Virus record (IMG/VR): IMGVR_UViG_3300027131_000001 | Length of the DNA: 64,000 nucleotides | Source of the DNA: a virus | Direction: 5' to 3' (one strand) | Shown here: in pieces, positions 1-64,000 of the stretch | Position numbering within the stretch: the stretch's first letter is position 1 | Layout of the letters: each line of letters begins with the position of its first letter | Position numbers and translations under genes: made by a program | The notes under the pieces: model-generated | Databases searched by the model: none | Told to the model about the DNA's origin: nothing | What the model saw: only the letters and a program-made list of their open reading frames with translations

Positions 1-1871
1 GTGTGATAAGCACCAGATGCATTTGCAGTAAATGCATTTGCAGTTAATGATGTTATAACATTCAGCGTTGTTGTTACATTTGCAGATCCAGTTACTTTAA
101 ATGTCGAATCTGTTTGCTCTGCAGAACTACCAACATGCACTCTACCTGTGTTTGCAGCACTGAACGCGTATGTTGTTGTACCGTCATTATTTTGAAAATA
201 AGCACGTAATATAGGAGTAGAAGCAGTATTGCCCCCAACAATATCAAAGCTGAATGTGTTATTTGCTAGCCCGGTAATAGATGAAGCAAGATTATTACCA
301 TATCCAAGAACAATCTGACCACCCTCACCGGTTGCATTGCCGCCAGATACAATTAGATGAGACGGTACAATAGCGCCGCTTGTGTTTGCAATAAACGATG
401 TGCCAACAGTCAACAATGCCGAGTTGACACTGGTTGACATATTAGCAACTGTACCGGTTACTGTTCCACTGAAACTACCAGTGTTGGCTGTTAAATTAAA
501 TCTGTTTGTTGCACTTCCAAGTACAATTCCTTCTGTGTTAGATAATGGGATTAGTCCTGTATTATTTGCTTTTAAGTTGGTAGTTGTAAAACTTGCAGCG
601 TTAATTGTACCGGTATGATAAGCACCAGTTGTATTAGCTATGAATGAAGTACCAACTGACAAGCTAACAGTAGCATTAGCATATCCAGTAATATTAGTGT
701 TACCTTGTGTCCATGAGTCTGATGACTCGTTCCATAAGAAGCTGACGTTTGCAGCACTTCCTCTATTAACCTCTAACCCAGCATTTTCTGTTGGAGCTAC
801 TAGCGCATCAAGATCTGCATTAAGAGTAACAATATTATCACCAACATTCAATGTAGTTGTGTTAATATAAGTTGTTGTACCAGATACTGTAAGATTTCCA
901 GATATAGTAACATCAGCAAGATTGGATTGACCAGTAATATTGGCGCCAGCTGATCCTGTAATTAAGCCAGATGCATTTATAGTATTTGCATTAACTATCC
1001 ATCGCTGAGTAGAGGATCCAAGAGCAGCTCCAACTGTATTTGATCCTGGGTATGCTCCAGATGTATTTGCAGTGAAGCTAGTACCTACAGTCAATAGTGC
1101 GGAGTTAACACTAACAGATACATTGGCTGCACCAGTAACTTCGAGTGCAACACCAGGAGTAGTGTTAGCGATTCCGACTCGGTTATTTGCTGCATCAACA
1201 AAAAGAGTACCGCTATCGAAGTTAACATTACCAGCTATAGTTTGAAGAGTGCCACTCAATGTAGCATTACCGGTCAGTGTTGAGTTACCCGATACAGTTA
1301 GCTGTCCACTAAAATTACCAGTATTTCCATTAACTACCCAACGCTGTGTAGAAGATCCAAGAGCTGTACCAACAGTATTGCTTGAAGGATAAACACCAGA
1401 ATTGTTGGCAGTCACAATACCAGTAACTGTTGAGTTACTTAATGTGACTGATGCAGAATTAATTGTACCAGTGTGGTATGCACCAGTAGTATTTGCAATA
1501 AATGATGTTCCGACAGATAGTAGAGCACTATTAACACTGACAATAGCATTTGCATATCCAGTAATTACAACGTTATTGCTGGCATTAATCGTTTTTGTAA
1601 CAGTTAGATCATCTTGTAGAGTGGCTGAACCTACAACAGTTAATGTGTTACTGAAATTACCTGAGTTTGCAAGTACAGTCCAACGATTAGTAGTATTACC
1701 TAACTGAAGTCCGTTAGTAACTGGAATCAAGTCGCCATTCGTGGTAATAGAGCTGAGGATTGTCCCAGTGAAAAATACATTTCCAGTAACTCTAAAGTCA
1801 CCAGTGACGTTACTAGTACCAAAAGAATCAAATCCATAATCAATCTTTAATTTACTATTTGCTGTTGCCAT
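1..1871 (-). CDS. Long tail fibre/adhesin, partial (runs off the window start); absent from the ORF track
   Basis: ATG at 1871, reading MATANSKLKIDYGFDSFGTSNVTGDFRVTGNVFF..., with the frame open in the stretches read. N/T/S/G-rich and shares repeats (FDSGTLFVDAANNRVGI; SFIANTTGAYHTGTINAA) with the upstream fibre gene. Confidence 0.8.
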   Translation of the reverse strand, partial: MATANSKLKIDYGFDSFGTSNVTGDFRVTGNVFFTGTILSSITTNGDLIPVTNGLQLGNTTNRWTVLANSGNFSNTLTVVGSATLQDDLTVTKTINASNNVVITGYANAIVSVNSALLSVGTSFIANTTGAYHTGTINSASVTLSNSTVTGIVTANNSGVYPSSNTVGTALGSSTQRWVVNGNTGNFSGQLTVSGNSTLTGNATLSGTLQTIAGNVNFDSGTLFVDAANNRVGIANTTPGVALEVTGAANVSVSVNSALLTVGTSFTANTSGAYPGSNTVGAALGSSTQRWIVNANTINASGLITGSAGANITGQSNLADVTISGNLTVSGTTTYINTTTLNVGDNIVTLNADLDALVAPTENAGLEVNRGSAANVSFLWNESSDSWTQGNTNITGYANATVSLSVGTSFIANTTGAYHTGTINAASFTTTNLKANNTGLIPLSNTEGIVLGSATNRFNLTANTGSFSGTVTGTVANMSTSVNSALLTVGTSFIANTSGAIVPSHLIVSGGNATGEGGQIVLGYGNNLASSITGLANNTFSFDIVGGNTASTPILRAYFQNNDGTTTYAFSAANTGRVHVGSSAEQTDSTFKVTGSANVTTTLNVITSLTANAFTANASGAYH

Positions 1872-1883
1872 CTAGCTTGTTCC

Positions 1884-3485
1884 TTAGCTGATCATGTTTG
1901 CTATAATTTTTACATTAGAATTAGCAACTCTTTGTTGTAATGTAACATCTATATTAGTTGTGTTGACACTCAAAGCTATGTTATTAGCTAGTTCAGAAGA
2001 GCTGGTAGGGGCAAATACTGTTCCGTAAACGGTTTGGTTAACATCTGTACCGTTGTGAACAAACAATATTTTTGTTGTTTGAAACTCTACTCCTTTTGTT
2101 ACATATAATAACAGCTCACCAGCTTGGTAAGAAGCTTTTGGAAAACTGACAACTGTGACATTAGCTGTTGTGTTCGAACCAAGATCCGTATTTGCTAGGG
2201 TGAGGAAAGTTGCAAAAGTATTTATCGTTACATTGCCAGTGACATTCAAAGATTGTGAAACGTTAGCTGTTCCTGATACTACCAAATTACCGCTGAAATT
2301 ACCTGAGTTAGCAGAGAGAACAAATCTACCAATGGAGTTACCTAGTAAAACAGAGTTTGATGTTGGTGCAATAGCTGTTACATTTGCACGTAATCCACTA
2401 GTAGTAAAGCTAGCAGCATTAACAGTACCAGTATGATATACACCAGTTGTATTTGCAATTAAATTTGCACCAACAGTAAATGAAGCTGAATTAACTGATA
2501 ATGTTACGTTTGCAGATCCAGCCACCTCAAGAGCAACTGTAGGAGCGGTATTGTTAATACCAACTCTGTTATTAGTTCCATCAACAAAAAGCACACCCGA
2601 GTCAATATTAACGTTACCAGATATTGTTTGTAGTGTCCCACTCATTGTGACGTTACCAGTCAAAGTCGTCACACCAGCAACTCCAAATGTACCACCTACG
2701 TTTGCGTTTCCTTGAACGTTTGCGGTTAAACTAATATCAGTTGCACCAGTCACTCTTAGTGCAACACCAGGAGCAGTATTACCAATACCAACTCTATTAT
2801 TAGTTGCATCAACAAAAAGAGTACCAGTATCAAAGTTAACGTTGCCAGCTATAGTTTGAAGACCGCCGTTTAGTGTTGTGTTACCAGATACACCAAAAAT
2901 ACCGCCTATGTTTGCGTTTCCTTGAATATTAGCTGTTGCACTTATATCAATATCGCCAGTCAGTCTTAGAGCAACGCCCGGTGCTGTATTATTGATACCA
3001 ACCCGGTTATTAGTTGCATCTACAAACAGCACACCAGAGTCAAAAGTAGCATTACCAGATATTGTTTGAAGAGTGCCGCTGAGTGTTGCATTGCCAGTCA
3101 ATAATGTATTACCACCAACTGATAATGAATTAGAAAGAGTAGTGGCGCCAAGAACGGTAAGTGTAAGATCAGTATCAATTGAGGTTGTTGTGAATACAGT
3201 GTTTACTGATGTATTACCGATTGATACATTACCTGTAATATAAAGAACATTGGCGGTTGTTGTATTACCACCTCTGAGCCCGAACGTAGTGTTACCGTTA
3301 ATAGTGACTGAATTCGCTGTAAAGATGCCGTTAACTGTTCCGTTGCCAGTAGTACTACCGCCCTCTGTATTGGCAGCAGTTGTAACGATAGTTGTTGAAT
3401 AGGCATCCAGCAAGACGTTAGTTTTATCAATCCAGTTCTGGAATGAATCAGTTATTGTACTTACGTTCGTGGTTGGTAACGCCAT
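1884..3485 (-). CDS. Tail fibre-like virion protein with three internal repeats
   Basis: N-terminal TITDSFQNWIDKTN motif typical of T4-like fibre/baseplate-attached proteins. Three LQTIxGN..FDxGxLFVDxTNNRVGI repeats. Confidence 0.8.
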   Translation of the reverse strand: MALPTTNVSTITDSFQNWIDKTNVLLDAYSTTIVTTAANTEGGSTTGNGTVNGIFTANSVTINGNTTFGLRGGNTTTANVLYITGNVSIGNTSVNTVFTTTSIDTDLTLTVLGATTLSNSLSVGGNTLLTGNATLSGTLQTISGNATFDSGVLFVDATNNRVGINNTAPGVALRLTGDIDISATANIQGNANIGGIFGVSGNTTLNGGLQTIAGNVNFDTGTLFVDATNNRVGIGNTAPGVALRVTGATDISLTANVQGNANVGGTFGVAGVTTLTGNVTMSGTLQTISGNVNIDSGVLFVDGTNNRVGINNTAPTVALEVAGSANVTLSVNSASFTVGANLIANTTGVYHTGTVNAASFTTSGLRANVTAIAPTSNSVLLGNSIGRFVLSANSGNFSGNLVVSGTANVSQSLNVTGNVTINTFATFLTLANTDLGSNTTANVTVVSFPKASYQAGELLLYVTKGVEFQTTKILFVHNGTDVNQTVYGTVFAPTSSSELANNIALSVNTTNIDVTLQQRVANSNVKIIANMIS

Positions 3486-3487
3486 CT

Positions 3488-3706
3488 TTAGTTCTCTTTA
3501 CTGTTTTGTTTGATTAAAATTAGCAACATATCTTTTATATCAGCAACATCTCTTTTCAAATTATCTACATCACACTGTACACCTGATACAGCAGATTGTG
3601 ATTCTCTTTGCTGACGATATATTGTAAATGCATTTACATCTGTATTTAGTAGAGCACTACTTTGCTGATCTCTTAAAAAATTATCCGCATCAGTTTTGAT
3701 TTTCAT
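3488..3706 (-). CDS. Small conserved hypothetical protein (coiled-coil C-terminus)
   Basis: RDxxSxALLNTD motif. Position directly after the VrlC-like gene, as seen in T4-like phages. Confidence 0.7.
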   Translation of the reverse strand: MKIKTDADNFLRDQQSSALLNTDVNAFTIYRQQRESQSAVSGVQCDVDNLKRDVADIKDMLLILIKQNSKEN

Positions 3707-3708
3707 AT

Positions 3709-6700
3709 TTAAATAGACACTGCAAGTGCCCTCACATCTTTCATTATCGGTGGATTCTGAGTTGTACTTGATAATAAGACTACTTTGATTGCAAACACCT
3801 TATAACTTGAGTGACGTCCATTACTTGCATCAAAATATGTAACAATATTTGACTCTCTATTATATTTAAATGCAGCTTTTTTCTGCGTAACTTTTTCAAT
3901 TGAGCAAGCACCACTGAAAGAAGTATTTGACTTCAATGTTAAGTTAGTGGCGTTTGTAACAGCATCCACAACACCGATATCATAACTTGTCTCTGTATCA
4001 CTTTGAACAATTTTAATGATATCATTAGCTACCAAATCTGTATTAAACGCACTTCCAGAACCTGTTAATGTGGTAGTAGTTGCAGATGTTATAATACCAG
4101 CCAAAGCGGTTGATGGAGGAGTTCTAGGGAAGCTATATTCAAACTCAATATAATCTTTATCATTCAAAGAATCACTGAATAGGTTTGAGTTGTTTGAGGC
4201 ACTCATTAAGGTCCAGTCCTTATCTTTAAATACATCAGGATCATCAGAGCTTAGAATTTTTGAATATACTTGTATTGTAGATGTTGGTGGTTTATATGCT
4301 GTCAGGAATACTTTCATATCCTCAGCATCAAGACCCTCCGCCAATACTACGTTTTTAGAAATATATCTAACAGAAGCATTCCCATATCCTGTTGTTTCAT
4401 TTGTTGCACTGTTGTTAATAATATTATTAAAAGAGATAATTGATGCAGGGAACAAATCTACAGCAGGAGATAGTTTTGTCAATGCAGTATCATTACGAGC
4501 CATAGAAACGTTGAACTTTAATGATTTGTTATTGCTATTAGCAATTTCATTACTTCTAGATTTAACCTCGGCCTCGTATGCCATTTTATTAGTTACACCT
4601 TCAATAATATCTATACTTGAAGGGGCAGCACTTGCAGTCTGATCAACTGTCATAGTGTAACTTGTAGATGTTGTAGGAGGTGTTATATCTAATATATGCG
4701 CCTCTGCATAATTAACTACTATATCATCAACGCTAGATATAGTACTTGTTGCACCAGAGGCTTCTCCAATAATAGACTTATTTGCTTGAAATAAGAATGT
4801 GGTATTAGCTGCATTTGATTCTTCAAGAACAACGGTTTCATCGTTACCAACACTCGACATTACCGCTCTTACAACTTTCTGAACTCCAACAAAAACGGTT
4901 GAGTTATCAATTGCTTTACTTGGATAATCTTTAACAGTTATTGTTGAAGAGTTAGCAGCATTGATTCTTTGAACTTGGAAAGACTTTGATGCACCTTTGT
5001 GAGTATTAGCAGCAACAGCCCCAAGTAAAGGTGCATCAATAGTTAATGTCGTATTACTTGCAATTGCAGTAACCTCGCGTATTGAGGTATCAATTTTTAT
5101 ATAATCACCAACAGTATATTCAGTTTCAAAAACTGTAGTTGTACCGACTACAGTTGTGTTTGAAGCTAATACTGTAACAGTACCTGTTTTATTAGATGTC
5201 AGACTGTCACCATATACAAACAAACCATAATCGCCCACTGAGAATGTTCCTAGTAAAGATGTGCTTGTGTTTACTACCTGACTCGTGGTATTACAAGTGA
5301 ACGTAGCATTGATATATGTGTTTGATTTTTGTGCAATCTCTTCCCCACCCTGGAACGATCCGTACGTATTAGATACTGATAAAAACTCATACGGTTTATT
5401 TTCAAGGACCAATGTTCCGGTATTTTTTGTAAATTTTGCACAGTATATTGTAAATTTAACATCTTCCCTCTGTACTGGGGTCCAAGCTGTATCATTAGAT
5501 GATAGGAACATTACTCCTGCACCCCAATTACTTACATACACTAACGATGAGTCTGCAATATCAGGCATACCTACTTCCGCAGTCCATAATAGATAATTGG
5601 GATTGTTTTGATCAGGAATAATTACAAAACAATAGTCTTTACCTGAGCTTAGATATATTGGAGTGTCAAAGGTAACAGCTGTTACACTACTAGCAGTGTC
5701 ACTAGTATTGATAGAAGAGGACTTTAAATATCTAGATCCAAGTATTGCTGTTGCAGGATATCCATTATCAGTCTCCCTTATCTGAACTGTTGCACCTAAA
5801 GTAGAGTCCTTTGATTTAAAATATAAATCAAGCTTGGTTAGATAAACACCATGTGTACCGTCACTATTATCGATTCTGAAGGTCTGAGCAAGAGGATCGG
5901 TCCCACCTGCGCCAGCGCCTTTATTATGGACCACAAGACCGTTAGCAATGTAGGTATTATTACCATCCAATGTAAAGTTGTAAACCTGTAGGTCAGGATC
6001 ATTGATGTGTTCTGATATATCCACAATTTCCAATCCGACACGATCAACAGTTTCTATTACATCTCCTACTTGTAACTTACCAATATCCCATGTAGACAAC
6101 GCTTCATACTTCTTCTTTGTTGCCTCTGGATTAAATGATTTCCATGTACCATCTTTCATGTACACAGGATGATCATTTGTCATGAATGGAACACTACCGT
6201 TCAATGAGACTAGAGTTCTATCACCTAGTAAAGGCCTTATAAAATCAATAACAATATTAATAGAGTTATCTTTACCAATCAACTTATCGCCTATCTCAAC
6301 ATCTTCAATCGACTTTGTTGATCCATCAGCCAGCGTAATGGTAGTTCCTCTAATAAAACAACAACCCCGTGGCTGTGGAGCAGGAACAGTAATATTTCTT
6401 TGCTCTGTTCCAGCTCTGGTAGATATAGAAGTATTAGAAGAAGGAGTAAGCTGACCTGGAGTTTTGGTAGTAAGAGTTAGATCAGTTATATCTTTATAAA
6501 AATTAAAAGCATTGAAAACATTCTTACCAATTGAAATAGATTGATCTATATCATCATAATTTTGAACATCAGCTACAACAATATCACGCGATCCAACAAA
6601 AAACTGATTACTATTAATGTGGATCTCGCCAACTAGTGTTCCTGCGTCATCTGTTTTGAGAGTAGCTCCAAGAGCACCTGTAATAGTTGCATTTGTATCA

Positions 6701-9700
6701 AACTTTAATCCTTTTGAATTAACACTCTCCAGGTTTGTTATAATGGCTGGTCTTGTTTGAGATGATACATCTACTTTGTCAAAAAATACCTTGTGTTCAG
6801 CTAGGGGTCTTAATCCGGTCACGACAAAAGATATATTTTGTTCTCGAATATATGGATTTAATCCGAAGTTTGTTACAAATGAACCAACAGGCTGAACAGA
6901 TAGTTTCGAATCTGAAGGTTTCAGTGTTGTCACGGTTGTCGCTACAGTTTCAATTGTCTCTCTCTGTTGCAACTGGGTAGTAGCTCCTCCACCAAGGTTT
7001 GTACTACTAACAGTAGACCAGTTACCCGTACCAACTGATGATGTAACAACTGCACCGTCTTTTTTGAATTGAACGTTGTTGTTGATTGTATCAACTAACC
7101 CATTAAGAGGGGTTGCTAAATCAATAGTAACATTTTGACTTCCTTGTGTTACATCATAATAATTGTCATACTTGGGAAATACATTAAGAACCCCGTTATA
7201 TGAATATTGTAATTGAACAGGGTTTCTGTAACTATTAGCTATTGTTTGACTGATCAGAATGGCTTGATCATATTCTAAAAGAGCATAATCACCTACAAAA
7301 GCAACATTAGAAGATGAGGCTGTGTTTGGCTGTAAGTCGATCACATACTTGTTAATTTGTGGTCTAGCAACTCCATTTGTAGTATCGATAGCTATTGTAT
7401 ACGCATCGCTTAAGTTTGATATATCATAATTATTAAATGAATCAACAAAAAATCCATTCTTGAATCTAGAAATACTTGAATTTGATTCACTGGGAATAAC
7501 TAAATCCTTTGTATCTTTTTCAAGAGTATTAAGCAATGAATAATATTCTAATCTATTAATTCTATCTTCGATTTGCTTGATATCCTTCATAGTGTACCCA
7601 CGAACCTGGTCGTGTTGAACAAGCGTGCTATATTCGGATCTTTGAGCCTCAGATGCTTGCTGTGGTGATAGTGATGGATAGGGAGGAATATGCACAACAC
7701 CAAGAGTCATTGTAGTATCTGGCTGTTTTGGTGGGTTTGGATTGAGTGCAGGAATTCCCTCAACAATCTTCACTGTTGAAGAAGGATCAATAACAATCCT
7801 ATCTATTCTTCTAAGATAGTGTTCGATATCTGCTTGAAAGTCTTTATCTGGTGTCGGGAAATAGAACGTACCAGTAAGAGTTTCTGTTGTTATAGGGTCG
7901 ATAGATGCACCACCTACAGTTGATGCATTAGATACATTTGCTGTGTTGGCTACGATCGGTCTAAAATCAATAACATCTCTTAGATTAAAGTACTTACCAG
8001 TTTTTGGAGATTGAAAGTATGGGATGTCTTGAGTTTTTATTGTTGCCGTAGCTGTTTCAGCACCAGCATCATTTACAGGATATGATTCAGTTGATAGGTA
8101 GTAACCAGATCCATGTGTAAAACAACTAACTTTTACAAGTAAGCTACTTGATGAAGTAAGAGATAGTGTGCTTCCTGGCTTCTTTCTTATGTAAGAAAGA
8201 CCATATAAATTATCTGTTTGACCAGATATCAATTCAAAAGATGATGCTCTATTAGTTCCTGTTGCAACATAAGTATTTGCCGATCCAACATAAACAGCTT
8301 CTATTTTAAAGGCGTCAGGAATACCCAAACACCACGGTCCTGTATTACTGGTTGTTAAAGAAGTAGTTGATAGTTTGACAAAAACTGCATTCGCATTTCT
8401 ATATACTGTCTTGGTTTTTTGAGCTGCATTTGTAACTTTAGCATTATGGACTACACTTGCAGCAGTTGAAGAAAATACTGTATTTCCAAGGTTTATTGAT
8501 GCAATCTTTCCTGTAATATCAATTGATACACTTGCCCCTGTTCTATCAAGTCTAACAGGTACATTTTTAACATATCCATATGATAAGGTATTGGCAGATA
8601 TTGCTGGACCAGTTCCATTGACCTTCATAGAAGTAGCAGACACTAGCTCCGTAACTCTGAAGTAGGTTGTGTTACCAGAGAATTTGACATAATCCCCTAC
8701 AGCTAGCTGTGTTAAGAATGATGTACTTGTTCCAGTTATAGTATTACCAGATGACGTAACAGTTCCAGATAAATTTGTTGTTGAATATACGTTAGCGGAA
8801 GGTATAACAATGAAATCTCGTTCCTGAGTATCATTTAATGTACTATTATTACTATAAGGAAAGCTCTCAGATCCCGAAAGAGTAACAGTACCAATTCCGG
8901 TAGTTGCAATTGTAGTTGTACCAACTGCTCTGTATATGAATTGCTCATTAGTAAAAGCTTTTACAGATTCTGCCCCAGACGGGAAAACTAAGTAATCATA
9001 GCTTGCATCTTTAAGAACAGCAGCTGCTGGTGTTCCTTCTAAAACAACATCGGCAATACCCGTAGTTGATAACTGGATAGCCCTCACGTTACTGAATGTT
9101 TTTCCAGACTGCATTCTCACATCAAACAAATATAATCTATATCTACATGAAGAAGTGCCAACTGTGCCTGAATCATATACAATAGAACGAACTCTTGCTG
9201 TTCCAATTGTAGATGCTGAAGTGCTTGGAGCTCCACCAAAATTATCTGTTACATCAGTACTAACAGCATCTTTTAAACTTACTGTTGGGCCTGTTGTAAA
9301 ATCAAAAACTCCCAATACTTCACTAACTAAAACATAATTTCCGTAGTTAGTTGTAATAGTCTGACTTGAATCTACGACCGTTGTAGATCCTTTCTTAATA
9401 GGAAGTCTTATTGTATCGCCAACTTCAACTTTGTACCCGCTCACATACCCAGAACCAGCTGCTACAGCAAGATTTAAGTAGGTAGTATTGCCAGACTTCT
9501 CTTCTGTATAAAGTTTAAAAGGATTTAGAACATAGTTACCGCTTTCTTCAGCAGTACGTCTGGCTAGTTCAACACCAACAGAATTAAATTGTGTATTTGT
9601 TCTTCTTCTTGTTACTCTTCCATTTTCAAAATCCATAAGAGATAGAAATTCCGAATTAGAAGCTGCCGCTGTAGTAGAAATAGATATTAGTTGGGGTTGT

Positions 9701-10692
9701 AATTTTAATCTATATGCACCAGGAGCTGTATAATTACTATATCCCTGAGCATTATCCAGAATAGTCGAGTCGATGCTATTATTAACAATAGACTCTACTG
9801 TTGTGAATCCAACAGAAACATTATTTGGTTGGTTTGTATATTTTGAAACAATAGTAGTCTGCTCAGCAACCCTTACAAAATGTCCCTTTTGGTAAATTAT
9901 ACCATCGCTTACTGTGAGGGCATATCCAACACCAACAGCATTGGTAAATGAAGAATTTGCAACTCTAATACGAGCAATGTAATTAAAAGCTTCTAAACTA
10001 CCGCCAGCTCCACTACTTGCTGCTCCGTTAGCTGCCAAGAAAGATAGAGTAGGTGCAGTTGTATATCCTGATCCCTGTCCAGTAATAATAACATCACGTA
10101 TTGATCCATTAGATGTATATGTAACAATATTAGCAGATGCTCCTGTGCCGCCACCGCCAGCAAATACAACCACATCACTATTACTATATCCAGCACCGAT
10201 AGATGTAACTGTAATATCTTGAATGGAATATGTAGGTGTAAATGATGTTAATGTCTCATTTACTGAGAATTGCTTTTCGCCAGCAGTACCAGAGTTTGTA
10301 TATTTAATAAACAGAGTTGATAAGTCAGGATTTTGAGATTGAAGTCCCTGTACTTGATTAATAACTATAGCTTGTAGATTAGAAGAAGAGCTTTTAACTA
10401 TTGAATTAGCATAATTAGAAACAAGAGTTGATTGTCCATCAACTTGAAGATCTTGTAATTTTATGTATTGGTAATTATTATCAAACGTAAAACTACATCC
10501 TTTGATAATTGTACCTTCAATGTAAATATTGTCACCAAATCTTTCAACTTGGTTTTGAAGGATAGTTTGTAGCTGAGTAAGTTCTCTAGCTTGAATAGGG
10601 ACGGCCGGCCTGAAAAGAACTCTATGGAAGTTCTTTGTTTCATTATAGTCATCGTAAAAAGGGCTTACGTTAAAGTCTGTATCTAGTGCCAT
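3709..10692 (-). CDS. VrlC/DUF4815-like large virion structural protein with an internal Hint domain
   Basis: N-terminus DFNVSPFYDDY..FHRVLFRP..QARELTQLQTILQNQ. Also APGAxRLK, YTMKDIKQIEDRINRLEYY, RFKNGFFVDSF and DPLAQTF motifs. Confidence 0.88.
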   Translation of the reverse strand: MALDTDFNVSPFYDDYNETKNFHRVLFRPAVPIQARELTQLQTILQNQVERFGDNIYIEGTIIKGCSFTFDNNYQYIKLQDLQVDGQSTLVSNYANSIVKSSSSNLQAIVINQVQGLQSQNPDLSTLFIKYTNSGTAGEKQFSVNETLTSFTPTYSIQDITVTSIGAGYSNSDVVVFAGGGGTGASANIVTYTSNGSIRDVIITGQGSGYTTAPTLSFLAANGAASSGAGGSLEAFNYIARIRVANSSFTNAVGVGYALTVSDGIIYQKGHFVRVAEQTTIVSKYTNQPNNVSVGFTTVESIVNNSIDSTILDNAQGYSNYTAPGAYRLKLQPQLISISTTAAASNSEFLSLMDFENGRVTRRRTNTQFNSVGVELARRTAEESGNYVLNPFKLYTEEKSGNTTYLNLAVAAGSGYVSGYKVEVGDTIRLPIKKGSTTVVDSSQTITTNYGNYVLVSEVLGVFDFTTGPTVSLKDAVSTDVTDNFGGAPSTSASTIGTARVRSIVYDSGTVGTSSCRYRLYLFDVRMQSGKTFSNVRAIQLSTTGIADVVLEGTPAAAVLKDASYDYLVFPSGAESVKAFTNEQFIYRAVGTTTIATTGIGTVTLSGSESFPYSNNSTLNDTQERDFIVIPSANVYSTTNLSGTVTSSGNTITGTSTSFLTQLAVGDYVKFSGNTTYFRVTELVSATSMKVNGTGPAISANTLSYGYVKNVPVRLDRTGASVSIDITGKIASINLGNTVFSSTAASVVHNAKVTNAAQKTKTVYRNANAVFVKLSTTSLTTSNTGPWCLGIPDAFKIEAVYVGSANTYVATGTNRASSFELISGQTDNLYGLSYIRKKPGSTLSLTSSSSLLVKVSCFTHGSGYYLSTESYPVNDAGAETATATIKTQDIPYFQSPKTGKYFNLRDVIDFRPIVANTANVSNASTVGGASIDPITTETLTGTFYFPTPDKDFQADIEHYLRRIDRIVIDPSSTVKIVEGIPALNPNPPKQPDTTMTLGVVHIPPYPSLSPQQASEAQRSEYSTLVQHDQVRGYTMKDIKQIEDRINRLEYYSLLNTLEKDTKDLVIPSESNSSISRFKNGFFVDSFNNYDISNLSDAYTIAIDTTNGVARPQINKYVIDLQPNTASSSNVAFVGDYALLEYDQAILISQTIANSYRNPVQLQYSYNGVLNVFPKYDNYYDVTQGSQNVTIDLATPLNGLVDTINNNVQFKKDGAVVTSSVGTGNWSTVSSTNLGGGATTQLQQRETIETVATTVTTLKPSDSKLSVQPVGSFVTNFGLNPYIREQNISFVVTGLRPLAEHKVFFDKVDVSSQTRPAIITNLESVNSKGLKFDTNATITGALGATLKTDDAGTLVGEIHINSNQFFVGSRDIVVADVQNYDDIDQSISIGKNVFNAFNFYKDITDLTLTTKTPGQLTPSSNTSISTRAGTEQRNITVPAPQPRGCCFIRGTTITLADGSTKSIEDVEIGDKLIGKDNSINIVIDFIRPLLGDRTLVSLNGSVPFMTNDHPVYMKDGTWKSFNPEATKKKYEALSTWDIGKLQVGDVIETVDRVGLEIVDISEHINDPDLQVYNFTLDGNNTYIANGLVVHNKGAGAGGTDPLAQTFRIDNSDGTHGVYLTKLDLYFKSKDSTLGATVQIRETDNGYPATAILGSRYLKSSSINTSDTASSVTAVTFDTPIYLSSGKDYCFVIIPDQNNPNYLLWTAEVGMPDIADSSLVYVSNWGAGVMFLSSNDTAWTPVQREDVKFTIYCAKFTKNTGTLVLENKPYEFLSVSNTYGSFQGGEEIAQKSNTYINATFTCNTTSQVVNTSTSLLGTFSVGDYGLFVYGDSLTSNKTGTVTVLASNTTVVGTTTVFETEYTVGDYIKIDTSIREVTAIASNTTLTIDAPLLGAVAANTHKGASKSFQVQRINAANSSTITVKDYPSKAIDNSTVFVGVQKVVRAVMSSVGNDETVVLEESNAANTTFLFQANKSIIGEASGATSTISSVDDIVVNYAEAHILDITPPTTSTSYTMTVDQTASAAPSSIDIIEGVTNKMAYEAEVKSRSNEIANSNNKSLKFNVSMARNDTALTKLSPAVDLFPASIISFNNIINNSATNETTGYGNASVRYISKNVVLAEGLDAEDMKVFLTAYKPPTSTIQVYSKILSSDDPDVFKDKDWTLMSASNNSNLFSDSLNDKDYIEFEYSFPRTPPSTALAGIITSATTTTLTGSGSAFNTDLVANDIIKIVQSDTETSYDIGVVDAVTNATNLTLKSNTSFSGACSIEKVTQKKAAFKYNRESNIVTYFDASNGRHSSYKVFAIKVVLLSSTTQNPPIMKDVRALAVSI
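5923..6360 (-). other. Hint (intein-like/BIL) domain, aa 1445-1590 of the VrlC-like protein
   Basis: Block A CFIRGTTITLADGSTKSIEDVEIGD, block B TNDHP, and block F/G VYNFTLDGNNTYIANGLVVHN. Followed by Lys rather than Cys/Ser/Thr. No endonuclease domain. Confidence 0.92.
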
Positions 10693-10703
10693 TTATTCCT
10701 CTA

Positions 10704-12992
10704 TTAAAATTCTAGAATCAATTTAATTGTTTCTGTCTGTCCTGGTGTTTTAGTAACAGGAGTGAAGTTCTCAATATATATAACGTCTCCAGAACCGTCA
10801 ACCAAATCTCCGGACGTGATTCCGGAAACAAGAAACTGAGCTCCGGAAGTGGTCCCAGTGATATAATATGGAGTAGTTGCTTCACTTTGATTAATGGTTC
10901 CTTTTTTATCTACTAGCCTAACAGTAGTATTATTAGAATAATAGAAAAATCCGTTGGCATTTTCATTTTGTACCACCAACTCATCAGCACTGAAGTTCTG
11001 TGCTGTAAGCGTTCCAGTAACTTTATATGTCTGGTCAATATATGTTGTTGGTTGGGTGACAGTATCGGATACAGCCGTATACGTACTTGAATTACCGTAT
11101 AATAGACTCACTGTAGAGTTACCAGTTACAAAAAATCCATATGCATTAGTCAGCTTAACTACGGAATCATTTGCTGCATAAACAATTCCTCTTGCTGTTG
11201 TCGTCTTTGTCAAATCCACTACAGGAATGACTGTAGCAGTCTGACCAGTAAATGAATGACCGTTTTGTGTTAGACCTTTTGTTATGTTAACATTTGCTCC
11301 ATTGAGAGCAGTCGACAACTTCAATCCAGTTGAGTTAGCGGAAACAACATAATAAGATGTGTTGTTTGATAGACCAGATATTGCTGTATTTCCTGTAGCC
11401 ACAAGATATTTTACATAATCGTTATTTTGAAAAACGTTATTAGATATCGATATAAAATCGGTTGCATCTGTAACATCGCTATTTGCATTAAAATAAACAG
11501 GTGATGGTGGATTTACAGTTGCTGTAGGAGTGATATATCCCGCTCCATTATTTGCTATCTTTATTACTGATATTCTACCAGAAGAATTGGCTTCTGCATT
11601 TGCTAGAGCATCAACCGTACTTGATCCAGATATGGTTACCGTTGAGTTGGATGTATATCCAGAACCAGCACTTGTAATCACAATACTAGATATTGGTGAT
11701 CCCAAAGACTGACTAACCGTCTCTCCGTCTAAAAAGGTACCTGACGATAAACTAATATCTATTTCTACATTTGCAAACAACGGATCTTTTATAATTCCAA
11801 CCACTCTAAAATCATTAGAGTCGACAACTTTACCACCAGAAAGACTACTATCAAAAATAGTGCTAATTCCAACATAGTGTGCACCTAGTTCTGCTGCAGC
11901 ATTACTACCATGACCACCTTTTGGAGACAGAATAACCTTTGCAGTTGCAGTATTGGCTGTTATTGTACTTCCAGTATTAACGTTTATAATTCCTGTATTT
12001 CCAGTAACAACAACAGATGCATGTGTATATCCTTCTCCTCTACTTACTACTTCAATACTGTAGATGGTATTGCTTTGTGTGTTTACTATAGCACGAGCTT
12101 GTGCACCCGAACCATCTCCTGTAACAGTAACAAGCGGTGTTATTTCATATTGAGATGAAGTAGTTGGAGTAGTATCAAATGCTGAGTCTATAATAACACG
12201 CCTTGTTGTACCAGAGACAGTGTACCCTGTAACATACCTTTGTTGGCCACTACCAGTACCATTAGTAATCTTTAAAGCTGAGTTGATGTAGAAGTTAGCA
12301 TTTGATGATGCTGTAGTAGAATCAATAGCAAATATTAATGGATTACCACCAACCCTAACTTCTTGAAAATATCCACTTGTGTATGAAGCATATCTATCTC
12401 CACCTGAAGTAACAACTATACTATCAATAGATCCATACACCGCATTACCTACTACATTAGCATTTATAAACACTGGTATATGTGACGTAGTTGCAAATTT
12501 ATTATACTGAGTGGTTGTGATTGAATACATATACTTCCATTGGTACCCATCTGTGGGTGTGAAGTAAAAGTCATCGTCAGCTGATGTGTCAGAAAGTCTT
12601 GGTCGGTATGTTGATGGAACTCCGTTATTATTGTTTAAACACTTAAACACACTATATGAGCTTCCTTCATCAGAAAGAACATAGAAATTATTTTGGTAGT
12701 TATTAGTATCATGAACATACTGTTGGTATACTGTACCAGCTACCCAATTGTGTCTTGGTGCCATACTACAAACGTCTTCAGATGTTATTCTTTTACCGTA
12801 AATCATATTATTATATGTGTCAAACAGAGTGGTTTGCACTGTATCAACTAAAGTAGGAGGTGAGGCGTCTTCCGTATACGGTATAGGATTACCTATAAAA
12901 TAATAGTAGATATTGAAATTAGGTTCAGAAAACGATTCAATAAATTGATCTACGTTAAATAACTTAATGTTGTTTGTTATAAGTTTACTCAT
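10704..12992 (-). CDS. gp8: Baseplate wedge subunit gp8-like, expanded
   Basis: Motifs FYVL..VFKCLNNN, DGYQWKYMYSI, SPKGGHGSN and DFRVVGIIKDP. C-terminal SGDVIYIEN..QTETIKLILEF. Confidence 0.85.
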   Translation of the reverse strand: MSKLITNNIKLFNVDQFIESFSEPNFNIYYYFIGNPIPYTEDASPPTLVDTVQTTLFDTYNNMIYGKRITSEDVCSMAPRHNWVAGTVYQQYVHDTNNYQNNFYVLSDEGSSYSVFKCLNNNNGVPSTYRPRLSDTSADDDFYFTPTDGYQWKYMYSITTTQYNKFATTSHIPVFINANVVGNAVYGSIDSIVVTSGGDRYASYTSGYFQEVRVGGNPLIFAIDSTTASSNANFYINSALKITNGTGSGQQRYVTGYTVSGTTRRVIIDSAFDTTPTTSSQYEITPLVTVTGDGSGAQARAIVNTQSNTIYSIEVVSRGEGYTHASVVVTGNTGIINVNTGSTITANTATAKVILSPKGGHGSNAAAELGAHYVGISTIFDSSLSGGKVVDSNDFRVVGIIKDPLFANVEIDISLSSGTFLDGETVSQSLGSPISSIVITSAGSGYTSNSTVTISGSSTVDALANAEANSSGRISVIKIANNGAGYITPTATVNPPSPVYFNANSDVTDATDFISISNNVFQNNDYVKYLVATGNTAISGLSNNTSYYVVSANSTGLKLSTALNGANVNITKGLTQNGHSFTGQTATVIPVVDLTKTTTARGIVYAANDSVVKLTNAYGFFVTGNSTVSLLYGNSSTYTAVSDTVTQPTTYIDQTYKVTGTLTAQNFSADELVVQNENANGFFYYSNNTTVRLVDKKGTINQSEATTPYYITGTTSGAQFLVSGITSGDLVDGSGDVIYIENFTPVTKTPGQTETIKLILEF

Positions 12993-15900
12993 ATGATTAT
13001 TTGTACACCGGAGGTTGTTATTGCCAGGTTAACATTTGATGTTTTAACCACATTTCCAAAAAGCTTTGTACCTGCAACATGCATTAACTTCTTCAAAGTT
13101 TCTCCATATACGTCTAATGGAACTGCTGCTTGAACTTGATATGAATAAGTTTGGTAAAAATCACCATCGTGTATGTATTTATCACTGTTCAAGAACCCTT
13201 TAGTGGATTTGAAGTACCCTTCTCCAACTCCTTGGTTAATTAAATTTATATAACCACTAGCAATGTACGGACTGTCTTCCTTGCTTAAAGTAATTGGCTC
13301 GCCTTGCTCATATGCAAATCCTGAGTCAATAATAGATAGATCGGATATAGATCCATTGACAATCCCAGCAAAGGAATTAACAACTGCGTTGTTACCCATA
13401 AGAGAAGAACCTGCAATCTGAGAAACACTTCCAACATCAGCTGTTGCTCCTGAAATACTTCCTGTTATTGGTATTCCTGCCGTGAATGATTGGTTAAATG
13501 TCTTTCTTGTTGCATTAATAAATGACGAAGATGAATTAATAACATTTCCTCTTGATATTGATATTTGTGCGTTTGCTAATGATGTATCAATGAAGAATAT
13601 ACGTCCTGAAGTCATACCAATAGCGACGTTAGTTGCTTTAGATATTGTATTTGTACTTGTGATTACAGCACTGTTTGTTTTTAAATTTAATGTAGTATTA
13701 TTACTAATTGTGTTAATTTGAAATACTAAATTATTTCCTGAGAACTTAATAAAGTCACCAGCAGTAAATGATGATGTAAATGTCGTTCCTGTACCATTAA
13801 CCTGTGGACTTGTTGCATTTGATGTTACAGTACCTGTTGCTGCAGCACTGAGGGCTGAGTTAACAAAGCTGTTACCATAGGTTGAATTAGACGTACCACT
13901 AACTACTACAAAAGCAACACTTGTATTAGAAGAAGTAACTTGTCCATATCCGTTTGCGGTAGAATTGATTACTTGAGTGATATTCTCATTTGTAGTATAT
14001 GATGTGTTAGATCCACTAATAGATAAAGTGTAAGAAGGTTTAGAGAAGTTCTGTACTAGCTCTTCACCCACAGTAAAATTACCAGATTTGTTAGATATTG
14101 CAATATGCAAATCACGTCTGTTAAATTGAGATATTCCATCATCTCTAACTAGAACGAATGGAGATATATTATAGCCTGATCCAGGATTGATACCTGCAAG
14201 AGAAGAAATTGTACCTATATTATATGAATCAGTTGTAAGAACATTATTTAATATAATGTTAATATTAGCAGTTGGCATTTTTGGAAAACCATATTGCAAA
14301 GCATTCAATGGAATAGTTTTATATTGGCCGTTGGTAACAGATATTGTGTTTGATGTTGCTAATCGGGAATTTGCTGTGAGGGTAAGAATAGTGTTATTAG
14401 ATACAACGTTGACCTGATATACTGCCGTATTACCACCAAATTTTATATAAGCGCCACTGTATAGATCCGTTGTAAACGATGTACCTACTCCGTTAACTTG
14501 AGGACTTGTTGTATTGGATGTTACTGTTCCAGATAATAATAATGTAGTGATTCCATTGTTTCCTCCAATCAAATCTGTATTTAAAAATACAGATTCTTCA
14601 TCGGTCAATCCACCAACAGTGAACGTAGCACCAGAACCTGAACCAACTACACTTACATTTGCATATACGTTTGATGTTGCTCCGTAAAAGAAGTTATAGT
14701 TATTAGATGAAAAAGAATTGGATACCTCTGTTAACCCAATTGCTTCTGCATTTACTCCTATTACTCTACCTGTTGCTGTTCTATCTGTATAGGAAGATAT
14801 AAGAGCAGCTGAACCAGATATCCTGTCTGTTAATGACCAATCTCCTGATAGTTTGATTACCAAGAAACTTCCGTTAGCCTGCGTCATCCCGTTTGCCGTG
14901 ACATCTGGTCCAACAGTTGTTAATGTCAACTGAGTATTACTGGTAACTGAGTATACTTGAAACGTTGACGTACATGCTTGAAATTTGACATAATCATTAT
15001 TAGCAATTTGAGACACAAACGATGTACCGACTCCTACTACAGTGTTTGAAGTAGAATTGGAAGTAACTGTACCTGTAATATTATTCTGGAATTTACCAAC
15101 AATTCTACCAGTCGATAAAGATGTTGTTGCATTTGCTCCAGTTACAAAATCACCTATTTGAAAAGATGTATTGGATGAGTAGAAAGCAATGTTTGCTAGG
15201 GGCTGGTATACGTACTCATCAATAGAAAAATCATTTATGTATACATTAGCCGATGACTTATTAGTAATGGATAACATAACTTCAGCAATCTTGGGAACTG
15301 TCACTAATCTGTATCCAGTACCACCGTCCAAAAGCGTAAATGAAACCTTACCAGTAGAATTCACACTGCTGTTAATTCTTGCTTTACCCTGTTTACCGCG
15401 TCTTTGAGAGACAATATCAACAACATCTCCAGCACTGAATTCACGACCTCCATCATTAATAGTTATAGTGGTAGCAGATCCAACTACTACAGGACATTCT
15501 TGAAGATCTCCATCTACAGTTATCACTTCATCATATAAAAAGTTACCTCTAATATTGGAAAGGTAGAGTATATCAATATATCTACCAGCCAAAGTCTTTC
15601 TACTGATACCCTCAACAAAAGCAGTAGCATTTGATGTGGATCCTGTGATTTGTTTTCCTTGGAATGTAGGAGTTTTAGGCGATAGAGATATCTCAAGATA
15701 TGAAGGAACAAACCATTCTCCGTCAGATGGTTTTATTACATCGCTACCTGGATAGTATAAATTTATATCAGATAGTCCCCATACTTCTTGAAATATTAAC
15801 TTAACACCTCTTTCTGTTCCTTTGGATCTATAGATATCTAGAGAGTTTTTAACATTTGATCTAGTTTTATTATAAAATACAGGAGCGCCAGGAAGGTATT

Positions 15901-16111
15901 TTTCTTTAAAGTGATATAAAAACTCATCTATGGTTTTATCAATATCACGATACTCTAACAGGTTTCTTGCAAAATATATGTTATTATTTGTCTGCTGAGT
16001 CCAGTTATAATACTCTTTTACAAACTCAATAAAATTATTTCCTTGCTCATTATAAAAATCAGGAAAATGATTCTGTACAAAAATACTAATGTTGTCTTCT
16101 ATCTCTTTCAT
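12989..16111 (-). CDS. gp7: Baseplate wedge initiator gp7-like, with inserted beta-rich repeats
   Basis: FIEFVKEYY, YRSKGTERG and IKPSDGEW motifs. C-terminal IHDGDFYQTYSY..LMHVAGTKLFG. Synteny after gp6. Confidence 0.85.
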   Translation of the reverse strand: MKEIEDNISIFVQNHFPDFYNEQGNNFIEFVKEYYNWTQQTNNNIYFARNLLEYRDIDKTIDEFLYHFKEKYLPGAPVFYNKTRSNVKNSLDIYRSKGTERGVKLIFQEVWGLSDINLYYPGSDVIKPSDGEWFVPSYLEISLSPKTPTFQGKQITGSTSNATAFVEGISRKTLAGRYIDILYLSNIRGNFLYDEVITVDGDLQECPVVVGSATTITINDGGREFSAGDVVDIVSQRRGKQGKARINSSVNSTGKVSFTLLDGGTGYRLVTVPKIAEVMLSITNKSSANVYINDFSIDEYVYQPLANIAFYSSNTSFQIGDFVTGANATTSLSTGRIVGKFQNNITGTVTSNSTSNTVVGVGTSFVSQIANNDYVKFQACTSTFQVYSVTSNTQLTLTTVGPDVTANGMTQANGSFLVIKLSGDWSLTDRISGSAALISSYTDRTATGRVIGVNAEAIGLTEVSNSFSSNNYNFFYGATSNVYANVSVVGSGSGATFTVGGLTDEESVFLNTDLIGGNNGITTLLLSGTVTSNTTSPQVNGVGTSFTTDLYSGAYIKFGGNTAVYQVNVVSNNTILTLTANSRLATSNTISVTNGQYKTIPLNALQYGFPKMPTANINIILNNVLTTDSYNIGTISSLAGINPGSGYNISPFVLVRDDGISQFNRRDLHIAISNKSGNFTVGEELVQNFSKPSYTLSISGSNTSYTTNENITQVINSTANGYGQVTSSNTSVAFVVVSGTSNSTYGNSFVNSALSAAATGTVTSNATSPQVNGTGTTFTSSFTAGDFIKFSGNNLVFQINTISNNTTLNLKTNSAVITSTNTISKATNVAIGMTSGRIFFIDTSLANAQISISRGNVINSSSSFINATRKTFNQSFTAGIPITGSISGATADVGSVSQIAGSSLMGNNAVVNSFAGIVNGSISDLSIIDSGFAYEQGEPITLSKEDSPYIASGYINLINQGVGEGYFKSTKGFLNSDKYIHDGDFYQTYSYQVQAAVPLDVYGETLKKLMHVAGTKLFGNVVKTSNVNLAITTSGVQIII

Positions 16112-17895
16112 GATTTTACAGGCGTCATGGTTACTATAAGATCTTCTTCTTTGATTTTGAGAATATGCTGTAATGTTGTATTGTAATCTCTGCTTATAGG
16201 TTTTACATATAATTTAATTCCGCTACCAGAATAACTCTCAACATTGAGGTTTGTAATATTGATTACCCCTGTAGTATAATTAACTGTTCCTACTCTTAAA
16301 ATTTCTATGTGACTATCAGCAGTCTGCTTTACAATTCTAATGATTCCTAAACCATCATCCTCTAGCTGACAGGTTACTCCTTCTACCACAAATGAGGTTG
16401 AATATAATCCTCTTTCTGCAGATAATGGATGACTTGTTTCAGAAGGAGTTGTTACAAGTAATTCAGTATCAAACGAGAAATCAAAGCTAGTATTAGTTCC
16501 AAGTATAGGAGTTAGCAAAAAATACGGTATTACATCTGTATCATTATTAATAAATGATGAATCATATCCATCTATATAACTAACAAATTTACTATACCTA
16601 AAATTAGCATTAAAATTATTCAAGTACGTATTATTGTATTCAACAATTGCTAGTAGAGCTCTTGTCTTTAATTCATTGGCTGAGAATGTTGTAGTATTAT
16701 AATTGTAGTTTATATTAGATACTACACTCAAATAAACAAACAAAGGTTCTACAACGTCTACTGTAATACCTATTGGTGTTTTGTCTTTTAAATAATCCTT
16801 GTAGATTTGTTTAGTAATTTCAGGAATACCGTCTGCATTCGAAATATCAACGGACACATATACTTTACCGTATTCGGGTGGATTTATTTTTTCACCACCA
16901 TAAACGGAAATTGCCTGTATTTCCGGAAACTCTCTGGTCAAAAGTGTCTCGTAATCACTCTCAGTAACTGCTCTTTCTTGAGTCTGAAAACTTCTTGGTG
17001 CATTGAATTTAATTGACGTATTAGACTCAGAAACCGATCCATTACGAGCTTCCACGTTAGTTGATATGGCTACATTGGAGTGGCCATCAATACTGGTGTT
17101 ATTAATAAACGAATCTGATCCATTTGGCAATTCACCATTACATATACGATAGGTAACACCAATTACAGCCCCGTTCAAAGGAGTACGACCTGCAGAGTTG
17201 TCTCCAAAAACTACCTCATACTGTTCGTTTTCTGCTGCTTGAATAAAAAATACTTGAGAGTTTGAGGACACCCCAAACATAGAAGGAGCATGCACGTACG
17301 AATATACGTTAGCTCCGCTATTCTCAGTCACAGAGATTTCTATACTTGTGGTGTCTATGTTTGGATTATTTAAAATAAATCGTTGGTTTGATATATTATC
17401 GTTTTTAATGAAAGTATCTGTAACATATGACCCCTCATACAATATAATATTATCAGCTAAAAATATTCCGTTATTACTTGTTGTGATAGCAATTGTTTCA
17501 CTTGTAACAAAATTAAACGTATTCGAGCCAATTCTAGTACTGAATCCAGTTTTAGAAGGAATTACAACAGATGTTACACTTGTAGAAGGAGTTACTGATA
17601 TATTAACATTTGCTTGAGCTGATCTAAAAGATCTTGGTAGATAATTTAACTCTTTAGCATGTGATACTATACTATCTCTTAGTTGAGCAGTATCTAAGAA
17701 CATTTCACTAGCAACCATATTAAGATAGAACGTATTCAAATAGGTATTATAGGTTAGTAAATCTAGCAACACGCTCATGTTCGATCCATCAAAATTATAG
17801 TCTTGAAACTTTGATTGGGAAGTGAGATGAGTTTTTAGAGACGACTTCAAAGCGTCGAAATCTAAATTGACTAGGTTGATAGAAGAGTTAGCCAT
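16108..17895 (-). CDS. gp6: Baseplate wedge subunit gp6
   Basis: LDFDALKSSLK..FQDYNFDGSNMSVLLDLL; EMFLDTAQLRDSIVSHAKELNY; QERAVTESDY; PPEYGKVY. Confidence 0.95.
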   Translation of the reverse strand: MANSSINLVNLDFDALKSSLKTHLTSQSKFQDYNFDGSNMSVLLDLLTYNTYLNTFYLNMVASEMFLDTAQLRDSIVSHAKELNYLPRSFRSAQANVNISVTPSTSVTSVVIPSKTGFSTRIGSNTFNFVTSETIAITTSNNGIFLADNIILYEGSYVTDTFIKNDNISNQRFILNNPNIDTTSIEISVTENSGANVYSYVHAPSMFGVSSNSQVFFIQAAENEQYEVVFGDNSAGRTPLNGAVIGVTYRICNGELPNGSDSFINNTSIDGHSNVAISTNVEARNGSVSESNTSIKFNAPRSFQTQERAVTESDYETLLTREFPEIQAISVYGGEKINPPEYGKVYVSVDISNADGIPEITKQIYKDYLKDKTPIGITVDVVEPLFVYLSVVSNINYNYNTTTFSANELKTRALLAIVEYNNTYLNNFNANFRYSKFVSYIDGYDSSFINNDTDVIPYFLLTPILGTNTSFDFSFDTELLVTTPSETSHPLSAERGLYSTSFVVEGVTCQLEDDGLGIIRIVKQTADSHIEILRVGTVNYTTGVINITNLNVESYSGSGIKLYVKPISRDYNTTLQHILKIKEEDLIVTMTPVKS

Positions 17896-17896
17896 T

Positions 17897-18322
17897 TTAC
17901 CTTATTCTTGAAAGAAAGAAACTTATAGAGATATTCTCTGGATTATTTATAGTGGTAAAGAATAGTTGAAGTTCAATCATATGAGCTTCTTGGGTCTCCT
18001 TAACAACCACCTTGATTGTTTTTACTCTTGGCTCAAAGTTCTCTACAGCAGTTTTTATTTCTGTCTCTATTGACTTTGAAGTAAATTCTGAAAAGTTTTC
18101 AAATAATAATCCTGATATATTGCAACCAAAATCTGGACGAAATGGGCGTTCTCCTTTTTTGGTCAGTATAATATTCTTCAATGAGTTAATAATTGCTTCT
18201 TCGTTTGTATTACGAGCAATATCTTTTGTACCGTAGTTTTTATTGAGGTTGTTGTAAAAATCACTATACCTCTCTGATATTAAAGATGTTGTTGTAAATT
18301 TATCTGCGTATGACGTTGCCAT
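17897..18322 (-). CDS. gp25: Baseplate wedge subunit gp25
   Basis: SLKNIILTKKGERPFRPDFGCNI..LFE..NFEPRV. Confidence 0.93.
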   Translation of the reverse strand: MATSYADKFTTTSLISERYSDFYNNLNKNYGTKDIARNTNEEAIINSLKNIILTKKGERPFRPDFGCNISGLLFENFSEFTSKSIETEIKTAVENFEPRVKTIKVVVKETQEAHMIELQLFFTTINNPENISISFFLSRIR

Positions 18323-19210
18323 TTAATCTCCGATGAATACTGTTCTGGATCCCTCACCAATACCTTTCGTTCCATCCACTTCAGAATCCGGTACGTCATC
18401 ACCAATTCTGGCAGCACCCATAGATCCGTTGTTTATATTAACGGTAGATCCATTCATTACTATTGGACCATTAACGTTCAAGGTATAAGAGCCATTAACC
18501 TGAGTACTAACATTTCCCTTGATAATTAGATTAATATTACCACCAACGTAAACATTGTTGTTATTTGTGGTAATGTCATACCGATCATCTACTGTTTTTA
18601 TTACAAGTTCGCCAGTATTATCAATCTCAACATAAGTTCCGGACTTGTGCATAATATGAATCCGCTCATTATTAGGAGTATCATCTAGCTCAATTAAGTG
18701 ACCGCCCTCTGATCTAATTACTTTGTTATAAGGATATTTAGTATTGTACTTGGAAGCTGGTTCACCAGGAAAAGGAGTGCTAGCGGGTATTTTTTTACTG
18801 TTCTTTAAAGATTCAACTGTATTGTACGATATTGCATTACTTGGAACTTCGTTGATTTCGTCCCTACCGACAATTGCTGCTGTCGTACCTAATATGATAG
18901 GCATTTGACATTCTTGTCCATCAGCAAAGAAACCAAAGACAGTTGTACCCACCATTGCTCCAACTGGACTTATCCCTACTCCGTCTTTTATGTTTCCAAC
19001 TATACCAGCGCTCATGATAGAGTTGATTGGGATCGCCCACGGTAGGTGATCAGTAGGAACAGCAACTAAATCTGGTTGACCAGATGACATAAACGGATGA
19101 ACGTTGTATACCCGCACTCTAAGTCTACCGAGTAGTTTAGGATCATCCCGATCTTCAACAACCCCAAAAAACCATCTAAATCCTTCTTCACCCATTGCAT
19201 ATGTTGTCAT
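18323..19210 (-). CDS. gp5: Baseplate central spike gp5-like (OB-fold plus beta-helix, no lysozyme domain)
   Basis: FRWFFGVVEDRDDP..GRLRVR; LPWA; GFFADG; YPYNKV..SEGGHLIELDDTPNNERI. Confidence 0.92.
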   Translation of the reverse strand: MTTYAMGEEGFRWFFGVVEDRDDPKLLGRLRVRVYNVHPFMSSGQPDLVAVPTDHLPWAIPINSIMSAGIVGNIKDGVGISPVGAMVGTTVFGFFADGQECQMPIILGTTAAIVGRDEINEVPSNAISYNTVESLKNSKKIPASTPFPGEPASKYNTKYPYNKVIRSEGGHLIELDDTPNNERIHIMHKSGTYVEIDNTGELVIKTVDDRYDITTNNNNVYVGGNINLIIKGNVSTQVNGSYTLNVNGPIVMNGSTVNINNGSMGAARIGDDVPDSEVDGTKGIGEGSRTVFIGD

Positions 19211-20499
19211 GTTGAAAATTCTCCTCTTCCAAATCGCATTAACTCAAGGTGGGTATCATACTTTGCTATTTCACTATTAGTTATAGTATGTTTACATGCA
19301 GTAACCATGTAGTATCCACTCTCTCTTTGATTACTGTCTTCCATTTTCATAACTGAATCATACCTTGGAACTTTGAGATATATTATGGTACCTGCATTTA
19401 TTCTTGTATTGCCTGGAATATCAATGTATGTTTTTTCTTGAGTGAATAAGTTTGCAAAACATACCCGCTCAGCAACGTTATCGTAAATAAAATTAGACAC
19501 GTTATTGTTTGTATCTTTGTATTTTAAAAATGGTAAGAATAATGCTTTGTTTGGGTTAGGGGTGTATTTTGTAAATACTTGTTTTGATACTTTAGGATTT
19601 TTATTGTTTGTTGTATCTACGAATTGAGGATTGTCAGGATTATTCTCAAACAACCTTGCTTGATATGTTTTGGTTGTAATGTCAAACTGAGTAACTACAG
19701 ATTTTAATCCTCCGTTTTTGAAGGTATTATTTAAATTAAAGGAAGATTTTACGGTATAATTATCAAACAAATGGAACATATCGCGATCTGTAATATCACT
19801 TGAAGCTCCTTTTGAGGTTTGATTTATTCCCTCTTTCTGAAAGAAAGTTTGAGGTGATTTATTGAGTCCAATATTATACAATCCCTCGACAGTAGCAAAC
19901 GTATACCCCTTATCAGTTTCAAAAAAAAGAAACGTTGATGATTTATATTTCTGAGAAACTGCTCTTTGTCTTAAAAAATCAATCGATTTGAAGGGTGACA
20001 TATAGGGAAGAATAACAATAGGAGGATCTTTAGTGTCTTCGAGATATACGTTCTTCTTGCTATGTAAATAGTTACTAATAATATCATTAACTATTTCAGA
20101 GGTACCAATATTGTAGCTCTTTGCAATAGATGTACTGTTATCTTGTAAAAGCTCAGCGCTGGCCAATCTAAGCATCACATTTTTTGATCTCAGGTTTGTG
20201 TTTGGAACATTATATACCAATTCAATAACTTTGAAAGTATATTTCAAACTTTCATCGCTACCATATCCAACAAACTCTATAATAAAATCCTCATCTCCGG
20301 TTATATTGTGATTTTCAATAAAACTTGCTCCATCCAAAAGCACTAAATCAGCTGTTATGAATGGATTAAAAACATTTTCGTAAATATCAATAGAACCAAA
20401 AAACTCTAGAAACTTTGAGTTCTTATCAATTGTGATAGACTTATTATGATTGGTAATTGATATGCTTGTAATATCGCACTGACTTGGTGTTAGTATCAT
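19207..20499 (-). CDS. Baseplate hub protein (gp27-like)
   Basis: IYENVFNPFITA; FLFFETDKGYTF; IPGNTRINAG..SGYYMVTACKH. Lies between gp53 and gp5. Confidence 0.7.
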   Translation of the reverse strand: MILTPSQCDITSISITNHNKSITIDKNSKFLEFFGSIDIYENVFNPFITADLVLLDGASFIENHNITGDEDFIIEFVGYGSDESLKYTFKVIELVYNVPNTNLRSKNVMLRLASAELLQDNSTSIAKSYNIGTSEIVNDIISNYLHSKKNVYLEDTKDPPIVILPYMSPFKSIDFLRQRAVSQKYKSSTFLFFETDKGYTFATVEGLYNIGLNKSPQTFFQKEGINQTSKGASSDITDRDMFHLFDNYTVKSSFNLNNTFKNGGLKSVVTQFDITTKTYQARLFENNPDNPQFVDTTNNKNPKVSKQVFTKYTPNPNKALFLPFLKYKDTNNNVSNFIYDNVAERVCFANLFTQEKTYIDIPGNTRINAGTIIYLKVPRYDSVMKMEDSNQRESGYYMVTACKHTITNSEIAKYDTHLELMRFGRGEFST

Positions 20500-21365
20500 G
20501 AAGAAAGCAATTCCTTAAATTCTTTTTGAATTGCTTCAACATAAGCAATATCAATAAGTTTGATGTTCTTTTTCTTCTCGTTTAGTTCATTCTCATATTC
20601 GTAAAAAGTATTGCTTTCAAAATAAGATTGTATAGTTGATGAAATGCTTGTTGCTAATGTGTTTGTAGAAGATATAACTGCATTTGCACCACTTTCTGAT
20701 CCTTTCAAATTATAAGTGGTTGAAATTGTACCAATTATATTTTTTAATATTGTTAATGAAGAGTTTGCAAAAGAAACCTCTGCACTACCAGTTACAGTTC
20801 CACTTTGCTGGTATACATATTCCCCCTCAATAAACACGGTATTTCCAACTAACGAAATATTAGTTTGGATAATTTTATTTGTTTCAAACACTACATCTTC
20901 TTTTTTACGTTCATATCTAATAATAGAATTATTAATTCCAACAACAGGATCCCAGAATCTTTTTTGATCGGCAGAAAGAGCGTTGAAAGCAGTGACAGAT
21001 ATCATTGAATCATCAGTAGCATAATTAGATCTAAAAAATTTAATTTTAGTCCTTGCATCTGTCAATGATCCATATTTTACAGTTATAAATCTGTTGAATG
21101 TATCTTGATCCATATACCAATCATAGTATGGATCTACGATATTGTTACAGTAGTACACAAGCCAGTCATAGCCAGGATCACCGTAATACAGGTGAGCTAT
21201 CGTATCTGCTCTATCCCCTTCACGAATTGTGTAAGGGTGGAATACTTCGTAATTTTCCTGTATTTTTTTCTGGAATGCTACTTTGGCAAATATGTTTACT
21301 GATACGGTATTCGCAACCGAGTTGCCGTATTGTACAAGTGGGAAGTGTTTAAAAAATCTATCCAT
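20496..21365 (-). CDS. gp53: Baseplate wedge protein gp53 (LysM-like)
   Basis: FFKHFP; YTIREGDRADTIAHLYYGDP..WLV..NNIVDPYYDW; YEYENELNEKKKNIKLI. Confidence 0.9.
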   Translation of the reverse strand: MDRFFKHFPLVQYGNSVANTVSVNIFAKVAFQKKIQENYEVFHPYTIREGDRADTIAHLYYGDPGYDWLVYYCNNIVDPYYDWYMDQDTFNRFITVKYGSLTDARTKIKFFRSNYATDDSMISVTAFNALSADQKRFWDPVVGINNSIIRYERKKEDVVFETNKIIQTNISLVGNTVFIEGEYVYQQSGTVTGSAEVSFANSSLTILKNIIGTISTTYNLKGSESGANAVISSTNTLATSISSTIQSYFESNTFYEYENELNEKKKNIKLIDIAYVEAIQKEFKELLSS

Positions 21366-21368
21366 TTT

Positions 21369-22388
21369 TTACTTAGGTGAGAAGAAATTGGTTTCAGATG
21401 GTTCATAGTCATCAGCAAGCCATAGTTCAATTTCTTGAAATGTTAGCGATAATGAAACCGCCACTGGATTCCTATCAAAAAATTGATTTTCTCGAACAAA
21501 AGAAGGACCATGGGGTGCATAATTGACTCCCATATTTGTTAACACACATCGTTTAAACTTTCTCATACTTTCTTCCGGAAGCAGCTGTATTTCAAACACA
21601 GAGGGAGTTTTAAGAATAGCTTTATTACCAGGCATTGATTCGGGAAGCATCTCTCTTCTAAAAAAACCAATTATTTTTTTGATTATGTTGGTTTCTGACT
21701 GCGATTCAGGATATAGTATCCAATCGAATGTGACAGGAGGCTTAAGTGATGTTCCTTGAAATATCATTACAGGAAACGGATTAGCTGTTAACTGTAGACT
21801 AGATTTAATAGCAGAAGGAACCGCACCACCTGTACCTCTAAGAGCCTGCATTCCTAAATTAGTGAGTGCTCGAGCAGCTCCTTCTTTACCTTGATCTGCA
21901 AGATATTGCATACCTCTAGCAGCAGCACCAGCAATAGCATTTGCATCGAGCATTTTTTTCACCCCTTCAACAATTCCGCCTTCAAAAGCAGACTGCCCTA
22001 ATTCTTTTAAAACATTACCAGCATAAAACAAGTCTTCTGAGCTATATCCAGCTGAATAACTATCTGTTAAATTAGTTGGAAGTGGTAGGAATATAGATTT
22101 TTGAAAGGTGAATTCACGTATTGAATCTTTTGGTCTTTCTGTCGAATGAACAAATGCATTAAACGATATATAATAATCACTGCCAAGATCTTCAGGAAAG
22201 ATGATGGGTGAATTATCACTTTCCCTATTACCCTCTATTTTTGTCTGAGCTAGCGTCTGTGTAGTACGGCTTTGATCCCCACCAGGAGGTGCCTGTTGGA
22301 CAGTATTTGGGTTCACTACATCTGATCGTCCAGAAGCAAACCGGCCGCCAAGTCCGGAGCTAGGCTTAAATGCAATTGAATCAACCAT
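21369..22388 (-). CDS. gp48: Baseplate tail-tube cap gp48-like (start re-called at 22388)
   Basis: IFLPLPTNLTDSY; NPFPVMIFQG; CVLTNMGVNYAP; LSLTFQEIE. AGGA Shine-Dalgarno lies just before ATG 22388. Confidence 0.85.
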   Translation of the reverse strand: MVDSIAFKPSSGLGGRFASGRSDVVNPNTVQQAPPGGDQSRTTQTLAQTKIEGNRESDNSPIIFPEDLGSDYYISFNAFVHSTERPKDSIREFTFQKSIFLPLPTNLTDSYSAGYSSEDLFYAGNVLKELGQSAFEGGIVEGVKKMLDANAIAGAAARGMQYLADQGKEGAARALTNLGMQALRGTGGAVPSAIKSSLQLTANPFPVMIFQGTSLKPPVTFDWILYPESQSETNIIKKIIGFFRREMLPESMPGNKAILKTPSVFEIQLLPEESMRKFKRCVLTNMGVNYAPHGPSFVRENQFFDRNPVAVSLSLTFQEIELWLADDYEPSETNFFSPK

Positions 22389-22397
22389 TTGTATCCT

Positions 22398-22841
22398 ATG
22401 AGTTATAACGGAATTTTTAAACCAAGGAATCCTTCCAAGTATAAAGGAGATCCTACTAATATTATTTATCGCTCTCTTTGGGAGTGCAGATTTATGAGCT
22501 ATCTGGATGCACACCCGGATGTCATTCAGTGGGCAAGTGAAGAGTTCTCGATTCCATATTTATCACCCATTGACAACAGAGTACATCGATACTTTCCGGA
22601 CTTTTGGGTAAAGAAGAAGAATAGGGAAGGAATTATAGAGACTGTTGTAGTTGAAATTAAACCTAAAGCACAGACCAAAGCACCTAAGGTAAGAACCAAA
22701 GTAACTAAATCATATGTTAACGAAGTTAAAACCTGGGGGATAAATAGTTCAAAGTGGGAATATGCAACTAAGTTTTGCGAAGAACGGAAATGGAAATTTC
22801 AAATATTAACCGAGGATGATTTGTTTTCTAACAAAAAATAA
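22398..22841 (+). CDS. gp4: Head completion nuclease gp4
   Basis: YNGIFKPRNPSKYKGDPTNIIYRSLWE; WASEE; HRYFPDF; VEIKP. Confidence 0.95.
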   Translation: MSYNGIFKPRNPSKYKGDPTNIIYRSLWECRFMSYLDAHPDVIQWASEEFSIPYLSPIDNRVHRYFPDFWVKKKNREGIIETVVVEIKPKAQTKAPKVRTKVTKSYVNEVKTWGINSSKWEYATKFCEERKWKFQILTEDDLFSNKK

Positions 22842-22843
22842 CA

Positions 22844-23386
22844 ATGGCTCAGACATATCAGCAAATGCTCAACCAAGCAATATCTAAGGGCAAAGTCGCC
22901 GATGCCCAGACATGGTTTGATACCACCTACCAAGATCTATCCTCTAAAAGTACAATAAGCGTAATCAACAGTGGAGATGATAGACTAACAAAAGCTCTAT
23001 CAGTTGGAAAGATGTTTTTGTTCCACTACGATCCAAAATATAAAGAAACACTTCCTCTGTATGATAGATTTCCTCTGATATTTCCTTTTCAAAACGTCAG
23101 TGGTGGATTTATGGGAATCAATTTTCATTACTTACCATACGGACAACGAGCAGCGTTGTTAGATAACCTAATGGTATTAGCTAGTAATAAAACTTTCACA
23201 GACAAAATGCGTTTAAATATGAACTACCGGTTACTAAGCGCTGCGGCAAGAACTGTATCGTTCAAAGAATGTGTTAAAAAGTACCTAAATAGCCATGTTA
23301 GATCCAGATTTTTCTACATTAAACCCGACGAGTGGTCCAAGGCAATCTTGCTGCCTCTAGACGACTTTGTCTATAAGAAGAAGTAA
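22844..23386 (+). CDS. gp2: DNA end protector gp2
   Basis: GKMFLFHYDPKYKETLPLYDRFPL; GINFHYLP; VKKYLNSHVRSRF. Confidence 0.93.
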   Translation: MAQTYQQMLNQAISKGKVADAQTWFDTTYQDLSSKSTISVINSGDDRLTKALSVGKMFLFHYDPKYKETLPLYDRFPLIFPFQNVSGGFMGINFHYLPYGQRAALLDNLMVLASNKTFTDKMRLNMNYRLLSAAARTVSFKECVKKYLNSHVRSRFFYIKPDEWSKAILLPLDDFVYKKK

Positions 23387-24111
23387 TGTTAAACATAAAA
23401 GAATTTAAAGCCGCTGTAAACAAGTACGACCTTGAGCGTCCAAATCTTTTTGCGGTTGAGTTTTCTCTTCCTGATGTTGTCCGCGAATACAACGGACTTG
23501 TTGATATGTCTCAGTATATTGAGAACGGTAAATTAATTACTCTTTTCTGCAAAGGGGCAAACCTACCAGGAACTAATTTGAGCATTGTCGATAACAGACG
23601 ATATGGTATTGGACCAAATGTAAGAATGCCTGTTGCAGCATCAATGAATGATATATCTCTTACCTTTTTAAGTGATTCACATGGAAGACTTCATTTGTTC
23701 TTTTCTGAGTGGATTAACAGAATAAACCCACAGTGGGGAGATTTGGCATCGGATAAAAGACCTGGTGAAGAGTACACGTACGAGTTCAAGTATAAAAAAA
23801 CTTACGAAACAAGTATGGAAATTATAACATACAGCGGAGAGCCTGGTAAGACAGGTGGTTCGGGTATTCTTCAAACTGTTGCATCTGTTGCATCTGCTGC
23901 TGCGGGAATACCGTTTTTAGGTTCTTTGCTTGGAAGTGCAGCAGGCCCTCAACATAACCTTGTCAAAGCAAGATCGCATAAATTCATAAAGATATATCCA
24001 ACAAGCATGAGTGATATATCTCTATCATCCAGTAGTACCGACTCTATTTCTGAATTCACCGTAGGGTTTACATTCAGAACTTTTAAAATGACTAATCACA
24101 ACGTGTCATGA
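23386..24111 (+). CDS. Tail-tube initiator gp54 / gp19-like protein
   Basis: RPNLFAVEF; CKGANLPG; YPTSMSDISLS..EFTVGFTF tube-family pattern. Synteny. Confidence 0.75.
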   Translation: MLNIKEFKAAVNKYDLERPNLFAVEFSLPDVVREYNGLVDMSQYIENGKLITLFCKGANLPGTNLSIVDNRRYGIGPNVRMPVAASMNDISLTFLSDSHGRLHLFFSEWINRINPQWGDLASDKRPGEEYTYEFKYKKTYETSMEIITYSGEPGKTGGSGILQTVASVASAAAGIPFLGSLLGSAAGPQHNLVKARSHKFIKIYPTSMSDISLSSSSTDSISEFTVGFTFRTFKMTNHNVS

Positions 24112-24134
24112 TTTTTTTATAATTAGGAGATATA

Positions 24135-24845
24135 ATGGCTTTACCAAAATTAATGCACCCAACTTTTGAAATACTTGTTCCATCAACAAAGAAATTAGTT
24201 AGATTTAGACCATTCTTGGTCAAGGAAGAAAAGCTAATGCTGATGGCTAAGCAAAGTGGGGAGCAGCAAGACATAATTAATGTGATTAGTCAAGTTATTA
24301 CAAATTGTGATGTTGATAGTGTTTTAAATGCAGAAGAACTTTCATCATTTGACTTAGAAGTATTGTTTTTGAAATTGAGAGCAAAGTCTGTTGGTGAGGA
24401 TATTGAAATAACCTATCGTGATCCTGAAGATGAGGAATTATATACTTTTAAAATTAGTATAGATGAAGTTAATGTGTCTGAAGATGAGAATCATACTAAT
24501 GTAATTAAGTTATCAGAAACATCTGGTATTTTAATGAAGTATCCAAGCGCTAAGCTAATGTCTGATGTTGTTATAAGAGAAGATGTTACTGACATCCTAT
24601 TCTTCATGATACGTGGATGTATGGACCAATACTATGACGGTGATAATATTGTTAATTTTAAGGATAGTAAACCAGAAGAAGTAGATCAATTTATTGAAAC
24701 GTTGCCTTCTAATGTCCTTAAATTATTTGAATCGTTCTTTGATACAATGCCGAAGCTATACCACAAAATTGAATATACTAACAAAAAAGGAACTGAAAGA
24801 ATAGTTGAGCTAAAATCAATTGAAGATTTTTTTACCTTGGGCTGA
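24135..24845 (+). CDS. gp26: Baseplate hub assembly protein gp26
   Basis: MALPKL..PST..RFRPFLVKEEKLMLMA; FLKLRAKSVGE; FFDTMPKL; ends IEDFFTLG. Confidence 0.93.
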   Translation: MALPKLMHPTFEILVPSTKKLVRFRPFLVKEEKLMLMAKQSGEQQDIINVISQVITNCDVDSVLNAEELSSFDLEVLFLKLRAKSVGEDIEITYRDPEDEELYTFKISIDEVNVSEDENHTNVIKLSETSGILMKYPSAKLMSDVVIREDVTDILFFMIRGCMDQYYDGDNIVNFKDSKPEEVDQFIETLPSNVLKLFESFFDTMPKLYHKIEYTNKKGTERIVELKSIEDFFTLG

Positions 24846-25012
24846 GCCATAATAATTTAGAAAATTACTATAATGTAGTTTTCATAATGGCTCAGCACCA
24901 CCACTATTCAATATCAGAGGTTGAAGATATGATTCCTTTTGAAAGGGACGTATTTTTAGAACTGTTAAAAAAACACATTAATAACCAAGAGAGTGCTATG
25001 AAGAATGGCTGA
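24833..25012 (+). CDS. gp51: gp51-like baseplate hub assembly catalyst (in the -1 frame relative to gp26; first ATG only at 24887)
   Basis: Hand translation YLGLSHNNLENYYNVVFIMAQHHHYSISEVEDMIPFERDVFLELLKKHINNQESAMKNG* matches the gp51 pattern (L.NYY..F.M.QHH.YS..E.E.MIP.ER). Confidence 0.85.
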   Translation, partial: YLGLSHNNLENYYNVVFIMAQHHHYSISEVEDMIPFERDVFLELLKKHINNQESAMKNG

Positions 25013-27503
25013 TAAACCAAACCAAGGCTATATTGAGCAGTTGAGAGAAATGAGGGCTCTACGCACTCAGCAACTTAGACAGCAAGGCGCCGATAAGGCG
25101 TTTTACTCGTCTATGAATTCTTCTCAGAAGATGTTACTTAGATCCAATGAAAAAATGATAGCTAGCATGGAGAATATGTCTAGATCTATTCTTTCTGGTT
25201 TTAAAGGACTTGCAGTATCAATTGGTGGAATAGCTGGTAAGGGAGTATCTGCAGCAGCTGGAGGTGTATCAGATATAGCAGGATCTATTGCTGGGGGACT
25301 GACTCGAGTATTGCCGATAGCAATTGCTGGAGTATTGGCAAAGGTATTATTTTGGGATAATCTTACTGAAGATTCCAAAGACAAATTAACTAAATCTGCT
25401 GCAAATTTGTTTCAGAGTATTTTTGGCAACGTACCAGAGTACCTTGGAAAAATGATCAATGGTATCAAAGGTCAACTTGAATCACTTAATATAAGTTCAC
25501 CATTACTTTCGGCATTATCTAAAAAAGCAGGTCAGTTTGTTGATGTATTGACTGCTGGTTTTGACGTCATTAAACCTTTCTTTGATAATATAATTAATTT
25601 TGTCAGTAAGGACCCTGCTGAGCTAATAAAGAACAGCTTAAAAGCAATTGGAGTAAGCGCTCTTAGCGCGCTCCTTCTTCCTACTGCTGCTAGCCTGTTA
25701 ATGGCTATGCTTCGTAATAGTATGTTAATGAGTATGATTAACAACTCTCTTAGTAATCATCTAGGAGGTGGTAGATCTGGCCCGGTCATCGTCGGTGGTC
25801 CTGGCCAAAACCCCAACACCGTCCCAAGAACAGGTCCGCAAGGTCAAGCTGTCAAACCATATGGTAATGGTGCTGCACAAGCAGCAGCTGCACGTGCAGC
25901 TGCTCTAGAACAAGCAGGTGCTAGAACGGCGTGGGCGGTTGCAAAAAGAGTTGGTGCAAGAGCTGCTGGGGTGTTATTTGGGCCAGTTGGTATATTGCTA
26001 AGTCTTGGATGGGCTGCATATGATATTGTTGATATGCTTAGTTCAGAAGGATTTAAAAAAGAAGATATTAAAGAAGCGCTTAAAGCTCATAGAATCGACA
26101 CTCTTGATATGGATATTGCAGGAATCCAACCGGAAGCTGCTAGTTCGATAATGAAAGCTGATGATGTAAAAAATTATGATCAAGCTAAGAAAAGAGTCGA
26201 TGCTTCTGATGAATATAATGCTCCAAGCAGAGAAGATGTTAATGTTGTTCAAAGATACGAGAAGTACCAACAACTTATGGAGGATCTTAACAATCAAAGA
26301 CTTGAGGAGATGAAAGCAGATACTCCTGGATTTGTCAGAGATCGCATTGCGGCAATTTGGGGTAGCCTTACTAAAGACCAAAAACGCGAGTACATTGAAA
26401 ACCACTTACCATTAATGAAAACTGCTAATTTTGTCTATTTTATGGAAAAAAATGGTAAGATAGGAAAAGACACTATAGATAATTATTATGACTTGATGTA
26501 TGGAGATCCTGATTTTGAAAAAGTAGATCCGGATAAACTTACAAATAGTTTACAGGGACTAGTTAAAAGTAAGGAATCAAAACCAATTGGGGGAGAATCT
26601 TCGTCATATGATGTGGTGTATGGTAATGGCAAGTATGGCCGTCCTGGGATCCCACTTACACAAATGACTGGTGCAGAAGTCCAAGAATATCAAAAACAAT
26701 TAGTAGCAGCGACAAAAAAAGATAATGTTGCTGGAGGAAGAGGGACTGGTGCTGTTGGAGCATATCAGGCTACCCAAACAACATTAGCTGATTTTTATAA
26801 CGATCCTGCTAATGCAGGTCTTAAAGACCAATTATTCAATGAAGAAGTACAAGATGCATTCTTCAAGTGGAGAATAAACAAAGATATGACAGACTATATG
26901 TCTGGAAAAATTACCAAGGATCAATTTGTAAATAAAATTTCAGGTATATGGGAAGCTTTTGGTAAGAATCCTGAATATAAAAAAGAACTAGCTGCTTTGA
27001 TAGATGACCCTTCGAAGTATACATCAACCTCAGCAAATTTGAGCGATCAACAAAAGGCAACTCAACAAGCAGCCAACATAGCTATTTTTAAAAAGAAACT
27101 TGCAGACTTAGCTAGTCCCCTAGGCGATACAACACCAGCTATTGTCAATGGCACCGATGTTGCCAAAGTAATAAAAGACTCAACTGTAGAAGCGGTAGAT
27201 GCTGGTAAAAAAGGAGTTGGTATTTTAAGTAAAATATTATCTACACCAGGTAATATAGACTTCAAAGAAGTATTTAATAACTTTGAATCATTAACTGATG
27301 AGCTCGATAGTAAGTTCCAAGAAATATACAAAGCTCAGAACGGTAAACAAGTCAGCTCTGTATCAGACAATTCCACAACTATGTTAAATATTAACAACAG
27401 CACAGGCGGCGGCGGTGGAGGTATAAATGTAGCCCAGGTGAAATCTAACCACGACTACAATACTGCGTTTAATTCTCTTGCAGGTGGAAGATTATCGGTA
27501 TAA
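25005..27503 (+). CDS. Tape-measure-like protein (gp29 position) with a C-terminal lysozyme-like domain
   Basis: Helical, Ala/Gly-rich N-terminal half. ES..SYDVVYG..GAVGAYQ..TL..FNEEVQD..W muramidase pattern at about 26550-26965. Follows gp26/gp51. Confidence 0.72.
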   Translation: MADKPNQGYIEQLREMRALRTQQLRQQGADKAFYSSMNSSQKMLLRSNEKMIASMENMSRSILSGFKGLAVSIGGIAGKGVSAAAGGVSDIAGSIAGGLTRVLPIAIAGVLAKVLFWDNLTEDSKDKLTKSAANLFQSIFGNVPEYLGKMINGIKGQLESLNISSPLLSALSKKAGQFVDVLTAGFDVIKPFFDNIINFVSKDPAELIKNSLKAIGVSALSALLLPTAASLLMAMLRNSMLMSMINNSLSNHLGGGRSGPVIVGGPGQNPNTVPRTGPQGQAVKPYGNGAAQAAAARAAALEQAGARTAWAVAKRVGARAAGVLFGPVGILLSLGWAAYDIVDMLSSEGFKKEDIKEALKAHRIDTLDMDIAGIQPEAASSIMKADDVKNYDQAKKRVDASDEYNAPSREDVNVVQRYEKYQQLMEDLNNQRLEEMKADTPGFVRDRIAAIWGSLTKDQKREYIENHLPLMKTANFVYFMEKNGKIGKDTIDNYYDLMYGDPDFEKVDPDKLTNSLQGLVKSKESKPIGGESSSYDVVYGNGKYGRPGIPLTQMTGAEVQEYQKQLVAATKKDNVAGGRGTGAVGAYQATQTTLADFYNDPANAGLKDQLFNEEVQDAFFKWRINKDMTDYMSGKITKDQFVNKISGIWEAFGKNPEYKKELAALIDDPSKYTSTSANLSDQQKATQQAANIAIFKKKLADLASPLGDTTPAIVNGTDVAKVIKDSTVEAVDAGKKGVGILSKILSTPGNIDFKEVFNNFESLTDELDSKFQEIYKAQNGKQVSSVSDNSTTMLNINNSTGGGGGGINVAQVKSNHDYNTAFNSLAGGRLSV

Positions 27504-27532
27504 AAAAAGGGCCTGTTGGCCCTTTCCTTTTT
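27501..27532. terminator. Bidirectional intrinsic terminator between convergent genes
   Basis: AAAAAAAGGGCC-TGTT-GGCCCTTTCCTTTT between the tape measure and gp32 stop codons. Confidence 0.85.
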
Positions 27533-28448
27533 AATCGTTCAATAGTGCTTTGAACTGATCCAGATCCTCATCCCCATCAGAATCCCACGGTGCTGATTCC
27601 TTTGTTGACGAAGCTGCTTTTGCTGTCTTCTGAGGTTTAGGTGCTTCAACTTCATCATCTAAATTAGTGAATGACGCGTTCTGAATACTAGCTGTACTTC
27701 CGTCTAATGCTAAGACACGGTACAGCTTTGTCTTCAACTCATCATAAGGCTTGAAGTGCTCTTCTTTAAGGAATTCAGTCAGTGAATGCTCTGACTTCCA
27801 AATCTTCTCCAACGCTTCATCATCTGAACCAAGTGGCTCTGGCTTATCAAACTCAGACTTATCATAGTTACGGTACCCTTCTACCTTACGAATCTTTAGC
27901 TTGAAGTTTGCACCAGCCCAAAGATCAAACGGATTGACAGGTTCCTCATCCTCGAATTCCGGGTTCATTGCAGCATTCAGCTTATCAAAGATCTTCTTAC
28001 CGTACTTAAACAGAAAGACTTTACCTTCGTTCTCTGGATGTGCCTTATCACTAATAACCATGATGTTACTAATGAAGTTCAGTTTACGCTTTTGCTTGCG
28101 TACCTGCTCCTTGTTTGCTTCCAGTCCAGTAGCCCATAGTTGGCTATTGTATTCAGAAACAGGATCTTGCCTACCTAAAGTAGTAAGCGACTTTTCAATG
28201 TACCATTTACCAGCAGGACCTTGAAAGCCGTGTTCGAAGATACGAACGAACGGAACATCTTCGCCGTCTGGTGCTGGTAGGAACCTGATAACAGCAAAGC
28301 CGTTACCGGACTTATCTACTTCTGGTTGCCAAAAGCGATTATCATTCTCGCGGCCGCCACCTTCAGGTGCTGCGAGTTTGTTTACTTGCTGGGTGATTTT
28401 CTCGAGACTAGTCTTTGAAGACTTTTTGAGAGATGAAAATGATGTCAT
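27531..28448 (-). CDS. gp32: Single-stranded DNA-binding protein gp32
   Basis: DNRFWQPEVDKSGNGFAVIRFLPA; GKVFLFKYGKKIFDK; GANFKLKIRKVEGYRNYDKSEF; acidic tail. Confidence 0.97.
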   Translation of the reverse strand: MTSFSSLKKSSKTSLEKITQQVNKLAAPEGGGRENDNRFWQPEVDKSGNGFAVIRFLPAPDGEDVPFVRIFEHGFQGPAGKWYIEKSLTTLGRQDPVSEYNSQLWATGLEANKEQVRKQKRKLNFISNIMVISDKAHPENEGKVFLFKYGKKIFDKLNAAMNPEFEDEEPVNPFDLWAGANFKLKIRKVEGYRNYDKSEFDKPEPLGSDDEALEKIWKSEHSLTEFLKEEHFKPYDELKTKLYRVLALDGSTASIQNASFTNLDDEVEAPKPQKTAKAASSTKESAPWDSDGDEDLDQFKALLND

Positions 28449-28512
28449 AATGTGCTCCTTGTATAAAACGTATGTAAATGTATATTAAATTATCCACCTT
28501 CTGCATAATATA

Positions 28513-28541
28513 ATTATATGCCAACCGATAAGCTAAGTCAA
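28513..28541 (-). promoter_or_regulatory. Sigma70-type promoter for gp32
   Basis: TTGACT-N17-TATAAT. Confidence 0.75.
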
Positions 28542-29107
28542 CGCTTAAAGTGTTCGATCAGTATACCCTTATATTTATCATCGTAATCGACAAAAGGAGT
28601 AAGTTTTTGTAACTTATTTTTCTCCTCTTGCCATACAATACAGTTCTTCAAATTCTTTGTCCAGTACCCAAAGAACCGTTGTATCTTATTGATTATAATC
28701 AATGTCTCTGCACTTATCTCTTTGGAAAGATACTTTTTGAAAAGGACTGGATGTTGGTTATCCACTACCTTCAGACTATCAATTAAGTTATCTATCTTTT
28801 CTAAATCATTCTTAAAGACATAAGACATTGACTGCTTTCTCATTAGCCAATCCCTGTATGCTTTTTCTGCGGTCTGCTCATTAACTAAATCTCCAACCCA
28901 TCGATCACCACATACAAAGTTAGCAACCAAGAATCCTACCACATCTTTGTGCTTAGCAAGTTTCGCAAAGAAGTACTTATCTGACCTCTTTTCAAAAGTT
29001 GCATAGGATGCTCTTACTTTACCGTTGTATTTAAAATAATCGTATGTTGTTGATTGGAAATGTCGTTTGAGAGCGCAATATGTCTTGTACGCTTCGTAAT
29101 CTGTCAT
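28538..29107 (-). CDS. gp59: Helicase loader gp59
   Basis: AYKTYCALKRHF..YDYFKYNGK..FEKRSDKYFFAKLA; ISAETL. Confidence 0.93.
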   Translation of the reverse strand: MTDYEAYKTYCALKRHFQSTTYDYFKYNGKVRASYATFEKRSDKYFFAKLAKHKDVVGFLVANFVCGDRWVGDLVNEQTAEKAYRDWLMRKQSMSYVFKNDLEKIDNLIDSLKVVDNQHPVLFKKYLSKEISAETLIIINKIQRFFGYWTKNLKNCIVWQEEKNKLQKLTPFVDYDDKYKGILIEHFKR

Positions 29108-29340
29108 AGAGGTAGTTGTGTTGTCTTTGGAAGATAGTTAAGCTTCTCAGCCTCTAGCTGAATGGATGCTTTCAGCTTTGAATTATTTCTGATTAATGAT
29201 GCAGCAGATTCTACATCAAGTCCTTTTTGCTCACAAAAGTAAATCACAGCATCAATGTATTCCATCTTTCTGGTTAGTACTAGCTTCTCGATCTCTTTTG
29301 TGAACTCTACAATACTTACAAAACTTAGGTCCTGTATCAT
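29104..29340 (-). CDS. gp33: Late transcription coactivator gp33 (start re-called at 29340)
   Basis: FTKEIEKLV..YIDAVIYFCEQ..LKASIQLEAEKLNYLPKT. Directly upstream of gp59. Confidence 0.9.
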   Translation of the reverse strand: MIQDLSFVSIVEFTKEIEKLVLTRKMEYIDAVIYFCEQKGLDVESAASLIRNNSKLKASIQLEAEKLNYLPKTTQLPL

Positions 29341-29341
29341 A

Positions 29342-29650
29342 TTATACGAAGAAAATAAGACCAAGCATAATAGCTTGTATTGCAAACCCGATACCGATGG
29401 TTACCAACATCAGCATATCCTTGATTATAGCGGATCTGACGAAGTATAACAATAACCCTGCCCATATCATTAAAGTGATATCTAAAGGCGGCATACGGTC
29501 GGTTACATGCGCCATTACGGCAAAGAACCCGGGAACGGTTGAAGCAATCATACAAATAACGCTTAACCATGCAAAAGTATCAGCTGATCCCTTCGAAAAC
29601 CCATCAAAGAATTGAATCAGTGTTTGCTTGAATTGATTAATTTTATCCAT
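29342..29650 (-). CDS. Small membrane protein (about 3 transmembrane segments)
   Basis: Three hydrophobic stretches. Tightly packed in the operon. Confidence 0.65.
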   Translation of the reverse strand: MDKINQFKQTLIQFFDGFSKGSADTFAWLSVICMIASTVPGFFAVMAHVTDRMPPLDITLMIWAGLLLYFVRSAIIKDMLMLVTIGIGFAIQAIMLGLIFFV

Positions 29651-30183
29651 TATACCTTCTGCCCGTAAAAGATGTGACGACCGATTTGAGTGATTCTAGG
29701 AAGCTTCCAATTTGGATTAACATAATCCGCATGGTAAAAGTATGCGTTCTTGAGTGAGGACAATCTAAAGTCTTCCAGCAACACCTTCTTTGCCACTTCC
29801 ATTGATTCCTTATATGCACCGTTATGTCTTACTGTTGGTCCGCTTTCACAATACCAAGAGAACTGACATATCACCTTACCATACACTACATTCTTCTGGT
29901 AGACAACATTACAAATATCAGATGGATACTTACCTGACTCGGATCTATTTATTGTAACCTGTGCAACAGCAACCTTACCTTCAAAAGGCTCTGATGCTGC
30001 CTCAAAGTAAATATTCTTTGCAAGACAAGTTAGTTGCCGCTCCCTCTCAGCCATTGATATTGGACTATTGAAATTACGATCTTGCCTGTATTGCTCAATC
30101 TTACTTGTTGTGAATTTAGAAATTAATATTAGCGTGACAGAAAGTAATAAAACCTTTATCACTACGTTAGCAGCGCGTACCAT
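29650..30183 (-). CDS. SleB-like cell wall hydrolase (Hydrolase_2) with an N-terminal anchor
   Basis: CLAKNIYFEA..EGKVAVAQVTINR..YPSDICNVVYQ..CQFSW; FYHADYVNPNW; IGRHIFY. Confidence 0.92.
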   Translation of the reverse strand: MVRAANVVIKVLLLSVTLILISKFTTSKIEQYRQDRNFNSPISMAERERQLTCLAKNIYFEAASEPFEGKVAVAQVTINRSESGKYPSDICNVVYQKNVVYGKVICQFSWYCESGPTVRHNGAYKESMEVAKKVLLEDFRLSSLKNAYFYHADYVNPNWKLPRITQIGRHIFYGQKV

Positions 30184-30230
30184 TGGTTCTCCTTATTTGT
30201 AGAAGGCAGCATGCCCTCTGCACGATCAGA

Positions 30231-30512
30231 TTACTTCTTGGCAGAAGTGTGAGATGTGTGCTTGGTCTCCGAAGGGAGGTTAGAAACGAATCCGTTCAAA
30301 GTCTGTGCTTTGCTTATGATATCGTGTTCTGTGGGATATGGCGGATAGGCTGGATGTTCTGGAATAGATTGTCCGTTCAGCTTAGCTGAATCAACCTTTA
30401 CATGCCAGTCCTCACTGAGTCGACTCTTTTCTGAGAAGTAAGAATCGGTTAGCATGTCCTTTGCCATTTTAAGAAGTTCGAGCCTGATCTCGAACGGGGT
30501 CATATTACTCAT
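30231..30512 (-). CDS. Conserved phage hypothetical protein
   Basis: MTPFEIRLELLKMAKDML..YP..II.KA..LNGFVS. Strong AAGGAG RBS. Confidence 0.75.
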   Translation of the reverse strand: MSNMTPFEIRLELLKMAKDMLTDSYFSEKSRLSEDWHVKVDSAKLNGQSIPEHPAYPPYPTEHDIISKAQTLNGFVSNLPSETKHTSHTSAKK

Positions 30513-30576
30513 AACTATCTCCTTGTGTGTATGTGTGATTTTAGTTTTAGTCGGACCAAAAACCGATTGTGTATCT

Positions 30577-30584
30577 TATTTATA
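30577..30584 (-). promoter_or_regulatory. T4-type late promoter
   Basis: TATAAATA on the minus strand, upstream of the 30512/SleB operon. Confidence 0.65.
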
Positions 30585-31146
30585 TAAACTGTGAAAGTTC
30601 AGCATAAGGCGCATTGAAACATAATTGTACGGCAAGTCTATGGTTGTTGTCAACTGGTACATATTTTGATAATCCAACTCGTGTATCATTTTTGATGGAT
30701 ACATCATGTGTAGTGGCAGTATCAAGCATCCACATTTCACCAGCAGCAGCACAGAAACTTTCTACTGGATACATTCGATCAACGTTAATTAAATTATAAC
30801 CAGCTCCATTATCTGTAGTTGATGTGTGATCTACAGTAACTAATCCTTCATAGAAAGTGGTAATTTCACCACCTACGTTGAGGTATATGTTTATGACAGT
30901 TTGCTCGTTAAGATGGATATGTGGAGCAAGTAATGTGAATTTATTTGCATCGATATGAAACAAATAGTCTTTTAATTTTTCCGGAAGAGAATGAGCTAGT
31001 AGGTCTTTGTCTTTTTTTCGAATATACAGGTGAGTAGAGGCAGGCTCACTCCATATAGGACTAACGAGATAACTTCCAAGTGATTTATTAGATACCCTGA
31101 TTTTACCAATATCTATCGGTAGATTTATCTGTCTAGCATACTTCAT
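30580..31146 (-). CDS. Cupin/2OG-Fe-oxygenase-like hypothetical, paralogue 2 (start re-called at 31146)
   Basis: LAPHIH..VINIY..GEITTFYEG..GEMWMLDTATTHDV..RLAVQL. Clearly paralogous to the upstream ORF. Confidence 0.65.
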   Translation of the reverse strand: MKYARQINLPIDIGKIRVSNKSLGSYLVSPIWSEPASTHLYIRKKDKDLLAHSLPEKLKDYLFHIDANKFTLLAPHIHLNEQTVINIYLNVGGEITTFYEGLVTVDHTSTTDNGAGYNLINVDRMYPVESFCAAAGEMWMLDTATTHDVSIKNDTRVGLSKYVPVDNNHRLAVQLCFNAPYAELSQFI

Positions 31147-31705
31147 TCTCAAACCATTGTAATAATTGCGCATAGGGAACATCAAAATACATCTGAATTA
31201 GCAATCTTTCCTGGTGATCAGAAGCAAAATATTTATCAATACCAGACCTTGAGTCCCCTTTTATTGTTACAGAGTGTGGCTGCGTGGTATCCATTATCCA
31301 CAAATCACCTTGCTCTGCACACAGTTGCTCGCAAGGAACAATTCCATCCAGCTTGATAACATGAAGATTACCACTATCGTTGTTTATACTATAATCGCGG
31401 ACTATATTGCCCTCATAAAAAGTAGTAACTTCTCCGTTAACTTTTTTATAGAAATTAATTACAGATTTCTCTTTTAGGTGTATATGTGGGGATAAAAGAG
31501 AGTATTTTGTAGCCAGAACAGATAAGAGATTTTTCTGGGCTTGAACTGGTAAAGCTGATTTAATTAAGCTGACGTCACTTTGCTTAATATAAAAAACATC
31601 AAACTTAGCAAGATTTTCGTTACTTGTAGTTAGTGTTTGAATTTTTCTGGTGATCTGAATGCTATCGAAATCAACAGGTAATTGTATCTTTTTAGCGTAC
31701 TTCAT
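31133..31705 (-). CDS. Cupin/2OG-Fe-oxygenase-like hypothetical, paralogue 1
   Basis: LSPHIH..VINFY..GEVTTFYEG..GDLWIMDTTQPHSV..RLLIQM. Confidence 0.65.
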   Translation of the reverse strand: MKYAKKIQLPVDFDSIQITRKIQTLTTSNENLAKFDVFYIKQSDVSLIKSALPVQAQKNLLSVLATKYSLLSPHIHLKEKSVINFYKKVNGEVTTFYEGNIVRDYSINNDSGNLHVIKLDGIVPCEQLCAEQGDLWIMDTTQPHSVTIKGDSRSGIDKYFASDHQERLLIQMYFDVPYAQLLQWFENEVC

Positions 31706-31910
31706 AATCGTTTACTCTACCCCATTCAATATTCAACCAAATTCTTTCATGGATGTAATAATCTATGCTTAGCAAAATATGGAGCGCTGTTGCAAACCCA
31801 GCGGCGCTTGTCATATTGCCAGTAAACAAGTATGTCCAAAAAATAGTGAAAAGCCATGCAGTTAAACGATATGTGATCATTCGCACTATTGTTCTTTTTT
31901 TAGTTTCCAT
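31692..31910 (-). CDS. DUF2061-like small membrane protein
   Basis: METKKRTIVRMITYR...YYIHERIW..IEWG pattern. Confidence 0.75.
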   Translation of the reverse strand: METKKRTIVRMITYRLTAWLFTIFWTYLFTGNMTSAAGFATALHILLSIDYYIHERIWLNIEWGRVNDYEVR

Positions 31911-31931
31911 TGTATATTCCAAGAAGTAGTT

Positions 31932-31970
31932 GGCTGGTTATTCGCTATACGGGAAACCAGCCAAAACCCT
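31932..31970 (-). other. Structured RNA hairpin module after pqqA (copy A)
   Basis: AGGGUUUU-GGCUGGUU...AACCAGCC. Homologous to the tmRNA 3' hairpin, with compensatory changes. Confidence 0.75.
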
Positions 31971-31979
31971 AGTAGTTAA

Positions 31980-32057
31980 TTATCTATTAGCAATATACAT
32001 GGTAATTTCAAAACCAAAACGCATATCTTGTGCTGCTGGAGTAGACCATTGTTTCAT
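31980..32057 (-). CDS. pqqA: Coenzyme PQQ precursor peptide PqqA (25 aa; absent from the ORF track)
   Basis: MKQWSTPAAQDMRFGFEITMYIANR* matches the PqqA consensus W..P...D.R.GFE.T.Y...R, including the E-x3-Y motif. GAGGA RBS. Confidence 0.93.
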   Translation of the reverse strand: MKQWSTPAAQDMRFGFEITMYIANR

Positions 32058-32093
32058 ATTATTTCCTCGAAAGCCGTTGCAAAAGTGCAACTG

Positions 32094-32124
32094 TATTATA
32101 TATTACACAACTGGTCTGGTTCAA
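32094..32124 (-). promoter_or_regulatory. Putative sigma70 promoter for pqqA
   Basis: TTGAAC-N18-TATAAT, followed by a 5' hairpin GTTGCA-CTTT-TGCAAC. Confidence 0.5.
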
Positions 32125-32164
32125 CTAGCGATTATCATTGATCTTCGTGCTGGTAATTATTCAT

Positions 32165-32430
32165 GGTAGGTTATTCTGTTACGAGGAAACCTACCGAAAC
32201 CCTAAGCAGTGTTTAGGCTGCTAATGCGAACTGTTCGTCGTTTGCGTTTACGTTTTTTGCTTGATTAACGGTCATCGCCTACCGTGCTGTCCACTTGTTT
32301 ACTTGTTGCCCTGTCGAAACCAATTCAGGCCCATCAGAAGTATACTAACACCAATATACTTTTGGTGGACCTGCCGGCATCGAAGCCGGGTCCAGAACAC
32401 TTTTCTCTTTGCTTCATACAGCAATAACTA
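32165..32430 (-). ncRNA. ssrA: Circularly permuted (two-piece) tmRNA with tag ANDEQFALAA
   Basis: The acceptor piece ends GAC-CCGGC-UUCGAU-GCCGG-CAGGUCC-ACCA (3' end 32363), followed by a 30-nt intervening hairpin. The coding piece starts GGGCCUG..UUCGAC at 32332, with a G3:U pair in the acceptor stem. Tag ORF at 32245-32213. Confidence 0.93.
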
Positions 32431-32431
32431 A

Positions 32432-32438
32432 TATTTAG
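32432..32438 (-). promoter_or_regulatory. Candidate late promoter for tmRNA
   Basis: CTAAATA directly upstream of the acceptor piece; a variant of the T4-like late consensus. Confidence 0.5.
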
Positions 32439-32842
32439 TCTGTTGCAATCTCAATATGACCAATTTTAATTATACCGTCCCAATCACGACCCTGGTCACT
32501 ACGACCACCTGAGCAAACAAACGGAGTATCGAACTCGTGAATATGTCCACCATCAAGTGTGTTCAGATCGAGTATATTAATATCCGATACCAAGATACAT
32601 CCAATTAAACCAGCATCTACGCCGTATTCGTTTTCAGCTTCGTCGTGGTAGCTACCATCACCCCACTTAGTATTGAATGATACGAACTTACGTCCGTCCT
32701 TCAATTCAAATAGGCCTTCGTTGCATCCGTGATCGTCACGGTCTTTGAAGAAGAGGCCGCACACCTCGTCCCATTCTTCATGCATCACATAGCACAAATC
32801 ACCAACCCAATACTTACCAGCAGGCAACCAATCTGTAATCAT
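32435..32842 (-). CDS. Conserved phage hypothetical protein
   Basis: LPAGKYWVGDLCYVM..TKWGDG.Y..VDAGLIGCI. Confidence 0.7.
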   Translation of the reverse strand: MITDWLPAGKYWVGDLCYVMHEEWDEVCGLFFKDRDDHGCNEGLFELKDGRKFVSFNTKWGDGSYHDEAENEYGVDAGLIGCILVSDINILDLNTLDGGHIHEFDTPFVCSGGRSDQGRDWDGIIKIGHIEIATD

Positions 32843-32852
32843 AATATATCCT

Positions 32853-32881
32853 TAAAAGAAGGGAGCGGCTTTCGCCGCCCC
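32853..32881 (-). terminator. Intrinsic terminator after the DUF932 gene
   Basis: GGGGCGGC-GAAA-GCCGCUCCC followed by UUCUUUU. Confidence 0.8.
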
Positions 32882-32887
32882 GGTTGA

Positions 32888-33865
32888 TCAAGCCACCTCA
32901 GCCATTTCGACTGCAGTTTCAAGGGCTTTCACTTTCAACGCTTTGTTCGGACCGTACCAAGCAGAAGCCAAACGACCTTCTTGAGTACGACCAAGGTGAT
33001 GGTCAGTTAAGTAAGTCACAGCATTGAATGCAGACCACCATGAACCCTCAGCATACTTGGCTCCTGGTTGTGTTTCAAGAGCCATCATAGCCAGAGTTGC
33101 AGATTGTGACATCTCTTTCTTAACTTTCGTATCTTCATTCTTAGAACGACCGTAGGCATTAACAGGAAAGATACGGTTAAAGTAGTCCTTAACTGACTCT
33201 TCCTTGAACTTCTTGGAACCCAAAAACTTAGCCATCTCTTTATACTTGGCTAGTTTATCAGATGCAATACCTAAAGTCTCTTTGACAGAGTCGCCGTTGA
33301 AAGTAGTACGGTGTGATACTTTAACACCGTTGTTAGCCTTAACAGACAACGAAAGTGTCAATGTGTTGTTGCATACCACACGAATAGGTGTAAAGCGTAC
33401 ATCGATCGATTGACCAAACTTGTGTGGAAGAGTAAACAGCAAATAGCTATCAACAACATCACCACCAAACAACTCAAACGATTCTTTCACCTTAGCAAGA
33501 GCCCATACAATCTGACCATCGCGAAGAGATCCAGCAGTATGCATTGCCATGTCACCAGATACTACGAAATCGTTAAAGAACTCAAAAGCATCATGATTCT
33601 GCAACGGATTCCAGTCTTTAGATACAACATCAAGAATTGAGTTGTCTGAGCTACGAACTAGCGCATCTTTGCCAGTGTAGATTTGCTTGCCATCAATCTT
33701 GGCAAAAGTAGGGATCTTTTCCACAGTCCAGTCAAGGTCTGCAGCTTCCAACATCTGAGCAGGAGAGAGATCAGCAGGAACTGCCTTACCGAGACCGTGC
33801 CAAGGAGTTTCACCAGAGTAGGCCATGCTTGCTTTACCGTTTATAACTTCAACTAAGTGAGACAT
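32888..33865 (-). CDS. DUF932 (TIGR03299-like) phage/plasmid protein
   Basis: MAYSGETPWHGLG; PLQNHDAFEFF; TAGSLRDG; FTPIRVVCNNTL; WSAFNAVT. Confidence 0.9.
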   Translation of the reverse strand: MSHLVEVINGKASMAYSGETPWHGLGKAVPADLSPAQMLEAADLDWTVEKIPTFAKIDGKQIYTGKDALVRSSDNSILDVVSKDWNPLQNHDAFEFFNDFVVSGDMAMHTAGSLRDGQIVWALAKVKESFELFGGDVVDSYLLFTLPHKFGQSIDVRFTPIRVVCNNTLTLSLSVKANNGVKVSHRTTFNGDSVKETLGIASDKLAKYKEMAKFLGSKKFKEESVKDYFNRIFPVNAYGRSKNEDTKVKKEMSQSATLAMMALETQPGAKYAEGSWWSAFNAVTYLTDHHLGRTQEGRLASAWYGPNKALKVKALETAVEMAEVA

Positions 33866-33920
33866 TTTTCATTTCCTTTAAAAAGAGGGTTTCAACTAAC
33901 TAACACCTCTATTATATACC

Positions 33921-33949
33921 TCAAATCGTTTGAAGTCAACAGGCAGTTT
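33921..33949 (-). promoter_or_regulatory. Sigma70-type promoter for the DUF932 gene
   Basis: TTGACT-N17-TATAAT. Confidence 0.8.
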
Positions 33950-33971
33950 AAAACCCGCAAATTCGGGGGTT

Positions 33972-34535
33972 TTAAAAGTCCAACTTGAGCTCAGATTCTG
34001 CAATTTTGCCCATTGAGAACAAAATTAACTGGTTGGTCAAGCTAAAATTGCCGAGATGGAGAATTGGAATACCTCCAGCAGCACCCCATTCATCAATGTT
34101 ACTTGGCTTATCATCAATTAAAATGTCGCCTGGACGTGCCCAGTGTTGTTTATCTTTGCTGTATGGGCCAAAATTGACAACTGTTTCAGGGAAATACTTG
34201 TTGATCCAGTCGATTTTATCTTGTTTTGCAGAAGGCATTGTCGTTTGACGCGGAATTGCCGACAAAAACTCGACATTTACCTCTGATTCGAAGCTTTTGC
34301 ACAGCTCAACCATCTCAACAGAACTCTCAATCAATGGTAGTTGAGTATACAAATTAGGGATATTAGACAAAATATCCCATTCTTTGGCGTTCAAATCGTG
34401 TTGATCCCATCCAATTTGGCGACCAAGTAAGTTTGAAACGTATAAATTGAAGTCAGCAACAACCCCGTCCATATCAATATAGATTGTTCTACGTTTTTTG
34501 GTCAAACTCTTCTTTAATTCTTGAATATGCTTCAT
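33972..34535 (-). CDS. 5'(3')-deoxyribonucleotidase-like HAD hydrolase
   Basis: IYIDMDGVVADF; K..W; DILIDDK..NIDEW..AGG. Confidence 0.85.
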   Translation of the reverse strand: MKHIQELKKSLTKKRRTIYIDMDGVVADFNLYVSNLLGRQIGWDQHDLNAKEWDILSNIPNLYTQLPLIESSVEMVELCKSFESEVNVEFLSAIPRQTTMPSAKQDKIDWINKYFPETVVNFGPYSKDKQHWARPGDILIDDKPSNIDEWGAAGGIPILHLGNFSLTNQLILFSMGKIAESELKLDF

Positions 34536-34680
34536 CTAAATTTTCACTTGCTTTAGTTATTTCCAGACATCTAGCAACAACAAACTCGCCAAACTTGTCA
34601 TAGGCCCTGTCATTAGGCGGAAATAGCTGGACTGGATGAGTTACTGCCTTCAATGCTAGTTCCGCAAATCTTTTTTTCAT
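34489..34680 (-). CDS. Hypothetical protein ('KFAELIVREC'-like family)
   Basis: KFGEFVVARC..IKEEF resembles ORFs 39927 and 40776. Confidence 0.5.
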   Translation of the reverse strand: MKKRFAELALKAVTHPVQLFPPNDRAYDKFGEFVVARCLEITKASENLDEAYSRIKEEFDQKT

Positions 34681-34876
34681 GCTTGACCCTTACTTTTTTA
34701 GGACGAGAAAGAAATTCATTAACAAATTCTTTGCGCGCAAATTCCATTGCTATTTCTTCTGGAAAACCGGGATACCTGGAATTAGGATCCCTTGTCTTAT
34801 CTAGCATCCATTTATTATAGTGGTCCATCTTTCGCTGAATAAATGCACGGTCTTTAATCATCACGATTACCTTCAA
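34613..34876 (-). CDS. Hypothetical protein, paralogous to the N-terminus of 42432-42863
   Basis: RKMDHYNKW..YPGFPEE versus RKLAHYNVW..YPGFPED. Confidence 0.6.
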   Translation of the reverse strand: MKVIVMIKDRAFIQRKMDHYNKWMLDKTRDPNSRYPGFPEEIAMEFARKEFVNEFLSRPKKVRVKHEKKICGTSIEGSNSSSPAISA

Positions 34877-35069
34877 ATAAGAATGTCAAGAGTTTTTGTT
34901 CTGCTTCTTCGTATGAGTCAGCAAGGACTTGAGCAACGACAACATTACCAGTTATTTCCAAGTCAAACGGTATCTTACCATTAAATTGAATAGGTTCATA
35001 CAGCTCAACAACAACCTCGTGGTAGGTTAGTTGTTTAATTCTGTTAATGATGTCAGCTATATCACTCAT
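34854..35069 (-). CDS. Hypothetical protein
   Basis: Packed in the operon with an ATGA overlap. Confidence 0.6.
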   Translation of the reverse strand: MSDIADIINRIKQLTYHEVVVELYEPIQFNGKIPFDLEITGNVVVAQVLADSYEEAEQKLLTFLFEGNRDD

Positions 35070-35494
35070 CCTTCAAGCGCAACACGTCTCCATGTATCAC
35101 CTATCTTAATCCATAAACGGTCATCTCTACCAACTGATAAGGTTACTTTGTTATCTGTTTCTTTATGACCACTAGTTAATATAGGTGGATAAAAAGATCC
35201 GGTAACTGTATATCCGTTAATATTATAACCACCAACAGGAGCAGGTTGAGGAGGAGGAGGGGGCGGAGGCGGAATGTTGTCTGCAGTTAGTTGCAGAGTT
35301 GTTTTGCCTAGTGGTGCGAGATGGGCAATGTCTTCAATAGGTCCGACATCACGTTTAACATCAGCAGCAGAGCCAATAGGAGTGGGAGAGGGAGTATTGG
35401 CGAACGAATTTTGTGAAGCCAAAAAGCCGCCTGCAGCAGCGCTAAGCAAACCAAACCCTTTAAGAAAACCACGTCTAGCATTTGTATTCTCCAT
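35066..35494 (-). CDS. Twin-arginine (Tat) signal peptide protein with a poly-Pro linker
   Basis: ARRGFLKG motif, hydrophobic h-region and S-F-A cleavage site. PPPPPPP tract. Confidence 0.75.
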   Translation of the reverse strand: MENTNARRGFLKGFGLLSAAAGGFLASQNSFANTPSPTPIGSAADVKRDVGPIEDIAHLAPLGKTTLQLTADNIPPPPPPPPQPAPVGGYNINGYTVTGSFYPPILTSGHKETDNKVTLSVGRDDRLWIKIGDTWRRVALEG

Positions 35495-35497
35495 TTT

Positions 35498-35692
35498 TTA
35501 ACGTCCACATACAGCTTGGATCTCTACAGCAGTCATACCTTTTTCAATAGCTGCTTTCTTGCACTCCATCTGCTGTGTGCCACTATATGTAACAGCACCA
35601 AACATCATTGCAAAAAACACAATAAATCCAACTACAGCAACTAAAACATCCATGTCTACATTTCTCATAATATACTCCTTGGTTAAAATCAA
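35498..35692 (-). CDS. Small membrane hypothetical protein
   Basis: Single TM segment. AAGGAG RBS precedes the internal ATG (MRNVD). Confidence 0.6.
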   Translation of the reverse strand: MILTKEYIMRNVDMDVLVAVVGFIVFFAMMFGAVTYSGTQQMECKKAAIEKGMTAVEIQAVCGR

Positions 35693-35909
35693 TTGTGGTT
35701 ATCGTAGTTTGAGTCACCAGGAGGAACTATTTTTAGTTTCTCTCTGTACGCAAGATAATCTGATGGTGGCATGTAATAAGCGAGTAGAGTGAACGCAGCT
35801 TCAACCAAAGAATGGTCGCCGTTCCAGTTAAGTTCAACTGCTTCTTGCAGCTCATTAATTACAATCTGGTCTACTTGCTCGTAACTAAGCTCATACTGTT
35901 TGTAATTCA

Positions 35910-36155
35910 TCAAGATCCTCCAGTACCAAAACAATGAAACATGAGGTAGTGTACTACTTTATCCTGGTCAACGTCAACTGGGCATTTATCATCAAATGCT
36001 TTGTTTGGTGAGTTCCACCACCTCTCAATTAGCGCATCGGATCCCAACATACCCATTAGCATTCCGTTTGCAGACGGCGGTGCTTCTTGCATCCACTTCA
36101 TTATTTCACGTTTTCTCATTGGTAGTTTAATCATAAAGTTATTTTTTGTTACCAA
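35910..36155 (-). CDS. Xre/MbcA/ParS antitoxin C-terminal-like protein (tentative)
   Basis: ERWWNSPNKAFDDKCP resembles the W..P..AL.G..P motif. Confidence 0.45.
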   Translation of the reverse strand: MVTKNNFMIKLPMRKREIMKWMQEAPPSANGMLMGMLGSDALIERWWNSPNKAFDDKCPVDVDQDKVVHYLMFHCFGTGGS

Positions 36156-36220
36156 GCTCTATCCATACAAAGCAAGCAACAATCAGTATGCAAAGAATCA
36201 AATCAATTATTAGGACAATA

Positions 36221-36472
36221 TCAAGACTGCTCATCTTCATCCACTATAGATCTTACAAAAATTAATTCAGTAGCGCGTCTACCTAACTCATTATCAAATA
36301 TATCTTTTGCTCGGTGCAACATTGCACAGGCAATCATAAGAAGGTCATTTCTATCATCAGTCATCATGATTTGTTTATCGATAGGCCCCATCAACTCTCT
36401 CATTCGCTCTGCGACACCGTCATTTGATTTTTTTCTTGAAATTGCCATTGTTATTCTTTCAGATGTAAGCAA
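36221..36472 (-). CDS. Hypothetical protein
   Basis: RMRELM.PID.QIMM.DD..LLM.ACAML pattern. Confidence 0.6.
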   Translation of the reverse strand: MLTSERITMAISRKKSNDGVAERMRELMGPIDKQIMMTDDRNDLLMIACAMLHRAKDIFDNELGRRATELIFVRSIVDEDEQS

Positions 36473-36584
36473 TCTATTGGTTCAGCATATTGCATTGCTC
36501 TGCTATGTAGTGAGTCCCAAACATCAGGCTCACCCCAGAATAAAAAGAACAAAAGAAGAATAGCTAATATTTCAAAAAACACGT

Positions 36585-36872
36585 TCATAATTTAAAGTAC
36601 TCTATAAAGAACTTGGTCCATTTCTTTTGTTCTGGAGTGTGAGCTAAACTGTACAAATCGTCAATCATTTTTTGACGGGCGTACAGTTGCGGCCAGTATT
36701 CAGCCCAAATCCCCCAACCTGTAAGTACAATACAGGCAGTGACGGATGATATGAAGATTGCAGCATATATGAAATCACGTAATAATATAATCAGTGCCAG
36801 AACGGCAAAAGAACCAAAAAAAGAACCAATAATAATGAGTGCTGTTTTTTTCTTTGCCTGCTCTGGTGTCAT
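36585..36872 (-). CDS. Membrane hypothetical protein
   Basis: Two TM segments. Confidence 0.6.
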   Translation of the reverse strand: MTPEQAKKKTALIIIGSFFGSFAVLALIILLRDFIYAAIFISSVTACIVLTGWGIWAEYWPQLYARQKMIDDLYSLAHTPEQKKWTKFFIEYFKL

Positions 36873-37169
36873 TTACGGTTTAGTTGATAATGGGAATGGC
36901 CAATCGGCATTTGCTTTCAAAACATCATCATCTATCTCGTCTAACTCATCTACTACAGGTTCATCATTGTAGTGATCGTGTAAGTAGTCATCGAGTTCAG
37001 CTTCGTGATCTACAATATCAACTGAACCTTCAAAATGAAATCCAACAGCGCGCAAGAAACGAGTGAACGTTTCTAATGCATCGACCAAAGATGCATGCTC
37101 ATGTAATTCCATAGAGATTGATTCAATTTGAGAACCATATTCATTATTATGAATGTGAGTGAATTTCAT
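36873..37169 (-). CDS. Hypothetical protein (acidic)
   Basis: AAGGA RBS; F..FLRAVGF motif. Confidence 0.65.
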   Translation of the reverse strand: MKFTHIHNNEYGSQIESISMELHEHASLVDALETFTRFLRAVGFHFEGSVDIVDHEAELDDYLHDHYNDEPVVDELDEIDDDVLKANADWPFPLSTKP

Positions 37170-37314
37170 AATTATTTCCTTTATTATTTATCTTCGTTTT
37201 CCATTGCCGTAATTACTAGATCTGCAAACCTCATGCAAAACACACTAAACCACAGCTCGCTTAAAACATCATCTGGTGCACCAGCTTCAATCGCTATTGC
37301 TTTAAGATCTTCAT

Positions 37315-37656
37315 TCATCGACTAACCCTCAATTCTGCATCTGGATTATCCCGGCATGCGTAATAATATTTGTATACAAAGTTACAGAGCCCATCATAGC
37401 TCCCCCAACCGTTTGGTGGATTATGATTCTTAAACTTTTCTGGATCAGCTATCAATATATTCCAACCTTCATACAGTAGCTCAGAAATGTCTCTTGCAAA
37501 CTTTAACCCATGATCCTCAGGTCTCCACAGGACCTCGTATAGTGTTAGTCCGTTAGACAGAACAACTTCAACTGCCATAGCATTGAGGTTGTGTGTAATG
37601 TTTCCGCTATAAACGGATACAGGTTGCGTCACCATTAAATCAACATCAAGACTCAT
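37315..37656 (-). CDS. Conserved phage hypothetical protein
   Basis: MSLDV..NITHNL..M..NPPNGWGSY. Confidence 0.7.
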   Translation of the reverse strand: MSLDVDLMVTQPVSVYSGNITHNLNAMAVEVVLSNGLTLYEVLWRPEDHGLKFARDISELLYEGWNILIADPEKFKNHNPPNGWGSYDGLCNFVYKYYYACRDNPDAELRVSR

Positions 37657-38033
37657 TCTTCCCTCGCGTGTTCATCGCAAGCAGTATAAAACCATCCCTT
37701 GCCACGAAACTTGCCTGGTTTACCGCATGTCTCACAAACACGGCAAGACATATGCTCAGCCATCCAAACCATACCAGTGATAAGGTCGTCAGATCCATTT
37801 GTATAGAAACGAAGAGATCCAAACTTCTCCTTTACTTGTGAGACAGTAATCTGCGGTATGTTATTGCTATCAATGTATCCTTGAATAGATCCGCAAAGAA
37901 TTTCAATTAAATCATACCAGCCATCCCCAACATCGAACCCCCAGCACATTGCAGTCTCAGTCATAGGACTGTTACGATCAGCAAATAGCTTGGGATACTT
38001 TTCACATAGTTGCTTGTCTAGTTCTTCTCTCAT
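37653..38033 (-). CDS. Conserved phage hypothetical protein with a Zn-ribbon C-terminus
   Basis: GDGWYDLI; QVKEKFGSLRFY; CETCG..TACDEH. Confidence 0.75.
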   Translation of the reverse strand: MREELDKQLCEKYPKLFADRNSPMTETAMCWGFDVGDGWYDLIEILCGSIQGYIDSNNIPQITVSQVKEKFGSLRFYTNGSDDLITGMVWMAEHMSCRVCETCGKPGKFRGKGWFYTACDEHAREE

Positions 38034-38087
38034 AGCTTTGTTCCAAATTCTATAAGCAAAATTATTGCCATTGCAAGTATATTCATA

Positions 38088-38504
38088 TCAACTCCAAGTT
38101 CTGTGTACTTCGGCAATGTGTTCCATGCCGTCATATTCTTCAATTGTGTATTCAACATCATCAGGTACATCAACAACAGTTAACTCAGCAAATTGACTAC
38201 TGGCAGCATCGCCCAATTCTTCAATTGCCTGAATCAGTGCTGGGTCATTGCGGGCAACCTCTCCATCATAGAAAACTTGTTTGGAGTATGCCTCATTGTA
38301 TTCCCGACGTTCTTCCATTGGAAGTTTATAAAAATCAGCACCTTCTTTGGGCTCCAAACGATCTTCCGGTGGGACTACCCAGTACGTCCAGTAATATTCT
38401 TTCCGATCTGGATATACAGTCATGCCTTTGATTTCGCAGTATCGCAGGACTGCTTCGTGGCTCAGGCCAAAGCCACCAAAACAACGATTAATTGCAACTT
38501 TCAT
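38088..38504 (-). CDS. Conserved phage hypothetical protein
   Basis: MKVAINRCFGGFGLS..RNDPALIQAIEELG..IEEYDGME. Confidence 0.75.
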   Translation of the reverse strand: MKVAINRCFGGFGLSHEAVLRYCEIKGMTVYPDRKEYYWTYWVVPPEDRLEPKEGADFYKLPMEERREYNEAYSKQVFYDGEVARNDPALIQAIEELGDAASSQFAELTVVDVPDDVEYTIEEYDGMEHIAEVHRTWS

Positions 38505-38512
38505 ATTGTACC

Positions 38513-39655
38513 TCAGAATGCATCAAAGTTAAACGGGGCAGCGTCTGATTCTTTCAACAGAACCATTGTAACACCGTCCTTCTCAAAGATAAACTGGCCA
38601 GTTCTGTTATTGTACTTAACCAGATCTTTTTGATTGAATGTTTTATCACACCATCCAATATCTTCTTCTTTATCATCACTATCATCGTAGTTGGCCAGAG
38701 TAACAGGTTCAACGTGCGGTGCAACTGGTGAATCTATGCTAGTCCTTTTCTTTGATGTACCAAAGTAGTAGCTAACATCGATTGTCGAAGAAAGAGGAGC
38801 ACCGTTATACACTTGTGGACCAACACGTTCAGCTTTACGGCCGCCTTTATAGATTTCCACCTTGTAATCAGTCATTCCGTCAAACTCGGCTCTGACGTTC
38901 AGGATCCGCAATGCTTGCTGAGGAGTCTCGTTGTAGTGGTTCATTTCCTCAATCAATGCTTTCAGCATATCAAAGTTAAACGCATAGAACACAGACGAAA
39001 CGTTGATGATTGTTTCAATTGTTTTTGAGTCTGGTGTTTTCAGATTGTCGTTGCAATACTCACGAATAAAGTCTTGGTCTAACCCTTTGAAGTCGATCAT
39101 GTATAAGATACGGCCTGGACGGTTACGCATATGAGAATCAACACGCCACTTATCGTTACTAGTCAGCATGAACAATTTCTTGGTCGAATAGATTCCGTCC
39201 AGCAATGTCAGCAATGCTTCTTGTTCTTCTGTATCGTATACCTTTTCAAATTCATCAAACATGACAATGCAGGGCTGTTCAATAGATTGAATCAATGTAT
39301 TGAACTTGTCTCCGTGCCACGGTGCATTAATAACAATAGTCGGTACAGATTGCTTTGCTAGTTCAACACAAATGTTTTTACTCAGCAATGTTTTGCCGGA
39401 ACCCTTCTCACCAACAAGCATCACACCTGTTGACTTATCACGGTTCCAAAAGCTACTGATGATCCGTTCCGTATTGCGAATAGTATCGCCGTACATCTTT
39501 GCAGGGATATCGAAGTCTTCAATTTGTTCAATAAAGAAGTTCTCAAACGGATCTTGCTTGACGACATAGTTACCGGCAGGCAATTGATCGTGCAAGTCCA
39601 TTGATTGTTTAGTAGCAATACGGAATGTATTGCCAGATTTCATGTAATAGCTCAT
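38513..39655 (-). CDS. AAA+ ATPase
   Basis: Walker A GEKGSGKT; Walker B VMFDEFEK; LLTLLDG; RPGR arginine finger. Confidence 0.9.
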   Translation of the reverse strand: MSYYMKSGNTFRIATKQSMDLHDQLPAGNYVVKQDPFENFFIEQIEDFDIPAKMYGDTIRNTERIISSFWNRDKSTGVMLVGEKGSGKTLLSKNICVELAKQSVPTIVINAPWHGDKFNTLIQSIEQPCIVMFDEFEKVYDTEEQEALLTLLDGIYSTKKLFMLTSNDKWRVDSHMRNRPGRILYMIDFKGLDQDFIREYCNDNLKTPDSKTIETIINVSSVFYAFNFDMLKALIEEMNHYNETPQQALRILNVRAEFDGMTDYKVEIYKGGRKAERVGPQVYNGAPLSSTIDVSYYFGTSKKRTSIDSPVAPHVEPVTLANYDDSDDKEEDIGWCDKTFNQKDLVKYNNRTGQFIFEKDGVTMVLLKESDAAPFNFDAF

Positions 39656-39679
39656 TATATAATCCTGTGTGTTGTTTGT

Positions 39680-39904
39680 CTATTGATTATCCGATATCCA
39701 ATCCGGCTTGTCAACCTCTACTGCCCAATTAACAACTGTCCAGTCATCAATGCAATCTTTATCGTTTACAAAGTCACCTTTGCCACCTTTAACCATCATC
39801 TCAGTCCAGTAGGGGAAGTAGGAGGCGAGGATCTGTTTCTCTGAATAAATCTCAACAACATCCTGACCCCACTTACCGACAGAAGAGATTTTGTAGTATT
39901 TCAT
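39680..39904 (-). CDS. Hypothetical protein
   Basis: Co-directional, packed ORF. Confidence 0.6.
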   Translation of the reverse strand: MKYYKISSVGKWGQDVVEIYSEKQILASYFPYWTEMMVKGGKGDFVNDKDCIDDWTVVNWAVEVDKPDWISDNQ

Positions 39905-39926
39905 TATTCATCTTTCGATTCCTAGA

Positions 39927-40268
39927 TTAAACATCCATTGCACATTGATATGTCCGCTCTTCATCACAATCACACAGTGTTTCATAGTCTCCGTTAATTT
40001 CTGCTGCATACGGGCAATAGTGGAGATTGGAAACTTGAACAGGATCTTCACGCTCTGCTATTCCGAAATGATCAAGAACATATCGACCAATAGAGTCGTG
40101 CGCATGGTTCTGTTGATGGATTGTTGCAATGTCAGCACATTCCCGAACAATCAACGCGGCAAATTTTTGTTCGAACTCTTCAGGAGAAGTATAACACCAG
40201 CTATCTCCCATAGGCTTTTTTCTTGCCTCATCTGCAAGTTGTTTAATTCGTTGCTTCGCTTCGTTCAT
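39927..40268 (-). CDS. Hypothetical protein ('KFAELIVREC'-like family plus a Cys-rich tail)
   Basis: MNEAKQRIKQLA..KFAALIVREC..HFGI. Confidence 0.65.
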   Translation of the reverse strand: MNEAKQRIKQLADEARKKPMGDSWCYTSPEEFEQKFAALIVRECADIATIHQQNHAHDSIGRYVLDHFGIAEREDPVQVSNLHYCPYAAEINGDYETLCDCDEERTYQCAMDV

Positions 40269-40279
40269 TTTTAATTACC

Positions 40280-40591
40280 TCAATTGCAGTTCTTTAGGTA
40301 CTTGTAATAATCTTCATCAGTCTGATAGGTGTATGCAGTGCCTTCGGCAGTAATGCAATGAGGACCAGGAGACTTACCTGGTTCAAACTCATACAAGAAC
40401 CACTTTACATCTTCCGCCATATCACCGAATAAAGATTCAATTAATATATTCTTTTGCATATCTAATCCGTTGACGTATATGTTATCAAACAATACTGAAT
40501 TGATGTCACTGGGAATTGTCTGGATATATTTGTCACCTTGATTATCCAGCTCTCTTAGTTTGCGGACAACGTTGATTAATTGTTCGTTCAT
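40280..40591 (-). CDS. Hypothetical protein
   Basis: Packed ORF with an ATGA overlap. Confidence 0.6.
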   Translation of the reverse strand: MNEQLINVVRKLRELDNQGDKYIQTIPSDINSVLFDNIYVNGLDMQKNILIESLFGDMAEDVKWFLYEFEPGKSPGPHCITAEGTAYTYQTDEDYYKYLKNCN

Positions 40592-40779
40592 GGGTTATTG
40601 GTCCTATCGCAAATTACTTTGTATTCAATCATTTTCAAGACCAACTTAAATTCTATTGAATTGATTCCAATTGGCTCAGAAACTTTTTCTTTGATTAGTT
40701 CGTGTCGTCCTTCGGTATTTGTTCTACCAAGCAAGACACCATCATAATACACTTCCCATTCGTATCTATCGTCAATCAT
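40588..40779 (-). CDS. Hypothetical protein
   Basis: Packed ORF with ATGA overlaps. Confidence 0.55.
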   Translation of the reverse strand: MIDDRYEWEVYYDGVLLGRTNTEGRHELIKEKVSEPIGINSIEFKLVLKMIEYKVICDRTNNP

Positions 40780-41189
40780 TCTTCAACTCCGAAATGTTGT
40801 TTGATAGCAGTAACATATAAATTGCTTTGATACGCTCCGGCTGCTTTTTCTTCGTATGATGCCCCTTCGTTCATACACGCCTGGAAACATTCCTGAAGTA
40901 TCAACTCGGCAAACTTTTCCATCCAAGCCATACTAACAAGTGGAAATGCTTCCTTTGATGCCTGTTCGGCAAGTTGTTTGATTCGTTGCTTCGCCTGCTT
41001 GGCTTCATTCATGCATTCTTCTCTTTCAGCTTGGCTTTCCAAGTCTGCAATGGTTTGCTTACCTGCTTGGATAGCGGCATCACCTTTTGTTATTTCCCCA
41101 TCCCAAGCACCCTCTAATAGATAAGTTTCTCGATGCTTATCACCATAAGTTTGCAACGCATCCACCAACTGATTCAATACTTCAATCAT
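40776..41189 (-). CDS. Two-module hypothetical protein (C-terminal half is 'KFAELIVREC'-like)
   Basis: Internal MNEAKQAKQRIKQLAEQA..KFAELILQEC..IKQHFGVEE. Confidence 0.65.
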   Translation of the reverse strand: MIEVLNQLVDALQTYGDKHRETYLLEGAWDGEITKGDAAIQAGKQTIADLESQAEREECMNEAKQAKQRIKQLAEQASKEAFPLVSMAWMEKFAELILQECFQACMNEGASYEEKAAGAYQSNLYVTAIKQHFGVEE

Positions 41190-41190
41190 A

Positions 41191-41463
41191 TCATCTCTCC
41201 CTTGACCTTGACATTATCATTGACGTTTGTTGTTCAGTCAACTCGCACGTCTCATCTATTATAACCTGATGATAGGTGCGCCCCATTATTCTATCCGGAC
41301 TTACTTGTGATGACGACATAAACTGATATATTGTACCTTCTAATTCAATAGTCAGTTCATTCAAGGACGCTCTTGCAATTGCATTACCGTAGAGCTCTAT
41401 CATATCACGGAACTGCCTTTTGGCAGATTCAAAGTTATGACATACTGTTAGAACACGGTTCAT
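41191..41463 (-). CDS. Hypothetical protein resembling a terminase/P-loop ATPase fragment
   Basis: DRIMGRTYHQVIIDE resembles a Walker B segment. No Walker A. Confidence 0.45.
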   Translation of the reverse strand: MNRVLTVCHNFESAKRQFRDMIELYGNAIARASLNELTIELEGTIYQFMSSSQVSPDRIMGRTYHQVIIDETCELTEQQTSMIMSRSRER

Positions 41464-42089
41464 TTACTATGATATCTTACTAATCAAGAATTGCTTATAG
41501 GAAGAAGGGACACTTGTCTCATAGCCAGACTTACCAGCATTGTACCGGTGAACTGTCCTTTCCTTTACAGGACGCAATCCGCTTTCTTCTCTGTACTGAT
41601 TAAACTTTGTTGTCAGTAATCTGAGGCCGTAGTACCGCTCAAAGTACCTGCCTACAAAACGTGGATGAAATCTCATATTAACTCCTTTGCTTCTATACAC
41701 TTCCAACCAGTAGGCGTATTGACGAGCACTCCACCTTGCTGATCACATTTATCTGTCTTATCGCCCCCCACATACCCGTACACAACAGACATCATCAATA
41801 AAAATGCTGCAGGTAACAGCATCCACATATTATCTCTGGTAAACATATCGACCCTTTTACGTAGTTTTTTGCTAAAAATAATTTTTTGTGAGAATGGATT
41901 TAGAATCGTTCAGGGTAAATTGGCCCCCGGCAGCATTATTATTGCGGTGCAGAGGCGTTCTATACCCTTTCGAATACTAGGCCGTAGTTGATTAGGGCCA
42001 ACCGGAACCAAAAGGCCCCCCGGCCCCTGTGCTTAGGGGCTAGGAAGGCTGCAGTGGGCCTCAGCGAGAGGCCTTACTGCGCAAGGGCC

Positions 42090-42349
42090 TCAGCGTGTAA
42101 GCTGCGCAACCATGCTAGCAAAGACTGCACACTTAGTGCTCATCTTAGGTGGGTTAACCAGCAACTGTATAGCTATCCGGGTCATGGCGTATGTCTCAGT
42201 GTCCGGTGTTAGTACTTCTGTGTTCATTGTGCTTCCTTAACGATTGTTTGTACCTTCTCTACGCCTCTGTCAGCAATGCTAGCTACTCCACTGAAGCCAA
42301 CAGTAGCTACTATTACTCCTGATATGAATGCAATCAAATGTGTTAACAT
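42090..42349 (-). CDS. Two small ORFs: 42349-42224 (41 aa, hydrophobic) and 42227-42090 (45 aa)
   Basis: Hand translations MLTHLIAFISGVIVATVGFSG... and MNTEVLTPDT.... AGGAG RBS and ATGA coupling. Confidence 0.55.
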
Positions 42350-42387
42350 ACTGTGCTCCTAATAGCTTATCGGTTGCCCACAACGGG

Positions 42388-42416
42388 ATTATATAGAGAC
42401 CACCTGCTGATGTCAA
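42388..42416 (-). promoter_or_regulatory. Consensus sigma70 early promoter
   Basis: TTGACA-N17-TATAAT. Confidence 0.85.
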
Positions 42417-42431
42417 CAGGGGCCTTCTATG

Positions 42432-42863
42432 TCACTTCGCTAACTTCTTAGCGTTGTAGAAGTAAGTAGTAGCTCCTGCATCACTCATGGACAGTTCGTC
42501 CTTGATAGCTGCAATCACTGCTGCTTTGTCACCACCCAAGCGCTTGAAGATCTCCAGCGCACGGTCAGCCTTAGTAGGGCCAGAAGCACGTGGTGCCTTG
42601 GGTTCCTTGGCTACCTTAGGTGCCTTCTCAGCCTTGGCTACTGATGAGCTTGCTGCACGGCGCTGTGCCACATCGTACTCGTTTTGTTGAAAAGCGTTCA
42701 TTGTCTGCATGTTCTTCATCCTAAATTTAACAGGGCGTGCCTGCTTGTCTTCCGGAAACCCCGGATACGGTTTGCCGGCTTCCCGGCTATTATCGACCAG
42801 CCACACATTGTAGTGAGCCAGTTTACGATCCAAATAAGCGTTGTAGGTGTTGTGATCCATCAT
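42432..42863 (-). CDS. Hypothetical protein with a K/A/P-rich linker and an HTH-like C-terminus
   Basis: TKADRALEIF..I..LSMSDAGATTYFYNAKK. Confidence 0.7.
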   Translation of the reverse strand: MMDHNTYNAYLDRKLAHYNVWLVDNSREAGKPYPGFPEDKQARPVKFRMKNMQTMNAFQQNEYDVAQRRAASSSVAKAEKAPKVAKEPKAPRASGPTKADRALEIFKRLGGDKAAVIAAIKDELSMSDAGATTYFYNAKKLAK

Positions 42864-43716
42864 GACTCCATTATCTCCTGGTCTTGGTCAGAAGTCAACA
42901 TGTACGACACCTGATTGACCAACTTTAAACTCTCTGCACGGGAGAGGCCATACATGTCCTGCATCCCGTCAATGATGCTGGAGATATCACAGCCTGCGAA
43001 CAATGCTTGTTCAATATCCAGTGCTAAGTCAGACATTTTGCTCATTTTCATTCCTCTATTAGTTTCAAAATTGTTGATCGTTCTTGTACTACGAAAGAGC
43101 CAGTCAGCCCCTCACGGGTTAACACAACCTTGCCGTCTACTGGATCACTTACCACAACGTATTGCTTACCGTTGTATGTCACAGCTGCCCCTGCAACGAA
43201 TTCAGTAGACATACATCTGCAGGGAGGGGTCAAGCTGCAACAGCTGCGCAACAGCCTTGTTCAGGAACTTCAAGCGTTCAAGCACTTGCGCACGGGGAAG
43301 TTCACCATCACAAGTCAGGTTCTCCGGCGACAAGTCAGCGTCGAGTGCCTCAGCAATACGCTGACGGTCTGCAGCAGACTCCAGATCATAGCAGGGGTTG
43401 TTGAAAATTAAGTTCCAACGATTCTTGTTTTCAACGTACTGTTTCAGGTCTTTCATGCCATCACCTCATCAGCCAACAGCTCAGCAGACTGACGTTGATC
43501 CATCATCTCGGACAGTATATACTTGGCGATGTTCATATTCTGGCGACTTTGGTCCAAAGCCTGAGCATTGCCAAAGCTCTGCAGCTCCTGTGCATCAGAC
43601 AACAAGCTCATCACAACCATCTCCAAGCCGCAGCGCTTTGCAGTCATCGATTGCAAATACTGGACACGAATGTCTGCAGTAGACATTCCGTAGCAGTTCT
43701 TTTCAAATTCAGTCAT
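42860..43716 (-). CDS. Cluster of four small early ORFs (42860-43051, 43048-~43212, 43202-43456, 43453-43716)
   Basis: Coupled overlaps downstream of the 43743 promoter. LSPENLTCDGEL motif in 43202-43456. Confidence 0.65.
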
Positions 43717-43734
43717 TGTGTTCTCCGTTGTTGT

Positions 43735-43802
43735 ATGACCCCATTATCTCTCCAATCAGACCTTTGGTCAACGATATAATATAGCACTTTCAGCTAAGAA
43801 TT
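43735..43802 (-). promoter_or_regulatory. Early promoter family, copy 1
   Basis: AATTCTTAGCTG-N19-TTGACC-N17-GATAAT-GGGGTC-A. Confidence 0.85.
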
Positions 43803-43810
43803 GCGCAATA

Positions 43811-44155
43811 TTATATCCCACTTTTACTCTCTGCAATGGCTATATGTTTGCACTCTCCTCTGTACTTGAACCCGGTGCAGCTACATTGTTTCCTGAATAG
43901 ATCAACAAAGTACACATCACCCTTACTTCCTGCAACCTCAACAACCTTACTGGAAACATCTGCATCACTACCTAAGTCATCTACTAGCTTGAATGTCCGA
44001 CCTCTGATATCTAACCGCAGCGGTGTACGGAATCTAGTCACAGGTCCTACAGAGAACTTACGCATTCCTATCGCTATTCCTGTATCATTCAGCAAGTAAC
44101 TATGATTAGGCATCTTTGCACCAGCAAATTCAGTCGTCTCCATCACTAGCTTCAT
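43811..44155 (-). CDS. SWIM zinc-finger protein
   Basis: GSKGDVYFV..CSCTGFKYRGECKH (CxC-x8-CxH). Confidence 0.8.
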   Translation of the reverse strand: MKLVMETTEFAGAKMPNHSYLLNDTGIAIGMRKFSVGPVTRFRTPLRLDIRGRTFKLVDDLGSDADVSSKVVEVAGSKGDVYFVDLFRKQCSCTGFKYRGECKHIAIAESKSGI

Positions 44156-44226
44156 ATTCCAGTCCTTTTTTCTAGGTGCGGTTGTATAAAATATCGCGAA
44201 TTCGCTATTCTACGCTATTTTATATC

Positions 44227-44628
44227 TCAATTCTCTGACATTACGATATTTGTAGGCACAGTCTTATCGGCTGGCTTGATACGGTTACCATCTATGTCAA
44301 TTCTTGGCTCATAGAACCTAATGAACCCTTCATATTCCAACTGAGACTGCTCAAACTGAGACATATAGTCGTCATCTTCAATAGCAAAGTTGATGATTGT
44401 CTCTGTCATATAATCTGAGATTGACTCAATATTAGGCAGCATTGATTCAACGATCATACGAACCTTCTTAGTAAAGAAGTCATCGTTAGGGGAGAGATAG
44501 TGTTCCAGGTCATCTAGAATGTACTCGGAACCACCCTTATTCTTCCAGTATTGTGGTACTGAACCAACACCGTTCCAATCATGTGCACCGTAGTTCTCTC
44601 TTACCTGTGTGATAATAACTAATTTCAT
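44227..44628 (-). CDS. Conserved phage hypothetical protein
   Basis: MKLVI.TQ.RENYGAHDW.G.G..PQYWK.KGG. Confidence 0.7.
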   Translation of the reverse strand: MKLVIITQVRENYGAHDWNGVGSVPQYWKNKGGSEYILDDLEHYLSPNDDFFTKKVRMIVESMLPNIESISDYMTETIINFAIEDDDYMSQFEQSQLEYEGFIRFYEPRIDIDGNRIKPADKTVPTNIVMSEN

Positions 44629-45077
44629 TTTAAACGCTCTCTGGTTAAAGTAAGACGAATACGGCCATTAACGATACGGCGTATAGTTAGTAGGTTTGAA
44701 GTGATGCGAAAGACTCTAATCATAATTACTCTCCCATTGCAGCAATGTAACGAATTACTGGATTCCAGCCAATATCTCTACCCAAAGATGCCATCATTAA
44801 CGCATGGTTGAGTGCCTTCTTCTGACCGATTTCAGCGACGAGTTGTTCGCAGTACATTGAAATTTGTTGTGATGTCATCTTATTCTCCAATTAACCGAAA
44901 TAACATTCAACAGCATCGTCAATATTCTCAGAGAATACATCGTCGTACAAACCAGTAACGTCCTGTAAGAAGAACTTCTGCAATTCTTTCTTAGATGGCT
45001 CTTTTCCAGATACTTCCAATGCTAATTCCTTGACCAAGTTAATAGCTTCTGCTGAAATTTCAATCGTGATCTTCATA

Positions 45078-45320
45078 TCATGCTCCTTTGAATGCATTAA
45101 CCAAACCAGCAAACCCGATAACCAACGAAATAACATTAACAAATGCCTGTGGGTAGTTTGTTACCCTCATCGACCAGACCAGGAATAGTATTGCGCCAAT
45201 CGCAAATACTACAATATTGTACGGATACATCGCTGGTCCAATTGCATTAAGAATATGACCTGTCACAATAGTAACAGCTCCTACCCACTGAATAATGTTG
45301 TTTGTCTTTTCTGTTGTCAT
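45078..45320 (-). CDS. Small membrane protein, probably leaderless
   Basis: Three TM segments. ATG lies 6 nt after the -10 hexamer and has no SD. Confidence 0.65.
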   Translation of the reverse strand: MTTEKTNNIIQWVGAVTIVTGHILNAIGPAMYPYNIVVFAIGAILFLVWSMRVTNYPQAFVNVISLVIGFAGLVNAFKGA

Positions 45321-45386
45321 GTCCCCATTATCCCGTCAATCTGGTCTTTGGACAACGGTCTAATGTAGGACAATTGGCTAAGAATT
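45318..45386 (-). promoter_or_regulatory. Early promoter family, copy 2
   Basis: AATTCTTAGCCA-N19-TTGTCC-N17-GATAAT-GGGGAC-ATG. Confidence 0.85.
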
Positions 45387-45397
45387 GATAAGGACAA

Positions 45398-45670
45398 TTA
45401 CTTAGGAATCCGAATGATGATAGCACCACGGCGGTAGTTTGATGGATCATTGGTCAAGTGCGAAGTGATACCTTTGTATCCATTGTCTTGTAGTAACTTA
45501 ACAATAGATGACTTGATCTCGACGTCGCCTCCGTTTCCTGTACGGTATGCCTTAACAGTATGACAATCGTTGTAACTGTTAGTGTACACAGTCTTACGGC
45601 CTAATGCATAGAATGCACGGCGAGCCAACAAAGTTGCAGGAATCATTGCCTGTAATGCTACTTCTCTCAT
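45398..45670 (-). CDS. Hypothetical protein
   Basis: GAGGAG RBS. Confidence 0.65.
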   Translation of the reverse strand: MREVALQAMIPATLLARRAFYALGRKTVYTNSYNDCHTVKAYRTGNGGDVEIKSSIVKLLQDNGYKGITSHLTNDPSNYRRGAIIIRIPK

Positions 45671-45848
45671 ACTGACTCCTCATTCAATTCATCTTGACAA
45701 TCCTGACACATCTCTTCCCCATCAAGCATGCGAAAAAGGTTCTTTGGTTTCTGCGTCTTGCAAAATAGACACACTTTTACTGTGCCCAAGTAAGCCTGAG
45801 TAGAACTGTACCCAGAATTAATAGTACTGTAGACTAATTGTGCCACGA

Positions 45849-46055
45849 TTAAGCGTCCAATACATTTATAAGTTCTGATGAGAGAAAGATGGCACTCTCG
45901 TACACTTCCAATGCCTCATCATAGTCAAATTCGTACTTGTCAATCAATTTGTCCATGATCATATCAGCAGGGACACCATTGAGGTAGTCCTCAACTATCT
46001 CCATAACTAAATCTTTCATCGCACTCATGATATTCTCCTTGTTTTCGTTTGTCAT
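45849..46055 (-). CDS. Acidic hypothetical protein (alternative SD-led start at 46028)
   Basis: AAGGAG before MSAMKDL. Confidence 0.6.
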   Translation of the reverse strand: MTNENKENIMSAMKDLVMEIVEDYLNGVPADMIMDKLIDKYEFDYDEALEVYESAIFLSSELINVLDA

Positions 46056-46121
46056 GACCCCATTATCATATCAAATTGGACTTTGTACAACGGTTTCAAG
46101 TAGGACTATCAGCTAAGAATT
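46053..46121 (-). promoter_or_regulatory. Early promoter family, copy 3
   Basis: AATTCTTAGCTG-N19-TTGTAC-N17-GATAAT-GGGGTC-ATG. Confidence 0.85.
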
Positions 46122-46330
46122 TGTAGCAATTCAGTGCTAGTTTCTACATTCCTCTGGAAACCTGTGCTTCCAACTTGTGAGCAGAGATCTTAGTCAATTC
46201 AGCGAACTGTTTGCGTAATTGGTAATTACTTTGCTTCTCATTGATCCTGCTGGGGAGGTTAAGCGATAATTGAATCTGACTGATGAACTTAATCAGCTTC
46301 TCCTTCTCTACACGCTCGTACTCCTCACGG

Positions 46331-46705
46331 TCAATCACAAGTAACTCCTGCAGGAATCTCTACGTGGCGAAGTACATCAGGCTTGACATATCCGTCTCGT
46401 GCATAACATTCCCAGCTATTCTCATGAAAATTATACAAATACAGATAGTCATACCCCTGTATTGCATCGATCATTGAATCATTGACTTCGTGATCATCAG
46501 GCGTTCCGTCTCCGAACCGTACACACATTCCGTCATGATCGAAGTTACGAATTTGAGGGCCGTGAACAAGCTGTTCGGCTTTGTCTGGAGAAGCATAGTG
46601 CTCCTGCAAAATCTTTCCTGTATGGCTTGGATAACCATCATAATGACTGTAGATTGTAAAGATCCTCTGACCTACTCTATAACCAATCGCTGCTCTTGTA
46701 CTCAT
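46331..46705 (-). CDS. Conserved phage hypothetical protein
   Basis: MSTRAAIG..IYSHYDGYPS..GKILQEHY..YLYLY. Confidence 0.75.
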   Translation of the reverse strand: MSTRAAIGYRVGQRIFTIYSHYDGYPSHTGKILQEHYASPDKAEQLVHGPQIRNFDHDGMCVRFGDGTPDDHEVNDSMIDAIQGYDYLYLYNFHENSWECYARDGYVKPDVLRHVEIPAGVTCD

Positions 46706-46706
46706 A

Positions 46707-47503
46707 TCAACGTCCTAACACAACATAGTCAATAATTCTGTATACGGCAGCCATGCAAGTAAGAATGAACGCTATGAACAAACCTACTTGCGGCACCAAA
46801 CACAAAAACACAATGTAACTTATCAGTAAAAATATTACAGACAGTTTCACTCCAAACGGCATTGCTTTAATTCGTTCAATCATTATACACACCCTTCAAC
46901 AATATTTTTGAAATTTAATTTAGTGAACCCTTGATTGTACGCCCACACAGCACACTTATCTTTGAGCTCACTCTCATCATCGCCACCAAAAGAAACGAGG
47001 CAGTTACGACGATACATCACTTGCACACAACGTGCAGTCTCTGCTGCTCCGAAAGGGCGATATGTCAAAATAGTAGCAGTCTTCTGTTTCATTCTGATTC
47101 TCCGAGTAAAATCTTCTCAATCAAACTAAATTGGTCAGCAGTAATGTTCAACCAATTAGAAGCACCACGATCAGACTGCATCTTCAACATGATCTGACCA
47201 TTTTCTTTCAAGCTGTCCTCACCGAGTGGCAAAGGAGCAACAACTATTAGCTGATTTGCAATATATTCTGTACTCATCTTAGTCCTCCAATGAACGCTGA
47301 ATCAACAAATTAATTACTTCCATCTGCTTGGCAGCAGGAGCATCAACTAACATCGCAGCTAACTGCGACTGGAAAAAGCCTGCAGCATAAGCTAGTCCAC
47401 TAGTCATACCATGACGTTTCTGTGCACTGTAAACCAGCGTACCCAAAAATACATCTATCTGCTCACGTTTCATCTTAGCCATCATGATCTCCTTTGTTTG
47501 CAT
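46707..47503 (-). CDS. Cluster of four small early ORFs (46707-46892, 46883-47092, 47089-47277, 47279-47503)
   Basis: Tightly packed and co-directional, downstream of promoter copy 4. Confidence 0.6.
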
Positions 47504-47569
47504 GTCCCCATTATCTCTCTGTTTAGACCAAAGAACAACAGTTTTGGTTAGTACTATCAGCTAAGAATC
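47501..47569 (-). promoter_or_regulatory. Early promoter family, copy 4
   Basis: GATTCTTAGCTG-N19-TTGTTC-N17-GATAAT-GGGGAC-ATG. Confidence 0.85.
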
Positions 47570-47605
47570 TATAGCAATCTAGTACTAACTTCAAACCGTT
47601 TGATA

Positions 47606-48484
47606 TCAATTAACGAGCATGTATGTTGCCAGGTCTTTCCAGCTACTTCCACCGTCTGTACGGATCTTGGTCACATTGATCAATGTTCTAAGATTGATCT
47701 CTTTTGCAATGTCCTTATTGACTTTCAAGAATTCGAACGCATCCAACTTCTGGATAGAAGAAACAGATGGAAGAAAATTAGCCTCTTTCAGAATGTGCTC
47801 CATACGGTCTATCTTCTGATCAGTAGTCATAGACAGGTCAATACACATCGAACGACTGCGCAAAGCTTGGCTAATCTTGTCCTGTGTCAGGTTACTGATG
47901 AATACTACTCCACCTGTAAACTGAAAAGTACGTGGTAAGTTGTCATCTACGCTGTTTGTATTCCATGAGATGAAACGCTTATCGTATGAGTCCAAAGCAC
48001 CCTTCAACAAGTTGAGAGCATCAGGATCTTTGAGAATAGAGTCGCAATCATCGAAGACGACAATGCTATCTTTGTTCTCGTAAAGTAACTTAAAAAGGCC
48101 TTTCGCTGTCGAAAACCCCTTAATTACTACGAAAGTCTTGTTTCTTTGAACAACTGTACCGTCATCAGCATCTGCAACCATCTCGGTTACATCTTTCAGA
48201 CCAACACTCTTCAGCGAGTTGATTACGGTGTGAGTCTTACCAAGGCCACCTTCGCCAGTAATAACTACGGAAGGAGTAACACGACGAGCAATCATAGACA
48301 CGATCTGCTCAACGAATTGGAAACGCTGATTGATAGGGAATTCCATCGCTTTGTTCTCAGATTGAGGAGCTTCCTCGTAGCCATCGATCTTCTGCTTGAG
48401 ATAGTATTTGTTCTTAGAACGAGCAACTTCTTTGCCTGCAGCGTTGAAAGCGACAAATACACCGTTGATGTTGCGAATTTCCAT
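47606..48484 (-). CDS. P-loop (AAA-like) ATPase
   Basis: Walker A GEGGLGKT; Walker B VVFDDCD; LLKGALDS; FISN; ALRSRS. Confidence 0.88.
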   Translation of the reverse strand: MEIRNINGVFVAFNAAGKEVARSKNKYYLKQKIDGYEEAPQSENKAMEFPINQRFQFVEQIVSMIARRVTPSVVITGEGGLGKTHTVINSLKSVGLKDVTEMVADADDGTVVQRNKTFVVIKGFSTAKGLFKLLYENKDSIVVFDDCDSILKDPDALNLLKGALDSYDKRFISWNTNSVDDNLPRTFQFTGGVVFISNLTQDKISQALRSRSMCIDLSMTTDQKIDRMEHILKEANFLPSVSSIQKLDAFEFLKVNKDIAKEINLRTLINVTKIRTDGGSSWKDLATYMLVN

Positions 48485-48502
48485 GTTAGCTCCTGTTGTT
48501 CA

Positions 48503-48570
48503 ATGACCCCAGTATACTATGAAACATCGCACCTTACAACGGTGTTTTGTACAACTTATGGCTAAGAATT
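48503..48570 (-). promoter_or_regulatory. Early promoter family, copy 5
   Basis: AATTCTTAGCCA-N19-TTGTAA-N17-TATACT-GGGGTC-A. Confidence 0.85.
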
Positions 48571-48585
48571 TATAAGGAAAAAGTG

Positions 48586-48970
48586 CTATTTCCTCTTGGA
48601 CCTCTTAGCAGGTATGGTTTCAACAACAGGAGTCTCGAGCGCAACTACCCATTGCTTGTGTTCCTCAATCAGATCATTGTACTGCTGCTCAGTTACAATC
48701 TCATCGTTCCAGCGGAATATTGGTATATCGGCTGAGTACTTGTCGAGCTTCGGTAAGACCGTTTTCTTCTGTGCTTTCATCTAACAGCTCCATCTCTGCA
48801 ACATCCAGTTCGGACTTTGCTTCTCTAATTAATTTCAAAGCATAATCAAGATCATCAGATGTTGCCCACGAATAAAAGTCTTCCAACGTCTCATCGTCTG
48901 AGTCCAATAAGAAATGCAAATTGTTTCGGTCCCAATCATTCATCATTACCGTCCTTTTGAATATATTCAA
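48586..48970 (-). CDS. Two small hypothetical ORFs (48586-48780, 48701-~48945)
   Basis: Co-directional. Family-like motif DWDRNNLHFLL..DDLDYALKL. Confidence 0.55.
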
Positions 48971-49035
48971 TAACGTAATCTAATATCACAGCAAGCACGA
49001 GCACGGACGCAAGGCATACAAGACCAAAGTAAATG

Positions 49036-49524
49036 TCACTCGGTTCCATCTTGATTCTCCTCTTGCCATTGAATAAGATTCTCAATTAGATTAAAGCATT
49101 GCTCGATGTCACTCGGAATATACTCTTCAATAGCTTCTACCGTCTCCGGGATCTCGTAGCAGTCGTCACCGTTCTCGTCCCACTTACCAACAAAATTCAT
49201 TCCTGGTTCGTAGTAATATCCTTCGACTGTGAATCCAAGATGCTCGAGCGCAATATAGAATTCTAGAGGAGGAGACCAAGCAGTATCAAAGTATAGAGTA
49301 ATCTCATTCTCTTTGATATCGACAACTCCATCATCGGAACCACTTACATCCCACTTCGTACCCCAGTTCTCAATACACCAATGAAACCATCCTTCACCAA
49401 GATCTGCTGGAGCAGGAGCGAACTCAGTGAATAGCTTATCCTCGAGGAAAGCAGTCTTCAGTCGAGTAATTAGCTCGGGATCTTCGTGTTTGAATGTTGT
49501 TGAATTAGCACACCAGTTTGGCAT
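49036..49524 (-). CDS. DUF1281/YubB ferredoxin-like domain protein
   Basis: MPNWC.N..W...NWGTKWD..FDTAWSPP..YYEPGM.FVG. Confidence 0.8.
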   Translation of the reverse strand: MPNWCANSTTFKHEDPELITRLKTAFLEDKLFTEFAPAPADLGEGWFHWCIENWGTKWDVSGSDDGVVDIKENEITLYFDTAWSPPLEFYIALEHLGFTVEGYYYEPGMNFVGKWDENGDDCYEIPETVEAIEEYIPSDIEQCFNLIENLIQWQEENQDGTE

Positions 49525-49525
49525 A

Positions 49526-50436
49526 TCAGCTCCCTGTACCTAAAAGAATGATCTTAGGATTAATTGAAGATTGGGTCAACGACTCAATAAAAATATGATC
49601 GCCACCAACAGCAACAATTGCTTCATCTGCAGCTCTCCACATTTGAAACCATGTAACTGGCCCAACTGGAAGAGGAACAGAAAAGTTATCATGTACTAGA
49701 ACAGAACCTTCTTCTAATTGAAAAGCATTCTCAAATAAATCCTCTATCTCATACATTGACCAAAAAGATGTGAAGTTATTATTGTCTCTTAGTTGAGAGT
49801 AGTATTCGTTTCGTTCATCCCATTGTTTGTCTTTCTGAGTCTGCACTGCATTGAAGCCCTTCTGAATAAGAGATTTTGACTTGCGCAGCTCCACAATTAT
49901 AAAAGGACTGAGAGTGTCTTCCAGTTTATCAATAGCGTTTCTGAGATATACAAGACCATTATGAATGTCTGTCATATCTTCTGATGTGATTTCAAATTTA
50001 CTCATATCATTCCTCTATAAATTCTGCAGCAAGTTCACGATAACGAACAATGTACTCTTGACATTGCTCATACAGCATACGGAAAGCCGCTTGCTCATAC
50101 TGATTCAAATCAAGACCTTCAATATCCCCAGTGACAGCCATCTTATTAAGACACATATTCATATCACTAGAAGTATTCTCAAACACACAATAAGACATGC
50201 TAGGCATACAGTTCTCCTTAAATTACAACACCAAGTGCATCACAAATCAATTTATTCAGCTCATTCTCATACGGTTTACCCATGCGACGAAGCTGATAGA
50301 TCTCAGTCAGAGCTTCTTTGAATTCAAGTTCACAGTCAGTACTAAAACCTCGACTCTTGTACTCTTCAATGATATCATCATCATCAAAGTCTTCCAAACC
50401 GACATCTACCTCGACTTCAGTTGTTATATACGGCAT
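49526..50436 (-). CDS. Three hypothetical early ORFs (49526-50005, 50007-50207, 50218-50436)
   Basis: Packed and co-directional. MSYCVFENT motif in 50007-50207. Confidence 0.6.
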
Positions 50437-50750
50437 TCTCGTCCTTCACTAGTTTATGACATAGATTGAGCGTCATCATTACATGATTGTAGACGAGAGC
50501 TCGTTGTAGGGTTGGAAGATTCTGAATCATCTCATCCAACTGATCCAAACTATCTGGAGTGTTCCAGATCTCACATTTCGGAATAGGATTGATCATCGGT
50601 CGAACTCACATTCTGTCTCATACTGGCTTTCCAACCAGTTCAAGTATTGAGGATCATTGTCCAGAATTAGAATCTCGATCTGATCAATCATCGCATTCAT
50701 CTCTTCAACAAATTCCAGTTCCATATTGACTCCTTGTTTGCTATGAGTCC

Positions 50751-50779
50751 AGTATACAACGGTTTGAAGTTCGGCACAA
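50751..50779 (-). promoter_or_regulatory. Related early promoter lacking the upstream box
   Basis: TTGTGC-N17-TATACT-GGACTC-A followed by an AAGGAG-led ATG. Confidence 0.65.
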
Positions 50780-50802
50780 CTAGAGTAAAATAGTCACATT
50801 TT

Positions 50803-51159
50803 TCAATCTACATCGAACCAGATGTCGCGACCATTTCGACGATTGGAGTAATCGTACTCATCTTCCATCGGAGGGAGAGCAGGCTCAATATCTTCCCGAG
50901 TAGGAATGACAATTGTCGCATCAGTTCTTGACGCACGAGCTGCATTGATACGCTCTGTACTTTGCCAAATGTGCATTTCAGCTTTGTCAGAGGTTTTGTA
51001 ATATCTGCTAACAGATAATGATTTGTTTATCTTGTCAAGTTCGCTGTGCTCTCGCACGTTAGCACAGCTATAACAACAGTACTTTCCTCTCTTTGTGTGC
51101 TTGGTTGAGCAACGAGGACATTCTTTTTCTACTATTGGTTTTCTTGGTCTTCCTGCCAT
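50803..51159 (-). CDS. Cys-rich hypothetical protein
   Basis: CPRC..YCCYSCAN. Confidence 0.65.
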   Translation of the reverse strand: MAGRPRKPIVEKECPRCSTKHTKRGKYCCYSCANVREHSELDKINKSLSVSRYYKTSDKAEMHIWQSTERINAARASRTDATIVIPTREDIEPALPPMEDEYDYSNRRNGRDIWFDVD

Positions 51160-51161
51160 AC

Positions 51162-51881
51162 TTACGACCAGTATCGACTATTGTCCAACCTATCCCAATA
51201 TTGTTTGTTGTTACGATTAATAAAGTTCTTCAACAAATAAATTGCCATGCCAAAGTAACCCATCTTTTTAAACCTACGACTGTCCTGACCAACATAGTGA
51301 TTGAGAATCTTAAACTTCCTTGCACTATACATTCTTGATAAGAAGTAATCTTCAGACGTAGAAAGGTTTTCTGGAAATCTTCCAAACTGATTAAATTTAT
51401 CTCTGCGAGTGAGCATGAATGCACCGACTGCAAATGGAGAGAAGTATTTCAGGATGTTGTTGGTCAAGTTAAACAGAGTAAATCCAATCTTGGCTCGAAT
51501 ATCTTTATCATAACATTTGATATTCAGTCCAACCAGATCAAGGTTTTTTGATTCCAATTCAGCTACTGCGTCTCGAATCGTATTGACATCAAAGAAACGA
51601 ACATCAGCATCGATGAATAAAATGTACGGAGTAGTAACAAGAGCAGCGGCACGGTTCTTGGCAAGGCTAACTGGACCACCGTCAATAATCTCAACATTTA
51701 ATCTACCCTTAGTCGTTTGAATAATATTTCGAGTATCATCTGTAGAGCAGTCTGCAATAATAATTCTGGTACTGCCAATCATTTGATTACGAAGATGTAA
51801 CAACAGCCACGATATGTAATCTTCCTCGTTCTTGCAAGGGATTACAATTGTAATTTTATCGCTCAGGTTTGTTTCTTGCAT
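51162..51881 (-). CDS. Glycosyltransferase family 2
   Basis: ITIVIPCKNEE; IIIADCSTDDT; ILFIDAD; SED. Confidence 0.9.
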   Translation of the reverse strand: MQETNLSDKITIVIPCKNEEDYISWLLLHLRNQMIGSTRIIIADCSTDDTRNIIQTTKGRLNVEIIDGGPVSLAKNRAAALVTTPYILFIDADVRFFDVNTIRDAVAELESKNLDLVGLNIKCYDKDIRAKIGFTLFNLTNNILKYFSPFAVGAFMLTRRDKFNQFGRFPENLSTSEDYFLSRMYSARKFKILNHYVGQDSRRFKKMGYFGMAIYLLKNFINRNNKQYWDRLDNSRYWS

Positions 51882-51941
51882 TCTGCCACCATCTTAAAAC
51901 TCTTTGATCTTAAATTATACTTCATTGTTGATTTGGCTTCT

Positions 51942-52787
51942 TCACAACTCTGCTGAGTTGGAAACATCAACTCTATTCTTCCTGGTTGATCTTGCGGGTT
52001 GTTTAAGTTCACCGCTATTAATATCATTATCCACATCGTCATTCTCCTTAGTCCATGTTACTATTTCCCAATGTCCATCGTGATACTCTACCAATGCAGT
52101 ACATGACTCTACCCAGTCGCCATCGTTCATGTAGGTGACTCCGTCAATTTCTTTTATTTCAGCATGATGTATGTGTCCACATATAACTCCGTCAAATCCT
52201 CGTTTCTTACAATATTGAGCTAGATTGTGTTCAAAGTGAAATATGAAATCTACTGCTTTTTTGACCCGGTGTTTAAGGAACAGGCTAAGGCTAAAGTACC
52301 CAAAACCAAAATGATGACGAATCCAATTAATCCCAGTATTGAGTCTAAGAATGAAATCATATGCTTTGTCTCCTAACATTGCTAACCAAGGGGCAAGACG
52401 AGTGATACCGTCAAACAAATCCCCGTGCACTACGAGGTAGCGTCGACCATCAACACCTATATGTTCTGCTTGGTTGGTCACTTCTATCATTCCAAAACCA
52501 ATATCATACTGAATGAATGGTCTTAAAAACTCGTCGTGATTACCAGCCACATACACTACCCTTGTACCGCGTTTGCTGTGACCTAGAATTCGACGAACAA
52601 CATTAGTGTGGGACTGTTTCCATCGCCACTTGTTTTGTTTGATTTTCCAAGCATCAACGATATCTCCTACGAGATACAATGTATTGCATGAGTTGTGTTT
52701 AAGGAAACTATTGAGCTTGTTTGCCTGACAGTCACTGGTTCCTAGATGAACATCTGATATGAATATTGATTTGTATTTGGTCTGCAT
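51942..52787 (-). CDS. LpxH-like metallophosphoesterase (UDP-2,3-diacylglucosamine hydrolase family)
   Basis: FISDVHLG; LVGDIVD; GNHD; HGD; CGHIH; NDGDWVESCTAL. Confidence 0.88.
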   Translation of the reverse strand: MQTKYKSIFISDVHLGTSDCQANKLNSFLKHNSCNTLYLVGDIVDAWKIKQNKWRWKQSHTNVVRRILGHSKRGTRVVYVAGNHDEFLRPFIQYDIGFGMIEVTNQAEHIGVDGRRYLVVHGDLFDGITRLAPWLAMLGDKAYDFILRLNTGINWIRHHFGFGYFSLSLFLKHRVKKAVDFIFHFEHNLAQYCKKRGFDGVICGHIHHAEIKEIDGVTYMNDGDWVESCTALVEYHDGHWEIVTWTKENDDVDNDINSGELKQPARSTRKNRVDVSNSAEL

Positions 52788-52795
52788 CCATATAT

Positions 52796-53263
52796 TTATC
52801 TTCTATAACCAGAAGTTATAAATGATGGAAGAAGTTTACCAACGACACCATCTAAACCTTTAAAGAAGTTAGCATCGACATCATAATATTGATTTGGAGG
52901 AGGATTGTGGTGGAAGTCATTATTTTTAGATGAAGAGACTGTCGATGTGCTTTTACTCGTACTGCTACTGCTGTTGTTGTTGATCTGCTGTTGATTAACT
53001 ACTACAACCTTTGTTGAATTGTCTACTACTGCACCGGGAGAATTGACAATGATCGTTCCAATATTAATATTATCCCCACTGATGTAAACTCCACCACCAC
53101 TTGGTTTTGGCTTCGGATTCTGAGTAGTTGAGCGAACAGTTGTTCTTTCAACAATAACATCTTCCATTAGTATGCTGCTGTTATCTTCTCTAGGAACAGT
53201 ACTGCAGCCAACCATAGCAATCACACTAGTAAGTATCGAATACTTCAATAGTTCTCTTAACAT
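52796..53263 (-). CDS. Putative lipoprotein
   Basis: Signal peptide ending MVG|C (lipobox-like). Low-complexity mature part. Confidence 0.6.
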   Translation of the reverse strand: MLRELLKYSILTSVIAMVGCSTVPREDNSSILMEDVIVERTTVRSTTQNPKPKPSGGGVYISGDNINIGTIIVNSPGAVVDNSTKVVVVNQQQINNNSSSSTSKSTSTVSSSKNNDFHHNPPPNQYYDVDANFFKGLDGVVGKLLPSFITSGYRR

Positions 53264-53882
53264 AATCATTTGGATCTTTCACAAATACCTGAGGCAGGTC
53301 ACCATCAACAGCAATCAGAATTACTATTTGCTCAATATCGAGATCGTACCTCTCCTTGCACATAAGAGCATAGGCAGTCGACTGGATGAAATAATTCTCA
53401 ATCCACTTCTCCTGCTTCCGTTTACCGGATGTCTTATAGTCTAGGATCGTGTATTTGCCTGCATATTTACAAATCAGATCCGATGTACCAGCAGACCTCA
53501 ATCTATCGGAATACAGCGGATATTCGATACCATACACCTCTTCTACGTTCTGGTCAACATAAGGCTGAATGTCTAAGAACAGAGATGTTGTTGTTGGTAG
53601 TTTGGCAAGAGCAAAGTCTTCTACGTTGGCGACGTAGTCCTCCATCATTGTATGGAGCTTTGTTCCTCTGCGTGATGCTGTTGATGAAATCCTATTTGCT
53701 TCTGCTTCTCCGACCTTCTCTCTCCACGCAGTTATCCCGTCCTTGGATAGCTGTGAGAGGATTGTCGTTACAGACCGGTACTTGTCACCGTTTGGTGTGA
53801 CATAGTATCTCTTGCCATCTATCTCGGTTCTTGGAATCTCAAGACGAGGAAGTGGCTTATGCTCAAAGTATTTGTTTCTCAA
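53226..53882 (-). CDS. PD-(D/E)XK exonuclease (phage Cas4/lambda-exo-like)
   Basis: YRSVTTIL; RGTKLH; AGTSDLI..ILDYKTS; Q.TAYA. Confidence 0.88.
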   Translation of the reverse strand: MRNKYFEHKPLPRLEIPRTEIDGKRYYVTPNGDKYRSVTTILSQLSKDGITAWREKVGEAEANRISSTASRRGTKLHTMMEDYVANVEDFALAKLPTTTSLFLDIQPYVDQNVEEVYGIEYPLYSDRLRSAGTSDLICKYAGKYTILDYKTSGKRKQEKWIENYFIQSTAYALMCKERYDLDIEQIVILIAVDGDLPQVFVKDPNDYVKRTIEVFDTY

Positions 53883-53883
53883 T

Positions 53884-54180
53884 TTATGATCTGTATTTGT
53901 TTACAACTCTATCAACTTGGGATTCTCTTACAGATCTCGATAAGGTCCTACTAGCTAGTTCGCTATTAGGATGAGCTTCCGCAACCTTGGACAATACTTC
54001 TTTGAATCCACTGTCAGTTTTGATACCACCAACGTTGGAAACAATATTGATTGCATCACTCGGTTCGTAGTACCGCTCGATCATTGGCTGACTTTCCATA
54101 TACGAATCATAATCTGACATTCTCATTGAATGGTCAAACACTTCATTCGTTTCTTTATTTCGAAACGTGTATGTTGCCAT
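53884..54180 (-). CDS. FmdB-like conserved T4-like protein
   Basis: MATYTF.N.ET.E..; DSGFKEVLSKV.EAHP. Confidence 0.7.
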   Translation of the reverse strand: MATYTFRNKETNEVFDHSMRMSDYDSYMESQPMIERYYEPSDAINIVSNVGGIKTDSGFKEVLSKVAEAHPNSELASRTLSRSVRESQVDRVVNKYRS

Positions 54181-54183
54181 ATA

Positions 54184-54634
54184 TTATTTTGTAGGTCCTT
54201 TTACATTCCACTCATTACCTTTGGGAGCTTTAGGAGCTCTCTTTACTGCAGGCTTTTTTACTGGACGTGCAGGCTCAGCAACGATGTTCTTAGAATCTTC
54301 CTCTGTGATTACCATATTAGGTTCTATCTTAGGAATATATTCTATCTCTGAAGATTCGTGGCGCTTAGCCCAAACCCAGTGTGTCAAATTAAGAAGTTGT
54401 TTCTCAATAACATCCATCAACCCACTATTCCAAAACCAATGACCTTTATCCATGTCTAGTCTCCTTTTCTTGTTTAGTATCTATATCCTCATAATAGAAG
54501 TGATCATACTTCTTGTTCTGCAGAGCTCTGTCGATATCTCTTACAGACCGATCAAAATGTTCTTTTTTGATTGCCTTAATTACGTGATGCTGTTTCTCGT
54601 CCAACGTACGAAACTGTTTATTCGTCTTGCCCAT
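54184..54634 (-). CDS. Two small hypothetical ORFs (54184-54453, 54446-54634)
   Basis: Packed in the rnh operon. Confidence 0.6.
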
Positions 54635-55051
54635 TTAGCCCTCTAGTAGTCCTGGATACATCTCTTCAACAAACTTCTTTGTAATTCCCTTATAAGGAAG
54701 TTTCTTGTCCTTAATTGTCGCAATCAATTCAGCATCTTCTTTATCAAGATTCTCTAGAAATTGAATGAACAAGTACTCGCGTCTTGTTTGCTTCAATGTC
54801 GGATGTCCACCATCAAGAAACAAATACATCTTACGAAGTTCACTATACAAAACGCTTTGAAGGTCAGGTAAGTCATTTAATTTAAAAGGAGGCTTACCTT
54901 CTGGTAGAAGGAATTTGATTCTAGGATCATATGCTAGCTTGAGTACGGTTCTCAATGCAACAGAGTCCCATTTATTTAACCAGTCAATCTTGTCCTGCTT
55001 CTTCTCAAATTCAGAAGCCTTCTTCAGTATCTCAGCTAGACCAATTTTCAT
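54635..55051 (-). CDS. Conserved T4-like hypothetical protein downstream of rnh
   Basis: FLLPEGKPPF; RREYLFIQFLENL..DAEL..IKDK. Confidence 0.75.
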   Translation of the reverse strand: MKIGLAEILKKASEFEKKQDKIDWLNKWDSVALRTVLKLAYDPRIKFLLPEGKPPFKLNDLPDLQSVLYSELRKMYLFLDGGHPTLKQTRREYLFIQFLENLDKEDAELIATIKDKKLPYKGITKKFVEEMYPGLLEG

Positions 55052-55062
55052 TGTAGTTCCTA

Positions 55063-55908
55063 TTAAAAGTCATTTGCGCTCTCCATTAATGAAGATAATT
55101 TATGTTGCTGGAAGTAATTTATAATATTTGTTTTCTTAGGAGTATTGAGAGCTGCGTAGTATTGATCAAGGATTTGATTAGTTATTCTATCAGGTATCTC
55201 AGATAGATCAATTAACTTTTTGTTCCTCACAATACCAATTTTGAATTCTGGAATATCATACAATGTATCCCAATCCAGCTTGACCCATTCATCTAACTTT
55301 GTTTTCATTATCTTTTTTTGTCTAACACCGTCAACCAATGAAGCATCTGGTGACATAGCATTAGGCACTCCGTCTCCGCTGTCTCCTCGGATCACCAACT
55401 CTTTCAAATATAGATCTGGTCGCTCTACTTTGATATTCTTTTTACGAATAGGATCAAACTGAATCACTTTTGAATTGTGTAACTGAATAAAGTCTTTGTC
55501 TGCAGATAGAATAAGAACATCCTCGTTTGATTCTTTTGCAAGAGTCGCAATGATATCATCAGCTTCTGCAGTTTCGACATGCAGTACGATATATGGTAGA
55601 TTGTCTTTGATCTCTTGTCTGATCTTGTTAAGTATCTCAAACAATGCAGACCAGTCGATATTGCTTTCTTCTCTCATCTTCTTGCGACCAGCTTTGTAGT
55701 AAGGGAACAGAGCTTTGCGCCAGTAATTCTTATCATCACAGGCAATAATCATGTCCCCGTACACTGCTCCAAACTTCTGTTTATATAGACGGAGCGAGTT
55801 GAGGATCATGTGTCGAACAAGACCCTCCTCTACAGCTAGATCAGTATGGTTTCCGATCTGCGCCATCAAGTTAGATATACAGACCTGATTAAAATCTACG
55901 AGAATCAT
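55063..55908 (-). CDS. rnh: T4-type RNase H / 5'-3' exonuclease
   Basis: MILVDFNQ; YWRK..FPYYKAGRKK; EADDIIA; LSADKDFIQL; GDSGDGVPN. Confidence 0.95.
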   Translation of the reverse strand: MILVDFNQVCISNLMAQIGNHTDLAVEEGLVRHMILNSLRLYKQKFGAVYGDMIIACDDKNYWRKALFPYYKAGRKKMREESNIDWSALFEILNKIRQEIKDNLPYIVLHVETAEADDIIATLAKESNEDVLILSADKDFIQLHNSKVIQFDPIRKKNIKVERPDLYLKELVIRGDSGDGVPNAMSPDASLVDGVRQKKIMKTKLDEWVKLDWDTLYDIPEFKIGIVRNKKLIDLSEIPDRITNQILDQYYAALNTPKKTNIINYFQQHKLSSLMESANDF

Positions 55909-56867
55909 TTTAGTGGATATTCAATTCGTTTATGTTCTTGCAACATTGATACAAGTAGGTTCTGCCATTGGTTCTTTCTATTTTGCCAACCGTAGAATGC
56001 ATCTATGTAAGCCTTCTGAGCTTGCAATGTCTTTGTTGTATCATTATGATTGTACATCCGAATTGCATTAGAAGTCAACTCATAGAACATCTTGGCATGG
56101 TCTCTTGCATTATCCTGCCATTGATACATCCAAGTCCAGTTAGCAGCAGTCTCGTACAATGCACCGTAGTTAGGATGAACACAGAATAAACCAGCTGACA
56201 TTGCTTCTAGTAAACTAATACAAGAAGTCTCTAGCCATGTATTTGGATATGCGTAAATGTGAGCTTGTTGTAATGCTGCTCTGACTTCACTGTTTGGAAC
56301 AGCACCGTGATAGTTGATCTTTGGATGTGCTTTACAAAAGTCAAACAACTCTTGATACGGTTCATCTCGTTGTTCCCAACCATAGATCTTGAAGCTGGAA
56401 TAGACATCGAGTTCAATATTATCAAACTCTTTGCATAGATTATCGAATGCAGAAATAAGAATGTTTAGGCCACGGTGCGGTGTTGTATGATAGATCAGCT
56501 TGATCTTATCTTTTGGTTTCTCGACGTACGGTATTGGCTCGATTGCATTGTGAAGGACAACACACTTATACCAAGGTAATCCGTAATGCTTCTGATATGC
56601 CTGCATCTGCCAGTTAGATACAAATACGAGCTTATCAAACCGGTTCCATCCACCAGCTTTTAGATGATCTGATTCTGGATCACCAGGTAAGTCATGCAAC
56701 CAGTATATTTTAATCTTGCTGTCATCAACTTCTCTGACACGAGAAGGAATGATTTGAAAATATTGTAAGAGATCTGCAGGAAGGTTGTTGTACAGCGCTT
56801 CTTGCATCAATTCAGTGCCACCCTTTGCGTTCTGGGCAAGCTCATTAGTTTCCATTGTAAGTTCCAT
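55905..56867 (-). CDS. Glycosyltransferase, GT-B/GT4-like
   Basis: GGTE; YHTTPHRGL; YP..ETSCISLLEAMSAG (EX7E). Confidence 0.88.
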   Translation of the reverse strand: MELTMETNELAQNAKGGTELMQEALYNNLPADLLQYFQIIPSRVREVDDSKIKIYWLHDLPGDPESDHLKAGGWNRFDKLVFVSNWQMQAYQKHYGLPWYKCVVLHNAIEPIPYVEKPKDKIKLIYHTTPHRGLNILISAFDNLCKEFDNIELDVYSSFKIYGWEQRDEPYQELFDFCKAHPKINYHGAVPNSEVRAALQQAHIYAYPNTWLETSCISLLEAMSAGLFCVHPNYGALYETAANWTWMYQWQDNARDHAKMFYELTSNAIRMYNHNDTTKTLQAQKAYIDAFYGWQNRKNQWQNLLVSMLQEHKRIEYPLK

Positions 56868-56916
56868 GTTAGTTCAATAATAAGATCAACGTTAATTATA
56901 TATGCGTTTTTGAATG

Positions 56917-56924
56917 CATAAATA
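56917..56924 (+). promoter_or_regulatory. Late promoter candidate for the plus-strand gene at 57034
   Basis: CATAAATA in the intergenic region. Confidence 0.55.
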
Positions 56925-56943
56925 TCAGGAAATTGAAGTTTTT

Positions 56944-56972
56944 ATTATATATCATATTCTTCTTAATGTCAA
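56944..56972 (-). promoter_or_regulatory. Consensus sigma70 promoter for the GT4-rnh operon
   Basis: TTGACA-N17-TATAAT. Confidence 0.85.
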
Positions 56973-57033
56973 CAATATTGGAGATATTTAATGGTTAGTT
57001 TGAATTTGTCATGGGAACTGCTCATGACCTAAA

Positions 57034-57843
57034 ATGGATCCGTTCACCCTCTTTGCTCTGGCGAACGGCGCAGTTGCTGCAGTCAAAAAAGGATGTCAAC
57101 TATACAAAGACATTAAAAGTGCTGCTGGCGATGTCAAGGGCGTCTTAAAAGATCTAGATGCACAATTCGCCAAGGCACACCCTCCTGATAAGCCAGCAAG
57201 CTCAGCAGCTGTCAAACAACTCAACGAAGAAAAAGCTCGTGTTGTAGATCTCAATAAACGCAGCGAAGAAGCCCCTAACCTTTACACTGAAATTGGTGAA
57301 TATCTTGGCCAGTACTATGATAACTACTTTAAATGTGTTGCTGTCTTAGAGGAAGAAGAAAAGAAAAGTAAAACTGTAGTATATACAGGTGGAGATAGTC
57401 TTGCTAAGAGGGCACTGAAGCGTGTTCTGATGAAAAAGCAATTGGAGCAGATGGGAACAGAGCTCAGAGAGCTAATGACATATCAAAGCCCTCCAGAGCT
57501 AGGTGCACTGTTCTCAGAAGTCGAAGCAATGACAAAGGAACTTGGTAAGCAGCAACGGTATCTTATTGTACAGCAAATGGAGCGAGAGGCTGTTGAGGCT
57601 AAGAGAAGAGCTGTAAGGAGGAAGCACCACGAAATTGATTTTGCACTTGGTGTTGCTTTTTTGGTTATAGTTATTGTGATAATGTTTTTGTTCATGTACA
57701 TATCACACGACGCTCAAAAGAGATGGCCTCAGCTAAATACTTCTAGCGGCCAAGAGTACAGAAGAAAACTAGAATTGCTTGAGATACAAGAGACTCAGCA
57801 AAAACTACAAAAAAGAAAGAAAGAATTAGAAAGAGAACAATAA
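57034..57843 (+). CDS. Coiled-coil membrane protein
   Basis: MDPFTLFALANGAVAAVKKGC; one C-terminal TM segment. Together with a short downstream ORF, the only plus-strand coding seen after 27.5 kb. Confidence 0.75.
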   Translation: MDPFTLFALANGAVAAVKKGCQLYKDIKSAAGDVKGVLKDLDAQFAKAHPPDKPASSAAVKQLNEEKARVVDLNKRSEEAPNLYTEIGEYLGQYYDNYFKCVAVLEEEEKKSKTVVYTGGDSLAKRALKRVLMKKQLEQMGTELRELMTYQSPPELGALFSEVEAMTKELGKQQRYLIVQQMEREAVEAKRRAVRRKHHEIDFALGVAFLVIVIVIMFLFMYISHDAQKRWPQLNTSSGQEYRRKLELLEIQETQQKLQKRKKELEREQ

Positions 57844-57949
57844 ATGACCATAGAGATCATCTTCTTGATGGTCTTAGTTGCATTTGATACCCTACTAGCT
57901 TTGATATTTCTTTTCTACCTACTAAGACAACTGTTGCGTTCTTTATGAT

Positions 57950-58804
57950 TTACAACAATGCTGCTTCAAATAGTTGCTTGGTGATACTATCGCCCATCTG
58001 AATTTGTTTTAATCCAACAGGTATGTCAGATTCTTTTGGAACACAGAAAGCATTCCCCTCATATTTTAAATCTAGATTTTCTTCGTTAATAATATATCCT
58101 TCTGGCTCCCAAATATTTCTCATTTGTTTATTATGATTATTTGGATTGTATTTTGTGTATATGTGCCAAAAAGGAATATATCCTAGCTTATAAATCTTTT
58201 CCAATAGCTGATCATTACCCTTTTTGTTATTGAACTCAATATACAACAACGGCTTATGTTTCTTTATTAGCTTACTTGCACCGTTAAGAACATCTATCTC
58301 TAATCCTTCGACATCTAATTTAATTAGATCAAATTTATTTAAGTTAATATATTGATCAAGAGTAATAAGATTAGTATCAAGACCCTTGTCTGCACTATTA
58401 TTTACTTTAAACTCGCCGTAGTTGATTTTATGATCTACAAATGGATTAATGTTGACCATCTTAGCAATACCAGCTTTTGATGCAGCACCTGCATGTACTG
58501 GTATTGAATTATAGCAACCATTAATCAAAAGATTCGCTGCAAGCATTTCAAAAATATAGATCTGAGGCTCAATGGCAACTACATTGCCTTTATTACACTT
58601 CCTTGAGAAGTATACAGCATGAGTACCAATATTGGCACCAACATCAAGGACGTTTGAATTTTCTGTAAGGAAGTGATCAAAAAAGTCAAACTCTTGCTGA
58701 GCCCACTCACCATAATAATGAAGACAAGCACCAATTGGATCATCATTCTGAAAATGAATAAATGTGCCGTGCTTGGATTGAGTTTGCGCGATTGGATTAT
58801 GCAT
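57950..58804 (-). CDS. FkbM-family SAM-dependent methyltransferase (start re-called at 58804)
   Basis: VLDVGANIGTH; AIEPQ; LIKLDVEGLEIDVLNGA; P.LYIE. Confidence 0.9.
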   Translation of the reverse strand: MHNPIAQTQSKHGTFIHFQNDDPIGACLHYYGEWAQQEFDFFDHFLTENSNVLDVGANIGTHAVYFSRKCNKGNVVAIEPQIYIFEMLAANLLINGCYNSIPVHAGAASKAGIAKMVNINPFVDHKINYGEFKVNNSADKGLDTNLITLDQYINLNKFDLIKLDVEGLEIDVLNGASKLIKKHKPLLYIEFNNKKGNDQLLEKIYKLGYIPFWHIYTKYNPNNHNKQMRNIWEPEGYIINEENLDLKYEGNAFCVPKESDIPVGLKQIQMGDSITKQLFEAALL

Positions 58805-58816
58805 AATATAAAAAGT

Positions 58817-58891
58817 TGGTAGCGGGGAGTGGAGTCGCACCACTGACCTCGGGATTATGAGCCCCACGCTCTTCTACTGAGCTACCCCGCA
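58817..58891 (-). tRNA. tRNA-Met(CAU), initiator-like, with encoded CCA
   Basis: TGCGGGGTAGCTCAGTAGAAGAGCGTGGGGCTCATAATCCCGAGGTCAGTGGTGCGACTCCACTCCCCGCTACCA. Position 1:72 is mismatched and the anticodon stem is G-rich. Confidence 0.88.
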
Positions 58892-59292
58892 ATGTTTAAT
58901 TGTAAATGTTTCCTGTGCACCTTGCACATGATCCATGAATTGTAGTATTTAGTTGGGTTTGCAAGGACGTCAAATTGATATTGATACTTTGCTTCGTAGT
59001 AAGTACATTCACCCTTGTTCTTACATAATCGAAGTATTTCACGTTTAAAGTGATCTACTCCAATTATTTCAATATCTTTTCGAAGTTCTTCATTCGATCC
59101 GAAGTATGACTGCCAATCAGACTCTGCTTTGTATCTCTTTTTCTTTCCTTTTACTTGCCTGGTCTTCATTGAATAAAATAGTTTCTTACCTATGTACTCA
59201 CGACCAGAAATAGTATTGGTTATTCTATAGACGAACCCGTAACACCCTTCTGGGATCATTGTAACTGGTCCATCTTCAAATGTCCACATCAA
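58882..59292 (-). CDS. GIY-YIG family endonuclease
   Basis: YGFVYRITN..GREYIGKK; YFGS; FKREIL; YYN. Confidence 0.8.
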   Translation of the reverse strand: MMWTFEDGPVTMIPEGCYGFVYRITNTISGREYIGKKLFYSMKTRQVKGKKKRYKAESDWQSYFGSNEELRKDIEIIGVDHFKREILRLCKNKGECTYYEAKYQYQFDVLANPTKYYNSWIMCKVHRKHLQLNIAG

Positions 59293-59453
59293 TCGTCTAA
59301 TCTATCTTCGTCGTAAAACTCTTCATCAAATTCACTATCTAGTTCAGGATCAATTACTGACCCGCAGTATGGACAGTACATTATCTCTTCGTCTATATTA
59401 TAACCTTCGACAGAGAAGTCTGCCTCGCACATTCTACAGCTATGTGATTTCAT
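59289..59453 (-). CDS. Small Zn-ribbon protein (54 aa; absent from the ORF track)
   Basis: MKSHSCRMCEADF...YCPYCGS plus an acidic tail. Confidence 0.7.
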   Translation of the reverse strand: MKSHSCRMCEADFSVEGYNIDEEIMYCPYCGSVIDPELDSEFDEEFYDEDRLDD

Positions 59454-59896
59454 AACTCACTCCTTCTTTGCAACTCTGATATATATGTTCTGTCTCTTAG
59501 TTCAGTTGTACTAAAATTATGAGACCTTGAGTTGTAATGTAACTTAATACCTCTATCAACACATATTGTTTTACCTGTGAATGGTTTGTCTTTGTATTCT
59601 TCACCAAGGAAACGAACATTGATCGGAAGAAGCATCAGCAGATCTTCCAAGTCTTTTTCCGTATCATATACAACAAACTCGTCAACATACTTGACGGCTT
59701 GTATTTGAATACATCTCTCAACAATAGATTGTATTGGTTTGTTTTTTGATTTAGGTCTGTCGATTGTTGGGTCAGATTGAATCCCAACAATTAGATAGTC
59801 ACAATGATCCCGAATCTCTTTTAACATTAAGATATGACCCGCATGAAGCATATCAAATGTTGAGCATGTAAATCCTTTTACTTCACCACTATACAT
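59450..59896 (-). CDS. Cytidylyltransferase (TagD-like)
   Basis: STFDMLHAGH; LIVGIQSD; ER..YVDE; FSTTELR. Confidence 0.88.
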   Translation of the reverse strand: MYSGEVKGFTCSTFDMLHAGHILMLKEIRDHCDYLIVGIQSDPTIDRPKSKNKPIQSIVERCIQIQAVKYVDEFVVYDTEKDLEDLLMLLPINVRFLGEEYKDKPFTGKTICVDRGIKLHYNSRSHNFSTTELRDRTYISELQRRSEL

Positions 59897-59912
59897 AACA
59901 ACTCCTAATATT

Positions 59913-60206
59913 TTAACTTCCAAGATCTGGATTACTTCCACCTTCACCAACTCCTAATACACATGCAAGTCTTGCATCATATTCTACAACTGTCCAGGTC
60001 TTCTTTGTTTTATTTACAAGCAAAGTAATATGTGTTCCACGGTCAGTCTTACCAACCCAGATTGGAGACTCTCCGTATTTTAGGGTAAACTCACTCATAA
60101 TAAAGTCTGCATTACTGCATTTCATTTCTTTGGTTAGATGTATAACTTCCTGAGCATATAACATGCTAGAAAATAATGCAATCAGAAATACTAATTTACG
60201 CTTCAT
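59913..60206 (-). CDS. Secreted hypothetical protein
   Basis: Sec-type signal peptide; YGE.P.W.G..TWT..EY..ACVLG.G. Confidence 0.65.
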   Translation of the reverse strand: MKRKLVFLIALFSSMLYAQEVIHLTKEMKCSNADFIMSEFTLKYGESPIWVGKTDRGTHITLLVNKTKKTWTVVEYDARLACVLGVGEGGSNPDLGS

Positions 60207-60221
60207 GATTGATCCTTAAAA

Positions 60222-60250
60222 AGAAAAAGGGGCATATAGCCCCTTTTATT
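60222..60250. terminator. Intrinsic terminator after the beta-barrel gene
   Basis: AAAAGGGGC-ATATA-GCCCCTTTT. Confidence 0.8.
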
Positions 60251-60272
60251 GTTACTACACTATTATATAGTA

Positions 60273-60818
60273 TTAGAATCTGCGCGTATATTGTAAACGC
60301 ACTGCATCTTTTTCTTCATCACCCCAGCTACGGCTCCAACGAACTGCAACTGCATCTTGTTTTGTCAGTTCATACCCAACCGCAACATGAGCGCGCTGTG
60401 TTGCGTAGTTGTTAGATGTATCGATAGCATCACGGTAGCGAAAGCCAACATCACTAGTGAACCCAGCACCAAGAGGAACTTTAACACCTGCATCAATTGC
60501 ATAGTGACTAAAATGAGTAGAGCTAGATACCCTTTCACCTAAACGACCACCAAGGTAGAAGATATCAAATGAACGTCTAACACGAACTTCCATTCCTTGT
60601 GAAATAGAACCACTACCAAGTGCTGTTTGGCTGTTTTCCAGTTTAAGGCTGTAATCCATAGCGCCTTCTTTGATACCAACAACCAAACCTTCTTTAATAT
60701 TGTCTACGTCTGTTGCACGGTTTGTTTCATTAGAGTATTCCAATGATGTATAACCACCCGCCATAGCGGAACCAACTGCCATCAAACTTACAAGCAAAAC
60801 TGCTTTTACTAACTTCAT
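60273..60818 (-). CDS. Outer-membrane beta-barrel protein (porin/OmpA-like membrane domain)
   Basis: Signal peptide ending AMA|. Alternating amphipathic strands. C-terminal YTRRF fits a BAM beta-signal. Confidence 0.75.
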   Translation of the reverse strand: MKLVKAVLLVSLMAVGSAMAGGYTSLEYSNETNRATDVDNIKEGLVVGIKEGAMDYSLKLENSQTALGSGSISQGMEVRVRRSFDIFYLGGRLGERVSSSTHFSHYAIDAGVKVPLGAGFTSDVGFRYRDAIDTSNNYATQRAHVAVGYELTKQDAVAVRWSRSWGDEEKDAVRLQYTRRF

Positions 60819-60835
60819 ACTTACTCCTTTTGTTA

Positions 60836-61822
60836 TTAGGCCGCCTTGGCCCAGACATTAGACCAATCTCCACTCAACGCGCCCTTTGCATAATCAGTTG
60901 CCCGATTCTCAAAGAAGTTTGTATGTGTAGGAGCATTGATCATCTCTTCAACCCACGGTAGTGGGTTTTTCTTTACCTTGAATATTCCCTTCAATCCAAG
61001 ACTAATTAATCGACGATCAGCAATATACCGAATGTATTGCTTAACGTCTGCATTTGTTAGATTTTCCATCAGGTTACAAGAGAACGCAAGATCAATAAAG
61101 TTATCTTCCAGACTGACCATCTTCTCTGCAATTGTGTATATTTCACCTTTCAACTTATCATTCCATATATCTCTATTCTCTTCAACATATGTACGAAACA
61201 GTTTAATCATTGACTCTGCATGCATTGTCTCATCAACTATCGACCACGTGATGATCTGACCCATCCCCTTCATCTTGCCGTGACGAGGAAAGTTCAGTAG
61301 CATAATGAAGCTCGAGAAAAGTTGCATCCCTTCCGTGAAAGCAGAGAATGCTGCAATCTGTTGTGCTATCGTCGTCGCGTCCTGGCCCGCAAGAGACAAG
61401 AAATAATCGTGCTTGTCTTTCATCTCCTTGTACTGCAGGAACTCGTCGTACGTTGAGTCCGGCATCCCTAAGGTTTCGATCAAATGACTGTAGGCAGCCA
61501 CATGAAGAGCTTCCCTGGCCGCAAAACCACTCAACATCATTCGAATCTCTGGTTGCGGGAAGTAGGGAAGATAGTTCTTTACATATCCACCCGCCACGTC
61601 CACGTCTCCTTGCGTAAAGAACCTGAAGATGTTTGTCAGGAAGTGTTTTTCTTGTTCGTTTAGTTTGTTTTTCCAATCTTTTACATCCTCTAGCATCGGT
61701 ACTTCCGTGTGTAGCCAATGGCTCTGTTCGTGTTTCAACCACGCATCATATGCCCAAGGATAGTTGAAAGGTTTAAAATAGTTGCGTTCGTCTGTTAATT
61801 TACTTTTTGCTTTTTTGATCAT
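60836..61822 (-). CDS. nrdB: Ribonucleotide reductase class Ia beta subunit
   Basis: FFTQGD; EALHVAAY; FTEGMQLFSSF; DETMH; NFFE. Confidence 0.97.
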   Translation of the reverse strand: MIKKAKSKLTDERNYFKPFNYPWAYDAWLKHEQSHWLHTEVPMLEDVKDWKNKLNEQEKHFLTNIFRFFTQGDVDVAGGYVKNYLPYFPQPEIRMMLSGFAAREALHVAAYSHLIETLGMPDSTYDEFLQYKEMKDKHDYFLSLAGQDATTIAQQIAAFSAFTEGMQLFSSFIMLLNFPRHGKMKGMGQIITWSIVDETMHAESMIKLFRTYVEENRDIWNDKLKGEIYTIAEKMVSLEDNFIDLAFSCNLMENLTNADVKQYIRYIADRRLISLGLKGIFKVKKNPLPWVEEMINAPTHTNFFENRATDYAKGALSGDWSNVWAKAA

Positions 61823-61994
61823 TGGTTTCTTTGTTTTTGTTCTTCTAGTTCTTGTTGTTCTAACTCCTCCAATCGGCCAATCAATACGCTAATTGCTGTA
61901 TGAATGTGACCAGTATCATGATCGAGTAACCTGCTTCTTAATATTACAATCTCCTCACTAAGACATCTTATTCGTTGTAATGTTGTTAGTGGGT

Positions 61995-62237
61995 TCATAG
62001 TAGCTCCTCCATTAGTTTTTCTTTTGAAAGTGCACCACCAATTCGCTTAACAATATTATTATGTTCGTCAAGCAGTATCAAGTGCGGTACACCTCTTATT
62101 CCGTATTCTATAGCAGCAGCAGTGTTCTGATCAACATCTATTACTTCTACAGGATATGGAAATTCAATATCTTCCATAGTTTTAGATAACATTTTACATG
62201 GTCCACACCATGAAGCTTCAAATTTTAACAGTCTCAT
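61995..62237 (-). CDS. Thioredoxin
   Basis: WCGPC active site; cis-Pro GVP. Confidence 0.92.
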   Translation of the reverse strand: MRLLKFEASWCGPCKMLSKTMEDIEFPYPVEVIDVDQNTAAAIEYGIRGVPHLILLDEHNNIVKRIGGALSKEKLMEELL

Positions 62238-62244
62238 ATATTTC

Positions 62245-62757
62245 CTATCTTACAGGCCAATGTTTATTAAATTTCTCAAAGTAGAACATCAGTTCTTCTT
62301 TCTCATCATCATAGTACTCACCGACATAATCTGATTTGACACGTGCATGAATATTCTCACACATGGCAACCAAAGTAATATTATCTCTGATATAGCCCCA
62401 ATCGTAGAGAACGTCAAGCATCCATTTCCAATTGCCGCCGCGAATGATACCTGCCTCCACCAATACTAGATCTTGGTATGGTCTAATGTCTCCTGATTGC
62501 ATCACCATTTTTTTAATGTAGTGATCAGGGGTTTCATCAGGATATGTGACGTCAACTGGGATTATATTTAGCATCTCACCTTTGCGAGACCAGGAGTGTG
62601 CAAGGTGCATCGCAACGGTAGCAGAGTAGTCAGGTGAGGCCATGATTACTGCTGTTGTTTGAGGATCAAAATCAGAGCTATCAACGATTGTTTCTAACCG
62701 TTGTATCAGCTCCCATTCTTTTTCTCTTGTGATAAAGTGTAGTGGTCTTCTGTTCAT
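62245..62757 (-). CDS. Phosphoribosyltransferase-fold hypothetical protein
   Basis: LVLVEAGIIRGGN resembles a degenerate PRPP-binding loop. Confidence 0.5.
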   Translation of the reverse strand: MNRRPLHFITREKEWELIQRLETIVDSSDFDPQTTAVIMASPDYSATVAMHLAHSWSRKGEMLNIIPVDVTYPDETPDHYIKKMVMQSGDIRPYQDLVLVEAGIIRGGNWKWMLDVLYDWGYIRDNITLVAMCENIHARVKSDYVGEYYDDEKEELMFYFEKFNKHWPVR

Positions 62758-62770
62758 TTATAAACTTCAT

Positions 62771-63097
62771 TTAAACTGTAAAGCTACTACCGCATCCGCA
62801 TGTTTGCTTGGCATTTGGGTTTTTAATAATGAACTCTTTGGTCATTAGTTCGTCTCTATAATCAATAGTTGCTCCCTGTAAGTATTGCATACTCATTGCA
62901 TCAACCATAATATCAAACTTACCAAGACTGACGTGGAAATCATCTTCATTGGTTTCCTGGTCAAAAGTGAACCCGTAGCTAAAACCAGAACAGCCACCAC
63001 CTTGAACAAACACTCTCAACCCCTTGATTGTAGGGTCGTTCTCGTCAATGTATAAATCTGTAATCTTTTCTTTTGCTTTATCAGAAATTGATATCAT
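62771..63097 (-). CDS. erpA: Fe-S cluster insertion protein ErpA/IscA
   Basis: LRVFVQGGGCSGFSYGFTFD; DAMSMQYL.GA.IDY; NPNAKQTCGCGSSF. Confidence 0.93.
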   Translation of the reverse strand: MISISDKAKEKITDLYIDENDPTIKGLRVFVQGGGCSGFSYGFTFDQETNEDDFHVSLGKFDIMVDAMSMQYLQGATIDYRDELMTKEFIIKNPNAKQTCGCGSSFTV

Positions 63098-63733
63098 TTA
63101 TTTTTCCATTAGCTTGTTGACAAACTCTAGTAATTTGGGTTGATGATTAACGTACTTGCCTTTCATGTATGAATAGCTACCGTACCACCACTCCTCAGCT
63201 TCCGGATGGCAACCAATCAATCCAATGTTACCTTGAATAGCAGCCATCACATCATCATTAGCATACTTAGAAACTAATTCAAACTTACTATAGTCTCCTA
63301 CAATAGCACAACCATCATAAAAGAACATATTTGCCTCCTGACCGTGCCAGTACACTTTTAGGTTCTTTGCATGAGGTCTTTTGGTGTCTGTGTTTGGCCG
63401 TGTAATATATTGAACGGTATCGATTCCGTCTAAGATGTCTAGATAATGACTTCCAGCCCAGTAAGCACCCATGCAAATACCAATATATTTACCACCGTCA
63501 GTAACAAACTTCTTTACTCTTTCAGTATTATTCTTAAATAGTTGGTAAAATGTATCTGCATCACCTATTCCGCCAGGAACAATAACCATATCAACATCAT
63601 CAAAGAAACATTCTTCTACTCTATTCTTAGAAAACAACTTTATATTATACTGACCGTCAAGTGATCTGATTACAGCATTACAGCACTGTACAGAACACTT
63701 GGGGTCATACACAAACAGTGCAATTGTTTTCAT
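63098..63733 (-). CDS. BPL_N / class I glutamine amidotransferase-like protein
   Basis: VPGG; GGKYIGICMGAYWA; GCHPE. Confidence 0.85.
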   Translation of the reverse strand: MKTIALFVYDPKCSVQCCNAVIRSLDGQYNIKLFSKNRVEECFFDDVDMVIVPGGIGDADTFYQLFKNNTERVKKFVTDGGKYIGICMGAYWAGSHYLDILDGIDTVQYITRPNTDTKRPHAKNLKVYWHGQEANMFFYDGCAIVGDYSKFELVSKYANDDVMAAIQGNIGLIGCHPEAEEWWYGSYSYMKGKYVNHQPKLLEFVNKLMEK

Positions 63734-64000
63734 CTATCCTTCACAGGCCAAACAAACATCGTCGTTCTGAGCAAGTGCTTTCAGGTCAATCTCTTCAATT
63801 ACTCTTCTTTCAATCTTCTTTGACACCTTATCAGCCTTGCCAATCTTCTCGCTTCTGCAATAATAAAGGCTCTTGAGCCCCGCTTTCCATGCCTGGAAGT
63901 GAACTGCATGCAAATATCTAATATCAACAGTTGGTCTAAAGAATAGATTGAGTGATTGAGCCTGATCAATATATTCTTGTCTATCAGCAGCATGTTGAAT
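63734..64000 (-). CDS. nrdA: Ribonucleotide reductase alpha subunit, 3' end (partial)
   Basis: Hand translation ..ADRQEYIDQAQSLNLFF..AWKAGLKSLYYCRS..DDVCLACEG*. Confidence 0.95.
   Translation of the reverse strand: MQHAADRQEYIDQAQSLNLFFRPTVDIRYLHAVHFQAWKAGLKSLYYCRSEKIGKADKVSKKIERRVIEEIDLKALAQNDDVCLACEG

Follow-up and report, generated by a model that had tools for sequence, protein, structure and literature searches.

Copies of the tmRNA 3' hairpin behind a phage pqqA gene and their probable origin at cassette boundaries

Why should the message for a small peptide end in the same RNA hairpin as a tmRNA? The question is raised by a locus in the window, the 64,000-nucleotide stretch of viral DNA that was analyzed here, where a tmRNA gene and a pqqA gene follow each other on the minus strand and each is closed by a copy of a 39-nt structured element, referred to below as the module. 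A sequence-only reading of this DNA had proposed that one RNA structure is maintained on both transcripts and that a cofactor precursor is in this way coupled to ribosome-rescue RNA handling. We consider a different explanation probable, namely that the 3' hairpin of the tmRNA was duplicated at cassette boundaries in the slot directly behind the tmRNA gene and was reused there as a plain 3' hairpin.

The tmRNA gene, pqqA and the two module copies

Baseplate genes place the window contig among the T4-like myoviruses. The nearest isolates share only ~39% protein identity with this phage, and a blastn search with the 1-kb region against GenBank phages returned no match. The tmRNA gene (32122..32472, minus strand) was identified with ARAGORN and Rfam as a circularly permuted, two-piece gene of the beta type; the ARAGORN call covers 32122-32454, and the Rfam matches are to RF01850 (146.9 bits against a threshold of 84, spanning 32151-32472) and RF04321 (141.1 bits). 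It encodes the tag ANDEQFALAA, the stop codon of which (UAA, 32215-32213, minus strand) sits in the 8-nt loop of a predicted helix 5 (AGCAG/CUGCU; 32204..32222, minus strand). The arms of helix 5, compared by eye, vary in matched fashion across the phage tmRNAs listed. The primary module follows (32165..32203, minus strand) and consists of a lead (AGGGUUUC), an 8-bp stem (GGUAGGUU/AACCUACC) and a 15-nt loop (UCCUCGUAACAGAAU); by sequence and position it is assigned as the 3'-terminal hairpin of the tmRNA coding piece.

Approximately 40 nt downstream of the tmRNA lies the sigma-70-like promoter of the pqqA cassette (TTGAAC-18 nt-TATAAT, 10/12 matches; 32095..32124, minus strand). An AATGAT..TCG.TAGTTGAA box is located upstream of this promoter, and box and promoter are common to the related contigs L241, L247, and L250. 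A small 5' leader hairpin (GUUGCA CUUU UGCAAC, -6.7 kcal/mol; 32076..32091, minus strand) is predicted in the window and at the same position in these three contigs and in L118. The pqqA gene itself (31980..32057, minus strand) is preceded by a GAGGA ribosome-binding site and has 25 codons; its 25-aa product matches Pfam PF08042 at 35.2 bits (gathering cutoff 21.1). PQQ is formed from the conserved Glu-x3-Tyr of PqqA, and this core is kept in the phage peptide as EITMY. The ribosome-binding site, ATG and promoter that pqqA has for itself led us to reject its use as a second tag template.

Behind the pqqA stop codon (UAA, 31982-31980, minus strand) lies the secondary module (31932..31970, minus strand), with lead AGGGUUUU, stem GGCUGGUU/AACCAGCC and a diverged loop, UCCCGUAUAGCGAAU. 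This copy falls outside the Rfam match to the tmRNA and is thus not part of the tmRNA gene; the limits of homology described below mark it as the likely right end of the pqqA cassette. The gene for a DUF2061 membrane protein (31692..31922, minus strand; PF09834, 26.5 bits) starts ~10-20 nt past the secondary module, and another ORF of the window (30231-30512) is homologous to a gene of 73-78 aa that occupies the slot behind the tmRNA in relatives.

The two copies were compared directly. Both lie on the minus strand at the coordinates that had been claimed for them, and both begin 9 nt past a UAA, that of the tmRNA tag in one case and that of pqqA in the other. Recounting on the alignment reproduced the ungapped identity of 27 of 39 positions (a separate alignment gave 71% over 41 nt), and the two differences in the stem are indeed compensatory (U-A/A-U versus C-G/U-A). 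It was also correct that neither copy carries a U-tract: a terminator scan of the window called neither module, and the sequences that follow them are AUGAAUAA and AACUACUU. A degenerate pattern for the module was expected to match 0.00 times, as estimated from 100 shuffles. With a covariance model trained on tmRNA copies only (R2) and searches run with filters off, the tmRNA copy (32165-32203) scored 72.4 bits and the pqqA copy 38.7 bits (E 3.5e-8), and the 64-kb window held only these two copies, the next best match scoring 12 bits. Chance is excluded as the source of the match between them, and with only two copies in 64 kb, a genome-wide terminator family was rejected as well. On the strength of alignment and model score, we regard the tmRNA copy and the pqqA copy as homologous. 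The conserved loop, UCCU(C/A)GUAACAGAAU, is fully present in the tmRNA copy; the loop of the pqqA copy agrees with this conserved 15-nt loop at 7 of 15 positions without gaps and at 12 when one shift is introduced.

The module in permuted tmRNAs

The tmRNA copy aligns to the penultimate hairpin of RF01850 (beta_tmRNA), with a similar loop consensus, and the consensus of RF01849 (alpha_tmRNA) ends in the same element. Both families resemble the tmRNA copy in the position of the element after the tag stop and helix 5, in the G-rich lead, in the covarying stem, and in the loop (consensus gCCUUGuuACcaAAg for beta and ACCuGGCAACAGAA for alpha). The bacterial beta model differs in having a final GC-rich hairpin, which the phage tmRNA genes do not have. 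The same loop was found in four alphaproteobacterial MAGs on a GGGGGGU/ACCCCCC stem; two of these occurrences are on contigs of 731 and 921 kb, and the one tmRNA of the four that was checked against RF01849 scored 259 bits. The module pattern was present in at least 119 viral contigs, and nearly all of the matches listed were located directly after a tag stop and helix 5. Its occurrence in RF01850, RF01849 and bacterial tmRNAs points to an old and conserved terminal domain of permuted tmRNAs that is not special to the window locus. We therefore describe the module, on comparative sequence grounds, as the conserved 3'-terminal hairpin of circularly permuted tmRNAs and not as a feature of pqqA. 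The pqqA copy departs from this 3' element in lying outside a tmRNA gene, in following a protein-coding ORF, and in its diverged loop.

Spacing and the position of the next gene were counted in non-redundant phage tmRNA copies, of which there were at least 110. The distance from stop codon to module was 9 nt in 85 of 110 copies and 6 nt in 16. The 9-nt spacing that had been taken as a shared property of the two RNAs is thus usual for tmRNA copies, but among pqqA-linked copies it ranges from about 2 to 15 nt. The tmRNA-copy loop is almost invariant (UCCUCGUAACAGAAU, or UCCUAGUAACAGAAU in one subgroup), and the stem varies by matched changes; in L165 and L047, a wholly different stem (GACAGUUUA/UAAACUGUC) encloses an unchanged loop. 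In the 110 copies, the median distance from the module to the next start codon is 26 nt, with a sigma-70-like promoter in between in only 3 of them, which suggests that the tmRNA of these uncultured freshwater T4-like phages is usually contained within a longer transcript. In such a transcript, the module may mark or protect the 3' end of the tmRNA coding piece, or it may be the site at which that end is made.

The terminal hairpin of the tmRNA is probably a small H-type pseudoknot, in which AGGG of the lead would pair with the UCCU that opens the loop. A lead-loop pairing of 3-4 bp is possible in 38 of 41 distinct copies when G.U pairs are allowed, and a lead with GAG or AAG is matched by a loop start of CUC or CUU in the L011 tmRNA, in the pqqA copy of L118, and in L024 and L091. 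Since G.U pairs were accepted, the corresponding permutation control was not significant, with 528 of 2000 shuffles as good as the real pairing.

The slot behind the tmRNA

Stand-alone pqqA has been reported as an auxiliary metabolic gene in freshwater T4-like phages with predicted Methylophilaceae hosts (Coutinho et al., 2020; PMC7678222). We found the conserved pqqA core in at least 119 other viral contigs, so the gene is common in phages. Among the genes listed from these contigs, the 3' flanks hold varied, ordinary GC hairpins and T-runs that are unrelated to the module. When the module model was run on 100 viral pqqA contigs (826 kb), it found no copy after pqqA and matched only in L165, where the matches are the tmRNA's own copy and a copy behind an endonuclease gene; a further 19 viral pqqA contigs gave no match. 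The idea that the module is kept on pqqA is contradicted by these searches of ~119 contigs, in which the pqqA genes of related phages mostly lack it.

Targeted scans for a pqqA C terminus followed by a module-like lead in viral and metagenome contigs yielded 12 contigs from the first set and 13 from the second, with some sequences found more than once. Module-like copies after pqqA occurred only if pqqA occupied the slot behind a phage tmRNA or stood upstream of the tmRNA's usual next gene, and in most of these contigs, pqqA lay 25-130 nt behind a tmRNA module. Scores with the tmRNA-only model were 19-60 bits for pqqA-linked copies and 61-73 bits for tmRNA copies. In loci of the window type (window, L241, L247, L250, L260, L261, and L266), pqqA has its own promoter and leader hairpin. 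In the MKWSTP type (L239, L240, L243, L245, L246, L248, L249, and others), pqqA begins ~25 nt past the tmRNA module with a ribosome-binding site only and is presumably co-transcribed with the tmRNA. The MKNWTTP type (L242, L262, L264, L268, and L269) has a copy that is now a short-loop hairpin followed by a U-run, with UUUUU behind the short loop in the L242-type relatives.

The pqqA gene is one of several occupants of the slot, the content of which differs by contig: pqqA, the 73-78 aa gene, DUF2061, an outer-membrane barrel gene, an endonuclease gene, or nothing. The 73-78 aa gene follows the tmRNA together with a module copy in L054, L057, L065, L071, L112, and L117. In L054, there are three units in a row (tmRNA, small gene, and DUF2061), with a module after each. 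A gene resembling outer-membrane beta-barrels is accompanied by a module copy in L017, L051, L091, L102, and L119. A GIY-YIG endonuclease gene on the reverse strand occupies the slot in L011, L047, and L165 and is also found at the edge of L033 and L041; these loci have a complete tmRNA with a variant module on one side and leftover tag-coding sequence, helix 5 and a canonical module on the other. The Pfam GIY-YIG assignment rests on the L011 ORF (22.8 bits), the shorter L047 ORF giving no match. Copies thus also follow unrelated genes in relatives. This finding and the lack of the module behind most phage pqqA genes are two outcomes that the sequence-only reading had itself named as refuting it.

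All extra copies in relatives are downstream of the tmRNA and on the same strand, most of them within ~0.6 kb. In L054 and L065, the secondary copy hardly differs in sequence from its primary, as might result from recent duplication or gene conversion. A loose search for a lead plus hairpin was too permissive (reverse-strand controls matched in 54/116 and 26/116), and covariance-model matches and copies directly after ORF stops were relied on.

The boundaries of the pqqA cassette were defined by comparison of the window with L241, L250, and L247. Homology runs from the AATGAT-containing box to the 3' arm of the secondary module. Past that point, the window continues into DUF2061, whereas the other three continue into the ACAC-rich leader of the small gene; upstream of the cassette, the place of the window's tmRNA is taken by a protein-coding gene in L247 and L250. 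Shared limits of homology between different flanks suggest that a unit of ~230 nt was transferred in one piece, its right end being the module copy. No tmRNA module was present in the 200-300 nt inspected upstream of the cassette in L247, L250, L260, and L266; the copy in these contigs now travels with pqqA, and its tmRNA origin is a reconstruction.

The slot directly behind the tmRNA may therefore be best pictured as a hot spot for the gain and loss of small genes. Insertion of a gene would duplicate the module, leaving the tmRNA and the new gene each with a copy at its end, and this could come about by recombination between module copies or through the repair of endonuclease cuts. In the window, the insert would be the ~230-nt pqqA cassette, made up of promoter, 5' hairpin, ribosome-binding site, pqqA, and module copy. 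Both recombination as the duplicating mechanism and a role in 3'-end structure for the duplicated copy are what we infer from these arrangements.

Stem, loop and the role of the duplicated copies

A perfect 8-bp stem is present in 12 of 17 distinct pqqA-linked copies, and in six of the eight stem pairs both partners vary (a script counted the pairs in a fixed register, because MAFFT placed the loop deletions at the 3' end). Within the window's own group, the stem is GGCUGGUU in the window, GGUUAGUU in L241 and GGUUGAUU in L247, with a G.U intermediate in L250; L241, L250, L247, L260, L261, and L266 all hold orthologous secondary copies with covarying stems. The loop has fared differently: it is intact in L243, diverged in the window, L241 and L250, and reduced to as little as 7-8 nt elsewhere. 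Intact stems and two-sided changes next to decayed loops argue that the stem of the pqqA-linked copies is usually under selection and that the tmRNA-type loop is not. Two points of the sequence-only reading are supported: the pqqA copy has its source in the tmRNA's 3' end, and compensatory changes keep the pqqA-linked hairpin across relatives, as expected of a 3' stability, processing or attenuation element. Its view that one RNA module is maintained on both RNAs does not fit a loop that is near-invariant in the tmRNA and decayed, or only 7-8 nt long, in most pqqA copies. More generally, the loop of the terminal element hardly changes between alpha-type, beta-type and phage genes for permuted tmRNAs, and decay in the natural duplicates points to the parts that are needed for the tmRNA only.

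If the tmRNA hairpin was duplicated and reused in this way, the secondary copy would no longer depend on the tmRNA-specific loop; what survives would be a stable stem, perhaps still in a compact pseudoknot, with a role in terminating, attenuating or stabilizing the short pqqA transcript. A comparable action is ascribed to the hairpins behind bacterial pqqA.

It is unlikely that the pqqA copy is instead a passive relic, the decaying footprint of an insertion with no function of its own, although some lineages look as this would predict. Loops decay or shrink in most lineages, a U.U mismatch occurs in 5 of the 17 distinct copies, degradation has gone further in another two, and model scores drop from ~70 bits to 19-30 bits. 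Several copies of the MKWSTP type (group 2) have mismatched stems with predicted folds of only -2.8 to -5.6 kcal/mol. The hairpin thus does not appear to be maintained in every lineage, and in the group-2 lineages with weak stems, the fold predictions lean toward a passive relic. However, pairing is not expected to persist under neutral decay, and the perfect stems in 12 of 17 copies and the two-sided changes, which include the window's own group, show that it has. The window's pqqA copy is also predicted to be more stable (-16.0 kcal/mol, z -3.05) than the tmRNA copy (-12.4 kcal/mol, z -2.25).

The G-rich lead and the pyrimidine loop start are kept in most decayed copies, and their persistence is not explained by a plain hairpin role. 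It would be accounted for if the tmRNA 3' pseudoknot were a portable RNA end-forming signal, with the same factor recognizing the duplicated copies, an idea that we regard as very doubtful. A long early transcript would then be cut into mature tmRNA and protected mini-messages such as pqqA; mitochondrial transcripts, which are punctuated by tRNAs, offer an analogy. That the nuclease or protein that matures the tmRNA 3' end also reads the copies, so that early transcripts are cut into tmRNA, pqqA mRNA and downstream mRNAs, is likewise quite unlikely. Such punctuation would suit the median of 26 nt to the next gene with almost never a promoter between, the group-2 pqqA genes with only a ribosome-binding site behind the module, and the three consecutive gene-plus-module units of L054. 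The persistence of an (A/G)GGUUU lead and a YCC loop start in decayed copies and the matched lead and loop changes (GAG or AAG with CUC or CUU) in L011, L118, L024, and L091 are also consistent with it. However, punctuation of this kind has no known factor, most secondary copies have lost the loop, which is the most conserved part of the tmRNA element and the surface most likely to be recognized, and the lead-loop pairings were not separated from shuffled ones.

The coupling originally proposed, in which the pqqA mRNA carries a selected tmRNA-like 3' domain that ties the cofactor precursor to ribosome rescue through SmpB, S1 or tmRNA processing, is highly improbable. The window copy does retain the lead, a loop of 15 nt and the 9-nt distance from the stop codon, which itself sits in a weak hairpin, and the pqqA-linked copy of L243 has an intact tmRNA-type loop. 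However, ~119 other phage pqqA contigs have no module behind pqqA, some unrelated genes are followed by one, the closest relatives have not conserved the loop, and the spacing varies. The hairpin around the pqqA stop codon, which had been likened to helix 5, does exist in the window in a weak form (-1.9 kcal/mol) but is absent (0.0 kcal/mol) in L241 and L250, the closest relatives. Nothing about the ribosome-binding site or start codon of pqqA is unusual, and in the window the gene also has a promoter to itself. An unsupported link between the PQQ precursor and ribosome rescue is thereby removed.

We give almost no credence to duplication of an attachment site by a site-specific integrase, as occurs with genomic islands at bacterial ssrA 3' ends. 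Integrating elements classically target the 3' ends of tmRNA genes and duplicate them as they insert (PMC11915505), and the inserts here are flanked by direct repeats of the gene's 3' end. However, these inserts are only 230-500 nt long and lack an integrase, for which reason an att site was rejected, and no recombinase was matched among the neighboring genes (Pfam and PHROGs). The repeats have also diverged from one another, and as many as three stand in a row; homologous or illegitimate recombination would account for this, as would repair of endonuclease cuts.

Duplication of the tmRNA hairpin at cassette boundaries has its closest parallel in the PeSL (promoter-early stem-loop) cassettes of T4-type phages, which number ~50 per genome and are spread over its hyperplastic regions, have a poly-G/poly-C stem overlapping the promoter, and are proposed to shuffle genes by recombination between repeats, with mini-circles as circular products (Arbiol et al., 2010, PMC2839356; Comeau et al., 2014, PMC4122927). 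By this analogy, the module duplications are best read as a process much like PeSL shuffling. The hosts of both elements are T4-like phages, and in both, the interval from a stop codon to the following ribosome-binding site holds a stem-loop and a sigma-70-like promoter; in the window, the order is module (32165-32203), promoter, GAGGA, and pqqA ATG. In both, the repeats bracket small accessory genes that are present or absent between related phages. In contrast to PeSLs, the module repeat comes from a structural part of an RNA gene, it occurs only just downstream of the tmRNA, with two copies in 64 kb instead of ~50 per genome, and many of its copies are without any promoter. The locus would thus provide a case in which a structural domain of an RNA gene serves as a repeated boundary for small-gene swaps in abundant freshwater T4-like phages, the accessory genes swapped at the tmRNA boundary being pqqA, membrane proteins, and a homing endonuclease.

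The likeness to integrating elements that duplicate tRNA or tmRNA 3' ends is that a direct repeat of the ssrA 3' end brackets the insert and leaves the RNA gene intact; the differences are the missing integrase, the tiny inserts, the lytic-type phage genome, and the diverging tandem repeats. As in the phage PqqA of Coutinho et al. (2020; PMC7678222), the window's pqqA stands alone in a T4-like freshwater phage. Unlike most phage pqqA genes, which are followed by unrelated terminators, it has a hairpin that appears to have been borrowed from the tmRNA, and a hairpin located right after pqqA would favor a short, abundant pqqA message.

Homing-endonuclease-like genes at the tmRNA 3' end

The 3' ends of phage tmRNA genes are the insertion point of a homing-endonuclease-like gene that combines GIY-YIG with a weak NUMOD3. 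It lies on the minus strand in three related contigs, L011 (737-1243), L047 (7785-8174), and L165 (about 4440-4770). Upstream of the insert in each of these there is a whole tmRNA in which both the tag end and the stem of the module (the 39-nt 3'-terminal hairpin of the tmRNA) are variant; downstream, a residual pseudo-tag is present together with helix 5 and a canonical copy of the module. Such an arrangement points to homing, with the conserved 3' end of the tmRNA as target and a donor allele that would be resistant to cleavage.

Gene order around the module and pqqA

In contig L054 (1-800), three gene-plus-module units are arranged in tandem (tmRNA, a 78-aa gene, and the DUF2061 membrane protein gene); the third module copy has lost two loop bases. 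In the window, DUF2061 is separated from the small gene, which in other phages comes directly after tmRNA or pqqA, by a tandem pair of paralogous ORFs (190 and 201 aa; 30580-31705, minus strand) that have no match in Pfam or PHROG.

A box, AATGAT..TCG.TAGTTGAA, located at 32125-32146 in the window, continues into the pqqA promoter's -35 element. It is kept in all window-type cassettes (the window and, at the corresponding position, L241, L247, and L250) and might serve as an UP element or as a binding site for a regulator. Viral contigs very commonly carry a stand-alone pqqA: one narrow DNA pattern found it in at least 119 (L120-L238), and large tRNA gene arrays adjoin it in several (L122, L139, L153, L221, and L222).

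tmRNA types in bacterial MAG contigs

Beta-type phage-like tmRNAs are present in MAG contigs L252 (Haliscomenobacter), L255 (Alteromonadales), and L253 (Bacteroidetes); all three are probably of phage origin and were assigned to bacterial MAGs during binning. L252 and L255 also carry tRNA genes, and the small gene downstream in L253 is the same as in phage contigs.

The module loop UCCUAGUAACAGAAU is common to one phage subgroup, with the tag ANDNFAPQDFALAA, and the ends of bacterial alpha-type tmRNAs, with the tag ANDNVASQD(F/H/Y)ALAA, in four alphaproteobacterial MAG contigs (L251, L254, L256, and L257; two are 731 and 921 kb). In the Rfam alpha model this part of the tmRNA is unpaired, yet it forms a covarying hairpin.
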